The notes: generated by a model from the sequence alone, not told the origin. A stretch of DNA of 64,000 nt from a candidate division FCPU426 bacterium (GCA_963719085.1 CAVRAL010000004.1:608001-672000); one strand, 5' to 3'; shown: positions 1 to 64,000, numbered from the stretch's first letter. Numbers and translations: made by a program.

Positions 1-30
1 CCGACCGGGCTTAAGGATAGCAAAAAAAGG

Positions 31-1155
31 TCACAACTCATAAGCCAGAGCCAAGAAAACCCGGTCCGGATTCAAGGCCAAGGGACCTTCACTGAAAGCG
101 AGGGAGACTTGGCCTTGAAGGCTAAACTGCCAGCCCGTATCAAAATTCAAAACCACTTGGGGCCAAAAAAGAAAAGGTCCGCCATCTGGGGATTTGATTA
201 AAGCCGGTTCCAGAGTCCAATGTTTATCCAAGGCCCGATTGAGGGAAAAATAAAAATAATCGGCGGCCGGGTTCCCATTCGAAAATCCCCCCAAAGCCTC
301 GCCGGTTCCGTCCCAAAGCCATTCCAGGCTTAAGTTGCTCTCGTCCCACCGGCTGGAGACACCGGCCTCCATTTCCATGGCTGACTGGTGCTCGGCGAAA
401 AACCATTCAACCCCTTCCCAACGAAGTTGAAAAGTCGGAAAAGTCACCACCCCTTCCAACCCCAACCCCTGCCGGTCGATCAAGTGGGCAAAACTGGGCG
501 CGACCGTAATGCCGATGCCCCGGTTGGGGAGCCGCGCGACCCACTCGGTAGCGCCGCCCGCCAACAGACGCCCGGCGGCCTCAAAACTGAGGTCATCGAA
601 AAGGGCTTGGGAAAAATCCGCCGCCTCACTGCCCAAGGGCTCTTCCCGTAAAAGCGTCAGGGGCCCCAGTGGGTTGAAGTAATTCGTGGGTTTATAAAAA
701 CGGCCCGATCCCCAGGCGAAGTCTTGTAACCCCAATGTGGTTTGAAACCCATCAAAACTTTCTTGAAAATTCAGCCGGGTCAACCGCAAGGTTTCGTAAT
801 TGAATCCATCGCTGTCGTTGAAGTTGTTCCACTCCAGATTGACCCAATTGGCTTTCGCGTTTTCAGGCCAAGGAACCGCCACGGGGTTTTGGTCCGCCAG
901 CCAAAGAGCTTCCCCGCCCAGGTTGAGATCCAGATCATCCAAGATTTGATCTTTTCGATCCAACAAAAGCCGCGTCACTTGAAAATAAGACGCCGCGCCG
1001 CCCTGGTCGTGGACGCCCGTGTCAAAATCAAGCCGCAGCCCCAAAGACCCGGTGGTTTGGGCGCAAAGAGTCGGTGAAAAAATAAAAAAAAGAACCAGGC
1101 AGCGAATGGGACTCATGAAGTCGAAATTCCTTCGGGACAAAAGTGAGGCGGCCAA
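31..1155 (-). CDS. Exported, probable outer-membrane beta-barrel hypothetical protein
   Basis: Signal-peptide-like segment ending LCA-Q (start may be ATG 1116); alternating beta-strand pattern; GxQxxxWG..Y.PTxxFNP motif; C-terminal LAYEL. Confidence 0.6.
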   Translation of the reverse strand: MAASLLSRRNFDFMSPIRCLVLFFIFSPTLCAQTTGSLGLRLDFDTGVHDQGGAASYFQVTRLLLDRKDQILDDLDLNLGGEALWLADQNPVAVPWPENAKANWVNLEWNNFNDSDGFNYETLRLTRLNFQESFDGFQTTLGLQDFAWGSGRFYKPTNYFNPLGPLTLLREEPLGSEAADFSQALFDDLSFEAAGRLLAGGATEWVARLPNRGIGITVAPSFAHLIDRQGLGLEGVVTFPTFQLRWEGVEWFFAEHQSAMEMEAGVSSRWDESNLSLEWLWDGTGEALGGFSNGNPAADYFYFSLNRALDKHWTLEPALIKSPDGGPFLFWPQVVLNFDTGWQFSLQGQVSLAFSEGPLALNPDRVFLALAYEL

Positions 1156-1157
1156 GT

Positions 1158-2105
1158 TTACTTCTTGATCAAGTCACCGCCCTCAATCCGCGGAACCGCA
1201 CGGATAATCGGGGAAGAAAAACGCCCCGGCGATTGACCGCCGGGCGCCAATATTTTTCCATTCTTGGAATCCAAGACCCAAACCTGGCTTTCGCGGCCCC
1301 GCTTTGTCTGGGCGTTTCCGGAGACCAAAACCCTGATTTCTTCCCGGACCTCAAAAAGCGACAGGCTGGTGTCTTTCCATTGGGAGGCGGCGGGATTTAA
1401 AAAGGTTTGCCATAAAAGATGCTGGTCCACATCGTAAGCGCTCACCCGGCCCCGGTTATCCACTACATAAGTATCGCTGTCGGGGCTCCTAGCCGCGTCG
1501 GCGGCTTGATCCATCTCCAAAGCCCAAATCACTTTGGCTTTTTGAAAATCCACTTCCTCGATTTTAGAGTCCATCGTCACCAAAAAATTGCCGCTGTCAG
1601 GGCAAACCCGCGCCGACCGGGGAGCTTGGGATAAGGCGAATTCCCAGCGGATCTTGGGCGCGTCGCCTTTGGCGTCCGCCAAAAAAATCCTGTTTTTCAC
1701 GGCGTCCGCGGCTAAAACCAGGGTCGGTTTTCCGTTCAGGTCCCAATCCACCGCCACCGCGCTCACCGGCGGATCCGTGTCCAACTCGTTCCAATCCCAA
1801 GCGCTGATCCAAGGCTTTTTACCCATCGTGTGGTGCAGTAAAAAAACCTTCCCCTTGCCCCCGGCCACCAGCCAATCACCCGAAGGCTCGGATTGGGCGT
1901 CAAAAGCCGGTCCGTCCAGCGGAAAAATCCATTCTTCCTTGCCCGTGCGGGTCACTAGGCTGAGCCGGTTGGGGCTTTGCTCGCACAAAAGCATATCGGG
2001 AAAAAAAGAACCGGCCGCGGAAACGCGCGGTTTCGCCGCCAAAAAATTTGGGGTTAAAAGAACAAGACAAAGAAGCGGAGCCGAAGTTTTTAAAAAACGC
2101 CTCAA
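1158..2105 (-). CDS. Exported beta-propeller-like hypothetical protein
   Basis: Signal peptide; repeated G/K-x-x-x-W blade-like motifs; TTG start abuts the upstream stop. Confidence 0.6.
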   Translation of the reverse strand: MRRFLKTSAPLLCLVLLTPNFLAAKPRVSAAGSFFPDMLLCEQSPNRLSLVTRTGKEEWIFPLDGPAFDAQSEPSGDWLVAGGKGKVFLLHHTMGKKPWISAWDWNELDTDPPVSAVAVDWDLNGKPTLVLAADAVKNRIFLADAKGDAPKIRWEFALSQAPRSARVCPDSGNFLVTMDSKIEEVDFQKAKVIWALEMDQAADAARSPDSDTYVVDNRGRVSAYDVDQHLLWQTFLNPAASQWKDTSLSLFEVREEIRVLVSGNAQTKRGRESQVWVLDSKNGKILAPGGQSPGRFSSPIIRAVPRIEGGDLIKK

Positions 2106-3494
2106 TTAAATTTTACCCTTCAGGTCATTCACGAACTGTCGGGCGGCCCGGCCCGAGCGGCCATTATTGAAGCGGGTCCATTGGACGGCCTTGAGATGAA
2201 GCTCGGCCTCCGGCATCTGGATTCCCTCAAACTTGGCCCACTCGTCCACCATCTTGAGGAAGGTGTCCTGATCCGGCGCGTAAAAAGAAATCACCAACCC
2301 AAATCGGTCGGCCAGGGAAAGTTTCTCTTCCACCGTGTCCGCCCCGTGAATCTCCCCGTCTTCCACGACTCCGCCCGCCCGGTCGCCAAAAAACTCGCGG
2401 ATCAAGTGGCGGCGGTTGGAGGTGGCGATCAGGATCACGTTTTGAGGGGAAGCTTCCAAGGTTCCTTCCAGAACCGCTTTGAGCCCTTTGTAGGAAGTCT
2501 CATTTTCCTCAAAAGAAAGGTCATCCACGAATAGAATGAATTTTTCCCGCCGTCCCCGCAAGTGCGAAAGGATCACCGGAAAATCCATCAAGTGCGCCGA
2601 AAGCACCTCGACCAGCCTCAAACCCTGCGCGTGATAGGCGTTGAGCAGGGCTTTCACCGTAGAGGATTTGCCCGTACCCCTTTCGCCGTAGAGCAAGGCG
2701 TTGTTGGCCGGTTTCCCCTTCACGAAAGCCCGGATGTTTTCCAAAAGCGGTTTTCGCTGTTCGTCATATCCCACCAGGTTTTCCAAACGGATCGGGTCCA
2801 AGGCTTCCACACCGTCCAGGGATTGTTTTCGGGAGTTCCAGCGGAAAGCGCGAAAACGGCCGAAGGAGCCGAATCCCTGTTCGTGAAAATAAGCCGCGAT
2901 TTCCGGAGCCAACCGTGAAGCGGCCAGGGAAGGATTTAACAGCTTTTCTTTTAAACCCAGCCGCGCCTTGGCTGGAGCCGAAAGGGTCTTGGCGGATTCC
3001 AAAGTCCGGAACCCGGTGAAAGACGGTATCGTCCCGCCGGAAGTTTTTCCCTTTTGATCCTTAAAATTTTTCTCCCAATCGGTCCGGACCACTTTTAAAA
3101 AATATCCCAGTTCCTCGGCGTAGGCTTTTTTCAAGGGCGCGCCGATTTGGTCGTAAGACGCCAATTCGGCTTTGCGGTGCAGGACATTGGGATGATCGAG
3201 AAATTTTTCCAGCCAGTAGTCTTGCAGGCCGTCCCCGGTCAAGGGATGGCGGCTCAGTTCTTGTTTTTCCGCCACGGCTTTCCAAAGCTTCCGGTAAAAC
3301 CGCTTGCCCCGGGATTCCCACTCGGCGGCGCCCTTCAAGGCCTTTCGAAAAGCCAAGCCCACCTCATCCTCAAAAAGACCCTCAAAAAGATCAAAGGCTT
3401 TGAGTCCGGGCCAGGCCTCGTTTTTTTCAACCGGGGCGGGGGGCTTTGTTTTTTTTATTTTGAGGAGCTTGGGCTTTTTCATGAACCTCTCCAA
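2106..3494 (-). CDS. DUF815-family AAA+ ATPase
   Basis: NALLYGERGTGKSS Walker A, FVDDLSFE Walker B, ATSNRRHL, EEKLSLADRFG, GRSGRAARQF. Confidence 0.9.
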   Translation of the reverse strand: MERFMKKPKLLKIKKTKPPAPVEKNEAWPGLKAFDLFEGLFEDEVGLAFRKALKGAAEWESRGKRFYRKLWKAVAEKQELSRHPLTGDGLQDYWLEKFLDHPNVLHRKAELASYDQIGAPLKKAYAEELGYFLKVVRTDWEKNFKDQKGKTSGGTIPSFTGFRTLESAKTLSAPAKARLGLKEKLLNPSLAASRLAPEIAAYFHEQGFGSFGRFRAFRWNSRKQSLDGVEALDPIRLENLVGYDEQRKPLLENIRAFVKGKPANNALLYGERGTGKSSTVKALLNAYHAQGLRLVEVLSAHLMDFPVILSHLRGRREKFILFVDDLSFEENETSYKGLKAVLEGTLEASPQNVILIATSNRRHLIREFFGDRAGGVVEDGEIHGADTVEEKLSLADRFGLVISFYAPDQDTFLKMVDEWAKFEGIQMPEAELHLKAVQWTRFNNGRSGRAARQFVNDLKGKI

Positions 3495-3690
3495 AAAGTG
3501 ACTGGATTTTTATTTTACGTCTTTTTCCCGGAAGAACGCATCCCTTTCTCTTGTTAAACTAAAGGGCCCATGGCGCCCCCCCGGCGTCGGAACAACCCTA
3601 AAAGACCCCGAAACTTTGCCGTGGTCAGCCGCGCCAAACCGCATTATTCTCTCGATGGAGACTTAAAAAATTCAACCCATTGGCCCTTCC

Positions 3691-5787
3691 ATGAAAGACC
3701 TTTTCCGCCGAGATTTGAATTTCACTTATCCTCCGTTCGTTTTTTTCTTTTTATTTCTTTTGTCCAATTGTCTTTTGTCTCTCGGCTCCCTTTCACCTGT
3801 CTTAAAAATTTGGATTTTTTTATTCGGTCTTCTTTTTCCCTTGGCGGGAGCCGCTTTGATTTTCACCCCCCCGCCCGCCCGGCAAAAGTCTTCCTTTCAA
3901 ACCGATCCTTTTAAAAATTTTTCACTCCCGGTCTGGGCCTGGTTTCTTTTAGGGATATCCGCCCTCCTGGCGCGCTTCTGGCAGCTGGGAAGCCCCGGCT
4001 GGTGGCCGGTTCCCGACGACGCCCTGTTGGCCCGTTATATCTTGGATTTGGACCATCATTGGCGCTGGCGGGCGCTGGAGATGATTTCCCAGGTCTCCAG
4101 TTTGCCGACCTACTTTGGATGGCTGGTTTTTAAAATCACCGGCTCCACCTTGATCGCCGCCCAGTTCCCGCCGGTTTTTTTCTCCTCGGCCGCCCTAGGG
4201 GTCAGTTACGCGACGGCCCGGTTATTTTTTCCCAAAACCCTCTCTTTCATTTTTTTCATTTTTTTCGCTTTCAGTTTTTGGCCCCTGCTGATGGCCAAAC
4301 CGCTTTTTGCCGCCAGCCTCATGCCGTTTTTGGAATTACTCGTGTTTTATGCCCTGGGGCGGTGGGTCAATTCGAGAGCCGGTTTTTGGGCTTTCGCCTT
4401 GGGCGCCTGCGCGGGCTTAGGCCTCTACACCTTTCCCTCCTGGCCCGCCATGTGGCTGTGGCTGGGGGGCCTTTGGGTGTGGCTCCGGCGGGAAAAATCC
4501 GCTCGGAAATTTTCGCCCTGGCTTTTCGGGGTCGGCTTTTTGCCCATGCTTGTCCCCTTTGGCCTGGCGGTTTGGCGGCAGGGCTACGGGGGCCACCTGA
4601 CGGCGGTGGCAGCTTGGAGCGGCGCCTCGTTGGGGTGGACCCAAACCCAAGTCGCCTTGGATTATCTTCGGGTTCTTTTTTGGGGCGGCGTCTCGGGACT
4701 TTGGATACCGCTCGACGGCGGATTTTTAAACGGACTTTTCGACTCTTTTTTCTTTCTGGGATTAATCGAGCTCTACCGCCATCGCCGAACCCAAATCCCG
4801 TTGTTTTTGGCCGCGGCTTTTATTTTTTTTCTATTGCCCGGCGTCCTTTCGCATGATGTGGAAACCTGCCGGGTGCTTTTGGTCTTACCGCCTCTGCTCG
4901 CTATCGCGGCCATCGGGTTGAACGCGCTTTTACTGGATTTGCCTTCGTCCCGGAAGGCCGCGCTACTCGCGCTGGCCCTGGCGCTGGGCTCGGCTTGGGA
5001 CATCCATCGAATCGTCCCGTCAGCCCAATCCCTCGCGTTATCCAGCGGCGCGCCGGTCTTCAGCGAACGCCAACTGGCTTACGAGGCCTTAAAACCCATC
5101 GCCAATGAGCAAGGTCCCGGGCTTGTCTTTTCCGAAATGGTGCCCTTCACCAGCGACAACTCCCTTTTGGTCTTTTCTTATCCTTTCAACGCCGTGCTGA
5201 ATCCGGCTCTCACCAACGGCCCCAAAGCTGCCTGGGCCGCCATCTTCACCGATTGGAATTACGTCCCGGCCCTTCGCGAACGCTTTCCCCTTTCGCGTTG
5301 GAAAGACCTTTCCCCCCTGCCCGGATCGGCTCCCGGTCTTTACGAACTGGGCCTAATTCCCTTGAGCGAAAACAACCGGCCTTTATTTGATCTATGGAAA
5401 ATTTACTTCGCCCGAGTCCAACAGATCGATTTTGAGTTTATCGACACCCCCACCGGCCGGCCCGAAACCCGGGTGCTGAAAGATTTGTTGGATTTTTACC
5501 CCTCGGTTCCTAACGACTCTTTTCTTCAGTCCTGCTTTTTTGAGAAACTTTTTTACTACTATTCATTTGAAAAGACTTTTTATCCCCAAGACGCCTGGAC
5601 CCATTGGGAAACTTTTAAGGACGTCTTCCAACGTTCTTTCGGCAAAAGCCTTCAGGACTCGGTGCTTTGTCAAAAGTACGGTCAAATCCTTGTAATTTCC
5701 GGCGAGGGGACCGAAGCGGAAAAAATATTCGCGAAAGCCCGGGGCTTGAGCGCTCAAACCCCGTTAAAAACCTCGGCCAGCCGTTGA
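3691..5787 (+). CDS. GT-C-fold (ArnT/PMT, GT39/83-like) membrane glycosyltransferase-like protein with soluble C-terminal domain
   Basis: Many TM helices; RF..L...WP.PDD first-loop acidic pair; C-terminal TPR-like helix pair; paralogue of 31522-33615. Confidence 0.7.
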   Translation: MKDLFRRDLNFTYPPFVFFFLFLLSNCLLSLGSLSPVLKIWIFLFGLLFPLAGAALIFTPPPARQKSSFQTDPFKNFSLPVWAWFLLGISALLARFWQLGSPGWWPVPDDALLARYILDLDHHWRWRALEMISQVSSLPTYFGWLVFKITGSTLIAAQFPPVFFSSAALGVSYATARLFFPKTLSFIFFIFFAFSFWPLLMAKPLFAASLMPFLELLVFYALGRWVNSRAGFWAFALGACAGLGLYTFPSWPAMWLWLGGLWVWLRREKSARKFSPWLFGVGFLPMLVPFGLAVWRQGYGGHLTAVAAWSGASLGWTQTQVALDYLRVLFWGGVSGLWIPLDGGFLNGLFDSFFFLGLIELYRHRRTQIPLFLAAAFIFFLLPGVLSHDVETCRVLLVLPPLLAIAAIGLNALLLDLPSSRKAALLALALALGSAWDIHRIVPSAQSLALSSGAPVFSERQLAYEALKPIANEQGPGLVFSEMVPFTSDNSLLVFSYPFNAVLNPALTNGPKAAWAAIFTDWNYVPALRERFPLSRWKDLSPLPGSAPGLYELGLIPLSENNRPLFDLWKIYFARVQQIDFEFIDTPTGRPETRVLKDLLDFYPSVPNDSFLQSCFFEKLFYYYSFEKTFYPQDAWTHWETFKDVFQRSFGKSLQDSVLCQKYGQILVISGEGTEAEKIFAKARGLSAQTPLKTSASR

Positions 5788-5830
5788 AAGGACTTGAGGA
5801 AACGGTCCTTGTTTTTATAATGCCTTCCTA

Positions 5831-6535
5831 ATGTTCATCACCTTTTCGGACGACAGTCCGGCCTCCAAAAATATCCCCTGGGCCAACACCTTCATGATTT
5901 TGGTGAATGTGGTGGTGGCTTACCTGACCATCGGCCATGATGATTTTCAACAGGTCCTGGATCAGTATGGTTTTATACCGGCCCGGCACATCGGCATCGG
6001 CGTTTTTACCGGGCTGTTTCTCCACAGCAGTTGGACCCAATTGGTGGCCAACATGTCCTTTCTTTTTTTCTTCGGTAAGGGCGTGGAAAACCAATGGGGG
6101 AAGGGGCCTTACTTTGTTTCGTATCTGCTTTGCGGCCTGGCCGGCGAGGTGGCCCATCTGCATTTCCATCCCCACAGCACCCTGGCCTTGATCGGCGCCT
6201 CCCGGGTGGTGACGGGCATGGGGGTCATTTATCTGCTGCACTACCCCTGGGGCCGCATGAAATGGATTTTTTCTTTTTTCGGGGTGCCTTTGCTGGAGAT
6301 TCCCTCGCGCACGATTTTCGTGATGGGTTTGTGGGCTCTGGTGCAGGCGGCGCTGGCCTTTATTCCCTGGAGCGAGCTTCCCAGGTTGATGCCTTTTTTA
6401 TCGCGTTGGAACGGAACCCTCTTCACCATCCATCAGACCGCCGGAACTGCCTGGGACGCCCACTTGGGCGCTTTGGCGATGGGTCTCATTTTGTTCGCTT
6501 GGTTCACGATTTTAAGGGGCAAAAAGAAAAAATAA
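5831..6535 (+). CDS. Rhomboid-family intramembrane protease (variant motifs)
   Basis: FLH....QLVANM, G..VE..WG, IGAS, AHLG motifs. Confidence 0.85.
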   Translation: MFITFSDDSPASKNIPWANTFMILVNVVVAYLTIGHDDFQQVLDQYGFIPARHIGIGVFTGLFLHSSWTQLVANMSFLFFFGKGVENQWGKGPYFVSYLLCGLAGEVAHLHFHPHSTLALIGASRVVTGMGVIYLLHYPWGRMKWIFSFFGVPLLEIPSRTIFVMGLWALVQAALAFIPWSELPRLMPFLSRWNGTLFTIHQTAGTAWDAHLGALAMGLILFAWFTILRGKKKK

Positions 6536-6541
6536 GCCTCT

Positions 6542-7645
6542 TCAGCCCGCGCTGAAAAGCCGGGCGATATTTTCTTCCGGCACCCCGGGCGCCTGGGCCA
6601 CCCCCAGGTTTTCCCGCACATGCTCCTTGCGTTTCATCCCCACCAAAGCCGCCGTCACGCCGGGAGTGGAGCGGACAAATTGAACCGCCCGCTGAGCGTC
6701 GGTCGCGAGGCCGGGAAAATTCTCGTTCACGATCGCGGGCAAATTGCGGGAGAGCTTGGATTGCAGGATGGACGCGCTGGTAAAAACCGCCACACCGTTT
6801 TTACGGGCGGCTTCTAAAAGCGGCGTCCGCCGGTCGCCGTCCAATTGGTTCGGGATCCCATAAGCTTCCGTCATGCCCAAATTGTAAGGCAGTTGAACGG
6901 CTTTAAAATGATGATGATCGCCGCCGGCCTTTTCGGCCGTTCGAAGCACATCCTGAAGCGACAAATAGTCCTGGTCGTTAGGCCTTACCCGGTAGCCGTT
7001 CCAAGTGGCGGTGCCGTAAGCCTTTATTTTTCCCTCGGCGGCCAACTTTTCCAGCTCGCGGAAAGCCTGCTCCAAGCGGAATAAAAACTCATCCCGAGCG
7101 ACTTCGTCCAATTGCATTTCCGGATTATGCACGTGGTAAAGATCGATGGAATCCAGCGAAAGATTGTTGAGCGACCGTTCCACTTGATCTCGAAGATAAC
7201 CGGGTGTCATACAATGGCATCCGGCCACGATGTCCTTAGGCTCGCAAATCCCGGCGGCGAAATACTGCTCCTGAAAATAGGCCCGGGGATCCCGGGGCGG
7301 CTCCCCGTCGAAGGGAATAAATCCCCCCTTGGTGCAGATCACGACTTCTTCCCTTTTAATTTTTCCTTCGCCGATTAATTTTTTCAGCGCCGCGCCGATA
7401 TTTCGCTCGCTTCGCATACAGCGGTAATTGATGGCCGAGTCGACAAGATTGATTCCCGAAAGCAGGGCTTCCTCGATGGCTTCTATATACAACCGGTCAT
7501 CCCCTTCATCTTGGTTTCCCAAGTAAGTGCCCAGGCCCAGGGAAGAAACTTGGAGGCCGTTAAAATCGCGGTAATGCCCGGCCTTGAGTAAGGCGGGGAA
7601 TTTTTCAGCGTACTTTTGAGTGGCGGCCGGCGTAGCGGATGACAT
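6542..7645 (-). CDS. Aldo/keto reductase
   Basis: SSLGLGTY, DSAINY, CTKGG, SL.NL..D.IDLY.VHNPE. Confidence 0.9.
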   Translation of the reverse strand: MSSATPAATQKYAEKFPALLKAGHYRDFNGLQVSSLGLGTYLGNQDEGDDRLYIEAIEEALLSGINLVDSAINYRCMRSERNIGAALKKLIGEGKIKREEVVICTKGGFIPFDGEPPRDPRAYFQEQYFAAGICEPKDIVAGCHCMTPGYLRDQVERSLNNLSLDSIDLYHVHNPEMQLDEVARDEFLFRLEQAFRELEKLAAEGKIKAYGTATWNGYRVRPNDQDYLSLQDVLRTAEKAGGDHHHFKAVQLPYNLGMTEAYGIPNQLDGDRRTPLLEAARKNGVAVFTSASILQSKLSRNLPAIVNENFPGLATDAQRAVQFVRSTPGVTAALVGMKRKEHVRENLGVAQAPGVPEENIARLFSAG

Positions 7646-7713
7646 AGATATTCCTTTTTTAGTTTCCCCGATTATGGATTGAAACCGCCCCCCAGGGCCA
7701 GGGCCTTAAAAAT

Positions 7714-7750
7714 AAAAAAGCCCGCTCCCGAAACCGGGAACGGGCTTTAA
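7714..7750 (-). terminator. Intrinsic terminator
   Basis: aaagcccg-ctcccg/cgggaa-cgggcttt hairpin with a T-run on the minus strand after the lipoprotein gene. Confidence 0.8.
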
Positions 7751-7761
7751 AAATAGTAATC

Positions 7762-8472
7762 TCACGGAACCGAAATACTGGCTTCCCATTCCTGATAAAT
7801 GGACACCGCCCCATAGGCCAGCGTGGCGTTGGAGATTGAAGAAACAGTTACTCCCGCTCCCACGTCCATTCCATAGAGATGGGGCGGAGTGATGGGATAG
7901 GTTGTGCCGGTATTGATCGTGACCGGAAAAGTAAAGTTCGAAAGGCTCAAAGTATCCGTGGCCCCGGCGCTATTCTCGATCTCCAAAAAGGAAAAGTCGA
8001 CCGGGGTGGAGCAGGTAACCAAAGTGACCGCGCCGCCCGCCGTAGCCGTCTGCCAAGTGACCGCACCCGGGGCCACTAGGGTGACAGAGCCGACGGTGCC
8101 CAAAACATCGGTGGACAGCACATAGGTTGAACCGGGGCTGTAGGTGAAGCTTCCATTGTAATAATCCGAGTAGGCGTGCCCCGAATGGCTGACGGGTCCA
8201 TCATAGGCCAGTGCCACGGGCGCTCCGGGAAAGTTTCCTGAAAGGCTGACAGCCGCGGCGGTATAGGGAGCGCCGTTTACCTCCAGGCCCATCTCCACGC
8301 CGGAACCACCATTGATTTCCGAAATAAACGGCTCCGCCCAGGTAAAGGTCACGGCTCCCGCCACGGGGCCCGTGGGAGAGGACTTGCTTCCACAACCGGC
8401 CTGAAAAACCGACAAGCTCGCGGCCAGGAACAAACCCCAAACGCCCAACATCCACTTGATTTCCCCCGTCAT
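7762..8472 (-). CDS. Putative lipoprotein (beta-rich, S/T/G-rich)
   Basis: Hydrophobic N-terminus, QAG-C lipobox-like site, then a flexible GSKSSPTGP tether; start uncertain. Confidence 0.65.
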   Translation of the reverse strand: MTGEIKWMLGVWGLFLAASLSVFQAGCGSKSSPTGPVAGAVTFTWAEPFISEINGGSGVEMGLEVNGAPYTAAAVSLSGNFPGAPVALAYDGPVSHSGHAYSDYYNGSFTYSPGSTYVLSTDVLGTVGSVTLVAPGAVTWQTATAGGAVTLVTCSTPVDFSFLEIENSAGATDTLSLSNFTFPVTINTGTTYPITPPHLYGMDVGAGVTVSSISNATLAYGAVSIYQEWEASISVP

Positions 8473-8560
8473 GACTTGCCCCCATTGGATCGTGATTGAA
8501 TAGGCAGCGAGTCTAGACAATCGGGGGGCTGTTTACCAGCGGAAAGGCCGTTGGAGCCGA

Positions 8561-9070
8561 TTACCAGCGATAAGGGACGAGAATCACCCCTTCTTGTTCC
8601 ACGGTGAGATGCTTTCGATCGGAGTCCAGTCGGCCCTTCATGGACTCGTAAAATTGACGATAAGGGTTTTTTTCCAAAACCCAAACCACGGCGGGAGACA
8701 AACCCGACTGACGGAGCCGCCCAAGGGCCGCCCGAAATAATTCCCGGCCTACTCCTTTGCCTTGGAATTTTTTTAAAAGATAAATCGCGTAAATCTCGCC
8801 CTCGCCGCTTTGGGGGCGGCCGCGTTCTTTCCCGCCGTCCACAAACCCCGCGATTTCATTCTCCACTTCCGCCACATAAAGGAAATAAGAAAAGGAATTC
8901 GGTTGGAGGCTTTGCTGAAAGATTTGCGCGGCGGCCGCCTCGGTCATGCCTTCTAAAAAAAGCTTGGGCGCGATGCCCGTGTAGGTTTCCCGCCAGGATT
9001 GGGCATAAGCCCGCGAAATGGCCGGAATATCCGCCGTCCGGCCTTCGCGCAAGCGGAAGGAAAAACTCAA
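8561..9070 (-). CDS. GNAT-family N-acetyltransferase
   Basis: SWRETY.G, IYLL..FQGKGVG acetyl-CoA motif, N..R.FYE; GAGG SD before TTG. Confidence 0.9.
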   Translation of the reverse strand: MSFSFRLREGRTADIPAISRAYAQSWRETYTGIAPKLFLEGMTEAAAAQIFQQSLQPNSFSYFLYVAEVENEIAGFVDGGKERGRPQSGEGEIYAIYLLKKFQGKGVGRELFRAALGRLRQSGLSPAVVWVLEKNPYRQFYESMKGRLDSDRKHLTVEQEGVILVPYRW

Positions 9071-9087
9071 AGGAACCTCGCCCGAGC

Positions 9088-11004
9088 TTAGCGGCCTCCG
9101 GTGTTGGGCGGGCCGAACTTGCCCTTAAACCCTTCCCCGTCGTCGGCCATGATGCCCTTTTCCACCCACTCGAACTCATGATTCAAGACCTTGGCCGCGA
9201 CTTTGCTTTCGGCCACATCGGCGTTTGAGAAGACGCCGTCAAAATAGGCGTGGATACGCAGCTTGGCTTCCCGGCAAAAAAGGTCCGCCAATTCCCGGGG
9301 GCCGCTTTCCCCCGGCGCTTGTTTTTCCACCGCCAAAACCTTGGTGCAGGCTGCGGTCATGGCGAAAAGCTCCGTTCCGATTTCCACCAACCGCCCCAAA
9401 ATCATCTGGCGGCGCTCGAGCTTGGGCCCGAATTTAACCATTTGATGGAAAAGCGTACGGGCCAATTTGCGGGAAGTCGTTTCCACATAACGCATGTGGC
9501 CGGCCAGCGATCCATAGGCCGAATAACGGGGCCACAGGCCCGTGGGCATCCAAAGCCGGGGATACCAGAAAGGATAAAAGCGCGCGCAATTGATGAAAGC
9601 CTTGAGCTTTTCCTTGATCGGAGCGCTGGGGGTTAACAAAGGCCCGGCGGTGCTCATGTGCTTGTCCATGGCTTCCCGGGCGATAAACAGATGCTGGATT
9701 TCATCCGTGCCCTCGATGATGCGGTTGATGCGGGAATCGCGCATCATGCGCTCCACCGCGTAGCCCTTTTCACCCCGGCCCCGGAGCGACTTCGCCGTCT
9801 CATAGCCCCGGCCGCCCCGAAGCTGCATCAAGTCGTCCACGATCTTCCAGGAGGCCTCACTGCAAAAAAGCTTGGCCATGGCCGCCTCGAGGCGGATGTC
9901 GGCGCCGCCCCGGTCCACCAGCGCGGAAGTGTAATAGGTCATGGCTTCCTGGGCGAAGGTGGAGGCCGCCATATTGGCGATCTTCACCGCGCCCGGCTCA
10001 TGCTTTCCGATGGGCGCGCCCCATTGTTCCCGTTCCTTGCCCCAAATTTTAGCGATCTGAAGCGCTTGCTTGCTCATCCCGGCGGACGCCGCCGGCAAGG
10101 TGAGCCGGCCCGTGTTCAAGGTAATGAGCGCCAGCTTGAGACCCAACCCCTCGCCCCAAAGGATGTTTTCGGATGGGACCGTAACCTTATTGAAATTGAT
10201 CACACCGTTCTGGATGGCGCGGATGCCCATAAAATCGCAGCGGTGCTTGTACTCGATGCCCGGTGTTCCTTTTTCAACGATGAAAGCCGTGATCTGTCGC
10301 TTCTCCCGGCCGTTCACCATTTTGGACGGGGTTTTGGCCATCACGCAAATGACATCGGCCACCAGCCCATTCGTGCACCAAAGCTTGGTGCCGTTGATGG
10401 TCCAGGTCTTGCCGTCGGCCGAAGGCTCGGCGGTCACGGTCATGCGGGCCGGATCGGACCCCACGCCGGGCTCGGTCAAGGCGAAAGCCGAGATGGCGCC
10501 CTTGGCGAACATGGGAAAATATTTTTTCTTTTGCGCCTCATTTCCAAAAAGCTTCAGAGGCTGGGGCACGCCGATGGACTGATGCGCCGAAAGCCACACG
10601 GCGGTGGAACCGCAATAGGAAGCCACCATGGCCACGGCCCGGTTGTAATTGATCTGCGAAAATCCCAATCCGCCGTATTCTTTGGGGATCTTCATGCCCC
10701 AGCAGCCCAGCTTGGCCAAGCCGTCGATCACGCCTTGGGGCAGGGTTCCCGTTCGATCGACTTCGTCCGGATCCAGGTTGTCTTTCAAAAAAGCTTCCAG
10801 GCGGACCATAAACTCATCGCCGATGGCCTTGTCCTCGGGTGATTGCAGGGGATAGGGCGAGATCAAATCCGTGCGCAAACGCCCTAAAAATAACTCGGCC
10901 ACGAAGCTGGGCTGGGTCCATTCGGTTTCCCGCGCCCCCTCGGCCACTTCCAGGGATTCTTTTTCTTTCTCGCTTAAATGTTTGAGTTCGGTCGTGACGC
11001 TCAT
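9088..11004 (-). CDS. Acyl-CoA dehydrogenase (long, VLCAD-like)
   Basis: FALTEPGVGSD, GTKLWCTNG, QLRGGRGY, RDSRINRIIEGT. Confidence 0.95.
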   Translation of the reverse strand: MSVTTELKHLSEKEKESLEVAEGARETEWTQPSFVAELFLGRLRTDLISPYPLQSPEDKAIGDEFMVRLEAFLKDNLDPDEVDRTGTLPQGVIDGLAKLGCWGMKIPKEYGGLGFSQINYNRAVAMVASYCGSTAVWLSAHQSIGVPQPLKLFGNEAQKKKYFPMFAKGAISAFALTEPGVGSDPARMTVTAEPSADGKTWTINGTKLWCTNGLVADVICVMAKTPSKMVNGREKRQITAFIVEKGTPGIEYKHRCDFMGIRAIQNGVINFNKVTVPSENILWGEGLGLKLALITLNTGRLTLPAASAGMSKQALQIAKIWGKEREQWGAPIGKHEPGAVKIANMAASTFAQEAMTYYTSALVDRGGADIRLEAAMAKLFCSEASWKIVDDLMQLRGGRGYETAKSLRGRGEKGYAVERMMRDSRINRIIEGTDEIQHLFIAREAMDKHMSTAGPLLTPSAPIKEKLKAFINCARFYPFWYPRLWMPTGLWPRYSAYGSLAGHMRYVETTSRKLARTLFHQMVKFGPKLERRQMILGRLVEIGTELFAMTAACTKVLAVEKQAPGESGPRELADLFCREAKLRIHAYFDGVFSNADVAESKVAAKVLNHEFEWVEKGIMADDGEGFKGKFGPPNTGGR

Positions 11005-11146
11005 GAAGGGGTTCCTTTGACAGAGAATTAATTAAGTGGCAAATCCAAAAACCTGTCGGTCGACGATTAAAGCGGGCTGGAGCCGATTCAGCTAAGGCCT
11101 ATTTTACTCCTGTCTCTTTTTAACCGTAAGATGAAATCGGGTTCTT

Positions 11147-11671
11147 TTACAGGCCCACCCAAAGTCCGGCCGTTAAGGGAATGTCCAATTCCACCGGAGA
11201 AGCGTCGATCAAACTATTAAGGGCGGCTTGGACAAAAAGGTGGCTGTCCCCGCCTAAATCAACTTGGGCGCCAACGCCCGCCTGAAGGTCCAGGTTGGAA
11301 GCGCTGCCGCCGCTAAAATAAAAGGTTCGAAGCGAAAGTCCCGGACCGGCCAAAAGATAGGGCTGCCAACCCGCGCCCGGGAAAGTATATTTGGCCTGCG
11401 CTAAAAACCTAAAATGGTACTGGGCGTGGCCGCCCCCGAGAAAAGACCAGTCCTCAAACTGCAGTTGGGCCGACCAATCCGAATTCATTCGGACGCCCCC
11501 AAAAAAATGCGCGCCGCCCCCCACATAATAAGCGGGATCAAAGCCGGAGGCCGGTAAATCCACCCCCGTGCCTATTCCTATGTAAAAAGGATGGGATACA
11601 GCGGCAGTCTCCTGCGCCCGGGCTGAAACCGTCAGAAAAACGAAAATCAAAAACAGGATTATTTTTTTCAT
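11147..11671 (-). CDS. Small outer-membrane beta-barrel protein (OmpA/OmpW-like barrel)
   Basis: MKKIIL signal peptide with ARA cleavage site; QPYLLAGPG and QAGVGAQV strands. Confidence 0.75.
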   Translation of the reverse strand: MKKIILFLIFVFLTVSARAQETAAVSHPFYIGIGTGVDLPASGFDPAYYVGGGAHFFGGVRMNSDWSAQLQFEDWSFLGGGHAQYHFRFLAQAKYTFPGAGWQPYLLAGPGLSLRTFYFSGGSASNLDLQAGVGAQVDLGGDSHLFVQAALNSLIDASPVELDIPLTAGLWVGL

Positions 11672-11763
11672 GCCCCCACCCCTTCCCATAAGATGCCAAA
11701 TTATAACAATCTTTGAAAAAGAAACCGATTCCCAAGGCCCCCCGGGAGCGTTAAAATAAGGAC

Positions 11764-11985
11764 ATGAACTCATTCGCCAATCCCGCGGACGCCGCTCTTT
11801 TTGAATACCCGGAATTTCCCAAAGCCGTTCAGGAAAGTTTCGAGGCCTTCAATGATCCCGCGGTTTCTCCCGGTTTTACCGATTTCACCACCGCCCAGAC
11901 CATCGCTCCTGAGGAAACCATCACCTTGGTTCAACCCGCCTTATTCCAGGATTTTAAGGATGTCTTGGCCGCCACGCAGTCCTGA
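11764..11985 (+). CDS. Small acidic hypothetical protein (73 aa)
   Basis: TTCCCA-17-TAAAAT promoter ending 6 nt before ATG; stop lies 6 nt before the next gene. Confidence 0.55.
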   Translation: MNSFANPADAALFEYPEFPKAVQESFEAFNDPAVSPGFTDFTTAQTIAPEETITLVQPALFQDFKDVLAATQS

Positions 11986-11991
11986 TTTTTT

Positions 11992-13887
11992 TTGACCGAT
12001 AGCCCTTCTCTCCCATCCGAACCGTTAAAAAAGTTTTCCCCTTGGGCCTACGCCTTGGCCGCTTGCTTTATCCTGATCGCCCTTTTCGCCTGCCGCCAAG
12101 ACCAAGACTTTGATATCGGCTTTCATCTCAAAGCCGGGCAATGGATCGCGCAAAACCAAACCGTGCCCCGTCTGGATTCTTTTACCTATACCGTCACCTC
12201 CCACCCTTACGTGGATATGCTTTGGTTGTACGAACTGGGTTGTTACGGCCTGAACCAGCTGGGCGGCCTGATTCTTTTATCCGTAGTTCACGATCTTTTA
12301 ATCCTGGCGGCTTTCGGGCTTTTGGTGTACCGGATGCGCCAAACCCAGGCGCCGCCCGGCGCGGTGGTTTTTTTACTTTTGCCCGCCATCCTTTGCGCGG
12401 AATTGCGGTTTCTGTTGCGGCCCGAGATCCTCAGCTGGGTTTTTCTTTTGCTGGTCTTGATGGCCCTGGACGCGCGGAAAAATTTGGGCCCGCGCCTTTT
12501 GTTCGTCTTGCCCCTTCTTCAGGTGTTTTGGGTGAATACGGAAGGCCTTTTTATTTTGGAATGGGTCGCGCTGGGCGCTTACCTGGTCTCGGATTGGATC
12601 GAGACCCGCCGCCCGGATAAAAATCTAGTCCAAGCTTCGCTTTTAACCTTGGCGGCTTCCTTGCTGAATCCTTATTTCATCCAGGGTGTCCTGTTTCCCT
12701 TCGCCCTGCTCAACCACTTGGAACCCCATAACCTCTTTCATCAAACCGTTTCGGAATTCCAATCCCCCTGGGTGGTGATCCGCGCGCAAAACGCGCCCTT
12801 CTTTCCCGCCCTGCCCTTGGCGCTTTATAAAATTTTGAGCTTATCGCTATTGGCCTTGGTGGCGCTTACCTTTCGGCGGCGAAAAATTCACGAATGGCTT
12901 TTAGTGGGGGCCTTTTTCGGATTGTCGGCCTTTTCCATTCGAAATGTTCCCCTATTCTTTTGGGTGGCTTTGCCCGTGGGAGCCTCTTGCGCGAAGGATC
13001 TTTTGGAAGGCCCGGCGCTTTGGCGCGGGAGGGTTTCTTCCTTTTTGGGACGAACCCCTTGGGTGGCTTTCATCGCCGCCTTATTGATTCTGATATTGGC
13101 CCTTCGGGTTTTTACCCAGGCCTACTACGTCTCGGACCGGCGCATGACGCAAAACGGCTTTGGCTTGGATGAGGGCCAGGTCCCGGTCAAGGCGGTCGAA
13201 TTTATGGACCGCTATGGCCTGGGCGGCACGATCCTCAACAATATGGCTTTTGGGTCTTGGCTGGATTGGAAGGGTCCCGCGCCGTCTTTTATCGATGGAC
13301 GGTTGGAGGTGATGGGCGAGCCCTTTTACGCCGAATATCTCAAAAGCTATCAAGCCGGGGGCCTGGCGCCGCTTCTTGAAAAATACGGCGTACAGTTGAT
13401 CCTGCTGGACCACATGATGGACATTCCTTGGGTCAGCCAATTGCGGACCCTGCCCAACTGGAGGCTGATTTATTTCGACGACTTAAGCGCGATTTACGCC
13501 CGTCGGGATTACGCGCCTCAATTTGTCCCCATCAATTTCGAGTCCGCCCTTCCGGCCTGGGGCATGAAACAAGAACCTTCGGACGATCGATTAACCAACT
13601 TGCGGGATCAGGAGCGTTTTGCCTTGGCGGACTGGATGGACGGTTTGGGAACGATTGCGCGTTATCCGATGCCGCTGATGCGGGTGGGAACCTTCGCTTA
13701 CGAAAACGGGCAATTTCAAGTCGCCCGGGATTTTTTCCTGAAAGCGCTGGACCAAAGCCAGGGAAAATATTATGAGATTTATTACAATTTGGGCTCCGCC
13801 TATGCCCGCCTGAATAACGCGGCCTTATCCGGCCTTTGCTATCAAAAGGCGGTGGAGCTGAAACCTTCCTTGGCCTTGTCCCGATAA
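11992..13887 (+). CDS. GT-C-like polytopic membrane protein with C-terminal TPR
   Basis: D.D.GFHLKAG.WI motif, RPE, SEFQSP, FIDGR; C-terminal YYNLGSAY..YQKAVELKP TPR. Confidence 0.7.
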   Translation: MTDSPSLPSEPLKKFSPWAYALAACFILIALFACRQDQDFDIGFHLKAGQWIAQNQTVPRLDSFTYTVTSHPYVDMLWLYELGCYGLNQLGGLILLSVVHDLLILAAFGLLVYRMRQTQAPPGAVVFLLLPAILCAELRFLLRPEILSWVFLLLVLMALDARKNLGPRLLFVLPLLQVFWVNTEGLFILEWVALGAYLVSDWIETRRPDKNLVQASLLTLAASLLNPYFIQGVLFPFALLNHLEPHNLFHQTVSEFQSPWVVIRAQNAPFFPALPLALYKILSLSLLALVALTFRRRKIHEWLLVGAFFGLSAFSIRNVPLFFWVALPVGASCAKDLLEGPALWRGRVSSFLGRTPWVAFIAALLILILALRVFTQAYYVSDRRMTQNGFGLDEGQVPVKAVEFMDRYGLGGTILNNMAFGSWLDWKGPAPSFIDGRLEVMGEPFYAEYLKSYQAGGLAPLLEKYGVQLILLDHMMDIPWVSQLRTLPNWRLIYFDDLSAIYARRDYAPQFVPINFESALPAWGMKQEPSDDRLTNLRDQERFALADWMDGLGTIARYPMPLMRVGTFAYENGQFQVARDFFLKALDQSQGKYYEIYYNLGSAYARLNNAALSGLCYQKAVELKPSLALSR

Positions 13888-13957
13888 ATGTCCGATCCTC
13901 TATCGAATTGATCGCTTGAAATCAGGGAAAAAGGGCCTCTTGGCTTTTTGAAATGGC

Positions 13958-13986
13958 TGTAACGTTCCCCACTATTCCATCGTCTA
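13958..13986 (+). promoter_or_regulatory. Candidate ECF-sigma promoter
   Basis: TGTAAC-N17-CGTCTA upstream of the TPR/barrel gene. Confidence 0.45.
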
Positions 13987-14062
13987 AAGGTTAGAAAGAA
14001 GAACAGCTTTAATAGACGAAAGACCTATCATGGATCTTTCGGATTTACTTTGGAGGCTCCTC

Positions 14063-15340
14063 ATGACCCGCTCTTGGAAAAACCTTTTGTCGCTATTTCT
14101 GGGGTTTAGTCCCTTTTTGGCCTGTTCCCCGCTTTTCGCCGCCGCCGCCCAGGATTATGACCAAGCCGGGATGGCGCTTTTTCGCGCCGGGCAATACGAA
14201 AAGTCGATCCAGTATTTCAACAACGCCGTCCAAGCCGACGCCACGGATTGGCAAGGCTACGAGGACATGGGCGACGCTTACATGAAGCTGGATGACAAGC
14301 CCAACGCCCTTTCGTCTTACCAGAAAGCGCTTCAGTTAAACCCGGGCGACTCCACCCTGCAGGCCTTGGTGGACAGCTTGAGCGACCAAGTGGGGACCGG
14401 AACCGCGGCGGAAGACCAAACCCAACCCGAAACCTCCAACCCGCCGGCGCAGCCCCAGGATGATTCCGGTTACGCCGCCCCGGCCCCCACCACCATTGTC
14501 GTCCGCCACTTCCGGCGGCACCGAATGGTCCGGGCGCTTCCTAATTACAACGACGGTTTGGCGCTGATGGACCACGCGCCGATCTGGTTCCGGGCAGAAT
14601 TCGGCTATGACTACTCGGCCCAAACCCAGCTCATGGACAGTGCCACAGCCACTAATACAGAAAACACCAATGGGGATTTATTTTTCAACTTCACCAGCGG
14701 CAATGCCAGCATGAGCCACAATGGCTTTCAAACCGGAGGTGAGCTTGGTTTTCTATTGAACCCCTATAACGGCATCGCCATTGGCGCTCGTTTCATCGAG
14801 GCCTCGGATTATAACTTGAGCGCGGTCAACTCGAACGCTTCGACGGTTTCGGGCGCTCCCAGTGACTTTGAGAACGCCACTTTCTCGCCTCGGGTGGTTC
14901 CAATCACGCTGGACTATTATCTGTTCCTGCCCGACCATTCGGGCCGTTTCTTCGTCAGCGGCGGCGTGGGTTATTATTTCGGCTCTGTCCAAGTGAACGA
15001 GAATTACAGCTTGAGCAATTATTACGGTAACGCCAATGCCTTCGGGAATCCCTACGGAAACCTCAACGCTGGCAATATTGGGTTCCAACTCGGCGTAGGC
15101 CGGGATTTCGCGGTAACGCCCTTCTTCGGGGTCTCGCTTTACGCCCGGGGCTATTTCGCCCAGATATCAAACTTCCAAGGCACCTTGTCCGACGGCCAAA
15201 GTTGGGCCTTGGTCAAATACCCTGACAACACCGTGGACATCGATAATCCGTCCAGCATCGGCTCAGGCGGGGTAAAAGCCGCGACCGTTGATTTCACTGG
15301 CTTTGATATCGGAGCGTCCCTCAACTTCTTCACCTTTTAA
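14063..15340 (+). CDS. TPR domain + low-complexity linker + outer-membrane beta-barrel protein
   Basis: GGAGG SD before ATG 14063; signal peptide; TPRs (YQKALQLNP); barrel strands; terminal Phe. Confidence 0.75.
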   Translation: MTRSWKNLLSLFLGFSPFLACSPLFAAAAQDYDQAGMALFRAGQYEKSIQYFNNAVQADATDWQGYEDMGDAYMKLDDKPNALSSYQKALQLNPGDSTLQALVDSLSDQVGTGTAAEDQTQPETSNPPAQPQDDSGYAAPAPTTIVVRHFRRHRMVRALPNYNDGLALMDHAPIWFRAEFGYDYSAQTQLMDSATATNTENTNGDLFFNFTSGNASMSHNGFQTGGELGFLLNPYNGIAIGARFIEASDYNLSAVNSNASTVSGAPSDFENATFSPRVVPITLDYYLFLPDHSGRFFVSGGVGYYFGSVQVNENYSLSNYYGNANAFGNPYGNLNAGNIGFQLGVGRDFAVTPFFGVSLYARGYFAQISNFQGTLSDGQSWALVKYPDNTVDIDNPSSIGSGGVKAATVDFTGFDIGASLNFFTF

Positions 15341-15358
15341 CAGCCGTTGCGGTAATTT

Positions 15359-15395
15359 AAGGCCCGGACCCACCAGTCCGGGCCTTTTTTATTTT
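15359..15395 (+). terminator. Intrinsic terminator
   Basis: aaggcccggac/gtccgggcctt stem followed by T-run. Confidence 0.85.
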
Positions 15396-15412
15396 CGCTT
15401 CCCTCGTTTAGA

Positions 15413-16522
15413 ATGAGCCACGATCAAATACGGAAGGAATTTTCTTTGACGAACCCCCGGCCCGCCCATCGGCCTCCCTTTTTTAAACAGGTGGCTTCCA
15501 TGACCACCAAGATGGATTGGTCCCAATTCGACCCTTTAGGCGGCGTCCGGGGCATGCTGGGCGTGGCCCTGCCTTTGGCGGCGGGCTTTCTTTTAGGCAA
15601 CCTCACGGACGGCGTCATCACCGCCTCGGGCGCCTTGGCTTTAGGCGTGGGTTCTTTTCAAAAAAACAAACAATCCCACCCGGGCGCCATTCTTTTAGGC
15701 GGACTGGTCATGGGGCTTTCCACATGGATCGGCACCCTGGCCGGCCATTGGCTTTGGCTCTCGGTTCTGTGCGTGGCGCTTTGGGGATTCGTCGGCGGAC
15801 TTTTATTTGAGCTCAATCTTCCGACTTCTTTCGTGGGCAATAAAGCCATCTTGGCGATCCTGATCGCGGGCGGCTATCCCTCGGGTTTGGAGCAAGCCCT
15901 GCACCGCGCCCTCCTGGTTTTTTTGGGCGGCCTGGTCCAATCCCTTTTGGCGCTTTTAGAAGGCCCCCTGCGGGAACGCTGGGGCGGCCGGGCCCGGGTT
16001 TCGGGCGAGGCGCCTTCGCTTTCCAAAACGCTTCCGGCTTTTCTTTCGAATCTCAAACCGCCCTCGCCGCTTTTTCAAGGCGCCTTAAGGCTCAGCCTGG
16101 CCCTGGCCGCTTCCGATATCTTGTCCCGGTTTTTGGGCGCCCAAAGGGCCTATTGGATGCCCATGACGGTGCTCATTATTCTTCGGCCCGAGTTCGACCA
16201 AACTTTCGGCCGGGGATTGGGCCGCATGGCGGGGACCTTGGCCGGCGTGGGACTCGCCACCGCGCTCACCCTTTGGCTTCATCCGCAAGCCTGGATGCTG
16301 GCCTTATTGATACTGCTTTTTTCCTGGCTTTGTTTTACCCTTTTCGCGGTCAATTACGCCCTCTTTGCCGTGGCCTTGACCGCCTATGTGGTTTTTATGG
16401 TGACGATGGGAGGCGTGCCGGAAGCGGCGGCGGCCCGGGACCGGGTCATCGGCAATTTGGCCGGAGGATTTTTCGCCCTTGCTGTTTTTTTATTGTGGCC
16501 CGTGGGGAAAAGCAAAAGCTGA
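15413..16522 (+). CDS. FUSC-family membrane protein
   Basis: YWMPMTVLIILRP..TF.RG..R..GTLAG and R...NL.GG motifs; start may be later (ATG 15500). Confidence 0.8.
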   Translation: MSHDQIRKEFSLTNPRPAHRPPFFKQVASMTTKMDWSQFDPLGGVRGMLGVALPLAAGFLLGNLTDGVITASGALALGVGSFQKNKQSHPGAILLGGLVMGLSTWIGTLAGHWLWLSVLCVALWGFVGGLLFELNLPTSFVGNKAILAILIAGGYPSGLEQALHRALLVFLGGLVQSLLALLEGPLRERWGGRARVSGEAPSLSKTLPAFLSNLKPPSPLFQGALRLSLALAASDILSRFLGAQRAYWMPMTVLIILRPEFDQTFGRGLGRMAGTLAGVGLATALTLWLHPQAWMLALLILLFSWLCFTLFAVNYALFAVALTAYVVFMVTMGGVPEAAAARDRVIGNLAGGFFALAVFLLWPVGKSKS

Positions 16523-16525
16523 TTT

Positions 16526-16635
16526 ACCACGAAGTACACTAAGTTCACGAAGTTCGGCAAAAATCGGATTCATCCCAAATCCGATTTTTCCTTCGTCGTT
16601 TATCCTTACTTAGTGAACTTCGTGCACTTTGTGGT
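16526..16635. repeat. REP/MITE-like nested palindrome built from 9-nt units
   Basis: 28-bp arms with 24/28 match, made of CACnAAGTn units; inner perfect 12-bp stem 16559-16589. Confidence 0.85.
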
Positions 16636-16650
16636 TCGAATGAGGGACTC

Positions 16651-17565
16651 ATGAGCTTTTTAGATCAAGTGGAAATAGGCATCGGAACCTGGTCCTGGGG
16701 CGACAACGCGGTTTGGGGATTTGGGAAAAATTACGGGGCGTCGGATTTAAAAGAGGTTTTTGACGAAAGCGTGAAGGCGGGCGTCCGCTTTTTCGACACC
16801 GCCGAGGTTTATGGAAGCGGAAAATCGGAAAGCTTCCTGGGTCAATTCCTGAAGACGGTCCCGAAAGAACGGATCCATACCGCCACCAAATTCATGCCTT
16901 TTCCTTGGAAAGTTTCCACCTCCCATCTTTTAAAATCCCTGCGCTTAAGCCTTCAGCGGCTTCAACTTTCCCGGGTGGATCTTTACCAGGTCCATTTTCC
17001 CATGCCCTTCCGGTCCATCGAGGCTTGGATGGAACCCCTGGCGGAAACCGTGAAGCAAGGCTTGGCCGCTGAAGTGGGCGTTTCGAATTACAGCCGCGAT
17101 CAGATGCTGCGGGCCCAGGACGCCTTGGGTAAAAAAGGCGTCCCTTTGGCTTCCAACCAAGTCCAGCTCAGTTTGGTCCGCCGAAAGAACGATCTAAATG
17201 GAGTTTTCGCCGAATGCCGCAAAAGCGGCATCCGCTTGATCGCCTTCAGCCCCTTGGGAATGGGACTGCTGTCAGGAAAATACACCCGCCAAAATCCCCC
17301 GGCGGGACCCCGGCGGCTTTTTTATTTCGGTCAATTGGGAAAAATTGAGACCTTAACGGCGGCTTTACGGGAGATGGGTCAAACCCATGGGGGCAAAAGC
17401 CCCAACCAAGTAGCCCTGAATTGGCTGATCGCCAAGGGCGCCCTTCCCATACCGGGAGCTAAAACCGCCTCGCAGGCCAAAGAAAACCTGGGCGCGCTGG
17501 GCTGGCGTTTGTCGGAGGAAGAATTGGGGCGATTAGACGAGCTCAGCCGGCATTTTACGCTTTAA
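16651..17565 (+). CDS. Aldo/keto reductase
   Basis: GIGTWSWGD, FDTAEVYG, ATKF, VGVSNY, IPGAK. Confidence 0.95.
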   Translation: MSFLDQVEIGIGTWSWGDNAVWGFGKNYGASDLKEVFDESVKAGVRFFDTAEVYGSGKSESFLGQFLKTVPKERIHTATKFMPFPWKVSTSHLLKSLRLSLQRLQLSRVDLYQVHFPMPFRSIEAWMEPLAETVKQGLAAEVGVSNYSRDQMLRAQDALGKKGVPLASNQVQLSLVRRKNDLNGVFAECRKSGIRLIAFSPLGMGLLSGKYTRQNPPAGPRRLFYFGQLGKIETLTAALREMGQTHGGKSPNQVALNWLIAKGALPIPGAKTASQAKENLGALGWRLSEEELGRLDELSRHFTL

Positions 17566-17576
17566 GTGAATTGGGC

Positions 17577-17605
17577 TTGCGTCCATTGCCCGGGCTTTTT
17601 AGGAT
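17577..17605 (+). promoter_or_regulatory. Sigma70-type promoter, leaderless spacing
   Basis: TTGCGT-17-TAGGAT-6-ATG. Confidence 0.6.
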
Positions 17606-17611
17606 AGACCC

Positions 17612-17992
17612 ATGGAATCTTCCGAATATATTCCCGGCGTTTGCAATATTGGCCCGCAAGAACGCGTCCTACGCCGCATGGTGGGTTACGTTTGCGTCGG
17701 GTTTTTCGCCGCTCTCTTTTTAGTCTTTTATTTTACCCACGCGCCTTACGGCTTACGCCTGATCCTATTGATCCCGGCCTTTGTCGGCGGTGTGGGCTTC
17801 ATCCAGGACGCCATGCGATTTTGTGTCAACTTCGGGTTTCGGGGCCTTCATAATCTCACCCGTTCCGCCGGCGTCACCCTCACCGTACAGGAAGCCGAGT
17901 TCCGCCATTCGGACCGGGAAAAAGCCGTTGAAATTCTTTGTTACTCGCTGATCGCGGCTTTGGCCCTGACTTATTTCGCCCTTCTCTTTTAA
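17612..17992 (+). CDS. Small membrane protein (YIPGVCNIG N-terminal motif)
   Basis: Three hydrophobic segments; CNIG..E...R and Q....FC..FG motifs. Confidence 0.75.
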   Translation: MESSEYIPGVCNIGPQERVLRRMVGYVCVGFFAALFLVFYFTHAPYGLRLILLIPAFVGGVGFIQDAMRFCVNFGFRGLHNLTRSAGVTLTVQEAEFRHSDREKAVEILCYSLIAALALTYFALLF

Positions 17993-18060
17993 TTTCCCCG
18001 CCCCGCATGGGCGGAATCCCTTTTAAAACTTCCCTTTTTTCGAGATCCCGAAGCTGTTAA

Positions 18061-18088
18061 TTGACAAGTCCCTTCCAGGCGTTAGGAT
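18061..18088 (+). promoter_or_regulatory. Sigma70-type promoter
   Basis: TTGACA-16-TAGGAT upstream of the DUF1761 gene. Confidence 0.6.
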
Positions 18089-18122
18089 GCCCCTGCCGTT
18101 ATCCTTATCTTGAGGAGTTGTC

Positions 18123-18530
18123 ATGCAAGAACCGCATTTGACCTTGTGGGTGGTCCTAGTGGCCGCCGTGGCGAAATTTCTTTTGGGGGGCTTGTGGTAT
18201 TCGGCTCTTTTCCAAAAGTCCTGGATGAAAGAAATGGGTCTTAAGCCCAAGGACATGAAAAAGGGCATGGGGGGCAGGTCCATGGCGATTGAGTTCGTCG
18301 GGAACCTAATCACAGCCTTCGTTTTGGCCGCCGCCATCCGTTCTTGCGGTGCCCAGGGAATTACGGGGGGCTTAACCGCCGGTTTTTTCAGTTGGCTGGG
18401 TTTCGTGGCCGTGGTGCAGATCCACAGCGTGATTTTCGAGATGAAATCCTGGAAACTTTTTTTCATCAACACGGGCTTCCAGCTCGTGGGCCTGCTGCTG
18501 ATGGGGGCTATTTTGGGTCTCTGGGTTTAA
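18123..18530 (+). CDS. DUF1761-family membrane protein
   Basis: LGGLWYS..F.K.W, WLGF, FE.K...LF.IN.G; GAGGAG SD. Confidence 0.85.
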   Translation: MQEPHLTLWVVLVAAVAKFLLGGLWYSALFQKSWMKEMGLKPKDMKKGMGGRSMAIEFVGNLITAFVLAAAIRSCGAQGITGGLTAGFFSWLGFVAVVQIHSVIFEMKSWKLFFINTGFQLVGLLLMGAILGLWV

Positions 18531-18553
18531 AAAAACTTAAATAAGCCGCGCTT

Positions 18554-18587
18554 AGGCGGGCCCCTTCGGGAAGCCCGCCTTTTTTTT
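18554..18587 (+). terminator. Intrinsic terminator
   Basis: aggcgggc/gcccgcct stem plus T8. Confidence 0.85.
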
Positions 18588-18634
18588 GCCCAAACCTATG
18601 GCCGGCATCCCCCAAGGGCCCATCACGGCGGAAT

Positions 18635-18673
18635 AAAAAAAGGGACGGACCTTTAAGAGGCCCGTCCCTTTTT
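18635..18673 (-). terminator. Intrinsic terminator (bidirectional form)
   Basis: A-run, gggacgg/ccgtccc stem, T-run. Confidence 0.8.
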
Positions 18674-18824
18674 ATTTAAACAGGAGCGGATCAGGGAACC
18701 GCTCCTTCTCTCTCTTCTCCACGCGCCGAAAGAACTTGAATCCTGGGGGGCAGGACTTTGAGTTCCCGGGGGAGGATTTTATTTTAGGCTCGTTTTCTTT
18801 GCCTCGGGCGCTTGAGACGCCGGG

Positions 18825-20453
18825 TCAGTGTCCCCCGCCGCCGCCGCCCGGCGCGCCCCAGCCGGTAGGTTTTTTAAGAAAAAGAATCGGGATAATGGTG
18901 ATCACGAAAATACAAGCCATCATCCAGCACATATGGTCAAAGCCCAGTACAAAGGCCTGTTTCTTAACCCGGAAGAAGGCTTCCTTGGCCACCAGATTGT
19001 CCGGATGGGCCATGCCGAGGGTGTCGGCGAATTTAAAGCTCATCCCATTGACGCTTTGGGCCCATTGGCTGTAGCCGATGCGAAGCGGGCTGATATATTG
19101 CCGCAAGTGGTCATAGGCCACGTCCTGGGATTTGCTGAACATGGTGGCCAAAAAGGCGATGCCGATACTGCCTCCCATTTGACGGGACAGGTTCATAATG
19201 CCCGCGGCCTGCCCCAAAGCGGGCCCCTTGAACTGGCCCAGCACTAAAGCGTTCACCGGGATGAATAAAAAGGGCATCCCGAGCCCCCGAATCAGCTGGG
19301 AGTCGACCAAATCCCCATAGGTGGATTGGGGCGAAAAATTTCCTAAATAGATGAGACAGGCCTCGATGGACGCCAATCCAAAAAACATGAACATCCGGGG
19401 ATCGAATTTTGAGAACTGGCTGCCGATGACCGGCATCATGAACCCGGCCAAGAGCGCCGCCGGCACGAACAGATTGCCGGTTTGGCCCGAGTCGAGCCCC
19501 AAAATGGTGCTGGCGAAAATGGGCACGAAAAAGATAAGACTGTAAAGCATGAACCCCACCGCGCCCATCAGCAGCGTGCCGTTAAGCAGGGCTACGTTTT
19601 TATAAAGCCTCAGGTCGATGATGGGATGCTCGGTCGTCAGTTCCCACCAAATGAAACCCGGGAGGCATAGGCCCGCCGTGATGGAACAAAGCAGGATGAT
19701 GTGATCGGAAAACCAATCGTCCGCCTGGCCCCGTTGAAGCACATATTGAAGGCATCCGATTCCCACGATGAGCAGCGCCAAACCCAAAGTATCCACCGGC
19801 GCCGTGCGGGCCTTGTTGTGAGCGTGGGCGTGCTCGGCTTCCACTTGGTAATCCTTCACGTAGGCCAGCGACAGGAAGGTGGCCAAGATGCCGAAGGGGA
19901 TATTGATGTTAAAAATCATCCGCCAGCCGAAATGGTCGGTTAAAAAACCACCCAAGGGCGGGCCGATCGTCGGGCCGATGATGACCACCATGCCGTAAAG
20001 GGCGCTTCCAAAGCCGGACCTTCCGGGGAACGCTTCCTGGATCAAAGCCTGGGAGGTGGGCAAAAGCGCGCCGCCCGCCGCGCCTTGAATGACCCGGAAA
20101 ATGATGAGACTGGTCAGATTGGGCGCCAGCCCGCAAGCCACCGACGCGAGGACGAAAAGAACGATACAGGTGGTGTAGTATTTTCGGCGGCCGAAACGCA
20201 TCCCCAGCCATCCGGAGATGGGAAGCACCACGGCGTTGGAAATGATGTAGCCGGTCACCACCCAGCCGATATCATCCAGCGTGGCGCCCAAGTTTCCCAT
20301 CATGGTGGGAATGGCCACGTTGACGATGGAGGTATCCACAATCTCCAAGAGCGACGCGATACCCGCGGTCAGGATCAGCATCAATCCGGCGCGGGAAAGA
20401 CCTTGCTGGGGCGCCGCCGCCGAGGGGGCGGCTATCGTTTTGGCTTCCGACAT
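18825..20453 (-). CDS. emrB: DHA2-family MFS efflux permease (EmrB-like)
   Basis: DTSIVNVAIP, WVVTGY, RFGRR, GPTIGPPLGG, WRMIFNINIP. Confidence 0.9.
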   Translation of the reverse strand: MSEAKTIAAPSAAAPQQGLSRAGLMLILTAGIASLLEIVDTSIVNVAIPTMMGNLGATLDDIGWVVTGYIISNAVVLPISGWLGMRFGRRKYYTTCIVLFVLASVACGLAPNLTSLIIFRVIQGAAGGALLPTSQALIQEAFPGRSGFGSALYGMVVIIGPTIGPPLGGFLTDHFGWRMIFNINIPFGILATFLSLAYVKDYQVEAEHAHAHNKARTAPVDTLGLALLIVGIGCLQYVLQRGQADDWFSDHIILLCSITAGLCLPGFIWWELTTEHPIIDLRLYKNVALLNGTLLMGAVGFMLYSLIFFVPIFASTILGLDSGQTGNLFVPAALLAGFMMPVIGSQFSKFDPRMFMFFGLASIEACLIYLGNFSPQSTYGDLVDSQLIRGLGMPFLFIPVNALVLGQFKGPALGQAAGIMNLSRQMGGSIGIAFLATMFSKSQDVAYDHLRQYISPLRIGYSQWAQSVNGMSFKFADTLGMAHPDNLVAKEAFFRVKKQAFVLGFDHMCWMMACIFVITIIPILFLKKPTGWGAPGGGGGGH

Positions 20454-20490
20454 AACAATCCTTTGAACGACTTCATCCGTAAGGTTTCTT

Positions 20491-20549
20491 TTTCACCGCA
20501 AGAACACCAAAAACAAAGATTCGATTTTCTTGGCGTCTTGGCGGTGAAA
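20491..20549. repeat. Short REP-like imperfect palindrome between emrA and emrB
   Basis: tttcaccgcaagaacaccaa.. versus ..ttggcgtcttggcggtgaaa, 18/23 match. Confidence 0.7.
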
Positions 20550-20569
20550 TGGTTTTTAAATACGTTCTT

Positions 20570-21460
20570 TCAGTGAACCTTGATCTTCACGACCGCGGAA
20601 AGTCCGGCGGCCAGACGGTCCATATCGTCGGCGGTCAAATCGGTCAAAGTAATCTTGACCGGAACCCGCTGGACCACCTTGGTGAAATTACCCGTCGAGT
20701 TATCCGGCGGAAGCAAGGTAAAGGTCGAGCCCGTGGCGGAACCGATGCTGTCCACCACGCCGTTGAAGGATTTTCCCTTGACCGCGTCCACGTCCACCTT
20801 GACCGACTGGCCCGGCTGAATTCGGGACAATTGGGTTTCTTTATAGTTGGCTTCCACCCAGCGTTCGCTGGAGCTCACAAAACCAAAAAGCGCCTGGCCC
20901 GCGGGAACCACCATACCCACTTCCACCGACTTTTTGGCGATGGTGCCGTCTTCCGGCGCCGTGATTTGGGTGTAACCCAGGTTCAACTTCGCCTGGTCGG
21001 CCTTGGCCTGATCGGCCTTGAGGCGCGAGGTGAGATTGCGGTACTTGGCCAAGGCCGCGTCATAATCGGATTTGGAAATGGCCTGGTCTTGGTACAACTT
21101 GGTGTAGCGCTGGTAATCCTGGGACGCTTGTTCCAAGTCCGCCTGGACCGACGCCTGGTCGGCGATGGCCTGGCTATAGGAAGTGGAATAGTCTTGGTCA
21201 TCCAACTGGGCCAAAACTTCCCCCGCCTTCACCTTTTGGTTTTCCTTGACCAACACCTTCACCACCGCGCCGCCGATGCGGGGCGCCAGCATGACGGCGT
21301 GGGCCTGCACATAAGCGTCATCGGTTCCCTCATACATAAAATTTTGGAACATGAAATAGGCCGCCAACACGACCGCCAGGGCGATCAGGCCCCGGATAAT
21401 CATGGTTTTTTTGCCGTTGGCCGGCTTGACCCCGGAGGGCGCTACTGGTGTCTTACTCAT
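20570..21460 (-). CDS. emrA: HlyD/EmrA-family periplasmic adaptor
   Basis: TDDAYV, ANYKETQL, PPDNSTGNFTKVVQRVPVKI. Confidence 0.9.
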   Translation of the reverse strand: MSKTPVAPSGVKPANGKKTMIIRGLIALAVVLAAYFMFQNFMYEGTDDAYVQAHAVMLAPRIGGAVVKVLVKENQKVKAGEVLAQLDDQDYSTSYSQAIADQASVQADLEQASQDYQRYTKLYQDQAISKSDYDAALAKYRNLTSRLKADQAKADQAKLNLGYTQITAPEDGTIAKKSVEVGMVVPAGQALFGFVSSSERWVEANYKETQLSRIQPGQSVKVDVDAVKGKSFNGVVDSIGSATGSTFTLLPPDNSTGNFTKVVQRVPVKITLTDLTADDMDRLAAGLSAVVKIKVH

Positions 21461-22934
21461 TTTCAATCCTCTTTCCCACAGACAGTTCAAGGTTAATTAA
21501 AGCTTCCAACGAATCAATTTGGGCCTGCACCAGGCCCGCCGCCGCGCGGTATTCCTCCAACTCAGCGTCCAACACATCCGTCGTGGTGCGGGTTCCCGCC
21601 TGAAACCCCACCGTGGCCAAACGCGCGCTTTCTTTGGCCTCGGCCACATCCGTCAACTTGGCGTTATAAATGGCCACGTTGGAAACCAACCGGCGTTTCC
21701 AAGTATCAAAGTCATAAGGCGCCTGGACTTGGGCCGCCTCAAAAGCGTCCCGGGCACCTTTGGCCTTTTCCCCATCCTCATTGGCCTTGGCCAAGGCGGA
21801 AGCCCCGTCCAAAATGTCCCAGGTCGCGGAAGCTCCGATGTAGTAGTCTTCCCGGAACTCATCCGTATGAATGACCGTTCCGTAGTAATTCGGCGTGTCG
21901 TACCATTGGTATTGGCCTATCAAAGACACCTTCGGTATTAAGAAGGAAGCCTCGCTGGCCGCGCCCTCGTCCTCGGCGGCTTTGGCTTGAAGCTCGGAAG
22001 CCTTCAAATCGGGTCTCTGGCTGAAATCAAGATCGCCCGCGGCCCCTAAAATTTTATTCGCGTCCAAAACCGGAAGAATGCCGCTTAACGGACGGTCGTC
22101 GGTTTTCATTCCCATGATCTGGGCCAGGTTTTCCCGCGCCAACACCACTTGGTCGTGGGCGGAAATTTGGTCGGATTGGGACTCATCGAGCTGAACTTTC
22201 ACCCGAAGCGAGTCGTACTTGGTGGCTTGCCCGTTATCCAGCTGATCCGTAACGATGCGCAGGTGGTCCTGCAGGGTCTTCACGTTTTGGTCGGCCATGT
22301 CGGAAAGTTCTTGGGCCGCGATGGCCTCATAAAACATCAACCGGATTTTTTGTTGGAGTTGGAATAAAGACCAATCCGCCATGATCTTGGCCGCTTGGTG
22401 GGTGTTGTTGGCCGCGTCCAATTTATGAACATTCTTAAACCCGTCAAAGACGTCGAAACTGGCGTCCAAGCTCAAGGCCGTGTCCGGCTGGATGCTGGGA
22501 AATTGCAGGGGAGGCGGCCCCGCGAATTCAATGCTCAAGTAAGGATATTGAATATCGAAAAAGTGTTGTCCGCTCACGCTGATATGAGGCAGAAACCCGT
22601 CGGAAAAAGCCTCCACTTGGCCCCAAGAGGCCTGGCGTTCCATATCCTGGGCTTGGCGGTAAACCGGCGATTGGCTCACCGCTTCTTGCAGAGCCTGGTC
22701 CAGGGTCAATCCACCCGCCACCATGCCACCAATTTGGGGTACGGAAGCGCCGGACCCAAAACCGCTTCCGGCCGCGGATCCTGTTTCTAAGGGGGAGGCC
22801 GTCACGGTCACCGCGGGCGCCGTGGTTTCAGACTCCGGTCCCGTTTGGGCCAAGGCCCATACCGGCATTCCCAGGCTGAGTAAAAGACCCATCGCCCAAG
22901 CGCCTTTTATTTTCATTTGATCGCTCATCGTCAT
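21453..22934 (-). CDS. TolC-family outer-membrane efflux protein
   Basis: Signal peptide, LTLDQAL..A, RPDL, G.RT..DVLDA; lies in the efflux operon. Confidence 0.9.
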   Translation of the reverse strand: MTMSDQMKIKGAWAMGLLLSLGMPVWALAQTGPESETTAPAVTVTASPLETGSAAGSGFGSGASVPQIGGMVAGGLTLDQALQEAVSQSPVYRQAQDMERQASWGQVEAFSDGFLPHISVSGQHFFDIQYPYLSIEFAGPPPLQFPSIQPDTALSLDASFDVFDGFKNVHKLDAANNTHQAAKIMADWSLFQLQQKIRLMFYEAIAAQELSDMADQNVKTLQDHLRIVTDQLDNGQATKYDSLRVKVQLDESQSDQISAHDQVVLARENLAQIMGMKTDDRPLSGILPVLDANKILGAAGDLDFSQRPDLKASELQAKAAEDEGAASEASFLIPKVSLIGQYQWYDTPNYYGTVIHTDEFREDYYIGASATWDILDGASALAKANEDGEKAKGARDAFEAAQVQAPYDFDTWKRRLVSNVAIYNAKLTDVAEAKESARLATVGFQAGTRTTTDVLDAELEEYRAAAGLVQAQIDSLEALINLELSVGKRIENE

Positions 22935-23410
22935 ACCTCGCTTTTTTTCAGGAAATGCGCCGCCAATAATTTTTTTAACAGGAGGGACAGATCCTTTTGT
23001 TCCTTGGCGGAAAGGACCGCCAGGAATTTTTTCTCCGCCGCCATCCCCAAGCGGTTAAGCTCCGGAAGCAGGCCCTTGCCCTTTTCCGTCACATGGATGG
23101 AATGGGCCCGGCGGTCCGAGAGGCTCACCCGGCGTTCCACCAATCCCGCTTTTTCCAAATCATCGATCATCATGACCATCGTGGAGCGGTCCATATGGAT
23201 GCAGCGGCCGATATCGTGCTGGGTCAGGGACCCCTTTTCTTTCAGCGTGGTCAGGATGCCCCAATGTTTGCCGATCAGGCCGTAAGGCTTCAAGGCCTCC
23301 TCGGTCATTTCCCGCAATTTAAAGGCGTTTTTTATGAGCAAAAAGGCCATCCGCTCCAGGACAATCCGGGGGATCTCAACGGCGGCCAGGGGTTCCATTG
23401 TTTTTTTCAC
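22931..23410 (-). CDS. MarR-family transcriptional regulator
   Basis: DRST...IDDLE..GLVER...DRRA..I..TEKG; GAGGAG SD before GTG 23410. Confidence 0.9.
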   Translation of the reverse strand: MKKTMEPLAAVEIPRIVLERMAFLLIKNAFKLREMTEEALKPYGLIGKHWGILTTLKEKGSLTQHDIGRCIHMDRSTMVMMIDDLEKAGLVERRVSLSDRRAHSIHVTEKGKGLLPELNRLGMAAEKKFLAVLSAKEQKDLSLLLKKLLAAHFLKKSEV

Positions 23411-23424
23411 AGCCAGGGGCTCCT

Positions 23425-23473
23425 CAAGGGGTAACTGATCATCAGTGTTACTGACTATCAGGGTCACTGTCAA
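23425..23473 (-). promoter_or_regulatory. marR-emr operon promoter with tandem operator sites
   Basis: TTGACA at 23468-23473 (minus); palindrome TCAGT-n3-ACTGA at 23442-23454 with degenerate copies at 16-bp spacing. Confidence 0.7.
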
Positions 23474-23658
23474 TAGGCCCGCCCCCTATTTTTTGGGGGG
23501 TCCGGCAACTTTTAGCCCCGGGAAGCCGTATTTTGGACCGGACAGAAAAGGGATGCTTTTCGGCGCTGTTTCGATTTGTAACTAAATGTAGCGGCCCCTC
23601 GGCCAGCGGGTTGAAAGCCTCCGTCATTGTCGTTAACCTTAAGGCTAAAGAAAAAGGC

Positions 23659-25686
23659 ATGAAAATAAAATTCACCGGAATTTTACAAAGACGATTCAAC
23701 CTACTGGTGGTGGCCGGATGGCTGGCCCTGACAGGGCAGGCCGCCCAATGCCAGAACGTGGAACCCAACTCCCTCGGAGACTTAAACACCATGAGCCTAT
23801 CGGAAGACCTTCAAGCCACGGTCCGCGCCCCGGAGTTTCCGGCGGGCGACGCCTGGCTCAATACCGACCATCCCCTTACGATGAAAGAGCTCAAGGGCAA
23901 AATCGTTCTTTTGGATTTTTGGACCTACTGCTGTATCAATTGCATGCATGTCATTCCCGACTTGAAGAGGCTCGAGGATAAATACAAGGATTCTTTAGTC
24001 GTCATCGGGGTGCATTCGGCCAAATTTAAAACCGAAAAAGACACGGATAACATCCGGGAAGCGGTTTTACGTTATGAGGTCCATCACCCCGTTATCAATG
24101 ACAGCGACTTCAAGGTTTGGAGCGGCTATGGCATCCAGGCTTGGCCCTCCTTCGCCTTGATCAATCCCGAAGGCAAGGTGGTGGGGCTCACCTCGGGCGA
24201 AGGCGTCTACGAGACAATGGATCCGATCCTGGCCGAACTGACCGACCATTACAAAAAAGAAGGCAAGCTCAACCTCACCCCTTTCCATTACTCGTTGGAA
24301 AAAGACAAGGTCCCCCAATCCTTTCTTTCTTTTCCCGGCAAACTCGCCGCGGACGAAAAATCGGACACCTTGGTCATTTCCGATTCCAACCACAACCGGA
24401 TCCTGGTCGCCGGGCTCGATGGGAAAATCCGCCAAGCCATCGGTTCGGGCCAATCCGGTTTCCGCGACGGCGATTTTAAAACAGCCGAATTTTTTCATCC
24501 CCAAGGCGTTTTTTTTGATTCAGGGGAAAAAACGATCTACGTGGCCGACACCGAGAACCACGCCATCCGTAAAATTGATTTGAAGGCGGAAACCGTTTCC
24601 ACCTTGGCGGGCAGCGGCCATCAAGCCCGGGGCTACAACCTGGAAGGCCGGGGAAAATCGATCGATCTCAACAGCCCCTGGGACGTCTTGAAAAAAGGCG
24701 ACCTGCTTTATATCGCCATGGCGGGGTCCCACCAAATTTGGACGCTGAATTTAAGCTCCAACGCCGCCTCGGTCTTCGCCGGTTCCTCGCGCGAGGACAT
24801 CTTGGACGGCCCCTTGAAACAAGCGGCCTTGGCCCAGACCAGCGGGCTTTCCACCGATGGCGGTCATCTTTTTTTCGTGGATAGCGAGACTTCGTCCTTA
24901 AGGGAGACGGGTTTTGACCCCTCCGGCTCCGTCACCACTTTGGTGGGCCGGGGACTCTTTGATTTCGGCGACGCCGATGGCCCGGGCCCGAGCGCGCGCT
25001 TTCAGCACCCGATCGGATTGGCCTATCATGACGGAGCGGTTTATGTGGCCGACACCTACAACAACCGCGTGCGCCGCTACGATTTGAAAACCAAAATCGT
25101 CAGCACGGTTTTAGGGGGAAAAGAAGCGGGCTTAAAGGACGGGGACGCCCCCCAATCGCTTTTGAATGAGCCTTGCGGCCTGGCTTTCGCCGGCGAAAAG
25201 ATGTTTATCGCCGACACCAACAACCAGCTCATCCGGGTTTATGATTTGAAAACTGGAAAAATAGGGTCCTTGATGTTGACGGGGCTCAACCAAACCGGGG
25301 TCATGCCGCCCGCGCCCTTGGGAAAACCCTCGGTGGTTTTAGCCGTCCAAGAAGTAAAGCCTTCCGTTAAGGAACTTACCTTCACCCTTCAACTACCAGC
25401 GGGCCTTCAATTGAACCCCCAAGCGCCTTCTGAATTGGAACTGTCTTCGTCCGACGGCTCGGTGGCCAAGATCGCGGCGTCTTCGATTTCCGTCACGGCC
25501 ACGACCTTGACGGTTCCCCTTCAATTAACGCCCGGACAAACCACTTTGAGCCTAAACTTGACCGTCTTTTATTGTTCCCATGGGCAACAGGCGCTTTGTT
25601 ATTTCAAACAGGCGGCGCTGTCCCTGCCTTTAAAAATCTCGGATCAAGGCTCGGATGTCTTGGAGCTGACCTACCCCATCCATTGA
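23659..25686 (+). CDS. Thioredoxin-like + NHL-repeat protein (NHLRC2/SOQ1-like)
   Basis: RAPE..WLNT, DFWTYCCINC, GVHSAKF, NHL repeats (ISDSNHNRI, VADTENHAIR, VADTYNNRVR). Confidence 0.9.
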   Translation: MKIKFTGILQRRFNLLVVAGWLALTGQAAQCQNVEPNSLGDLNTMSLSEDLQATVRAPEFPAGDAWLNTDHPLTMKELKGKIVLLDFWTYCCINCMHVIPDLKRLEDKYKDSLVVIGVHSAKFKTEKDTDNIREAVLRYEVHHPVINDSDFKVWSGYGIQAWPSFALINPEGKVVGLTSGEGVYETMDPILAELTDHYKKEGKLNLTPFHYSLEKDKVPQSFLSFPGKLAADEKSDTLVISDSNHNRILVAGLDGKIRQAIGSGQSGFRDGDFKTAEFFHPQGVFFDSGEKTIYVADTENHAIRKIDLKAETVSTLAGSGHQARGYNLEGRGKSIDLNSPWDVLKKGDLLYIAMAGSHQIWTLNLSSNAASVFAGSSREDILDGPLKQAALAQTSGLSTDGGHLFFVDSETSSLRETGFDPSGSVTTLVGRGLFDFGDADGPGPSARFQHPIGLAYHDGAVYVADTYNNRVRRYDLKTKIVSTVLGGKEAGLKDGDAPQSLLNEPCGLAFAGEKMFIADTNNQLIRVYDLKTGKIGSLMLTGLNQTGVMPPAPLGKPSVVLAVQEVKPSVKELTFTLQLPAGLQLNPQAPSELELSSSDGSVAKIAASSISVTATTLTVPLQLTPGQTTLSLNLTVFYCSHGQQALCYFKQAALSLPLKISDQGSDVLELTYPIH

Positions 25687-25729
25687 CGATGGAAGGAGAT
25701 GGATTTACCTGAAGGGGCCTCAAAATGAC

Positions 25730-25758
25730 TTGACCCTCTCCAGGGCCGCCTTTAGTCT
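25730..25758 (+). promoter_or_regulatory. Sigma70-type promoter, leaderless spacing
   Basis: TTGACC-17-TAGTCT-6-ATG. Confidence 0.65.
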
Positions 25759-25764
25759 TTCCCC

Positions 25765-27456
25765 ATGTCCAAGCTCCTTTTGTTTTTCCAATCGCCTTCC
25801 GCTTTTTTAAAATCCAACCCGTTCCTTCGCTTTCGGCAAGAACTGCCTTGGTTTGTGCGGGGCGACCTGGACGGCTTTTTCGGCCTCTTCATGGATAATC
25901 TGCTCCAGTTGATGCTCATCGGGGGGCTTTGTAAATTTTTCTGCGGCTTCTCTTCCGACTTTATCACGGGTCAAATTTTGCCCGGAGCCGCCCTGTCCAT
26001 TCTTTTAGGAAACCTGTTTTACGCTTGGCAGGCCCGCCGCTTGGCGATCGCCTCCGGCCGCTCGGATGTCACCGCGCTTCCTTTTGGCATCAATACGCCG
26101 AGCTTGATCGCCTTTATTTTTCTCATCATGGCCCCGGTCTACCAAGAAACGAAGGATTGGCACCTGGCCTGGCAAGCGGGTCTTTTCGCCTGCCTTTTAA
26201 ACGGGCTCATGGAAATTGGCGGCGCCTTTTGCGGCGATTGGCTGAGGCGCAACACGCCCCGGGCGGCGCTGCTTTGCGCGCTGGCGGGCGTGGCCATGAC
26301 CTTTATTTCCATGGGATTTATCTTTCAAATTTTTTCCCATCCCCTGGTGGGCTTGGTTCCCATGCTTCTCATTTTGATCAGTTACTCCTCCCGGGTGAAA
26401 TGGCCCCTTTCGCTTCCGGGCGGTTTTTTCGCCGTGGCGCTCGGCACGATCTTGGCTTGGATTTTCCATTCCATCATCGGCATTCCCTTGAATGTCTCCA
26501 CCGACCCGATCCATTGGTCGCTCAATCTGCCCCATCCGGTGCCCGTGGATCTGTTTGCCCTTTTCACCAGCGCCGCGGGCTGGAAATATTTGGCGATTAT
26601 TTTTCCCATGGGTCTTTTTAACGTCATTGGTTCCCTGCAAAACCTGGAAAGCGCCGAGGCCGGCGGGGACCGTTATCCCACCAAACCGTCGCTTTTAGTG
26701 AACGGCTTGGCCACCTTATTGGCCGCTTTTTTTGGCAGCGCCTTTCCCACGACGATTTATATCGGCCATCCGGGGTGGAAATCCATGGGCGCCCGCCACG
26801 GCTATTCGATCCTCAACGGCGCGGTGATCAGTTTGTTGTGCCTTTTCGGCGGGGTCACCTTATTCCTGAAATTCATCCCCCAGGAATGCATCTTGGGGAT
26901 CCTGCTTTGGATCGCCATCATCATTACGGCCCAGGCCTTCCAGGAAATCCCCAAAGAACACGCGCTGGCGGTGGCTTTTGGCCTGATCCCGGCTTTCGCG
27001 GCCTTTATTTTGGAGCTGGTGGTGGAGCCCACCCTGCAGGCGGCGGGGCTTCCCCTGGCCCTGGCCGTCGACAAATTGAACGCCGCGGGCCTTTCCATTC
27101 AAGGCGTGATTTATCTGAACCAGGGCTTTTTGCTCACCTCCATGATTTTCGCGGCGTCTTTGGTTTATATGATCGAGAAAAAATTCCTGAAGGCCGCTCA
27201 ATGGCTTTTCGCGGCGTCCGGCCTCTCGCTGGTCGGACTTATCCATGCTTATCATTTGACCCTGGAAGAGGGGCTTCAAAATAAATTCGGTTTGGTGGCC
27301 GCGCCTGAGTTCGCGGTGGTTTACGCGCTGGTGGGCGGCATTCTTTTAATGCTGCACTATCGATTAAAATCCAACGGCAAATCCCGCAAACGCAAAACCA
27401 AAAAAGACAAGCCGGAAGCCCCGGCCGCCCCCAAACGAAGCGTGGGTTATCTTTAA
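25765..27456 (+). CDS. NCS2/AzgA-like nucleobase permease
   Basis: GDLDGFFGL..DN, TALPFGINT, NLESAEAGGD.Y, TTIYIGHPGWK.MGA. Confidence 0.85.
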   Translation: MSKLLLFFQSPSAFLKSNPFLRFRQELPWFVRGDLDGFFGLFMDNLLQLMLIGGLCKFFCGFSSDFITGQILPGAALSILLGNLFYAWQARRLAIASGRSDVTALPFGINTPSLIAFIFLIMAPVYQETKDWHLAWQAGLFACLLNGLMEIGGAFCGDWLRRNTPRAALLCALAGVAMTFISMGFIFQIFSHPLVGLVPMLLILISYSSRVKWPLSLPGGFFAVALGTILAWIFHSIIGIPLNVSTDPIHWSLNLPHPVPVDLFALFTSAAGWKYLAIIFPMGLFNVIGSLQNLESAEAGGDRYPTKPSLLVNGLATLLAAFFGSAFPTTIYIGHPGWKSMGARHGYSILNGAVISLLCLFGGVTLFLKFIPQECILGILLWIAIIITAQAFQEIPKEHALAVAFGLIPAFAAFILELVVEPTLQAAGLPLALAVDKLNAAGLSIQGVIYLNQGFLLTSMIFAASLVYMIEKKFLKAAQWLFAASGLSLVGLIHAYHLTLEEGLQNKFGLVAAPEFAVVYALVGGILLMLHYRLKSNGKSRKRKTKKDKPEAPAAPKRSVGYL

Positions 27457-27529
27457 CATCGCGTTGAAGCCGGATGCCTTATGGCGGAAGATAGGCCCTG
27501 TTTTTCCACTTTTTCCGGGAGGGTTTCTT

Positions 27530-28330
27530 TTGCGCGTCTTGAACGTTTTGAGCGTTTTTTTTCTTATCATCGGCTTGGCTGGCTTCGCCGGCGCCCAAAC
27601 TCCCGCGGAGCCGCCAACACCTGCCACCGCGCCGGTGAATGAATCCGCCTTTACCTGGCAGCAGCCTTCCCAAGCCGACGGCATTTTGCTTTATTGGTCC
27701 AAGGTGCCCGACACCGATATCGTTGCCTTTAAGGGTGAAGGCATCGTGGACGCCCCCATGGACAAGGTCGCCACCATCATTGTGGATACCACCCGCGGCA
27801 CCGAATGGATCGACGGCCTGGTGGAATCGAAGGTTTTAAAATCCGTTTCCCCCACCCAGTTCGTCGAATACGACCATCAAGGCGTGCCCTTTCCTTTTGA
27901 CCAGCTCATCTCAGATAGGGATTTCGTCTCCCAGGTGACCATCGCGCCCGCGCCCGAAGTCCACGGACTCACCATCAGCTATGTGGCCACCGAGGATCCC
28001 TCCATGCCGCCCACTAAAAAATATGTGCGGGGGGAACTGCGCTATTGCGTTTTTAAATTGATGCCCATGACCCTGGTGAATCAAACCTATGTGGTGGCCG
28101 AGGTGGACGCCGACCCCAAGGGTCATCTGGCGCCCTGGCTGGTGAATTTTTTTCAGGAAGGTTGGCCGCACACGACTTTTCAAAACTTGAGGCGGGAAGC
28201 CCAAAAAACCAACATCACGCCCTTTCCCTGGATTGACGCCCTTGTTGCCTCCACCGGACCCTTCGCCTGGCAGGCCCCGGACGCCAAGCCGCCTCGGCCC
28301 CAAGGCAAGCCCAGACGCTTCCTCAACTAA
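27530..28330 (+). CDS. Exported START-domain (SRPBCC) lipid-binding protein
   Basis: GGAGGG SD before TTG 27530; signal peptide; PFP...SDRDFV and DPKG.L.PWLVN. Confidence 0.75.
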   Translation: MRVLNVLSVFFLIIGLAGFAGAQTPAEPPTPATAPVNESAFTWQQPSQADGILLYWSKVPDTDIVAFKGEGIVDAPMDKVATIIVDTTRGTEWIDGLVESKVLKSVSPTQFVEYDHQGVPFPFDQLISDRDFVSQVTIAPAPEVHGLTISYVATEDPSMPPTKKYVRGELRYCVFKLMPMTLVNQTYVVAEVDADPKGHLAPWLVNFFQEGWPHTTFQNLRREAQKTNITPFPWIDALVASTGPFAWQAPDAKPPRPQGKPRRFLN

Positions 28331-28835
28331 CCTTTGGCTCCGTCGGGGGCTGAACAGCCGACTCGGTTTTGGGAATCACGCTGATCTGGCCGCTTTCTTC
28401 CAAAATGGCGTAGCGCACCTTTTCGATATCCACCACCCCGCTCTTGCGAAAAGCCGCCTGCAGGTCTTCCATGGCGATATGTTCGTGCATCATGCGGTGC
28501 TGGAACACTTTCCCATTGTGGACCAAAAGGGTGGGCTCCCCGGTCATCACCCTTCGCAGGGATTTGGAACGGGAGGTGAAAACCACCAACGCGTAATTCA
28601 GGCCCAGAATGACCACCGCCCCCAGCATTCCCCCGCCCAAGGAGTTATCGTTGCCAATCACGGCGTTTTGAACGACGTTGGAAATGATGAGCAGGACCAC
28701 TAGGTCAAAGGGCGTCAATTGGCCCACTTGCCTTTTGCCGGTAAACCGGAAAGCGATCAGCAGGAATAAATAAATAACCACCGAACGGACAATTTTTTCC
28801 CAAACCGGAATATCCGGAATCCATAAATGACCCAT
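28323..28835 (-). CDS. DUF421/YetF-family membrane protein
   Basis: GKRQVGQLTPFDLVV, GEPTLLV.NG, AILEESGQISV. Confidence 0.9.
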   Translation of the reverse strand: MGHLWIPDIPVWEKIVRSVVIYLFLLIAFRFTGKRQVGQLTPFDLVVLLIISNVVQNAVIGNDNSLGGGMLGAVVILGLNYALVVFTSRSKSLRRVMTGEPTLLVHNGKVFQHRMMHEHIAMEDLQAAFRKSGVVDIEKVRYAILEESGQISVIPKTESAVQPPTEPKVS

Positions 28836-28855
28836 GGGACCCGCCTTTCTGAAAT

Positions 28856-28886
28856 AAAAAAGGCCTTCCCGCAAGGGAAGGCCTTT
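28856..28886 (-). terminator. Intrinsic terminator after the RidA-family gene
   Basis: Perfect 12-bp stem aaaggccttccc/gggaaggccttt, T-run on the minus strand. Confidence 0.85.
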
Positions 28887-28907
28887 AAAGTTTAACCTTT
28901 TTTAAGG

Positions 28908-29291
28908 TCAGCCGACATAAGCATCGGCCTCGATCTCCACCAGCATTTCGGGATCGATTAATTTGGAAACCTCGACGATGGCCATGGCGGGCCGAATCTC
29001 GCCAAATATCTCGCCGTGGGCCCGGCCGTATTTTTCCCACTCGCTGATCTTGGTCACGTAAAGACGGGTGCGCACCACGTCTTTAAAAGAGGCTCCGGCT
29101 TTGGCCAAAGCTTCCCCGATCGTCTTAAGCGCCAGCTGGGTCTGGACATAAGGATCCGGCGCGAATTTGCCGTCCGGGCCCGCGCCCGTGGTTCCGGACA
29201 CATGGATCATATTGCCCGCCTTCACCGCCCTTGAATAACCCAGAATGGGCTCCCACTTCGAGCCCGTACTGATGTTCTCACGTTTCGACAT
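28908..29291 (-). CDS. RidA/YjgF/UK114-family protein
   Basis: WE...[29 protein letters not shown]. Confidence 0.92.
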
Positions 29292-29343
29292 GCCTTGCTC
29301 CTTCGGATAATGAAAGTTTTCTAATGCTCGACTGAGGCGTTTG

Positions 29344-29403
29344 TAGTGAGGAGTGATGAGTTAAAAGTCTGGATTTCAACTTCTAACTTCGAACTCCTAA
29401 CTA
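29344..29403. repeat. Inverted heptamer-repeat element
   Basis: AGTnnnn x3 on the left; ACTnnnA x3 on the right forms the complementary arm. Confidence 0.7.
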
Positions 29404-29407
29404 GCTT

Positions 29408-29728
29408 TTAGGAGGCTCCCGTCTTGCGGGGCGCGTTGACCTGTTTGGTCAGATGGGCTCCCGGGGCGTGAGGCTTGGGCGCCCCGGTGCGCTCGTGGGA
29501 ATGGCCATGGCCGTGCGGATGATCGTGTCCGGAATGGTCATGCCCTTCGTGGTCATGGCCCTCGGCCTTCACCTTCTCGGCCGCTTCGGCGTTGATCTTG
29601 GTTAAGGCCTCGCTCTTGGCCTTTTCATCGGCTTCCAGGTGGCATTTCTTGTATTTTTTCTTGGACCCACAGGGACAGTCGTCGTTGCGCCCGGTTTTCA
29701 GTCTTGTCTGCCAGTCTTGATCCGCCAT
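29408..29728 (-). CDS. SEC-C motif protein with His-rich segment
   Basis: GRNDDCPCGSKKKYKKCH; HDHEGHDHSGHDHPHGHGHSH; AAGGAG SD. Confidence 0.85.
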   Translation of the reverse strand: MADQDWQTRLKTGRNDDCPCGSKKKYKKCHLEADEKAKSEALTKINAEAAEKVKAEGHDHEGHDHSGHDHPHGHGHSHERTGAPKPHAPGAHLTKQVNAPRKTGAS

Positions 29729-29754
29729 GATTGACTCCTTCGTTCAACTCGTCG

Positions 29755-31425
29755 TTATTTTTTGGAACCGCTCTTGGCCGCGTCCTTGGCCCGTTTGGCT
29801 TCCAGCGCCTGGAAATCCAGGAAGTCGGCGTAGTTGCCTTTGAAATCATAAAAAGTACCGTCGGGCCTGAGCTCGAAAATCCGGTTGGCCACCTTGGAAA
29901 TAAGGTCCTGGTCATGGCTGGAAAAAACCACCGTGCCCGTGTATTCGGCCAAAGACGTGCTCAGTGACTCGATAGATTCCAAATCCATGTGGTTGGTGGG
30001 CTCGTCCATAATCAATACATTCGCCCCCTCCAGCATGAGCCGGGACAAAACCATGCGCTGACACTCGCCCCCCGAAAGCACCTTCACGCTCTTGTCCTGC
30101 TCCTCGCCGGAAAAAAGCATGCGGCCCAGCATACCCCGGATGACCTGGCCTTCTTCCATCGGCGCGAACTGCCGCAGCCATTCCAAGGCCGTCATATCGC
30201 TGGTGAGCTCTTCCTTCACATCCTGGGGCATGCTGGAAAGTTTGACCGTGCTTCCCCAGGTAATGGTTCCCTCGTCGATCGTCAGCCCCCATTGAGCCAG
30301 CGTCGAGCCTTCAGCCTTATAAGACCCGGCCAGGCATTTGATCAAGGTGGTTTTTCCGATACCGTTGGGCCCGATGATGGCGACCTTGTCGCCGTTGCCC
30401 ACGATCAAGCTGATCTTGTTGAGGACCTTCAAGTCGCCGTAACTTTTGCTGATGCTTTTCACGTTGAGGATATCTTTGCCCGCTCCTTGTTTTTCCTTAA
30501 AGAAGAGACGCGGATACTGCCGGGTCGTGGGAATAATTTCTTCCAGCTCGATCTTTTCCAACAACCGGGCCCGGCTGGTGGCTTGGGCGCTTTTGCTGGC
30601 GTTGGCCGAGAAGCGGGCCACGAAAGCCTTCAGCTCGCCGATTTGTTTTTCTTTACGGGCGTTTTCCGTCATCTTGGCGTCCATGACTTGCTTGGAAGCC
30701 TGCATGAAATAATCATAGTTGCCGGTGTAGATGGTCACCTTTTGGCGGTCCACGTCGGCGATATGGGTGCAGATGTGGTTGATGAAATGGCGGTCATGGC
30801 TGATGGCGATGATGGTGCCTTCGTAGCTGTTCAGGTAATCTTCCAACCAATCAATGGTTTTAATATCCAGGTTGTTGGTGGGTTCATCGAGGAGCAGCAC
30901 GTCGGGCTTGGCGTAAAGCACTTGGGCCAAGAGCACCCGCACCTTCCAACCGCCGGTGAGCTGCTTCATTTTCCAATCGTGCTTGGCCGTGTCGATGCCT
31001 AATCCCTCCAAAAGCTCGCCCGCTCCCGCGGCGATGGTATAGCCGTCCATATCCCCGAACTCGGCTTCCAGCTCGGCGGCCCGCAGTCCCTCGTCATGGC
31101 TCATCTCGGCTTTAGCGTAAAGCGCGTCTTTCTCCTGCTGGATTTTCCAAAGATTTTCCCGGCCCATGAGGACCGTGTCGATGACGCTGAACTCGTCGAA
31201 GGCGTATTGATCCTGTTTGAGCATGGCCACCTTGACGCCGCGGTCAATGACGATCTCGCCCTCGTCGGCCTTGATTTGACCGGCCAAAATTTTCATGAAG
31301 GTGGACTTGCCCGCGCCGTTGGCCCCGATCAACCCGTAACAATAGCCCGGATTAAATTTGACCGTGACATGGTCGAAAAGTACTTTTTTACCGAAATGAA
31401 GGGAAATATCTTGAGCCGAAATCAT
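29755..31425 (-). CDS. ABC-F family ATPase (YbiT-like)
   Basis: Two ABC domains (GANGAGKST, GPNGIGKTT), LLDEPTN, RFSANASKS.QATSR linker, no TM segment. Confidence 0.92.
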   Translation of the reverse strand: MISAQDISLHFGKKVLFDHVTVKFNPGYCYGLIGANGAGKSTFMKILAGQIKADEGEIVIDRGVKVAMLKQDQYAFDEFSVIDTVLMGRENLWKIQQEKDALYAKAEMSHDEGLRAAELEAEFGDMDGYTIAAGAGELLEGLGIDTAKHDWKMKQLTGGWKVRVLLAQVLYAKPDVLLLDEPTNNLDIKTIDWLEDYLNSYEGTIIAISHDRHFINHICTHIADVDRQKVTIYTGNYDYFMQASKQVMDAKMTENARKEKQIGELKAFVARFSANASKSAQATSRARLLEKIELEEIIPTTRQYPRLFFKEKQGAGKDILNVKSISKSYGDLKVLNKISLIVGNGDKVAIIGPNGIGKTTLIKCLAGSYKAEGSTLAQWGLTIDEGTITWGSTVKLSSMPQDVKEELTSDMTALEWLRQFAPMEEGQVIRGMLGRMLFSGEEQDKSVKVLSGGECQRMVLSRLMLEGANVLIMDEPTNHMDLESIESLSTSLAEYTGTVVFSSHDQDLISKVANRIFELRPDGTFYDFKGNYADFLDFQALEAKRAKDAAKSGSKK

Positions 31426-31521
31426 GAAACACCTTTAACAAGGCCCCTTTTTAGGGCATGGGATGAGAGAAGCGCAATTGTCGAATGATTTGAGGGGGGA
31501 GTCAAGGGCCGAATCAGGGGC

Positions 31522-33615
31522 TTAAGGCCTCGGGGGCGCCTGGCCTAAAGCCAAGTTCAGCCCGGATTGGGCCTCTTCGTATTGGGGATCTTGCTTTAAG
31601 GCGGCCCGAAAAGCGCTCAAAGCGCCTGGACGGTCCCCTTTCCTTAAAAGAAGGCTCCCCAGTTTGAAATAAAGCTGGGCCGCCGGGTATCCCTGCTTGA
31701 TGGCTTGGCGCAGCGCGTCGAGATGATCCTCCCAGTGGGTCTGATAGGAATAGTCATAATCAAACTCACCCCTTCGTTCCCAATAGCAAGCTTCTAAAAA
31801 ACGGTCTTGCGGGATCAGGGGAGGCGGATTTTCAAAATCCTTTTGAGCCCGCTCGTAACTTTCCGGGTTGTTGATATCGCAAAGATCCTCGCTTAAGCGC
31901 CGGAAATAGGCGTGGGCGCCAAGCCAGCGCGTAAGCCGGGGAAGGTTTTGCGCGTTGTTAGGGATCACTCCCAAGACGAACCCCTTGTCGAAAGGCGTCC
32001 CCTGGTCCATCCAGTACCACTGGGAACCCGGGAATCCCGGTGAGACAAAAGGATAATAATGGGGATCGATCAACAAGGCGCTCCAGCCAACGGAGGCGGT
32101 GGCGGACGATGGGTCCCAGGTCTTGTTAAAATCATGGGTCATCACCCCCAGCGTCTCGTCCGGATGGGCGAGAAACTCGGTAAAGATCCACCCCGGCCCG
32201 GAAGTTTCGGAAAAATTTTTCAATATTTGATAAGTCCTCCAATGTTCCGCCTCCACCGGATCCTTGGAATAGTCCAGCGCGCGTGACCGCTCGACCCGGG
32301 AAACATCGAGACCCGCTGATAAAAGAAAAAGAACGGCCAGAAAAACCGGCCGGGAGGGGCCGGGTATGGCTCGGGCCAATCGAAGGAAGCCGAAGACACA
32401 AAGGACCGCCAACACCGGGATGATCTGAACAACGCGGAAGGGCTCGGTCCCCATCGAAAGCATGCCGGGAAGGAGGAATAAAAAGAAGGTCAAGGCGAGA
32501 ACCCGGTCGACTGGCCCGCGCGACTTGACGCATTGGGCCGCGCCGATGAAAAAGAAAGCGTCTTCCAAAGGGTTTAAAAATCCGCCTAAAGGGGGCGCGT
32601 AAGTGGTGATGGGCGCCAGGCTTCCCCAAAATAAAACGGTCACGTAAGAAAGCGAGGCCGTTATTTTTTGCCCCCAGGGAATCCAAGGGTCCAAAATCGA
32701 CATGGCCTGGATATGCTGGCCGTACCCTTCGTGATAAACGGCTAAGCCAAACGGAATGAGCGCGGCTCCAAAAGCCGCTCCCAGCGGCACCCAATATTCC
32801 CTCAAGACCTTGCCCCGGAAAAAATCAAAAACTAAAAGCAGGCTCACCCAAACCACCACGATCGGCCAGGGCGTATAGGTCCAAAATCCCGTTCCTAAAA
32901 GAATCCCTAAAAAAATAGCCGCCCGGCGTTTGGCCCCGCGCGTTGAGGAATTCAAAAGTTTCCCTAAATAAAAAACACATCCCAAAAACCACAGGGGAAC
33001 CCAGATTCCCTCACAGCAGGCCCGGCCCAAGGAAAAAGGCCAATAGTTGAACGTCAACCAAACCGCCACCAACCCGGCTGTGGTTTTTGAAAAAAATTGG
33101 CGGGCCGCCAGAAACCCCGCCGCCGGGATCAGCAGGGAAACTATCGCCGAAGGCAGCCAAAGACTGAGCCAGGGATTGACGCCGCCCTTAAACAGCGCCG
33201 CCGCGGCCCAGATGGACAAAGGGGGGATTTGGCCGAACGTGTGAAAGATATGCCAATTCCACTGGCGCGATAATTCCAGGGCGTATAACCCGGACATCCC
33301 CTCCTCGTCATTGGGCCATGGAACTAAATTTTCCAACCGGTAGAACCGGGAAAAAACGGCCAAAAAGAGCGTCCCCAAAAGAAACCAGAGGGGCAACCGC
33401 CCTTCGGTCGAATCCAGAGCGCCCTTTCGAGTCCCTTCGCCGCCGCGAATGAGCCAAATCAAGGGGCCGATGATCCCGGCCAAGATCAGCCCGACGCGCG
33501 CCGCCGCCGGCAACCCGGGCTGGGAAAGAAAATAATTTGAAAATACCAAAAGAACAAAGACGGCGCCCAGACTGGCACGGCTTGTCGAGGCTATGGCGCT
33601 TTTGTTTTTTTTCAC
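31522..33615 (-). CDS. GT-C-fold membrane glycosyltransferase-like protein with C-terminal TPR
   Basis: RFYRL..WPNDEE loop, many TM helices, TPR (YFKLGSLL..ALKQDP); GTG start overlaps the upstream stop (GTGA). Confidence 0.7.
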   Translation of the reverse strand: MKKNKSAIASTSRASLGAVFVLLVFSNYFLSQPGLPAAARVGLILAGIIGPLIWLIRGGEGTRKGALDSTEGRLPLWFLLGTLFLAVFSRFYRLENLVPWPNDEEGMSGLYALELSRQWNWHIFHTFGQIPPLSIWAAAALFKGGVNPWLSLWLPSAIVSLLIPAAGFLAARQFFSKTTAGLVAVWLTFNYWPFSLGRACCEGIWVPLWFLGCVFYLGKLLNSSTRGAKRRAAIFLGILLGTGFWTYTPWPIVVVWVSLLLVFDFFRGKVLREYWVPLGAAFGAALIPFGLAVYHEGYGQHIQAMSILDPWIPWGQKITASLSYVTVLFWGSLAPITTYAPPLGGFLNPLEDAFFFIGAAQCVKSRGPVDRVLALTFFLFLLPGMLSMGTEPFRVVQIIPVLAVLCVFGFLRLARAIPGPSRPVFLAVLFLLSAGLDVSRVERSRALDYSKDPVEAEHWRTYQILKNFSETSGPGWIFTEFLAHPDETLGVMTHDFNKTWDPSSATASVGWSALLIDPHYYPFVSPGFPGSQWYWMDQGTPFDKGFVLGVIPNNAQNLPRLTRWLGAHAYFRRLSEDLCDINNPESYERAQKDFENPPPLIPQDRFLEACYWERRGEFDYDYSYQTHWEDHLDALRQAIKQGYPAAQLYFKLGSLLLRKGDRPGALSAFRAALKQDPQYEEAQSGLNLALGQAPPRP

Positions 33616-34322
33616 TTTTTTCTTTCCAACCGCCGCTCCACCCAACCCATGATCAGCGCCAAGGCCAATGTGATTCCCGCCAGGGCTCCGATCAAGGCCC
33701 AAGGGGCTTGATGTTCCCGGACGCCGCGCAAAAGGGCGTGGGCGCTGAGGACGAAAAAAACCGTGCTGGGCAGGGTGCAAAGGCAGGACCAAAATAGATA
33801 TTCCCAAAACTTAACCCGGGTCAAACCGAAGGCGTAATTGAGCACGCTAAAAGGCGTCAAGGGCATCAGCCTGAGCATGGCCACGATCCAAGCGCCGTGC
33901 TTCTCCGTCATCTTATCCAATTTTCGGAACCGCGGGCTTTGTGAAGCCCACCGGTCAAGATCCCCACGGGCGTAATAACGGGCGATGAGAAACGTCACGG
34001 CGGACCCCAAGGTGGCTCCCAGCGTGGCCGCGATGACCGCCGTCACGGTTTTAAAAAAAAGTCCGGCGATTAAGGTCATGGCCGAACCCGGCAGGGCCAG
34101 AATGACTCCCCCAGCGAAAAACAAACTGTAGACGACCGGCCCCCAAGCCCCCAGGGAACGGATCCAATGATGGAGATCCCGAAACCGATCCTCCAGGTGC
34201 AAAAGCCGGCCCAGGACCAAAAGAATCCCGATCGCCAAAAACAGGAGCGTTGGTTTAACCCATCGGAGGACCCTTCGCGTCTTAGTTTTCCGCGGTTTCG
34301 CACGCTTGGGTCTAGATTTCAT
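33612..34322 (-). CDS. TVP38/TMEM64 (DedA/VTT-family) membrane protein
   Basis: LPGS..TL.AG..F, F.IARY, LRLMP..PF..LNY.FGLT. Confidence 0.9.
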   Translation of the reverse strand: MKSRPKRAKPRKTKTRRVLRWVKPTLLFLAIGILLVLGRLLHLEDRFRDLHHWIRSLGAWGPVVYSLFFAGGVILALPGSAMTLIAGLFFKTVTAVIAATLGATLGSAVTFLIARYYARGDLDRWASQSPRFRKLDKMTEKHGAWIVAMLRLMPLTPFSVLNYAFGLTRVKFWEYLFWSCLCTLPSTVFFVLSAHALLRGVREHQAPWALIGALAGITLALALIMGWVERRLERKK

Positions 34323-36987
34323 TCTCGTGGTCATGCCCTTCCAAAAGTTTGGCCACCAGGGCCGTCCATCCGGTCTGATGGGAGGCGCCCAATCCCTCGC
34401 CGTTGTCCCCGTGGAAATATTCGTAAAACAAAACCAAATCCTTCCAAGCCGGGTCCTGCGCGTAACGCGCTTCGGTTCCATGGCAGGGCCGGACACCCTT
34501 GTCATCCGGCAGGAAAAGACCGGTCACCCGGTCCGAGATAAAAACAGCGACTTCTTTAAGCGTTTTAAAATTCCCCGAACCCGTAGGACACTCCACCTTG
34601 AACTCATCGCCGTAAAAATGATCGTAGCGTTCCAACGCCTCAATAAGCAAATAATTGATCGGCATCCAAACCGGGCCCCGCCAATTGGAATTGCCGCCGA
34701 AAAGCCCCGTGCGGGATTCCCCCGGCTCATAATCGACCCGATGGTCCTTCCCGTTCAACTCCAACGTGTAGGGATGGTCCTGATGGTATTTGGAAAGCAT
34801 CCGGATGCCGTGAGGGGATAAAAACTCGTTCTCATCTAACACGTAACGCAAAACCCGGACCAGTTTCTCTCGAGAAGGCACGGCCAAAAGATAGCGTCCC
34901 TGGCCTTTTCCCCCTTGGTCTCGGTGAAGGATGGAGCGGGCCTCTTCGGGCTTGTGCGCCATGAACCATTTCATGCGTTTATAAAATTCCGGAAGTCTTT
35001 CCAGCGTTTCCTCTTCCAGAATTTCCACCGCGAAAAGCGGGATTAAGCCCACCGCCGAGCGCACCCGCAAAGGAATGCAGGTTCCATTGACCAGCAGTTG
35101 GTCGTAATAAAAACCGTCTTGCTCGTCCCACAGGCCCGATCCGCCCAGCGTGTTGATGGCGTGCACGATGCTGAGATAATGCTCGAAAAATTTGGTGGCC
35201 ATATCCTCGGTGGCCGTGTTTTCCATGGAAAGTTCCAATGCCATCGAAAGCAGGGTGCCGCAATAAAAGGCCATCCAAGCCGTGCCGTCGGCTTGTTCCA
35301 GCGTTTCTCCCGCGGCCAACTGGCCCCGGTCGAAAACCCCGATGTTGTCCAACCCGAGAAATCCTCCGGAAAAAAGATTTTTTCCTTCCGAGTCCTTGCG
35401 GTTCACCCACCAAGTGAAATTAAGAAGCAGTTTTTGAAAGACCCGGGACAAAAAAATCCGGTCCCGCGAGCCCTTAGGGGCGCTCATCTTATAAACCCGC
35501 CAAGCGGCCCAGGCCTGCAGGGGGGGATTCACGTCGGAGAAGGCGAATTCATAAGCGGGAATTTGGCCGTTGGGGTGCATGTACCATTCGCGAAGAAGCA
35601 AAACCAACTGGTGTTTGGCGAAAAAGGGATCCAGGTGTGCGAAAGGGATCATATGAAACGCCAAGTCCCAGGCCGCGAACCAGGGATATTCCCATTTGTC
35701 CGGCATGGATAAAATATCCTCGGCCCCAAAATGCTCCCAATCCCGGTTGCGGCCTTTTTTACGCCCCTCATCCACCGGCGGCTGGGAAGGATCGCCTTCC
35801 AACCATTGCTTCACGAAATAGTTGTAGTACTGTTTGGACCAAAGAAGCCCGGCGTAAGCCTGCTCCGCCACGGCTCTTTGGGGCGGGGGCAAATCCGGGG
35901 ATATTTTGAGGTCATAGTAAACCTTGGTTTCTTTTTCCCGGGTCTCGAACAATTGGTCAAACTCAGGGCCAAAGGCCGGCGCCTGGTCATTTTTGGAAAA
36001 CCGGAATTTGAGGACTTCCAGCCCGCCGGCGGGAATTTGAAGCGCGTAATAAAAAGCCGCCTTGGTGCCCTGGCCGGGATGGACCGCTTCTTTGCGGCCG
36101 CCAACGACATAGTCGTGAAACGCGTCCTTCACGTAAGGCGAAAGGTTGTCGCTGTCAAAAAGCTTTTTGAAATTCGTCTCGTTTTCCGTGAAAAGCAATT
36201 GCTCCGGCGCCCGTTCGGCTTTCAAAAACATCGGTCCCAAAAAAGGATGGTTCACGGCGAATCCCGGTGCCCCGGCCGGCCGAGTGATGAGCGATTTGGG
36301 CCAATCATGCTCGCCGTGGCGGCCCCAGCTCCAGGTGTTTTTGAGCCAAAGGCTGGGAAGCAAATGGAGCGCGGCGGCGTCCGGCCCCCGGTTGATCACG
36401 CTCAAGCGGATCAGGATATCGTCCGGGCCCGCCTTCGCGTATTCCACAAAGACGTCAAAGTAGCGGTTTTCGTTGAAGACGCCCGTGTCCAGAAGCTCAA
36501 ATTCCCCTTGGTCTTTTCCGCGCTTGGCGTTTTCTTCCACCAAACGCGCGTAAGGAAATTCGGCCTGGGGATATTTATAAAGCGCCTTCATATAAGCGTG
36601 GGAGGGCGCGGACGAAAGATAGTAATAGCATTCCTTGACGTCCTCGCCGTGATTGCCCTCGTTGCCGTTCAGGCCAAAAAGCCTTTCTTTGAGGATGGGA
36701 TCCTTGCCGTTCCAAAGCGCGGGCGCGAAACAAATCAGCCCCTTGCTGTCCGAAAACCCCAAAAGGCCGTCTTCCCCCCAACGGTAGGCCCGGCTTCGGG
36801 CATGGTCATGCGGAAAATAATCCCAGCAGGTACCGTTGGGCGAGTAATCCTCCCGCACGGTTCCCCATTGGCGCTCGGAAAGATAGGGGCCCCATTTTTT
36901 CCAGGGATGGTTGCCCTCCACAAAAAGTGAAAGCCGTTGGCTTTCGGGGTCTTGTGGGTTGGGATCGGGCATGGGCGGGTTACTCAA
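34312..36987 (-). CDS. GH63/MGH1-like glucosidase
   Basis: WGPYLSERQWGTVREDYS, MPDKWEYPWFAAWDLAFH, GGNSNWRGPVW, YEYFHGD.G.GLGASHQTGWT. Confidence 0.92.
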   Translation of the reverse strand: MSNPPMPDPNPQDPESQRLSLFVEGNHPWKKWGPYLSERQWGTVREDYSPNGTCWDYFPHDHARSRAYRWGEDGLLGFSDSKGLICFAPALWNGKDPILKERLFGLNGNEGNHGEDVKECYYYLSSAPSHAYMKALYKYPQAEFPYARLVEENAKRGKDQGEFELLDTGVFNENRYFDVFVEYAKAGPDDILIRLSVINRGPDAAALHLLPSLWLKNTWSWGRHGEHDWPKSLITRPAGAPGFAVNHPFLGPMFLKAERAPEQLLFTENETNFKKLFDSDNLSPYVKDAFHDYVVGGRKEAVHPGQGTKAAFYYALQIPAGGLEVLKFRFSKNDQAPAFGPEFDQLFETREKETKVYYDLKISPDLPPPQRAVAEQAYAGLLWSKQYYNYFVKQWLEGDPSQPPVDEGRKKGRNRDWEHFGAEDILSMPDKWEYPWFAAWDLAFHMIPFAHLDPFFAKHQLVLLLREWYMHPNGQIPAYEFAFSDVNPPLQAWAAWRVYKMSAPKGSRDRIFLSRVFQKLLLNFTWWVNRKDSEGKNLFSGGFLGLDNIGVFDRGQLAAGETLEQADGTAWMAFYCGTLLSMALELSMENTATEDMATKFFEHYLSIVHAINTLGGSGLWDEQDGFYYDQLLVNGTCIPLRVRSAVGLIPLFAVEILEEETLERLPEFYKRMKWFMAHKPEEARSILHRDQGGKGQGRYLLAVPSREKLVRVLRYVLDENEFLSPHGIRMLSKYHQDHPYTLELNGKDHRVDYEPGESRTGLFGGNSNWRGPVWMPINYLLIEALERYDHFYGDEFKVECPTGSGNFKTLKEVAVFISDRVTGLFLPDDKGVRPCHGTEARYAQDPAWKDLVLFYEYFHGDNGEGLGASHQTGWTALVAKLLEGHDHENEI

Positions 36988-38104
36988 AACTAACGATATT
37001 TTTAATGCCGCCGGGATCGCCCAAAAGAAGATCCTTAAACTTTTCCGGCGCGAACCGGCCCGTGATCAAACTTTCGGGCGCCCCGGGCCAAAGGCTTTGA
37101 AAAAGCCCCAGGTCCGCGATGGCTTTGCCGTAATCCTGCTTTCCCGCGTTGACGGTTCCGAAAACCACTTGGTTCTTCAGGACTTGGTCCCGCATTAAAA
37201 GATCCGTATCCACCTCAATGGGGGCTTTGCGGCCCGGCACCCCGGTAAAAATAAAAACCCCGTTGGTGCCCAGATATTTCATCATCTCATAGGAAAGCCG
37301 GGAAGCGCCGGTGGCCTCATAAACCAAATCCACGTTCCCCACCTGGGCGCTGAAAGCCTCTAAAGAAGTCACGGCGCCGGACACGAATGTCGCGCCGATC
37401 TGTTGGGTCAAGAGCGCCTTCGGGCTGTCCAAGCTTTCTTTGGAATAAACATAAGTATTAAAATCGAGGGACCGTAAAAGCATGGCGCCCAAAAGCCCCA
37501 CGGGCCCGGCCCCCAAAACCACGGCATTGTGGCAATGCCCCCGCTTCAGCTTGGATCCGGGCGCTTGGACATGGGCGCAGTCCCAGGGCAGGCGGCTTTG
37601 AATTTGCCACATCTGTTCCAAGCCCTTTTCGGCGATGGTCAGGGGTTCGGCTAAAACCGCGATGGCCCTTAAGCTTTCGGGAACCAGGTTCATATATTTT
37701 TCATCGTCCACGACTTTTTCCGTCATGAAGCCGTTCAGGCCGTTAATGCCGCGCTCTTTAAACCCGCCGGTCAGGCAAAAATCCTGGCGTCCCGCGGCAC
37801 AGGGCCCGCATTCGGGCCGGCCGCAAGGGCGGCGCACCACCATGACCACCAAATCCCCGACCTTCAGGGATTTCACCTGCGGCCCCACTTCCACCACCCG
37901 GCCCAGGGACTCATGACCGATGATAAGAAAGTCGCTGCCCGCCGGGGGTGTGCCATACTCAAAAGTACAAATTTCTTTGTCGGTGCCGCAAACCCCGATA
38001 TCGAGCATCTTGAGTTTGACGTCCGTGGGGCCCTTGAGCGCGGGCTCGGGCGCGTCAATCAGTTGAACCTGTTTTTTAGGGGGATAAACCGCGATGGCTT
38101 TCAT
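36980..38104 (-). CDS. Zn-dependent glucose 1-dehydrogenase (MDR family, archaeal type)
   Basis: GVCGTD.EI, GHES.G, VRRPC...C..C......C, GAGPVG, VLKN..FGTVNA. Confidence 0.85.
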   Translation of the reverse strand: MKAIAVYPPKKQVQLIDAPEPALKGPTDVKLKMLDIGVCGTDKEICTFEYGTPPAGSDFLIIGHESLGRVVEVGPQVKSLKVGDLVVMVVRRPCGRPECGPCAAGRQDFCLTGGFKERGINGLNGFMTEKVVDDEKYMNLVPESLRAIAVLAEPLTIAEKGLEQMWQIQSRLPWDCAHVQAPGSKLKRGHCHNAVVLGAGPVGLLGAMLLRSLDFNTYVYSKESLDSPKALLTQQIGATFVSGAVTSLEAFSAQVGNVDLVYEATGASRLSYEMMKYLGTNGVFIFTGVPGRKAPIEVDTDLLMRDQVLKNQVVFGTVNAGKQDYGKAIADLGLFQSLWPGAPESLITGRFAPEKFKDLLLGDPGGIKNIVSFE

Positions 38105-38113
38105 CGACACCTC

Positions 38114-38923
38114 TTATCTTGAATTTAATTCCGCGTCATTCAGGACTCCGTTATCCTCTAAATACCGCAAAGAAAAAATCTTTGTGTTCACCAAATAATC
38201 CCGGTCCTTCGATTTCACGTGCTGGCTGACGAAATTAAGAACGGCTTTTTGGGAAGGGTCCAGAAAGCCGAAGCGGTTTGTCCCGCCATAAAGTTTGACG
38301 AAGCTTTGCTCGTGCTTTTGAAGGATCGCCGAGAGAAAAACAATATTGCGCTCGCGGTCAATCCGGAAGTGCTCGGGAACCCGGAAAAAAAGCCAAGCCT
38401 GCTCTTCCAAAACGGAATCCAACTGGGCCCCATAATAAGGCCGCGGCCGCAAAGCGGGGCCGGCCTGATCCGCCTTGACCAGGGCCAGGCAGGCCCGGGG
38501 TTCTTCCAAGGGAGGCTCGAAAATTTTGCGCTCCAGCTGTTCCAAGTTTATTTTTCCCTCCAACAGGGGAAAAGGAGCCCCCTCCCATCCGCTCACCTCT
38601 TCCAACTGGCTTAAGGGATAATGATCCACCACGGTTTGAATGACGCGCGCGTTATAAACATTGATGTAAAAAGCCGTTTGGTCTTTGGGTTTCCACTGGG
38701 CGAATAAAGCGGGCGGAAAAGTCTCGAACCGGGTCAACACCTGATCCAGCAAAGCCCGATGGGCCTTCAGCGCTGAATAACGCACCGCGCCTTGAGGGTT
38801 GAGCGCGGCGTGCAGGACCTTCTCATAATTCTCATAAAAATGTAAAGGCACCCCCGCCGCCCGGGAAGGGAGGGGACAGCTCAGGATTAGAAAAAAAGCG
38901 ATCAAGTTTCGGACAGCGCCCAT
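38114..38923 (-). CDS. DUF547-domain exported protein
   Basis: G.VRY..L, AFYIN.YNA, EPR...AL......P.L, LS.I; signal peptide. Confidence 0.8.
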   Translation of the reverse strand: MGAVRNLIAFFLILSCPLPSRAAGVPLHFYENYEKVLHAALNPQGAVRYSALKAHRALLDQVLTRFETFPPALFAQWKPKDQTAFYINVYNARVIQTVVDHYPLSQLEEVSGWEGAPFPLLEGKINLEQLERKIFEPPLEEPRACLALVKADQAGPALRPRPYYGAQLDSVLEEQAWLFFRVPEHFRIDRERNIVFLSAILQKHEQSFVKLYGGTNRFGFLDPSQKAVLNFVSQHVKSKDRDYLVNTKIFSLRYLEDNGVLNDAELNSR

Positions 38924-39018
38924 CGGTATTCCCCTTTAAGCGGATGCTTCGTCCTATAATACGCCAAGGTCCCCAAGGGGTTACCAGCCCCTTAATTTCT
39001 TTTTATCAGGAGTCATTC

Positions 39019-39258
39019 ATGCCCGAACCCCACATCGCCGCCAAACAGCCCGCCGCCGTCGAGCTGGAGGCCGGAAAAACCTACGCTTGGTGCGCTTGCG
39101 GCCATTCGGCCAAGCAGCCCTTTTGCGATGGATCCCATAAGGACCATGGATTCAGCCCCCTGGTTTTCAAGGCCGAGGAAACCAAAACCGCCTACTTATG
39201 CCAATGCAAGCACACCAAGACGCCGCCCTTTTGCGACGGAACCCACAAACACGTCTGA
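39019..39258 (+). CDS. Tandem CDGSH iron-sulfur protein (MiNT/CISD3-like)
   Basis: CACGHS.KQPFCDGSH and CQCKHT..PPFCDGTH; AGGAG SD. Confidence 0.92.
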   Translation: MPEPHIAAKQPAAVELEAGKTYAWCACGHSAKQPFCDGSHKDHGFSPLVFKAEETKTAYLCQCKHTKTPPFCDGTHKHV

Positions 39259-39270
39259 GGAAGGGCTCGC

Positions 39271-39675
39271 GTGAATTTTTTAGCCTTAAAAATCATCGGA
39301 CGACTTTGCCTAAGCGGGCTTTTTATCATTTCCGCGGCCGCCGATTGTTTGAACTGGCTCCCCATGACCATGGTTTTAACCCATAAGGGCGTTCCCTTCT
39401 CGCCCTGGTTTTTGGCCATCGCGGTCCTTTTAAAACTGGTCGGGGGAACCTTACTGGCGCTGGGAATAAAAACCCGCTGGGCGGTGGCGGCGTTGGTGTT
39501 GTTTCTTTTACCGGCCACTTTTATTTTTCACGATTTTTGGGCGGCCGCCCCGGAGGACAAGTCGGATCAATTCATCCACTTTTTAAAAAACGGGGCCATC
39601 TTGGGCGGGCTTTTTATTTTGGCCGCCGAGCCTCCGGCGGCTTCCGCTCCCAAACCTAAAAAACGCCGGCGTTAG
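39271..39675 (+). CDS. DoxX-family membrane protein
   Basis: GRL.L..LF, FHDFW, FLKN.AILGGL. Confidence 0.85.
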   Translation: MNFLALKIIGRLCLSGLFIISAAADCLNWLPMTMVLTHKGVPFSPWFLAIAVLLKLVGGTLLALGIKTRWAVAALVLFLLPATFIFHDFWAAAPEDKSDQFIHFLKNGAILGGLFILAAEPPAASAPKPKKRRR

Positions 39676-41190
39676 TTATTCCACATCCTTGGCGTTCCAA
39701 GGCTCCAGCGGCGGGGTCCAATGTTGAAAAGCCTTCGGAAGCGCGGGCGTCACGAGATCGCGCAAAAACGCCTTATGCCAAATCCCCAAGGCCAATCCGC
39801 TCAAAGCCATGATCCAAAGGGCGGCGGTTAAAACCCCGGGGCCCTTTTTGAGCGGAACCGGCGGGATGGCTGAATGGGGCTCGGGCCGGGTGAAGAGCCG
39901 CCAACCCAAAAAACACAAAAAATAAAAACTAAATCCATAGGCCGCCAAAAGGGCCGCGGCTAAAAACCACTGCTGCTGCTGAAGGGCCGACTCCAACAAG
40001 TAGACCTTGCCATAAAAGCCGCCCCAAGGCGGAATCCCCACCAAATTAAATCCCAGCAAAACAAATCCCGCCGCGATCCAGGGCTGGCGCCGGCCCGCGC
40101 CGCGTAGCCGGGCCATTTCGTCCGTGCCGGCGGCCTCTTCCAACCAAGCGCCCAGATAAAAAAGTCCGGCCACGGTCACCAGTTGATTCGCCAATTCCAG
40201 CAAAACGCCTTGAAGCGCGATGGTGGTTCCCAAAACAAATCCCGCCAGCACATACCCCAAAGACGCCACGCTTAAAAAACCCGCGGCCTGGGTCCAGCTT
40301 TTGGCCCGGCTGGCGGCCCAAAAATGGCCGAAGAAAAAAACCGCGGCGGTTTGTTCCAGAATCGTCAGCCAAACCGGCGGATGGAAATCCGGCGCGCCTA
40401 AGGTTGAAAAATAAAGCTCAAAAAGTAAAAGCGCGGCGGCGCGCCCCAAAACGGGCGCCAGGAAAGCTGTCAACGTCGAGGGGATCCGCGAAAGAAGGTT
40501 TCGAAAAAGAACCGGCGCGGGAAACATTAAAGGCAGGCTTAAACCGACCGTCACCCAAAATCCGGCGAATCCGATGAGGCCTCCGTTTTTCAAAATCAGA
40601 AGCTGGGAAAGCGTATCGTCCAAATCCAGGGTTCCGGTTCCGGCGTATAAATAAAGAAACCCTAAAAGTAAAAAGGAAGCGCCGGCGCTTCCCCAAAAGA
40701 CAAAACGAAAAGCCGTTAAAAAGGCCTCGGGCCCCGACCGGGCGATCAAAAGCCCGGACGCCAAAAGCGCCAACTCCACCCAAAGATAAAAACCAAATAA
40801 ATCACGGGTCAATGCCAAGGCCGTCAGGCTTCCGGCAAGAAGCAAAAGGGCGGAGTCGAAAAAATCCGGATGGAAAAAAACAGGTTTTTTGAGCGTGGCC
40901 GCCAGGGTCAAAGTTAAAAGGGCGAGTAAATAAAGAAGTGTGGTCCAAAAACAGCCAAAGGGCGTTAACTGAATTTCGATTCCCCAAGGCGCCGCCCACC
41001 CCCCCAATTCATAATGCCAAACCCCGATCGCCAGCGTTTCAACCGCGGCTTGAATCGAAAGCCCTATTCCGGCCGCCGCGATAAGGCAGGCCAGCCCTTT
41101 TGATATTTTGGGCCACTTCCAAGCCAGGACCCACACGAAAAACATCCCCAGGAAAGGCAGCGCGAATAAAAGAACCGGGATCATCGCCAT
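39676..41190 (-). CDS. MrpD/MnhD-like antiporter-module subunit (degenerate)
   Basis: Y.LGGWAAPWGIE, TGTL, GIPP.GGF.GK; many TM helices. Confidence 0.8.
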   Translation of the reverse strand: MAMIPVLLFALPFLGMFFVWVLAWKWPKISKGLACLIAAAGIGLSIQAAVETLAIGVWHYELGGWAAPWGIEIQLTPFGCFWTTLLYLLALLTLTLAATLKKPVFFHPDFFDSALLLLAGSLTALALTRDLFGFYLWVELALLASGLLIARSGPEAFLTAFRFVFWGSAGASFLLLGFLYLYAGTGTLDLDDTLSQLLILKNGGLIGFAGFWVTVGLSLPLMFPAPVLFRNLLSRIPSTLTAFLAPVLGRAAALLLFELYFSTLGAPDFHPPVWLTILEQTAAVFFFGHFWAASRAKSWTQAAGFLSVASLGYVLAGFVLGTTIALQGVLLELANQLVTVAGLFYLGAWLEEAAGTDEMARLRGAGRRQPWIAAGFVLLGFNLVGIPPWGGFYGKVYLLESALQQQQWFLAAALLAAYGFSFYFLCFLGWRLFTRPEPHSAIPPVPLKKGPGVLTAALWIMALSGLALGIWHKAFLRDLVTPALPKAFQHWTPPLEPWNAKDVE

Positions 41191-41483
41191 TCCTCTTTTC
41201 GCGAGAGGATTCTTTCATCCAGGCTTTTCTTTTCTTTGCGGATCAAGCGGGCCAATAGGAGCAAAAACCCCGCGACGGCCAGGGTCAGGATCAAAAGATC
41301 CCCTCCCAAGGCCGCCGGCAAGGGATTACGGCCCCCTTCGGTCAGGGAAAAAAGCAAAAACAAGAACCCCAATTGAAAAACAAGCCAAGCTCCTATTTTT
41401 TTAAGCAGATGGGTTTGGGAAAACAGGCCGTAAAGTCCCGTCATCCAAAAAAGCAGGGCCGCGCCATCGAGGAAGGGGCTCAT
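41181..41483 (-). CDS. MrpC/MnhC-like subunit (degenerate)
   Basis: GLYGL....LLKKI, NPLP.AL, three TM helices. Confidence 0.75.
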   Translation of the reverse strand: MSPFLDGAALLFWMTGLYGLFSQTHLLKKIGAWLVFQLGFLFLLFSLTEGGRNPLPAALGGDLLILTLAVAGFLLLLARLIRKEKKSLDERILSRKEEWR

Positions 41484-42040
41484 CGTTCGGCCTCCGGCGT
41501 GAAAAAAGCCCGGATAAAAAAGACCACCGTGAAAAGAACCCCGAGGACCGCCAGAAACCCGCCGGCCAATCGGATTTCGGAAGGCGCGAAGGGAAAGGGC
41601 AAGGTCTCATAATCCAGAAAGTTACTTCCACCGGCCAAGCCAAGAAGCCCCAAGCCCCAAACCCAAACCGGACCGATCAAACATAAAAGCGCCGAAGGGG
41701 TCAAAATCTTTTTCTTCCCGCTTCCCATCAAAAAAAAACCAAGCGAGGCGGTGAACCACAAAAGGGAAAGAACCGCCAAATCCAAGGATCGGTAATCGTC
41801 AAAAACCGCCAAAGCCGGATGGGATTGGCCGGTTTCCAAAGCACCCCGCTCAAAATAACGGGAAGCCACATGGGTCAGCAGGGGCGAATCGGAGTCTGTT
41901 CCGATGGAAGGTAGTTTGGAAAACCCGACAGCGGCCAAGACCCCGAAGGCCAACACAAGCCCCCCCAGGCCGAATTGAGAGGCGCCTTGGAATTTTCGGG
42001 CGCGCGCGCCGTGTCGAATGAAGGCTGAACTTTTTGGCAT
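41480..42040 (-). CDS. MrpB/MnhB-like subunit (shortened)
   Basis: Y......ETG......V..DYR..D and GG.NFLDY motifs; ATG 42040 lies downstream of the promoter. Confidence 0.65.
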   Translation of the reverse strand: MPKSSAFIRHGARARKFQGASQFGLGGLVLAFGVLAAVGFSKLPSIGTDSDSPLLTHVASRYFERGALETGQSHPALAVFDDYRSLDLAVLSLLWFTASLGFFLMGSGKKKILTPSALLCLIGPVWVWGLGLLGLAGGSNFLDYETLPFPFAPSEIRLAGGFLAVLGVLFTVVFFIRAFFTPEAER

Positions 42041-42077
42041 AATCGCTTTCAACGGCTTTCGGATAAAGAAAAACCCT

Positions 42078-42106
42078 ATCCTAGTCAGGCCCTTTAGGGC
42101 CGTCAA
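42078..42106 (-). promoter_or_regulatory. Sigma70-type promoter of the mrp-like genes
   Basis: TTGACG-17-TAGGAT; palindrome GGCCCT-aa-AGGGCC spans the end of the -35 and the spacer. Confidence 0.65.
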
Positions 42107-42144
42107 TGTTCAAGTCGAAGGTCCGTTGAGTTCGGTTTTAACTT

Positions 42145-42981
42145 TTATTGAATCAATTTGGGGCGGATGGATCTCACGGCGAAAAATCCAAGCACCCAAG
42201 GCACAACCAGCGTATAGGCGAGGCTGACCGGCCAATCGGCCTCAAAATGACCGGTGGTGAGCATGCGGGTCAGGTGCACCGGATGGAACAGCGGCAGCCA
42301 ATAGGCGCAGAAGGCCACGGCCTTGGGCAGCTTGTCCACCGGGAAAAGTGTCCCGGAAAAAAGCGTCAGGGGCGAGATAACCCCGGAAATGAAAAAATTA
42401 AACTGGGAAATGTCTTTCACCAATCGCACCGCGAAAAGGCCGAGGCTGCCAAAAAGCACCGCCGTGAGGAATCCCACGAAAGGCACCAGCAGGGCCCAAG
42501 GCGAATGCACCAGCCCCCAAAGCGCGAAGACCCCCAAGACCCCGGTGGAAAAAAGGGCGCCCTTGGTGCCGTGGTAGATCAATTCCCCCCAAAAGATATC
42601 GGAGACGCTTAAAGGCGTCACCAGCATGGAATCGTAGTTGTGGTCCATCTCCATGCGGAAATAAGTGCCGTAGGACATGTCAAAGGCCGCCGAAAAAACC
42701 GCCGCCACCATGACCTGGCCGGGCGCGATGAAGGAAAGGTAATCCATTCCGCCCATCCCGCCGATGGAGGAAGCCAATCCCCAACCCACCGCCGTGATGA
42801 AGATGATCGGCTCCACCACGATGAAAAAGGAATTGGTGAAAAAGTTGCGCCGGTAAACGATGAAGTGGCGCGTCCAGATGGCGGCGAGCTTTTGAAAAAG
42901 CGACGGCAGGGGCCTATCGGCCCGCGCCGAGAAGAACGAAAGGCCTCGTCCCGAACGAGGTGAGGGATCATTCGCTTTCAT
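42145..42981 (-). CDS. ABC-2 permease, NodJ-like
   Basis: EP.....G.GL, Y..F.APG, TP....DI..GE, FSGT.FP. Confidence 0.85.
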   Translation of the reverse strand: MKANDPSPRSGRGLSFFSARADRPLPSLFQKLAAIWTRHFIVYRRNFFTNSFFIVVEPIIFITAVGWGLASSIGGMGGMDYLSFIAPGQVMVAAVFSAAFDMSYGTYFRMEMDHNYDSMLVTPLSVSDIFWGELIYHGTKGALFSTGVLGVFALWGLVHSPWALLVPFVGFLTAVLFGSLGLFAVRLVKDISQFNFFISGVISPLTLFSGTLFPVDKLPKAVAFCAYWLPLFHPVHLTRMLTTGHFEADWPVSLAYTLVVPWVLGFFAVRSIRPKLIQ

Positions 42982-43873
42982 GCAGGTCCCTTCCCGTGAG
43001 TTTTAGAAATAAGTCCTCAAGCCCCGTGGGCCTGATTTGAAAGTTTCTTTTCAACCGCCCCGCCAATCGGTGAAGCTCGCTCGGGGACTTCGCGTAAAGG
43101 AATACCCGGTCCTGGAATCGGTCCACTTTCACCGCGCGGGGCGGTTTGGGCAGGCGCAGGGAAGCCGGGACTTCCATCACGAAGGGCGGCAGGTATTTTT
43201 GAATGAGCCCGCCCGGTTCCCCTTGCGCCAGCACCTTGCCCCGATCCATCACCATCAAGCGGTCGCACAATTGCTGGGCCTCTTCCATGTAATGGGTCGT
43301 GAGCAGGAGGGTGACGCCCCGCTTTTTGAGCTCCCGCAATTTCACCCAAATCAGGTGCCGCACCTGCGGGTCCAGTCCTGTGGTGGGCTCGTCCAGGATG
43401 AGAAGCTCGGGGTCGTTCAAGAGCGCGCGCGCGATCACGAGACGCCGCTTCATGCCCCCCGAAAGTTCCCGGATGCGGGCGGAGGCCTTTTCTTCCAGCG
43501 ACACGAATTTGAGCAGTTCCCCGATTTTTTTCCGGGCGATCAAACGCGGCAGGCCAAAATAACCGGAATAAATTTTGAGGTTCTCTTCGACGCTAATCTC
43601 GTCATCCAGATTGTCGGACTGGGCCACCACGCCCAAACGGTTTTTTAGGGCCGAGGCCGAATGGTCCGGGTCCAACCCCAAGACGCTTAAAGTTCCCGAA
43701 GTGCGGGGCGAGAAGCAATAAATCATCTTCATCAAGGTGGATTTGCCCGCGCCGTTGGGGCCGAGGAAGCCGAAGCACTCTCCGGGCTTGACGGAAAAGT
43801 CGACGCCATCCACGGCTTTAAACTCACCGTACTTTTTGACCAGCGTCTTGGCTTCGATTAGAGGTGCCGACAT
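42968..43873 (-). CDS. ABC ATPase, NodI-like
   Basis: GECFGFLGPNGAGKST, Q.DNLD, LSGGMKRRL, DEPTTGLDPQ.RH. Confidence 0.9.
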   Translation of the reverse strand: MSAPLIEAKTLVKKYGEFKAVDGVDFSVKPGECFGFLGPNGAGKSTLMKMIYCFSPRTSGTLSVLGLDPDHSASALKNRLGVVAQSDNLDDEISVEENLKIYSGYFGLPRLIARKKIGELLKFVSLEEKASARIRELSGGMKRRLVIARALLNDPELLILDEPTTGLDPQVRHLIWVKLRELKKRGVTLLLTTHYMEEAQQLCDRLMVMDRGKVLAQGEPGGLIQKYLPPFVMEVPASLRLPKPPRAVKVDRFQDRVFLYAKSPSELHRLAGRLKRNFQIRPTGLEDLFLKLTGRDLHESE

Positions 43874-43920
43874 GGAGGCTCCGGTTTTGAAATGGGCGCC
43901 AGCCTACCCAAAAAGGAGCC

Positions 43921-43960
43921 AAAAGAAAAGAAGGGAGAACCTTGAAGCGCTCTCCCTTCT
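43921..43960 (-). terminator. Intrinsic terminator after the RND gene
   Basis: agaagggaga/tctcccttct stem, T-rich tail on the minus strand. Confidence 0.7.
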
Positions 43961-43999
43961 AAAAACGAGGCGGCGTCAACTGGGGAAAAAACCAGCGGG

Positions 44000-46900
44000 T
44001 CAGCGCTTTTTAAGGGCGGGTTTGCGCGCGTCGAGCCCGGTTAATTTTCTCACCCACAAACGCAAGTCATCCATATACCCGAAAATGGAGGGCACAATGA
44101 AAAGCGTCAGAATGAGGGAGCTCAAGAGTCCGCCTTCCACCGCGACCCCCATGGACTGGCGGAACTTGCCGACTTCGGTCAAGGCCAGGGCCAGGGGCAG
44201 CATGCCCATGATCAGCGAAAAAGTCGTCATGAGAATCGGCCGGAGCCGGACCTTCCCCGCCATCTTCAAGGCATCCTCGCGCGAGTAGCCTTTCTTTTGC
44301 ATCTGCAGGGTGTAGTCCACCAACAGGATGGAGTTTTTCGTCACCAGCCCTAAAAGCATGATGATGGAGATCCAACTGAAGACGTTCAAGGACTGTCCCG
44401 TAATAAAGAGCGCGAAGAAGGCGCCCACGATGGCCAAAGGAATGGCCATCATGATGGTGAGGGGCAAAATCGGCGATTCGTAAAGGCTGGCCAAGATCAT
44501 ATAGGTGAAAAGCAGGGCCAATCCCACGGCCATCAGCATACTGATGCCCAAGTCCTTATAGTCTTCCGCCTGACCGACGAACTCATAGCGCACGCCCGGG
44601 GGAAATTGGATGGTTTTGACGATCTTTTGCGCGTCCGTCAGGATATTGCCCAGGTTGCCGTCCTTGCCCAATTGGCCCGAGATCATGATGTAGCGGGCGC
44701 GGTCCTGCCGGTTGATCTTGGCCGGGCCTTCGGTGGTAACCGGCTTCGCGATATCGGACAGGCGCACCAAGTTATCGTTTTGGTTGGGGACTAAAATTTG
44801 GTTGAAGTCTTTTTCCAAATTCTGCTGGTCATCCTGCACCCGGACCCGGATGTCGTAATCCAGCCCGTTTTGCCGGAACTTGGCCGGGGTTTGGCCTTCC
44901 ACTTGGGTGCGCAGTTCCATGCCGGCTTCCTCGCCGGACACGCCGTAGAGGCGCAATTTTTCCGGGTCCAAAACCGCTTGAAATTCCGGTTTGCCCCCGT
45001 CATAGGTGGACTGCACATCCTCCAAACCATGAATGCCGCGGATCTTATCGGCCACCTGCTGGGCGAAGGGCACCAAGGTCGCGTAATCCTGCCCGATCAG
45101 GTTCAAGTTGAAGGGCGCCACGTCCCCAAAGCCGCTTTGGTCGGCCACCTGCGGATTGAGGCTTTGTTGATAGGGCTTTAGTTCGTCGCGCACCTCGTCC
45201 TTGAGTTGGGCCGTGGTCTTCACGCGCTTATCGTAATGCAGCAGCTTCACGTAAAGCCGCGCCGTGTTGGAATCTTGCTGGGCCACGCCGGTCGAGTCCG
45301 TCCCGCCGATGGTGTCCGATACCAATACCACTTCAGGATGCTTGCGGATCAGGTTATCCACCACCATGGTTTGGTCCCGCATGGATTCCAAGGAGGTGCC
45401 TGGAGCGGCCTTGAGCTGCACCACAAACTCGCCCACATCGGACGAAGGCAGGAAGGTCGATTTAATATGGGGTCCGAGGCCGATCACGGAAAAAACGAAA
45501 AGTAAAAAAGCGCCGATCACCACCCAAAGCCGGTGCTTCAGGCACCAATCGATGAGCAGCGTGTAACGGTCTTCCAAAGTGGTTTGAAAATCATCAAACC
45601 ACCTCAGAAAAAGGCTAACCGGGTTCCGGGTGGGTTTTTGAACGCTTTTTTTACCCAAGTAGGCCGAAAGCATCGGCCCCATGACCAGCGCCTCGAAGAG
45701 CGACACCGCCATGGCGAAACAAACCGTCAGGCCGAACTCCCGGAAAAACTGGCCAATGGTTCCCTTTAAAAAGGCGATCGGGAAAAAAACCGCGATCACC
45801 ACCGAGGAAGTGGCGATCACCGCCAGCATGACCTCGAGCGCCCCATCCACCGCCGCTTTTTTGGGGTCTTCCCCGTTCTCGATATGACGCCAGATATTTT
45901 CGCGTACCACAATGGCGTCGTCGATGAGAAGCCCCACCGCCAACGACAGCGCCAAGAGCGTCATCACGTTCAGGGTGAAGCCCATGGCGTGCATCAGAAT
46001 GAAAGCGCCCAGGAGCGAGACCGGAAGCGATGTCACCGTGATAAAGGTCGAGCGGATATTACCCAGGAAAATGAAGACCACCAGCACGGTCAGCGAAATG
46101 CCCAGCAGGATCGTTCGCTTCACGTCATCCAGGTTGAGCCGCACGGGAAGCGCGGCTTCCTGCACCAGCGCGATCTGGGCCGCGCCGGGGCGGCTTTTGA
46201 GGTCCTCGTTGATTTTGTTCATGCGGGCCATCACGCCGTCCACCACGGCCACCGTATTGGCCTTGGATTGTTTATAGACCTGCAAAATGAGGGCGGGTTG
46301 GCCGTCCACATAGCTGTAGCCCGTGGGCTTGACGGTGGAATCTTCCACCGTGCCGAGCCGCTCCACCGGCACCGAGACATCGGACCCCGTGAAATTCACC
46401 GAGGTCTGCTTAAGGCGGTTCAAGTCGTCATATTGGCCCACGGACCGGAAGGTCAAATTTTGGCCGTCCACATTCACGTCGCCCACCGGCACGTTTTCGC
46501 CGTTGAGGCCGATGCGGTCCGACACATGGGACGCGCTGATATGGTAGGCGTTGAGTTTGGTCCGGTCCAAAAGCACGTGGATTTCGCGTTTGGTGCCGCC
46601 TTGAATATTGACCACGCCCACGCCCGGCACCTGCGCGATGTCGGGCTTGATCACTTGGTCCGCCAAGTCAAACGCGTCCGCCGCCGATAGGGACGATTTG
46701 AGGCTGATCTGGATCACCGCTTGGTCCGAAGGGTCCATCCGGCGGATGACCGGCTCATCCACGCCCTTCGGGAGCTGGGGGCGCACGAAGGCCACCCGGT
46801 CGCGCACCTGCTGTTCGGCGTCTTTGGCGTCGGTTTCCAGGGTGAACTGCACCACCACCGTGGAAAAACCCTCCTGGTTGGTGGACGTGACTTTCTTCAC

Positions 46901-47128
46901 GCCTTGCAACGAGCTGAGTTCTTCTTCCAGGGGTTTGGAAATTTGGCTCTCAATTTCCTCGGGCGAGGCGCCTTGATAAGGCGTGGAGACGAACACGAAA
47001 GGAAAGCTCACGTCGGGGAAAAGGTCCACTCCCAGCGAGTCATAGGCCAGGGCGCCCATAATCATGAGGAGAATGACCAGACAGCTGACGAAGACCGGAC
47101 GGTTGACGGCGAGTTGGGGAAGGTTCAC
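44000..47128 (-). CDS. RND efflux permease (AcrB/HAE1 family)
   Basis: 1042 aa; GLLIDDAIVV.EN, GLVTKNSILLVD and RLRPILMT proton-relay motifs. Confidence 0.95.
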   Translation of the reverse strand: MNLPQLAVNRPVFVSCLVILLMIMGALAYDSLGVDLFPDVSFPFVFVSTPYQGASPEEIESQISKPLEEELSSLQGVKKVTSTNQEGFSTVVVQFTLETDAKDAEQQVRDRVAFVRPQLPKGVDEPVIRRMDPSDQAVIQISLKSSLSAADAFDLADQVIKPDIAQVPGVGVVNIQGGTKREIHVLLDRTKLNAYHISASHVSDRIGLNGENVPVGDVNVDGQNLTFRSVGQYDDLNRLKQTSVNFTGSDVSVPVERLGTVEDSTVKPTGYSYVDGQPALILQVYKQSKANTVAVVDGVMARMNKINEDLKSRPGAAQIALVQEAALPVRLNLDDVKRTILLGISLTVLVVFIFLGNIRSTFITVTSLPVSLLGAFILMHAMGFTLNVMTLLALSLAVGLLIDDAIVVRENIWRHIENGEDPKKAAVDGALEVMLAVIATSSVVIAVFFPIAFLKGTIGQFFREFGLTVCFAMAVSLFEALVMGPMLSAYLGKKSVQKPTRNPVSLFLRWFDDFQTTLEDRYTLLIDWCLKHRLWVVIGAFLLFVFSVIGLGPHIKSTFLPSSDVGEFVVQLKAAPGTSLESMRDQTMVVDNLIRKHPEVVLVSDTIGGTDSTGVAQQDSNTARLYVKLLHYDKRVKTTAQLKDEVRDELKPYQQSLNPQVADQSGFGDVAPFNLNLIGQDYATLVPFAQQVADKIRGIHGLEDVQSTYDGGKPEFQAVLDPEKLRLYGVSGEEAGMELRTQVEGQTPAKFRQNGLDYDIRVRVQDDQQNLEKDFNQILVPNQNDNLVRLSDIAKPVTTEGPAKINRQDRARYIMISGQLGKDGNLGNILTDAQKIVKTIQFPPGVRYEFVGQAEDYKDLGISMLMAVGLALLFTYMILASLYESPILPLTIMMAIPLAIVGAFFALFITGQSLNVFSWISIIMLLGLVTKNSILLVDYTLQMQKKGYSREDALKMAGKVRLRPILMTTFSLIMGMLPLALALTEVGKFRQSMGVAVEGGLLSSLILTLFIVPSIFGYMDDLRLWVRKLTGLDARKPALKKR

Positions 47129-48603
47129 GGTTTGTCTCCTGGGGCGGCGTCGGGCGTTTCAGTCGCCATCCACCATTGAGCTTCGGCTAAAAGCGAAAGT
47201 TTTTCCGCGATGACCGATAAATGGTTCAACCGAGCGGCGTTGTAATCGTTCTCAAAAGATAAAAGCTGAAACTCGGTGGTTCGGCCGAACTCGAGCCTTT
47301 GCTTTTCCTGGTCCGCCTTGTTTTTTTGGATGTCCTCAATTTGCGCGGTCATGTCGAGCCGCTGGTTCACGTCGGACAACTTATCCGAAAGGTCTTTCCA
47401 ATCTTGCGCCACCTGCACCTGTTTGTCCTTCAAGGCCAGGGCCGCGCTTTCGTAGTTTTTCTTAAATCCCTCGGCCACCTGGGAAGCGGTGAAAACATCC
47501 AGCGGCAGGTTGAACTGCGCGCCAATGTCATAAGTCGGATGATTGGCGCTAAAGGCTTGGCTGTTGGCCGGGACAAAACTGGGGTCTAATCCGTTGCCCC
47601 GCCAATCGGCCTTCGCGGTGATGTCCGGATAGACATTCTGGTGGGCCGCGTCATAGGCGGCCTTTTGCTCCGCCGCGGTATCCTCGGACGCTTTGAGGTC
47701 CAGCCGTTCGGGAAGGCTGGCGGGAATGTCCACCGTCAATTGATCCAGCGAATTCTGTAAATCGTCCAATTGTTCCGGAACTTGGTTGACGGAAGCCCCC
47801 CGATAACGGTTGAACGAAAGCCTTGCGGAACGCTCTTGCTGCTGCGCCATGTCCAAATCCAGCGCCGCCAGGCGGACGGAGGCCTCGGCTTGCAAGGCGT
47901 CGGGCGGATCGGCGAGATTGCGGGCGACCCGCTTTTTCGTCCAGTCCCAAATTTTTTGGGTGCGGTCCAGCGTATCCTGCCGGATCACCAAGGCTTGCCG
48001 GGCCAAGGCTAAATTCCAGTAGGCGACCTTCGCGTTATAAAGCTCCTGTTCCCTTTGAAACGCCGCGCTTTGGGCCGCTGATTCAAATTGATATTGGACT
48101 TGTTTGACGCCCGCCCCGGTTTGAGCTCCCCCAAAATCTTTAAAAAGCGGCACCGAAAGCGAAATCACCGGGCTCACTTGGTAATAAGAAGTTGGGATGA
48201 CGGAGGGGTTGATGCCCGCGTTGGTAAAAAACTCATTCTCCACATCCGAAAGCGGAGAGTTGATGTCTAAAAACTCATATCCCACCGAAAGCTTGGGTCC
48301 AAAGGGAAAAATATCCGTAATGGAAACGCCCGCCGTGTCGGTTTGAGTATGGGGTCCGGCGAAAGGATTCGCCTGGGTGGATTGATCATCCTCGTGGTTA
48401 TAGCTGGCCGTCAAAACCGGCGAGTAGGTCAGGTCTTGCTGGTGCGATTGCTTTTCATAGCCTTCCACCGCGGCGGCTTGGGCTTGATAGTCGAAGCCTT
48501 GGGTCTTCACCTGGTTCAAATACTCCGAGAGTGAAAGGGATTGGGCGTTCAAAAGGGGCGCGGCTAAAAATAAACCGAAGGTGAAAAAAAGGCGGCGTCG
48601 CAT
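47125..48603 (-). CDS. TolC-family outer-membrane protein
   Basis: Signal peptide, LSL.EYL, AYWNL, R.DL, GRTT.FQLL.FE; stop overlaps the RND start (GTGA). Confidence 0.8.
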   Translation of the reverse strand: MRRRLFFTFGLFLAAPLLNAQSLSLSEYLNQVKTQGFDYQAQAAAVEGYEKQSHQQDLTYSPVLTASYNHEDDQSTQANPFAGPHTQTDTAGVSITDIFPFGPKLSVGYEFLDINSPLSDVENEFFTNAGINPSVIPTSYYQVSPVISLSVPLFKDFGGAQTGAGVKQVQYQFESAAQSAAFQREQELYNAKVAYWNLALARQALVIRQDTLDRTQKIWDWTKKRVARNLADPPDALQAEASVRLAALDLDMAQQQERSARLSFNRYRGASVNQVPEQLDDLQNSLDQLTVDIPASLPERLDLKASEDTAAEQKAAYDAAHQNVYPDITAKADWRGNGLDPSFVPANSQAFSANHPTYDIGAQFNLPLDVFTASQVAEGFKKNYESAALALKDKQVQVAQDWKDLSDKLSDVNQRLDMTAQIEDIQKNKADQEKQRLEFGRTTEFQLLSFENDYNAARLNHLSVIAEKLSLLAEAQWWMATETPDAAPGDKP

Positions 48604-48651
48604 GGAGTCTCCTCAAAAATAACTTCATCATTTTCAAAACCTGGAATCAGA

Positions 48652-48680
48652 AATCTACCGATCGGTCGGCTAATTGTCAA
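48652..48680 (-). promoter_or_regulatory. Sigma70 promoter with palindromic operator
   Basis: TTGACA-17-TAGATT; ACCGATCGGT palindrome at 48657-48666. Confidence 0.7.
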
Positions 48681-48739
48681 TCCCCCGAAAAGGACTTCAA
48701 AGCCCCCCAAACAAGGAAAATCGCCCCGGCGATTTGGTC

Positions 48740-49129
48740 CTATTCATCCTTTTTTTTCTTCTCGGCCCATTCTTTCCATTCTTCCTCGGACCAATGTTTC
48801 CAATCCACATCCGCCCACTGCCGCCACTCCCGGCTCCAATCTTTCAACTCGCGAATCCACGCTTGCGGCGCGCCCCCGCCCACTTGCCGGGGCATGACCA
48901 ATCCCAGAACCGCCGAAGCCAGGGCGATCGTGGTTCCGAGCAAAAGTCCCAGGATCACGAAGATCACCCCCAGCGTCGCGCCTAAGGCTTGACCGAAGGC
49001 CAGCACGATCCAAGAAAAACCCAAAGCCAGCGCCACGCCTCCGACGATCCCAGCCACCGCGATCGCGCTGCCCCCGCCGAATTCCACGTTGGCGTGGGCC
49101 TTTCCCCCATCCTTTATTTCATCGCTCAT
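48740..49129 (-). CDS. Small membrane protein with Trp-rich C-terminal tail (candidate anti-sigma factor)
   Basis: Gly/Ala-rich TM region; start overlaps the sigma stop (TAATG). Confidence 0.7.
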   Translation of the reverse strand: MSDEIKDGGKAHANVEFGGGSAIAVAGIVGGVALALGFSWIVLAFGQALGATLGVIFVILGLLLGTTIALASAVLGLVMPRQVGGGAPQAWIRELKDWSREWRQWADVDWKHWSEEEWKEWAEKKKKDE

Positions 49130-49629
49130 TATTTCCTCCGATTCGCTTCCAAATTTTTACCGAGGGCGGCCAGCGCGTAACGGCAACGGCTGGCCGCCGT
49201 GTTGAGGGAAATTTTTAAGGCTTCCCCGATCTCCTTGAACGACAGCCCCATGTAATATTTCATGCGGATGACCCTTTGTTGGCTGGGCGGCAGGGCCTCC
49301 AGCGCCCTTTCCAAATGCCGCGGATCCATTCCCGGCGCCTCCACAACGGCTTCGTTCGCGGCCGGCTCCGGAATCTCGTCCAAGGACAAAGCGATCTTGC
49401 GGCGGGTCCGCCGTTTGATCGAATTGAGCCAAACCGCCCGGGCCACATAAGCGCCCGGATTTTCGATGGAAAGCACCTGGCGTTTTTCCCAAAGAAAGGC
49501 CAGGGTTTCCTGAACCACATCCTCGGCTTCTTCCCGGTTTTCCAATACCCGGACCGCCAGCTTGAACCAGAGTTCCCGGTGGGCCGTCACAAAAGCCTGG
49601 AAACCCGCTTCTTGTCGAAAATCGGTCAT
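49129..49629 (-). CDS. ECF sigma-70 factor
   Basis: EEAEDVVQE in region 2; LP..Q..VI......GLSFKEIGE.L.IS.NT..SR in region 4. Confidence 0.9.
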   Translation of the reverse strand: MTDFRQEAGFQAFVTAHRELWFKLAVRVLENREEAEDVVQETLAFLWEKRQVLSIENPGAYVARAVWLNSIKRRTRRKIALSLDEIPEPAANEAVVEAPGMDPRHLERALEALPPSQQRVIRMKYYMGLSFKEIGEALKISLNTAASRCRYALAALGKNLEANRRK

Positions 49630-49822
49630 GAATGGATTCTAACCTCGCTCCCTCAAATGATCCCGGAAGGCTTCTTTTTGTCTGTCGAAACCGATATTTC
49701 GGCCCTTTTCCCCAATCCTGCTATAATTAGGCCCATTTTCGCCTTATTGACACCCCCTAAGGCTTCGGAGTAAAACGGGGCTCATTTTTGAGGCATTCTG
49801 TTCTTAAGGAAGGACCTTTTCG

Positions 49823-50755
49823 ATGCCACATCCGAACCCCAAGCACCCGGCCGGCGGTTTTTTGTTCCTGTTATTTTTTTGCGGCCTTTTTTTAAACGGC
49901 TGCTTCATTAAATCCCTCGCGGTCAATTCCATCGGCGACAGCCTGGCGGGCTCCGGCGATACCTGGTCCAGCGACGACGACCCCGAGCTGGTGCGCCAAG
50001 CCCTTCCTTTTAGCTTGAAGTTGATTGAAAGCGTTTTGGCCGCCACGCCCCAGCACACCGCCCTTTTGACCGCCGCCTGCCAAGATTTTACCGAATACGC
50101 CTACGCCTTTGTGCAGCAGGACGCGGAGTTCATCGCCGACAAGGATTATCCCAAATCGGAAGAAATGAAAGTTCGGGCCAAAAAACTTTACTTAAGGGCC
50201 TACGCTTACGGCTTGCGCGCTTTGGATTCCCGCCATTCCTCTTTTAGCAAAGACCTCTTCACCGATCCTAAAAAAGCCGTGAAGGAAGCCGACAAGGATG
50301 ACGTCACCGCCCTTTATTGGACCGGCGTCTCTTGGATGGCCGCGATTTCCATCGGGAAGGACGATCCGGCGCTTTTGTCCGATCTTCCCCAGGCCGAGGC
50401 TTTGGTTTACCGCGCCTACGCCTTGAACCCTGATTATGACGACGGTGCCATCGAAAGCTTCCTCATTACTTATGAGGGCGGGAAACCCGCCGCCATGGGC
50501 GGCTCCGCGCAAAAAGCCCGGGACCACTTCAAGCGCGCCGTGGAACTGTCCAAGGGAACCCAATTGGGCCCCTACTTGAATTTGGCCGAAGCCGTGGATG
50601 AGCAAACCCAGAACCAAGCCGAGTTCGTCGATTTGCTGAACCAGGCCTTGGCCATTGACGTGGAGGCCGACAAGCCTCATCGCTTGGTGAACCTCATCAT
50701 GCGTAAAAGAGCCCAGTGGCTTTTAACCCAAGTTGATTCCATTTTCGTCAAATAA
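49823..50755 (+). CDS. TRAP transporter TatT component (TPAT lipoprotein)
   Basis: LNG-C lipobox; SDDDPELV..ALPF.LK..E, YAYAFV, MGG....A..HF.RA. Confidence 0.88.
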   Translation: MPHPNPKHPAGGFLFLLFFCGLFLNGCFIKSLAVNSIGDSLAGSGDTWSSDDDPELVRQALPFSLKLIESVLAATPQHTALLTAACQDFTEYAYAFVQQDAEFIADKDYPKSEEMKVRAKKLYLRAYAYGLRALDSRHSSFSKDLFTDPKKAVKEADKDDVTALYWTGVSWMAAISIGKDDPALLSDLPQAEALVYRAYALNPDYDDGAIESFLITYEGGKPAAMGGSAQKARDHFKRAVELSKGTQLGPYLNLAEAVDEQTQNQAEFVDLLNQALAIDVEADKPHRLVNLIMRKRAQWLLTQVDSIFVK

Positions 50756-50781
50756 TTCCCATCATTTTTAGGAGGCGTCTC

Positions 50782-51810
50782 GTGTTGAACTCATTCAAGA
50801 ATAAAATCATCTTAGGCTTGGCCCTCGCCGCGTTTGCGTCGATTGGCTTCCGCGCTCAAGCCCAAGACGCCGCGGTCACTTTGAAGCTGGGAACCCTGGC
50901 TCCCCTGGGATCTCCCTGGGATAAAATCATCCGGGACATGGGCGAGGAATGGAAAACCGCCGGAGTCCTCTTGAAGGTTTATCCGGGCGGTGAACTCGGC
51001 GATGAGCCCGACATGGTCAGTAAAATGCGCACGGGCCAGATCCAAGCCGGCGTCTTCACCGTGGTGGGCTTGTCCCAAATCGATAAAGGCTTCTCAGCCC
51101 TTTCGGTTCCCATGCTTTATAAAAGCGACGCCGAGAGCGATTATGTGCGCTCCAAACTCCAGCCCCTGTTGGAAAAAAGGTTGCTGGCCGATGGCTACAA
51201 GATCCTCAATTGGGGCGACGCCGGTTGGGTGATGTTTTTCGGCAAGACCCCCATCCTCACCCCCGACGATTTGAAAAAAGCCAAGTTCTTCATTTGGGGC
51301 AACGACACCGACACCATGAACATCTGGAAGTCCGCGGGCTACTCGCCCGTGCCGCTGTCGGCCACCGACATCTTGCCCAATCTTCAAACCGGCTTGATTG
51401 ATTCCTTCGATACCACGCCCCTATCCGCCCTTTCGTTTCAATGGTTCCCCTTGGCGCCGCACATGACCAATTTGAAATGGGCTCCTTTGGTGGGCGCCAC
51501 CATCGTTACCACCAAAGCCTGGAACAGCATCCCCGCCGCTTCCCGGCCGGCGGTCCTCAAGGCCGCCGCTGAGGCGGGCAAGCGGTTCAAAGATGAGATC
51601 CGTACCGATAACCAAGCCGCCATCGACGCCATGAAACAACACGGCTTGATCGTGCATGACGTCACCGATGATCAATACGCCCAATGGGAACAGCTTTTCC
51701 AAAGCGTCTATCCCCAGATCTCGGGAACCGTGGTCCCCGCCGATATGATGACCCTGGCCATCAAGTATCGGGATCAATACCGCGCCTCTCAAAAAGCGCC
51801 GGCGGAATGA
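50782..51810 (+). CDS. dctP: TRAP substrate-binding protein DctP
   Basis: KLGTLAP.GSPW, YPGG.LGDE, LQTGLID. Confidence 0.9.
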   Translation: MLNSFKNKIILGLALAAFASIGFRAQAQDAAVTLKLGTLAPLGSPWDKIIRDMGEEWKTAGVLLKVYPGGELGDEPDMVSKMRTGQIQAGVFTVVGLSQIDKGFSALSVPMLYKSDAESDYVRSKLQPLLEKRLLADGYKILNWGDAGWVMFFGKTPILTPDDLKKAKFFIWGNDTDTMNIWKSAGYSPVPLSATDILPNLQTGLIDSFDTTPLSALSFQWFPLAPHMTNLKWAPLVGATIVTTKAWNSIPAASRPAVLKAAAEAGKRFKDEIRTDNQAAIDAMKQHGLIVHDVTDDQYAQWEQLFQSVYPQISGTVVPADMMTLAIKYRDQYRASQKAPAE

Positions 51811-53708
51811 GTTTAAAGGCCGCGAAAAAAAAGTCCGGCGCCTTGGCTCAAACGGATTTAGGACTCGAGCCCGGCGCCGTCGCGCCGGCGAAGCCCGCCC
51901 CCTGGCACGCGGGCGAGAATCTTCTTCTCACTTTCTTTTTCGCCGTCATGCTCCTCCTGCCCCTGATCGACATCCTGGGGCGTAAACTTCATCAGCTCGC
52001 GGCTTTCATTCCGGCCAATCCGGTTTCGGGCTCGCTGAACTTGGTGGCCCACAGCACCCTGGCCGTCATGATGGTGGGCGGCGCCATCGCGGCGCGCGAA
52101 GGGAAATTGCTTTCCCTCTCCACGACCGCCAGCCTTATTCCCGACCGCTTCAAAACCGCCGTGCGTGTTTTTACCTGCGGCCTCGGCGCCGCCATCACCC
52201 TTTACCTGGTCAAGGCCAGTTTCGATTACACACTGATTGAAAAAGGCGTGGGGTCGATCATCGCCTGCGGCATCCCCAAGTGGGCCTTTCTCGCCCTGCT
52301 GCCCTTAGGCTTTAGCGCCATCCTGGCCCGGCTGATTTGGCGCGTCTCGGAAGAAAGAATTGTCCGCCTCGCCACCCTGCTTTTGGCGGTTGGCCTTTCA
52401 ACCCTCGGTGTCTTGATCCAACAACCCTCCGAAAGTTTCCTTTACCTTTGTTTCGCGGTTCTCATGGTTTCGGTTGTTTTTGGCGCGCCCGTATTCGTGG
52501 CCTTGGGCGGCGCCGCGCTTATTTTTTTATGGAATTCCGACACGCCGATCGACTCCATCCCGGCCGAGACCTACCGCATGGTGGTCTCCCCCACCATTCC
52601 CACCATCCCGCTTTTTACCTTGACGGGTTATTTTTTGGCCGAGGGCGGCGCGTCGGTCCGGCTGTTGAAAGTTTTTCAGGCCCTGTTCGGTTGGCTCAAG
52701 GGCGGTTCCGCCATCGTGACCGCGCTCGTCTGCGCTTTTTTCACCTGCTTCACCGGCGGCTCGGGCGTGACCATCTTGGCCCTGGGCGGTCTGCTGATGC
52801 CGATCCTATTGGCGGAAAAATATAAGGAGCGCGAAGCGCTGGGGCTTTTAACCTCGGCGGGTTCCTTGGGCATGCTTTTCCCCCCCAGCCTGCCGGTCAT
52901 TCTTTACGGCGTGGTTTCCCACACGCCGATCGACAAACTTTTCTTAGGCGGGCTTTTGCCCGGGATGATTTTGATGATCCTGACCGCCTGGTGGGGCGTC
53001 AGCAAAGGCTCCAAGACCCAAGTCACGAAGCACCCGTTTCACTTCGAGAACGCCCTGACGGCTGTTTGGGAGGCCAAATGGGAATTGGCTTTGCCCTTGG
53101 TGGTTTTCTTTTTCCTTTTTTTAATCAAGGTGACTTTGGTCGAGTCCGCCGCCCTGACGGCCCTTTACGCCTTTGTGGTGGAAGTTTTAATTTATAAAGA
53201 CCTGCCGTTTAAAAAGATCCCTAAAGTCGTGACCGAATGCGGCATTTTGGTGGGAGGCGTGCTTCTTATTTTGGGCGTGTCGCTGGGCTTCACCAACGAC
53301 ATGGTGGACGCCCAAATCCCGGACCAATTGGCCCAGTGGGTGCAAGGAACCGTCCATTCCCAATGGCTTTTTCTTCTGATGGTGAACTTCATGCTGATTA
53401 TCGTGGGAAGTTTGCTGGAGATTTTCGCCGCCATCGTGGTGGTGGTGCCGCTTTTAATGCCGATGGCCCAGGCCTTTGGCGTGGACCCGGTCCATATGGG
53501 CATTGTCTTTTTGCTGAACATGGAGCTGGGCTTTTTGGCCCCGCCCCTGGGGCTCAATCTTTTTCTTTCGTCCTACCGCTTCAAAAAACCCATGACGGAA
53601 GTTTATTGGGCCGTGCTTCCCATGTATTTGATCCTTCACGCCATGGTTTTAGCGATCACCTATATCCCCTTTTTAACCACCTTCCTGCCGCAACATCTGG
53701 ACTGGTAA
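51807..53708 (+). CDS. Fused TRAP DctQ-DctM permease
   Basis: N-terminal Q-like TMs, then IPLFT..G, TGGSGVTILALGG, FPPSLP, PP.G.NLF; ATGA overlap with dctP. Confidence 0.9.
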   Translation: MSLKAAKKKSGALAQTDLGLEPGAVAPAKPAPWHAGENLLLTFFFAVMLLLPLIDILGRKLHQLAAFIPANPVSGSLNLVAHSTLAVMMVGGAIAAREGKLLSLSTTASLIPDRFKTAVRVFTCGLGAAITLYLVKASFDYTLIEKGVGSIIACGIPKWAFLALLPLGFSAILARLIWRVSEERIVRLATLLLAVGLSTLGVLIQQPSESFLYLCFAVLMVSVVFGAPVFVALGGAALIFLWNSDTPIDSIPAETYRMVVSPTIPTIPLFTLTGYFLAEGGASVRLLKVFQALFGWLKGGSAIVTALVCAFFTCFTGGSGVTILALGGLLMPILLAEKYKEREALGLLTSAGSLGMLFPPSLPVILYGVVSHTPIDKLFLGGLLPGMILMILTAWWGVSKGSKTQVTKHPFHFENALTAVWEAKWELALPLVVFFFLFLIKVTLVESAALTALYAFVVEVLIYKDLPFKKIPKVVTECGILVGGVLLILGVSLGFTNDMVDAQIPDQLAQWVQGTVHSQWLFLLMVNFMLIIVGSLLEIFAAIVVVVPLLMPMAQAFGVDPVHMGIVFLLNMELGFLAPPLGLNLFLSSYRFKKPMTEVYWAVLPMYLILHAMVLAITYIPFLTTFLPQHLDW

Positions 53709-53882
53709 ATCAAAAAAGTTCCGCTTCGGTTTAACGATTTAAACTTAGACAAAATGTTTTTTTCGTTCCCCGATTCATCTCCCGGGGCGGGAGACCGATT
53801 AACTTCGGCCAAAATGTGCTAATATTTTCACAAGAGTTGTTTTGAAAACAACACCTCCCAACACTTTACGAAGGCACCGCTT

Positions 53883-54413
53883 ATGCCCCTTGAACAATTA
53901 AGACCCGATCAAGTCGACGCCCTTGGCCAAATGAGCAAGGCCATGTACGACGAATATAAAACCCTCGGTTTCGCCGGCATCACGGTCGATCCGGTGCGCT
54001 ATTTGGCCTTCCGTAAACAGGGGAAAAACGGCCTCTTCACCCAATTCATGGTCTCCGACGCCGGGGTTTTTTACGTGGACCCTTTGCGAAAAATTAAATT
54101 TAAATTCCATCCGGAATATTACCTCGTCTATCACGAAGGACTCAGCCCGGAAGAGGAACAAAAGCTTCGTGGCGCCGATTCAATCACGGTGAAATTGGAA
54201 AACGGCCTGGAGTTTTGGAAGCGGGTGATCGCCGGCAGCTGCCTGATTTACGATCACGCCCACGCCTGCGATTATCTTTTACCGGACCAAAAAGCGGAAC
54301 TGGAGCGGGTCAAAAAGCTCTACAGCCCTTCCGAGCTTGTCATTAAGCCCATGCTCCAAACCAAGCCCAAAGCCAATCCTTCCAATTCCAAGGTGATTGA
54401 TCTGGACAGCTAG
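53883..54413 (+). CDS. Hypothetical cytoplasmic protein
   Basis: 176-aa ORF filling the intergenic gap with protein-like composition; no motif recognised. Confidence 0.7.
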   Translation: MPLEQLRPDQVDALGQMSKAMYDEYKTLGFAGITVDPVRYLAFRKQGKNGLFTQFMVSDAGVFYVDPLRKIKFKFHPEYYLVYHEGLSPEEEQKLRGADSITVKLENGLEFWKRVIAGSCLIYDHAHACDYLLPDQKAELERVKKLYSPSELVIKPMLQTKPKANPSNSKVIDLDS

Positions 54414-54454
54414 CCCTTAGAGCCTTTCCCCGCTTTCTACCTTATAATGCCGCC

Positions 54455-55873
54455 ATGACCCCTTTTCTTCAAAAACACGCGGGCCTTTATACCGATCTTT
54501 ACGAACTCACCATGGCCCAAGGCTATGTGCTGACGGATAAGGCCGGGAGCTCCGCCTGCTTCGATTATTTTTTCCGCGAGACCCCCTTTAAGAGCGGGTA
54601 CGTGCTGTTCGCGGGGCTTGATGAGTTATTGGAAACCCTCCAAACCCTGACCTTTGAGGCCGATGACCTGAAGTACCTGGCCGATTTGGGCTTTCAAAAA
54701 AAATTCCTGGAATACCTTAAAAATTTCAGGTTCGGGGGAAAAATTTACTCCGTGCGCGAAGGCGAGGTTGTTTTTCCGCTGGAGCCCATCTTGCGGGTGG
54801 AAGGCACTTTATTTGAGACCCAGCTCATCGAAACCCTGCTCCTCAACCAGCTGAACTTCCAGTCGCTCATCGCCACGAAAGCCTCCCGCATGGTCCAAGC
54901 CGCCCAAAGCCGCCGCTTGGTGGAATTCGGGCTTCGCCGCTCCCAGGGATTAGCCGGACTTCAAGCCAGCCGGGCCGCCGCCATCGGCGGGATGGAAGCC
55001 ACGTCCAACGTTTACGCTTCCTTCCTTTACGGCCTCACGCCCTCGGGCACCCAGGCCCATTCCTGGATTCAAAGTTTTTCCGACGAGCTGACCGCCTTCC
55101 GCCGGTACGCGCAAATTTATCCCGACCGCTGCATTTTGTTGGTCGACACCTACAATACGCTCAAAAGCGGCGTGCCCCACGCCATCCAGGTGGCGAAGGA
55201 AATGGAGGCCCGGGGCCAAAAACTTTCGGGCATCCGGTTGGACTCGGGCGACCTGGCTTATTTAAGTAAAAGATCCCGGGTGCTTTTGGACCAAGCCGGT
55301 CTTCATTACGTGAAAATCGTGGTGTCGAACCAGCTTGATGAGCACATCATCAAAAGTTTGCTCGATCAAGGCGCGCCCATCAACGCCTTCGGCGTGGGCA
55401 CCAACTTGGTGACCGGACAGCAAAACCCCTCGCTGGACGGCGTCTATAAGCTCAGCTGGCTCGACGGGGAACCCAGGCTTAAAATTTCAGAGAATGTCAT
55501 CAAGACATCGCTTCCGGGAGTCAAAAAAGTGGTGCGTTATACGGACCCCGAAGGCTTTTTTTACGCCGACGGCGTGTTGTTGGAGGATGAAAAAAGCATC
55601 GAATACATCCATCACCCTCATTTTCCCGAGCAAAAAAGCCGGGTGGCCCATTGTTTTCCCGAGTCCCTGCTTTTTAAAGTAATGGAGGGAGGCAAAAGCC
55701 TGGTCACTTTAAGCGTGCCGGAAGCCGCCGCCTACGCCAAAGAAAGACTGACCAAGCTTTCGCCCGAGCGAAAAAGATTTGAGAACCCGCATATCTATAA
55801 GGTCGGCATGAGCCAAAAATTAATGGACATGCGCGGCCAGTTAATTCAAAAGTACCAGGAACAACGTCCATGA
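54455..55873 (+). CDS. pncB: Nicotinate phosphoribosyltransferase
   Basis: TDLYELTM, EFGLRR, GTQAHSW, LVDTY, RLDSGD, FGVGT. Confidence 0.95.
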   Translation: MTPFLQKHAGLYTDLYELTMAQGYVLTDKAGSSACFDYFFRETPFKSGYVLFAGLDELLETLQTLTFEADDLKYLADLGFQKKFLEYLKNFRFGGKIYSVREGEVVFPLEPILRVEGTLFETQLIETLLLNQLNFQSLIATKASRMVQAAQSRRLVEFGLRRSQGLAGLQASRAAAIGGMEATSNVYASFLYGLTPSGTQAHSWIQSFSDELTAFRRYAQIYPDRCILLVDTYNTLKSGVPHAIQVAKEMEARGQKLSGIRLDSGDLAYLSKRSRVLLDQAGLHYVKIVVSNQLDEHIIKSLLDQGAPINAFGVGTNLVTGQQNPSLDGVYKLSWLDGEPRLKISENVIKTSLPGVKKVVRYTDPEGFFYADGVLLEDEKSIEYIHHPHFPEQKSRVAHCFPESLLFKVMEGGKSLVTLSVPEAAAYAKERLTKLSPERKRFENPHIYKVGMSQKLMDMRGQLIQKYQEQRP

Positions 55874-56412
55874 AAGCTTTATTAATTGTGGATGTTCAAA
55901 GGGATTTTTGCCCCGGGGGAACCTTAGTCGTTCCCGATGGCGACAAGGTCATTCCCGTCATCAATAAGGTACTGGGGGCTTTTCCCCTGGTGGTCGCGTC
56001 CAAGGACTGGCATCCTAAAGAAACCGTTCATTTTAAAAAATGGCCGCCCCATTGCGTGCAAGGCACCCCCGGCGCCGAGTTTCATCCGGACCTGGACCAA
56101 AGCCGGATTAAGAAAATTTTTCTTAAGGGCAACCACAACCAGGATGATGGTTATTCGGCTTTTGAGGCCACCAATGAGAACCTGGCGGATTTTTTAAGAA
56201 AAAAAGGAGTGGAAGAACTTTACGTCGCCGGGTTGGCCACGGATTACTGCGTGAAAGCGACAGCCTTAGACGCCGAAAAAAATGGTTTCGAGACCTTCGT
56301 CATTGAGGACGCCGTAGCCGCAGTGAACAAGACCGCCGGAGACGATGAAAAGGCTTTCAAGGCCATGCGCAAAGCCGGCATTACCCTGCTGAACTCGGAC
56401 GAAATTGTCTAA
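55870..56412 (+). CDS. pncA: Nicotinamidase/pyrazinamidase
   Basis: VDVQ.DF.PGG.L, DWHP, WP.HCVQGT.GA, YSAF, GLATDYCV. Confidence 0.95.
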   Translation: MKALLIVDVQRDFCPGGTLVVPDGDKVIPVINKVLGAFPLVVASKDWHPKETVHFKKWPPHCVQGTPGAEFHPDLDQSRIKKIFLKGNHNQDDGYSAFEATNENLADFLRKKGVEELYVAGLATDYCVKATALDAEKNGFETFVIEDAVAAVNKTAGDDEKAFKAMRKAGITLLNSDEIV

Positions 56413-56414
56413 AT

Positions 56415-56451
56415 AAAAAAAGCCCCGGGCCTTTAAGAGGCCCGGGGCTTT
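56415..56451. terminator. Bidirectional terminator
   Basis: aagccccgggcc/ggcccggggctt stem between convergent genes. Confidence 0.85.
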
Positions 56452-56471
56452 GGTTCCGCTTTCAGTTTTGA

Positions 56472-56825
56472 TTACTTCGCCGGAGTTTCGATCACCAGGT
56501 AATTGACTCCGCCCTTGCTTTCGACTTTTCCGTCTAAAGTCAGGCTTTGGCCGACCTTATCCTTGAATTGGTCCCGCAAGGAGTTAAAATCCCCGTCCAC
56601 CGGCACATAAAGCTTGGTGCCCTTTAAAAGCGCCAACTCCCCGCCGCCCGCCACGCACTTGGCTCCGCAAGCGGCGTGATCCGCGCCATGGGCCCCCTTG
56701 GTCACGTAACACTTCGCGCAAACCACTTCATAAGCCGAACCCGCCGCCGCGGCGCTATCCGCGAAAGCGATCGGAGCCGCCCCCAACATCAAGATGGCGA
56801 TGACCGCCAATAAATATTGTTTCAT
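56472..56825 (-). CDS. Small exported Cys/His-motif protein
   Basis: AAGGAGG SD; signal peptide (AFA); CAKC..H..C...C. Confidence 0.8.
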   Translation of the reverse strand: MKQYLLAVIAILMLGAAPIAFADSAAAAGSAYEVVCAKCYVTKGAHGADHAACGAKCVAGGGELALLKGTKLYVPVDGDFNSLRDQFKDKVGQSLTLDGKVESKGGVNYLVIETPAK

Positions 56826-56940
56826 TCACTTCCTCCTTCAGGGATTTGAGTCTGGGTTCAGGATAAAGGCTGCGTGGCGGGAATAAAAGGCCCCGCGTTC
56901 TTTTTAGGAAAAACATTAACCGAACGATGGTTAGACTTTC

Positions 56941-57309
56941 TCAAGGGGATGGGAAGCTTTTTTCAATTTCCAGCATTTGCTCCCAGGAATCGATCAAACG
57001 GTCCTCGTAATTCCACTGCCAAAGCTGGTCTTCGGTAAACCCCTTCTTTTTCGCCAGGTTTTTGACCTCGGATTTGAAGGATTGCAGCACCCGGAGCACA
57101 TCCTCGTCCAGGCGCTGAAAATCCAACAGCAGCCGGACCCGCGCCTGTTCCACGGAAGTCCTCACCACCTTAAGGCCGGGAAACCGCCCGGGGAGATTAC
57201 GGATGCCCCATTCGGCCAGCGGTTTCAGGTCCCCGGTTAAAAGCGGCCGCCGCTGGACCGTTTCCAGCACCACGTAATGGAGCGAATGGGAAGAAAGCTC
57301 TTCGGTCAT
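56941..57309 (-). CDS. RAYT/IS200 (Y1 transposase)-fold protein lacking HUH and catalytic Tyr
   Basis: T..RRPL, LP.RFPG, Q.FKS, LWQ.NY.D..I; ATGA overlap with the ssuA-like stop. Confidence 0.7.
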   Translation of the reverse strand: MTEELSSHSLHYVVLETVQRRPLLTGDLKPLAEWGIRNLPGRFPGLKVVRTSVEQARVRLLLDFQRLDEDVLRVLQSFKSEVKNLAKKKGFTEDQLWQWNYEDRLIDSWEQMLEIEKSFPSP

Positions 57310-58262
57310 TGGAGCCGGGAATCCGCCAGGTAGTGCTGGTCGAAAAGATCGTCAATTTTAAAGTCATGCCGAAGGATTCCGGTCTTCAAAAGAAAAGTTT
57401 TGATCTGTCCCATGGCCTTAATGTCCGATTCTTGAACGTCCATGGACCAATCGTAACCCCTCAGGCTTTCGGCCATGACCTTGGGGGGGAACTGGCTGTT
57501 GGCGGATAAAAGTCTCAGGGCTTCTTTCGGGTGTTTTTTCAAATAGTCATCGGCCCTTTCGGTGGCTTGTAAAAAGGCCTCGACCAACCGGGGGTTGGCC
57601 GCGCCGAAAGCGCCCCGCGTCATATAAACGCTTAAATTTCCCGAAACTTTCGCGGAATCCACCAACACCCTCGCCTTTCCCGCCATCTCCAGTTGAGTCC
57701 GGTAGGGCATCCAAAGCACGATGGCGTCCACACTGCCGCTTTCGAGCGCCGGTCCCTGGTCAGGCCCGGGAAGATTCACCAATTGAACATCTTTCAAGCT
57801 CATGCCTTTTTGGGCCAGCACCTGCTGTAAAAAATAATGCACGCTCGATCCCACTTGGACCGCCACTCGTTTTCCCTTAAGGTCCTCAATCGATTGAATG
57901 GGGGAATCGGGGCTCACTAAAACCGCGTTGGTGGCCGGGTTAAAAGCCGCCTTGGCGATCACCTTCACATCCACGCCGTTGGAGCGGCCGATTAAGGGGG
58001 GCATATTGCCCACGTTCATCAGGTCCACCCGGTTCCCGGCGGTGGCCTCAATGATGAGCGGCCCGGAAAGGAATAAGTCGTACTCGACCTTGGCGCCCAG
58101 GGGAGCGAAGGCCTTCTCATAGTAGCCCTTGCTCTTGCCCAACAGGATGGCGCTGGAGGTCGGTTGATAACCAATGCGCACCGTTACCGCCGACGATTGA
58201 GCCCAACCGGGCCCGACCCCCAGCGAAAGAAAAAATAAAAAAAATCTCAAAACCAATCGCAT
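57306..58262 (-). CDS. SsuA/NMT1-type ABC substrate-binding protein
   Basis: Signal peptide, VRIGYQ, F.SGP...EA, G..PP, DLKGKRVAV..GS. Confidence 0.88.
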   Translation of the reverse strand: MRLVLRFFLFFLSLGVGPGWAQSSAVTVRIGYQPTSSAILLGKSKGYYEKAFAPLGAKVEYDLFLSGPLIIEATAGNRVDLMNVGNMPPLIGRSNGVDVKVIAKAAFNPATNAVLVSPDSPIQSIEDLKGKRVAVQVGSSVHYFLQQVLAQKGMSLKDVQLVNLPGPDQGPALESGSVDAIVLWMPYRTQLEMAGKARVLVDSAKVSGNLSVYMTRGAFGAANPRLVEAFLQATERADDYLKKHPKEALRLLSANSQFPPKVMAESLRGYDWSMDVQESDIKAMGQIKTFLLKTGILRHDFKIDDLFDQHYLADSRLQ

Positions 58263-58296
58263 CCGGCTTTCTCCTTGAGATTCATGTTACCCGTGA

Positions 58297-59055
58297 TTAT
58301 GACTCAAAAAATTCACGACGGATACCCTCGCGGATTTTAACGAAGGCGGCGGCGCCCCGGTTACGGGGCCGGGTTAATTTGACCGGCACTATTTTCTGAA
58401 GGCTTCCAGGCCTCGGCCCCATGACTAAAACCCGGTCGCCCAGGTAAACCGCCTCGTCGATATCATGGGTCACTAAAAGCATGGTCATTTTCTCGGTTTG
58501 CCAAATCCGAAGAATTTCTTTTTGCATCTGGATGCGGGTCAAGGCGTCCAAGGCCCCCAAGGGCTCGTCGAGCAAAAGCACCTGGGGCCGGCCCACCAGG
58601 GCCCGGGCGATGGCGGCGCGCTGCTGCATGCCCCCGGAGAGTTGGTGGGGATAGGACTTTTCAAACCCCGTAAGACCCACCAATTTTAAATGCCGGTGAA
58701 CAGTTTCGGCGATTTCGGTGGGCGATAAATTTTTCGGGCATCCAAAAGCCACGTTTTGTTCCGCGGTCATCCAAGGAAAAAGCCGGGGTTCTTGGAAAAC
58801 CATTCCCCGGCTAAGATTGGGCCCCGCCAAAGGCCGGCCGCCTAAAAGAATAGCCCCCCCGCTGGGACTTTCCAGCCCCGCGATCAAGCGCAACAGGGTC
58901 GACTTGCCGCAGCCGCTTTTCCCCACCAAGGTCACGAATTCACCGGGCGAAATTGTTAGGTCGATCGGCGATAAAACCGACAACCGCCCTTGGGGCAGGG
59001 CGAAACTTTTCGAAACTTGGTTGAGTTGAAGGCCCGCGGTTTTCATGGGTTCCAT
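58297..59055 (-). CDS. SsuB/TauB-type ABC ATPase
   Basis: GKSGCGKST, FQEPRLFPW, LSGGMQQR, DEPLGALDALTR. Confidence 0.92.
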   Translation of the reverse strand: MEPMKTAGLQLNQVSKSFALPQGRLSVLSPIDLTISPGEFVTLVGKSGCGKSTLLRLIAGLESPSGGAILLGGRPLAGPNLSRGMVFQEPRLFPWMTAEQNVAFGCPKNLSPTEIAETVHRHLKLVGLTGFEKSYPHQLSGGMQQRAAIARALVGRPQVLLLDEPLGALDALTRIQMQKEILRIWQTEKMTMLLVTHDIDEAVYLGDRVLVMGPRPGSLQKIVPVKLTRPRNRGAAAFVKIREGIRREFFES

Positions 59056-59870
59056 TTCAAAAGCCGCCGCTCCAAGCGCAGCAGGACGAAATCAATCAAA
59101 AGACCGGTCAAGCCGATGGCCGCCACGCCCACTAGCATGACATCGGGCTGGGAAACTTCCCGGGCGTACATGATGAGATAGCCGATGCCGGAGGAAGCCG
59201 CGATGAGTTCGGCCCCCACCACGCTGGCCCAGGCAATGCCCATGCCCACCCGATAGCCGGTAAAAAGCGACGGCAGCGCCGAGGGCAAAATGATCCGGGT
59301 TAAAAGGGTGAAGCGGTCTTTTTCCAGTAAGCGGGCCACTTCCAGGTAATGGACATTCACCGATCGAACGCCTTGGGACGCGTTTAAAAGCACCGGCCAA
59401 AAGCTTCCCACCGCGATCACCGTCACCTTTGAGCCTTCCCCGATGCCCATCCATAAAATGAGCGCCGGCACCCAGGCGATGGTCGGAATCGGCCGAAGCA
59501 GGCCGGTCAAAAGCGAGAGCGCCTTTTCCAACCAGGGAAAAAGTCCCATGGCCAGCCCTAAAAAAGTTCCCGCGCCCGCGCCGATCCCGAAGCCTTCCAA
59601 AACCCGTATCAGGCTCACCCGCAAGTCATTCCAAAGTTCCCCCGATTGGATCATGGAAACAAGCGTGGCGCCGATCACGCGCGGCGAAGGCAAATAAGAG
59701 GATTGAAACCAACCCCGGTCGCAGGCGGTTTGCCACAGCGCCAAAAGGAAAACCGGAACCACTAAAGGAAATCCCCAGGTGAAAAGGCGGGAAATTTTTT
59801 TGGATAATTCTTTCAAAGGACTCAAGGGATCCGCCTTAGGCGCTGGTGGAAGACGCACGGCGATCGCCAT
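59043..59870 (-). CDS. SsuC/TauC-type ABC permease
   Basis: LPSP, SL.RV..GF, RPIP..AW.P..ILW.GIGE..K, VGAELIA...GIG; start may be later. Confidence 0.9.
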   Translation of the reverse strand: MAIAVRLPPAPKADPLSPLKELSKKISRLFTWGFPLVVPVFLLALWQTACDRGWFQSSYLPSPRVIGATLVSMIQSGELWNDLRVSLIRVLEGFGIGAGAGTFLGLAMGLFPWLEKALSLLTGLLRPIPTIAWVPALILWMGIGEGSKVTVIAVGSFWPVLLNASQGVRSVNVHYLEVARLLEKDRFTLLTRIILPSALPSLFTGYRVGMGIAWASVVGAELIAASSGIGYLIMYAREVSQPDVMLVGVAAIGLTGLLIDFVLLRLERRLLKWNP

Positions 59871-60750
59871 CCAGGTGTGTCGTCGCCAGGCGATCGGCTA
59901 AATAGCTGGACCGGGTCAGGGGCGAGGCTTGAACGGTCATCCCCATCTCTTTCCCAATTTGGGTGAAGCGCTCGTAGCGTTCCAACGGCACAGTTTCGGC
60001 GACGTCTAAATCAGAGCCCGGCGGTTTTAGGTATTGTCCGATCGTAAAAAACTGGACCCCGGCCCGGGCGGCATCCCTCAAAACCCCGGCCACTTCCTCT
60101 TCGGTCTCGCCAAAACCCACCATCAACCCGGCCTTGAGCATCAACCGTTTGGAATCGCCGGTCTTTGAAAACCAGCGGAAAAGATCGAGCGAGCGGTCAT
60201 AGAGGGCGCCCGGCCGGATACGCGCGTAAAGCCTGGGGACTGTCTGAAGATCGTGGGCCAAAACATCCGGCGGATTCCGCGTCAGAATCTCGTAAGAGGC
60301 CTCTTTGCCTTGGAAGTCGGGCACCAGGATTTCAATCTTGAGTTCGGGATCGAAGGCGCGAAGCGCCGTCACAATCCGGCCAAATTGGGCGGCCCCGCCA
60401 TCGGAAAGCTCATCCCGATTAGGGGAGGTCATGACCAAGTAGCGCACCTTCAAGGCCCGGGCGATCTCAACGACTTTGGCTGGTTCGTCCACATCCAGCG
60501 GCAGGGGTTTTCCCGTGGTCACCGCGCAAAAAGGGCAGCCCCGGGTGCAAATGGATCCCATCACCATGATCGAGATTGTTCCATGATGGGGCAGGCATTC
60601 CCCCCGGTTGGGGCATTTGGCTTCCTCGCAAATCGTGTGGATGCCGTTCATCGGCAGCCGCGCGATGGCTTGACGGAAGGGGTGTTTGGGATGGGGGTTG
60701 ATGAGAAAAGAAGGCGTCGTGGGCGATGAATTGAGGATCGGTTGGCTCAT
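59836..60750 (-). CDS. lipA: Lipoyl synthase-like radical SAM enzyme
   Basis: CEEAKCPNRGEC auxiliary cluster motif, CTRGCPFC, GQYL.P, RSSY. Confidence 0.88.
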   Translation of the reverse strand: MSQPILNSSPTTPSFLINPHPKHPFRQAIARLPMNGIHTICEEAKCPNRGECLPHHGTISIMVMGSICTRGCPFCAVTTGKPLPLDVDEPAKVVEIARALKVRYLVMTSPNRDELSDGGAAQFGRIVTALRAFDPELKIEILVPDFQGKEASYEILTRNPPDVLAHDLQTVPRLYARIRPGALYDRSLDLFRWFSKTGDSKRLMLKAGLMVGFGETEEEVAGVLRDAARAGVQFFTIGQYLKPPGSDLDVAETVPLERYERFTQIGKEMGMTVQASPLTRSSYLADRLATTHLDGDRRASSTSA

Positions 60751-60811
60751 GAGGGGCCCAGCATAATCCAAAAACTGATTTTTTTCGACGCTCAAGCCAA
60801 GTCCGGAAAAT

Positions 60812-60838
60812 AAAAAGGCCCCGGATTTGGGGCCTTTT
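60812..60838 (-). terminator. Intrinsic terminator after the DoxX gene
   Basis: aaaaggcccc/ggggcctttt stem. Confidence 0.8.
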
Positions 60839-60861
60839 GAACCAAGCGATAAAAGCGGTTT

Positions 60862-61242
60862 TTACTTTTTGGAGTGCTTCGCGGGAAACGTCGTCGCGAT
60901 GACCAAAGCGCCGCCTAAAAGTCCCAGGTCTTTAAACAGCCCCATCATGGACATCATTTTGGTGGCCGGATTCCCCATGCCCGGCAGATGGATGGTCACG
61001 ATAAAGACCGTCAGCATCAGGGCCAAACCAAAGCAAGCCGTGCGGCCCTGGATGCCCGTAATGATGGCCAGCGCGGCCAAAACCATGGCCACCCCGGTGA
61101 AATAAATCCAAAAGACCCCGCCCGGGATAAAGGCCGGCACCATGCCGCCCATATTGGTGGCGTTCGTCAAATGGCCGAAACCAAAAGCCAAAAAGGGCAA
61201 GGCGTAAATAACACGGCCAACGACCATCAGCATCTTTTCCAT
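60862..61242 (-). CDS. DoxX-family membrane protein
   Basis: GR..YALPF..FG..H, FWIYFTG, FKDLGL.GGAL; AAGGAG SD. Confidence 0.85.
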   Translation of the reverse strand: MEKMLMVVGRVIYALPFLAFGFGHLTNATNMGGMVPAFIPGGVFWIYFTGVAMVLAALAIITGIQGRTACFGLALMLTVFIVTIHLPGMGNPATKMMSMMGLFKDLGLLGGALVIATTFPAKHSKK

Positions 61243-61309
61243 GATCGACTCCTTTAGTTTAAGTGAGCTTCGCCTATTGTATCGGCAACCCTCAAAGACG
61301 AAAAGCTCC

Positions 61310-62200
61310 CTACCGGGCCGCTTGCTCCACCAAAACACCCCATCCTTCCTTCGGCGAAGGATAGCTCGGTTTCCAACCCGTGGCCGCTTTAAACCGGCGG
61401 TTGGAAAGAAGCAAGGATCCATCCGAAGGCTCTTTGGGCCGGGTCAAAAGCGACAGCCAAAAGGGCGGACGAAAAAGTGACCGGCGCCCCAAAGCTTCCG
61501 CCAACATCCGGGCGGATTGACCCCGGGGGGACGGCTCGTCCTCGCAAACATTAAAGACACCGGTGGGCGCGTGCAGGGCGAAGCCGACGGCTGAGGCGGC
61601 GTCATCGGCGTGGATCCGGGGTAAAAATCCCAGAAGCGGTTCCAGCTCCGCGAAATAACCAAGCTTCGCCCACTTCAGCATGCGGCGGGTTTCGTTATCA
61701 TCCGCTGAATAAATTTGGGCCATTCGCAAAATGACGGGCACAGCCCCGGCTTTTTCCAGCTCCAAGACGTTTCGCTCCATCGCGCGGATGGAGTAGGAAA
61801 CTGCGTCGGTTTTCACCGCGCCCTCCTCGCCGATCCAGTCACGGCCGTTATCCCGGTAAACCCGGTAGGAGGATTCCTCAATGAAGCGGCCCACATGGTT
61901 TTTCAGAGCCGCGTGAACCAGGTTGAGCGAGATCGCCCGCCTCAGCGCGTGCGCTTTTTTCCAAGTCCGGGGCCCCAAGCCGCCCGTCAGATTGAGGATG
62001 ACTTCCTGCCCATAGGTGGCCACTTGGGTGTCGACCACATTTAATAAATTCACCTTCGAGGCCCGCGCGCCTAAGCTTTGAGCCAAACGGACTTCCTCGG
62101 AGGAAGCCATCGCCGCTGTTACCGCGTGATGGTCCCGGACCAGCGCTTTGAGGACTCGACGGCCCAAAGGACCGGCGGCCCCCGTTATGAATATTTTCAT
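61310..62200 (-). CDS. NAD(P)-dependent epimerase/atypical SDR
   Basis: MKIFITGAAGPLG, IH.DDAA.A, N.RFK...GW.P.YP. Confidence 0.8.
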   Translation of the reverse strand: MKIFITGAAGPLGRRVLKALVRDHHAVTAAMASSEEVRLAQSLGARASKVNLLNVVDTQVATYGQEVILNLTGGLGPRTWKKAHALRRAISLNLVHAALKNHVGRFIEESSYRVYRDNGRDWIGEEGAVKTDAVSYSIRAMERNVLELEKAGAVPVILRMAQIYSADDNETRRMLKWAKLGYFAELEPLLGFLPRIHADDAASAVGFALHAPTGVFNVCEDEPSPRGQSARMLAEALGRRSLFRPPFWLSLLTRPKEPSDGSLLLSNRRFKAATGWKPSYPSPKEGWGVLVEQAAR

Positions 62201-62427
62201 GCCTCTTTCTTTCAGCGTAGGCGTAACGCGTGAATGGATTTGACCCAAACCGCCCTACCCCTATTTTAGAAAAGCGCGGCTGGCTTCGCCTAAGGGAACC
62301 CGAGGGGATTTGGGAGAACGTTGATACTTTTAGAGGAATGACTAAAGGTAAATGAAAAACCTTAATCGCTCCTCTTAATGGGAAACAGGAAAAAGGAGCG
62401 GTGTAATTCCGCCGGTTTGTCTGAGTA

Positions 62428-63609
62428 TCAGACTGGCGGGACAACCGCGGAAACCAGCTCCAATTCGGTAATTTCGGAAGCCGTGCCCAGGCGCATGGGA
62501 GGACCCCAATAGCCCGTCCCGCAACTGACATAAAGCTGGGAATCCCCTTCCCGGTAAAGCCCCGCCATATAGGGCTGGGCCAACCGGACCAGATAATTAA
62601 AGGGGAACATTTGGCCCCCATGGGTATGGCCGGATAGCTGAAGGTCCACTTGCTGTTTGACGGCTTCCAAAAAAGTCACCGGCTGATGGGCCAGCACAAT
62701 CACGGGTTTCATAGGATCCCGCCCGGCCAGGGTCTTTTCCAAGTCGGGATTGACGCCAAATTGGCGGGCCGCCAAATCCGGCAGGCCGGCCAGCTCAAAC
62801 CCTTTTTTGCCTCCGATGGAAACCCGCTGATTTTCCAAAGGTGTAATTCCTATTTTTCTCAACCAGTCGTACCAGCCCGGGACATCCTGGGTGTAATACT
62901 CGTGGTTGCCTGTGATGAAATAAACGCCGTCCTTGGCTTTCAAGTTTTTTAACGGCGCCACGAAAGGCTCGAGCTCTTTCACGCTTCCATCCACCAAATC
63001 ACCCGTGAGGACGATTAAATCGGCATTCAAGGCATTGACCTGATCGACCACGGTTTGGACATAAGAAAGGCCGATCGTGGAACCCACATGAAGGTCGCTG
63101 ATCTGCGCGATGCGGTAGCCGTTCTTTTCGGGCGACAGCTTTTTAAGAGCTACCTTTACCTTTTTAATTTGAATCGCTCCGGCGGTGGCGCCAAAAAAAC
63201 CAAAAAAAGAAAGGCCGCCTGAACCCGCCAAAGCGAGGCTCGCCACCAGCAGATTGATAAAATGCCGTCTTTCCGGATCCATGGGCGTTCCGGATAGGAG
63301 GCCGCCCAGCCACAAGGGCAACTTGACCAAGTCGCCCAAGGCCAAGAGCACGACCAAGAAAAAAGAAACCCCCATCCAAAGGAACACGACCCAAGAAACC
63401 GGCGCGGCCAAGGACTGGGACGCCGTGCGGATGAGCGTAAAACCCACGGGAATTAAAAGCCCGAAAAAGATGATGGCGCAGGTCGCGACGGCCTTCCAAG
63501 GCATCGGAAGGCCGGTGTCGCGCACCAACCGGGCCCAAAGGTAGTAATGCAAACTAAAAAGAATAAACAACACCACGCTCAAAAACATAAAGAAGGAACG
63601 ATGCCGCAT
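62428..63609 (-). CDS. Membrane-anchored metallophosphoesterase (YkuE-like)
   Basis: SDLH, TGDLVD, GNHEYY, AHQP, SGHTHGGQ, GYWGPPMRLG. Confidence 0.92.
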   Translation of the reverse strand: MRHRSFFMFLSVVLFILFSLHYYLWARLVRDTGLPMPWKAVATCAIIFFGLLIPVGFTLIRTASQSLAAPVSWVVFLWMGVSFFLVVLLALGDLVKLPLWLGGLLSGTPMDPERRHFINLLVASLALAGSGGLSFFGFFGATAGAIQIKKVKVALKKLSPEKNGYRIAQISDLHVGSTIGLSYVQTVVDQVNALNADLIVLTGDLVDGSVKELEPFVAPLKNLKAKDGVYFITGNHEYYTQDVPGWYDWLRKIGITPLENQRVSIGGKKGFELAGLPDLAARQFGVNPDLEKTLAGRDPMKPVIVLAHQPVTFLEAVKQQVDLQLSGHTHGGQMFPFNYLVRLAQPYMAGLYREGDSQLYVSCGTGYWGPPMRLGTASEITELELVSAVVPPV

Positions 63610-63685
63610 GAAAATCCGATCATGGAAAAATGGGAAACAAACCGGAAAAGAGTAACTGAAAAAGCACTGAGTTCGCAAGCCCCAC

Positions 63686-63775
63686 AGTCCTGAACTTTAT
63701 CTGGTGGGGAAGTCCTGCGTTTCAAAAGCTTATTTGCGGGAAAGTCCTGCATTCCAAATGCTTACCTGGTGGGAC
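63686..63775. repeat. Degenerate ~32-bp tandem repeat
   Basis: AGTCCTG at 63686, 63711 and 63743, each followed by a (C/T)TTA..TG(G)(T/C)GGG segment. Confidence 0.7.
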
Positions 63776-63787
63776 AAGATTTGCCGC

Positions 63788-63976
63788 TTAAAACGAGAGC
63801 CAACTTTGAGGATTGGAGTTAAAGAATATATAGCCGGTACAAACCAACGCGATCAAAAAGAAAATCCACAATAAAATTCCAGTAGGGTCAAAGGTCGAAA
63901 AAGAACAGCCGCATCGGGGGCAATGGCTGGCCGAGGCGGAAAGTTTATTTTTGCAATCGGGGCAAAGCCAAGGCAC
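63788..63976 (-). CDS. Small zinc-ribbon + TM protein
   Basis: CPDC..CPRCG followed by one TM helix; GAGG SD before GTG. Confidence 0.65.
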   Translation of the reverse strand: MPWLCPDCKNKLSASASHCPRCGCSFSTFDPTGILLWIFFLIALVCTGYIFFNSNPQSWLSF

Positions 63977-64000
63977 GCGAAACCTCGAGGAGAACTAAAA

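Follow-up and report, generated by a model that had tools for sequence, protein, structure and literature searches.

A dead Y1/HUH transposase homologue downstream of lipA, beside an optional SsuABC-type cassette, in an uncultured bacterial lineage

Lipoyl synthase (LipA) consumes its own auxiliary cluster as sulfur donor, and known representatives, such as those of M. tuberculosis (5EXI/5EXJ/5EXK) and T. elongatus (4U0P) and human LIAS, share the motifs CX4CX5C, CX3CX2C and RSSY. Binding proteins of SsuABC importers are represented by E. coli SsuA (2X26) and X. citri SsuA (3E4R/3KSX), the latter being described as coordinating sulfonate through Q36, G68, G86 and S141, with W185 as a pocket residue (PMC3839906). 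A transporter gene inside a lipoate-assembly cluster has a precedent in lipY, a putative fatty-acid transporter gene reported from sLpl(AB)-LipS1/S2 clusters (PMC10332631). The HUH motif and the tyrosine of helix alpha-D are given as the defining features of Y1 transposases (PMC3597680), and RAYTs are described as typically single-copy (PMC5581495).

Here we consider a stretch of 64,000 nucleotides (the window), five genes of which had been proposed in an earlier note to form a candidate new system. This proposal mostly fails, given an ordinary LipA, an optional importer cassette and a binding protein with sulfonate-contact residues. The region is probably a lineage-specific gene string of an uncultured bacterial lineage, made up of an ordinary lipA, an optional sulfonate importer and a gene for a 122-aa protein (ORF122), rather than an integrated sulfur-insertion system. 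Among the five genes, only the ORF122 relic is unusual.

The five-gene unit and its surroundings

The five genes lie on the minus strand at positions 56941-60750 of the window, and the region comprises the following features.

60813..60838, minus strand: intrinsic terminator of the upstream DoxX gene (10-bp stem with 6 GC pairs, then a T-run, i.e. U-run)
59836..60750, minus strand: lipA, predicted canonical lipoyl synthase, 304 aa (NCBIfam, alignment to 5EXI)
59043..59870, minus strand: ABC importer permease, NitT/TauT type, SsuC-like (BPD_transp_1; best NCBIfam match SsuC)
58297..59055, minus strand: ABC importer ATPase (ABC_tran)
57306..58262, minus strand: SsuA-family periplasmic binding protein (SBP) with a signal peptide (TIGR01728)
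56941..57309, minus strand: ORF122, dead, C-terminally truncated Y1/HUH (RAYT-like) transposase homologue (profile, fold, alignment)
56472..56825, minus strand: ORF117, small secreted Cys-rich protein with no family match in Pfam or NCBIfam
56419..56451, minus strand: strong intrinsic terminator 3' of ORF117 (14-bp stem with 10 GC pairs, then a T-run)

Family searches bear out the gene identities given in the earlier note, and its description of five co-directional genes, overlapping or spaced by 34 nt and preceded by a terminator, is likewise accurate: lipA and the permease gene overlap by 35 nt, the permease and ATPase genes by 13 nt, the ATPase and SBP genes are separated by 34 nt, and the ATG of ORF122 sits on the SBP stop codon in a 4-nt ATGA overlap. 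The lipA transcription unit is bounded on its 5' side by the strong, G+C-rich hairpin at 60838-60813, which lies between the DoxX gene and lipA and is recovered identically in both the MFE and the centroid fold. Between lipA and ORF122 there is no predicted strong terminator, and no convincing one was found in the 115-nt spacer that separates ORF122 from ORF117. ORF117 is the usual downstream neighbour, syntenic in six of the eight related loci that we compared (L001-L008; the lipA side is visible in seven of them, whereas L003 runs into a contig end and displays only SBP-ORF122), and it may belong to the same transcript, whose 3' end is then likely to be the terminator at 56419..56451.

The wider surroundings were surveyed through the 139 window ORFs of 100 aa or more: NCBIfam was run on 55 of them, 10 of which were also searched with Pfam, and Pfam on the remaining 84. 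SsuD, SsuE, TauD, LipB, LplA, GcvH and an E2 lipoyl domain were all missing from this set, as the earlier note had maintained for desulfonation, octanoyltransferase and lipoyl-domain genes. The sole Biotin_lipoyl-like match, at 20570-21490, is to an HlyD-type membrane-fusion protein, whose barrel-sandwich domain is not a lipoyl carrier.

LipA and the importer cassette

The start of lipA was placed at the ATG at 60750; a TTG further upstream, at 60795, finds no support in the N-termini of homologues. The protein passes the NF004019 (295.5 bits, cut-off 203) and NF009544 (287.8 bits, cut-off 210) models, but it differs from known LipA proteins in falling under the TIGR00510 equivalog cut-off (279.3 bits against 310.25) and in yielding only Radical_SAM in Pfam (4.4e-17), with no match to a separate N-terminal LipA domain. 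Among solved proteins M. tuberculosis LipA 5EXI is closest to it (E 4e-55), and it aligns to this protein in the CX4CX5C motif for the sacrificial auxiliary 4Fe-4S cluster (CEEAKCPNRGEC aligned to CEEAGCPNIFEC), the radical-SAM CX3CX2C motif (CTRGCPFC to CTRRCDFC) and the C-terminal RSSY motif with the serine ligand of the auxiliary cluster (LTRSSYLA to LVRSSYRA). The CX4CX5C motif is invariant in 46 clade members, residues R280, S281, S282 and Y283 are invariant in the clade, and LipA as a whole is 76-80% identical across the seven related loci. Calling this lipA a variant, as the earlier note did, is therefore weakly true at best, every catalytic motif being canonical.

The further claim that the enzyme has been repurposed is contradicted by the same alignments and by the genomic context in the relatives. 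The genes gcvH-gcvP, its normal target operon, occur upstream of lipA in three of the seven lipA-bearing loci: lipA follows them immediately in two, L001 and L007, and in L004 two other genes come between (gcvT is also visible in L001). The lipA of the window adjoins no gene for a lipoyl carrier or octanoyltransferase; LipB and LplA domains are also absent from the 129 ORFs of the eight loci. Judging from its motifs, the window lipA appears to encode an ordinary lipoyl synthase, which would insert two sulfurs into octanoyl-GcvH or octanoyl-E2.

Turning to the cassette, the permease is a BPD_transp_1 protein (Pfam, 5.7e-26) with SsuC NF008470 as its best NCBIfam match (180.6 bits, below the cut-off of 347), and it is 65-71% identical in L005-L008. 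The ATPase (ABC_tran; Pfam, 2.4e-35) scores highest against SaoA (236 bits, below the cut-off of 360), with NtrCD (233 bits, also below cut-off) and the SsuB-type PRK11247 (219.9 bits, cut-off 395) behind. The failure of both proteins to reach the SsuC/SsuB equivalog cut-offs distinguishes them from described SsuABC systems and counts against our explanation of the region. The SBP, like SsuA, passes TIGR01728 SsuA_fam (219 bits against 163.5), and its nearest solved proteins are E. coli SsuA 2X26 (8.8e-33) and X. citri SsuA 3E4R (3.3e-31). All five of the residues that align with the X. citri ligand and pocket positions listed above are kept (Q33, G67, G85, S140 and W184). The SBP subfamily comprises 68 full-length clusters at 57-100% identity, followed by a drop to 35%, and no close relatives above ~35% identity were found outside this clade.

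Because the SBP retains the complete set of sulfonate-contact residues, the cassette is most likely an SsuABC-type importer that would supply sulfur by bringing in aliphatic sulfonates, rather than one for octanoate or lipoate, whose analogues were among the substrates considered in the earlier note. It differs from described SsuABC loci in its location between lipA and a dead transposase homologue and in having no adjoining ssuD or ssuE. Neither these two genes nor tauD turned up in the window (139 ORFs) or in the eight loci (129 ORFs), so that no route for using an imported sulfonate is apparent there, a point against our explanation.

Should all five genes nevertheless constitute one system, the importer would bring in an organosulfur compound, or one resembling octanoate or lipoate, for use by a repurposed LipA-like sulfur-insertion enzyme, and ORF122 would act as a regulator. 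The tight packing with overlapping junctions, the TIGR00510 score below cut-off and the lipY precedent are all in keeping with such a scheme. The lipY case, however, differs in its pathway, LipS1/S2 there (PMC10332631) and LipA here, and in its proposed substrate, a fatty acid, whereas the SBP here has a sulfonate site. The full set of canonical motifs in LipA, the gcvH-gcvP genes preceding lipA and the five sulfonate ligands of the SBP all argue against the scheme, which we regard as very unlikely, also in view of the gene order discussed below.

Gene order in the related loci

The full order lipA-permease-ATPase-SBP-ORF122 recurs in L005-L008, and the 3' end of it in L003, so the linkage of lipA with ssuABC-like genes, for which the earlier note had suggested a neighbourhood search, does exist in relatives. 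However, the linkage is not general, as the cassette separates lipA from ORF122 in the window and in four of the seven loci with both sides visible, but is missing, with no remnants seen, from L001, L002 and L004. L001 and its sister genome L007 (support 97/96) have opposite cassette states, being collinear at 79-84% nucleotide identity except for a clean 2.6-kb indel corresponding to the cassette. In all seven loci with that side visible lipA is found upstream of ORF122, and the genes upstream of lipA, between lipA and ORF122, and downstream are all variable, leaving lipA as the only constant neighbour of ORF122. The constant pair is thus lipA and the 122-aa gene, and the ABC cassette is optional and dispensable for this pair. 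Its presence or absence leaves the neighbouring genes undisturbed, and translation of ORF122 would be coupled to that of its immediate upstream gene; in L001 this gene is lipA, with whose stop codon the ORF122 start overlaps.

These patterns bear on the single-system scheme in both directions. The identical order in L005-L008 agrees with it, and the cassette, wherever seen (in the window, L003 and L005-L008), occupies the same place; this fixed site, and an SBP clade whose relatives elsewhere do not exceed 35% identity, leave room for a real link to lipA. On the other hand, the cassette is missing in three of the eight loci, including one of the two sister genomes. A point against our own explanation is that the eight relatives come from a single lineage and are syntenic over more than 10 kb (pncA, pncB, TRAP genes), so the conserved order may reflect descent and not function.

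A looser connection would be regulatory, the importer sharing a transcript with lipA, so that uptake of sulfur would increase along with a sulfur-consuming cofactor enzyme while no substrate is passed to LipA. The overlapping junctions and the lack of a strong predicted terminator within the unit would allow this, the SBP has the features of a true sulfonate-binding protein, and LipA is known to use up its own cluster as sulfur donor. Yet the cassette has been lost without compensation in three of the eight loci, desulfonation genes were not found nearby in the window or the eight loci, and by our own reasoning lipoylation needs little sulfur in comparison with cysteine synthesis. We therefore view regulatory coupling as unlikely, and prefer to see the cassette as an optional member of a lineage-specific gene string.

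ORF122, a Y1-derived protein that cannot cut DNA

The ORF122 family comprises 82 homologue clusters. Its profile retrieved 86 proteins at E <= 1e-3 and reached true Y1_Tnp proteins at E 5.7e-13; all 23 of the longer matches tested carry PF01797, 22 of them above the gathering cut-off. Of 29 individual members, seven match PF01797 at E <= 1 (best 1.2e-5); the window ORF122 itself has no Pfam match, and a profile search of PDB sequences gave no Y1 protein. A Foldseek search of the PDB with the AF2 model of ORF122 (pLDDT 86.7) returned 30 matches at E <= 0.001, and among the matches listed all are IS200/IS605 TnpA or RAYT proteins; the model superposes on 4ER8 with TM 0.72 and rmsd 2.2 A. Profile, predicted fold and alignment together identify ORF122 as a real Y1/HUH transposase homologue.

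The resemblance to RAYT/TnpA-REP (E. coli 4ER8) and IS200/IS605 TnpA (ISDra2 2XMA, IS608 2VJU) extends to the beta-alpha-beta-beta-alpha-beta core of the model (Foldseek E 3e-7 to 4e-5) and to the shared RFPGL, FKS and LWQ motifs. ORF122 differs from these proteins in the missing N-terminal 'RLxxxDY' segment, in a family-specific invariant LDxxRxDED motif and, above all, in its catalytic residues. Where 11 true Y1 proteins have H-V-H, ORF122 has R57-V-R59 and the family consensus is R-V-E, and most family members stop just past LWQWxYEE, before any alpha-D helix tyrosine, the window ORF122 having Ser at the Tyr column. With both HUH histidines and the tyrosine helix lost, ORF122 cannot cut DNA, in full agreement with the dead RAYT-fold protein recognized in the earlier note. 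The protein descends from a Y1/HUH (RAYT-like) transposase, whose fold it has kept.

Such losses could also mean that an IS200-type or RAYT-type element once inserted downstream of lipA and that ORF122 is what is left of it, decaying and without function. The absence of catalytic residues, the truncated C-terminus and single REP-like palindromes beside the gene, seen in L001, L002 and L007 only, would suit this idea, but the confidently predicted fold does not, and the frame is uninterrupted both in the window and at all eight loci. Moreover, the alignment of the 82 clusters has 12 invariant and 17 nearly invariant columns, and dN/dS is 0.08-0.40 in seven pairs, with dS saturated in most of them. 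Decay is hence hardly credible; ORF122 is under purifying selection, a maintained gene that is single-copy in the window, where no second copy was found. In this it resembles the RAYTs, from which it differs in its constant lipA linkage and in that no REP or other repeat family was found around the gene in the 64-kb window.

What ORF122 does can be suggested only tentatively. It may possibly act in a non-catalytic manner through a retained surface for binding hairpin or single-stranded nucleic acid, for example as a small regulator. Two observations count against this: D63, D68, D70 and mostly E69 form an invariant acidic motif, specific to the family and unexpected in such a binder, and the 64-kb window yielded no conserved hairpin that could serve as a target. 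A bolder alternative is that ORF122 is a LipA-specific partner, an exapted adaptor or chaperone serving substrate presentation or the re-loading of the sacrificial auxiliary cluster, with the sulfonate cassette as a mere passenger. The exclusive constancy of lipA as its neighbour in seven of seven loci, the overlap with the lipA stop codon in L001, the acidic patch itself and the joint presence of the ORF122 family and this LipA clade on shared large contigs are compatible with such a partnership. However, the family has no conserved Cys or His able to hold an Fe-S cluster, and synteny confined to one lineage carries little weight; we consider this role rather improbable, and nucleic-acid binding stays our tentative suggestion for ORF122. 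The interest of the locus is modest and lies in a new, undescribed family of dead transposases adjoining otherwise ordinary genes.

Organization of the lipA locus and its relatives

A tightly packed run of minus-strand genes leads in the window from lipA through an ABC importer cassette, which comprises a permease, an ATPase and a substrate-binding protein (SBP), to ORF122, a small homologue of Y1/HUH (RAYT-like) transposases. Three of the four junctions are overlaps (35, 13 and 4 nt), and the remaining one is a 34-nt gap. All five genes listed here are ORF calls:

60838–60813, minus strand: strong terminator (hairpin and U-run) between the upstream DoxX gene and the lipA unit
59836–60750, minus strand: lipA
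59043–59870, minus strand: ABC permease
58297–59055, minus strand: ABC ATPase
57306–58262, minus strand: periplasmic binding protein (SBP)
56941–57309, minus strand: ORF122, 122 aa
56451–56419, minus strand: next strong terminator, after ORF117

No convincing terminator occurs in the 115-nt spacer 3' of ORF122. The product of the gene that follows, ORF117, has a signal peptide and then a Cys-rich region (CAKC...C...C) and belongs to no family in Pfam or NCBIfam; the gene keeps its syntenic place 3' of ORF122 in six of the eight related loci described below and may share its transcript. Searches with NCBIfam or Pfam found SsuD, SsuE, TauD, LipB, LplA, GcvH or an E2 lipoyl domain in none of the 139 window ORFs of at least 100 aa, and nothing in the window was detected with Rfam or by a tRNA scan. 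The ORF layout, the terminators and the 139-ORF scan thus bear out what the earlier note had described, namely packed ORFs, an upstream terminator and the absence of these genes. An HlyD-type membrane-fusion protein (20570–21490, minus strand, opposite a 315-aa ORF at 20549–21496 on the plus strand) gives, with its barrel-sandwich domain, the sole biotin/lipoyl-like match among the 139 ORFs; its gene lies between those for an EmrB-like MFS pump (18825–20453) and a TolC-like protein (21453–22934) and hence belongs to an efflux operon. Elsewhere in the window (38944–39675, plus strand), another gene of the DoxX family (39271–39675) comes right after an ORF for a CDGSH-type iron-sulfur zinc finger (38944–39258).

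Genome contigs were scanned with a profile of the ORF122 family, which yielded eight loci (L001–L008) from assemblies of uncultured bacteria, and these were compared with the window by tblastn with the window proteins. The taxonomy of the ORF122-bearing lineage is unsettled in public records, with the labels Candidatus Firestonebacteria, Proteobacteria and unclassified "bacterium" attached to the clearly related syntenic loci L003, L005 and L006. The pairing of lipA with ORF122 is constant (7/7 loci in which the stretch upstream of ORF122 is visible). The full order lipA–permease–ATPase–SBP–ORF122 recurs in L005, L006, L007 and L008, and L003 has SBP–ORF122 at the contig end, but no ABC gene separates lipA from ORF122 in L001, L002 and L004. 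No remnants of ABC genes were found in the lipA–ORF122 spacer of the latter three loci at E ≤ 10. Matching of contig sizes adds six contigs of 1335–3133 nt that appear to encode both LipA and a homologue of ORF122 and to be too short to hold the cassette as well, and 18 of 82 ORF122 clusters match an SBP-clade cluster in the size of the longest contig; this proxy for co-location can be taken as a hint only, because it includes a physically impossible match of 1127 nt and misses the known cassette of L005.

Downstream, the loci share with the window ORF117, pncA, pncB and a TRAP transporter; the latter three form a syntenic convergent block (window 49823–55873; also L001 and L004–L008) that combines nicotinate salvage (pncB-pncA) with a transporter consisting of a fused DctQM and a separate DctP, accompanied in the loci by a TAtT component. 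The region upstream of lipA varies: gcvT-gcvH-gcvP in L001 (2432–6968), gcvH-gcvP in L007 (1210–4389) and, with two further genes, in L004 (2244–5396), DsbA in L002, and DoxX in L005, like in the window. In the window genome the glycine-cleavage linkage is broken, and the DoxX gene with its terminator precedes lipA. Small lysine-rich signal-peptide ORFs without an assigned family lie between lipA and ORF122 in L002 (7700–7985, plus strand) and, overlapping the ORF122 stop codon, in L005 and L006 (from about 8345).

LipA and the sulfonate importer cassette

The window LipA passes two NCBIfam lipoyl-synthase models and misses only the strict TIGR00510 equivalog cut-off. Its closest solved relative is the Mycobacterium tuberculosis LipA (5EXI, E = 4e-55), and the alignment of the two proteins shows that the window LipA retains CX4CX5C for the auxiliary cluster, CX3CX2C for the radical-SAM cluster and RSSY at the C-terminus; across 46 clade members these motifs do not vary. 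Judged by these signatures, it is a canonical lipoyl synthase. The glycine-cleavage operon containing gcvH is the textbook substrate operon for LipA, and the position of lipA behind gcvH-gcvP in three of the seven lipA-bearing loci therefore argues, together with the retained motifs, against the suggestion that the enzyme has been repurposed.

The cassette is a variable, optional element of the lipA–ORF122 locus. In the LipA tree, L001 (without the cassette) and L007 (with it) are sisters with support values of 97/96, and well-supported branches require that the cassette state changed at least twice. Across their entire 16 kb, L001 and L007 are collinear at 79–84% nucleotide identity, except for 2.6 kb present only in L007 and located between lipA and ORF122. 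Pointing the other way, the cassette has been seen only at this position, and its SBP belongs to a closed clade of 68 full-length clusters at 57–100% identity plus one partial cluster, after which identity drops to 35%.

The SBP passes TIGR01728, and its nearest solved relatives are the SsuA proteins of Escherichia coli (8.8e-33) and Xanthomonas citri (3.3e-31). The sulfonate ligands of X. citri SsuA are given in an excerpt of PMC3839906 as Gln36, Gly68, Gly86 and Ser141, with Trp185 lining the pocket; the window SBP has Q33, G67, G85, S140 and W184 in the aligned columns (5/5 conserved), and it is accordingly assigned to the SsuA type from its sequence. The permease and ATPase are of the NitT/TauT type and score under the SsuC and SsuB equivalog cut-offs. 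Desulfonation genes were found neither in the window nor among the 129 ORFs of at least 160 aa in the eight loci. We infer that the cassette mediates ordinary aliphatic-sulfonate uptake for general sulfur supply, the substrate being a prediction. The new system envisaged in the earlier note, an importer feeding a repurposed sulfur-insertion enzyme with ORF122 as a regulator, would have been notable if true; the evidence points instead to ordinary lipoylation and ordinary sulfonate uptake. A literature search at the title and abstract level returned no relevant paper on a link between lipA and ssuABC; an excerpt of PMC10332631 mentions lipY as a putative fatty-acid transporter in LipS1/S2 clusters.

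ORF122 and its relationship to Y1 transposases

ORF122 itself has no match in Pfam or NCBIfam. Its homologues make up 82 clusters (90–133 aa) with 12 invariant and 17 nearly invariant alignment columns. PF01797 (Y1_Tnp) is hit at E ≤ 1 by seven of 29 members, with a best value of 1.2e-5. The family profile retrieved 86 proteins at E ≤ 1e-3 from 1.84 billion representatives; all 23 of the longer matches tested (137–285 aa) carry PF01797, 22 of them over the gathering cut-off, and the seven short matches scanned (99–124 aa) are without a Pfam family. Against PDB sequences the profile found no Y1 transposase, its matches (tektin, AsnC; E ≥ 0.24) being no better than chance, and nothing usable came from an Atlas search from which PF01797 was excluded. 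A single-sequence AF2 model was poor (pLDDT 62.6) and was replaced by an AlphaFold model based on the 82-sequence alignment (pLDDT 86.7, pTM 0.78). With the latter, Foldseek found 30 PDB matches at E ≤ 1e-3, and every match listed among ranks 1–30 is either an IS200/IS605 transposase or the RAYT of E. coli (4ER8; TM 0.72, rmsd 2.2 Å). The link to Y1 transposases, missed by the profile search of PDB sequences, is thus shown by the representative-library search and by the fold.

In a joint alignment, the H-V-H of the true enzymes corresponds to R57-V-R59 in the window ORF122, and the family consensus reads R-V-E there. The family stops shortly after the LWQ motif that it shares with the enzymes and therefore lacks the alpha-D helix, which carries the catalytic tyrosine; the short tail of the window protein has Ser in the tyrosine column. 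A family-specific motif, LDxxRxDED, located behind the former HUH strand, is kept even by the distant members P0206, P0209 and P0221. With the fold matching, the HUH replaced and the tyrosine helix missing, the call of a "dead" RAYT-fold protein stands, and ORF122 is a catalytically dead Y1-fold protein.

The window and each of the eight loci have an unbroken ORF122 reading frame, and dN/dS ranges from 0.08 to 0.40 in seven pairs, of which only L005 versus L006 has an unsaturated dS (0.85; omega 0.18). ORF122 is single-copy in the 64-kb window, no family of REP-like repeats surrounds it there, and tblastn against plasmid and phage collections gave no match. It represents a real, maintained and non-mobile gene family under purifying selection; that it should be a functionless relic seems most improbable. 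REP-like G+C-rich single palindromes adjoin ORF122 in L001 (8390–8410), L002 (7644–7660) and L007 (8421–8437 and 8461–8481). They have no other close matches (0–1 mismatch) in their own loci of 9–16 kb and none in the window, where two palindrome types from the relatives remained without a match at up to three mismatches. These palindromes may be relics of a mobile past of ORF122 or a coincidence.

Possible role of ORF122

The start of ORF122 overlaps the lipA stop in L001 and the SBP stop in the window, which couples ORF122 to the gene that happens to lie before it. We infer that it acts without catalysis. Nucleic-acid binding is our tentative preference over a role as a partner protein of LipA, which we consider rather unlikely. 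An adaptor of the latter kind might, for example, present octanoyl-GcvH or help to re-load the sacrificial cluster of LipA; it would have been co-inherited and translationally coupled with lipA across the whole uncultured lineage, and the lineage-restricted sulfonate importer, inserted between the two genes, would place sulfur supply on the same transcript. Note that the relatives all come from a single lineage in which synteny is long-range, so that gene order alone cannot prove function. The complete scenario, in which a transposase fold was exapted into core metabolism as a dedicated non-catalytic partner of LipA and the importer was inserted to tie in sulfur supply, is a long shot.

Domesticated Y1 transposases that remain catalytically intact, the RAYTs, are known. 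Searching titles and abstracts, we encountered neither a description of a dead, truncated domesticated Y1 transposase nor a relevant paper linking lipA to a transposase or transposase-like protein, and a term search of the text of PMC6006769 found no mention of inactive or truncated forms. The remaining novelty is smaller but real: a conserved single-copy family that has kept the Y1/HUH fold, lost both catalytic elements and stayed attached to lipA. If ORF122 binds LipA or a nucleic-acid hairpin, it would provide a clean bacterial case in which a transposase domain has been exapted to serve as a small protein without enzymatic function.
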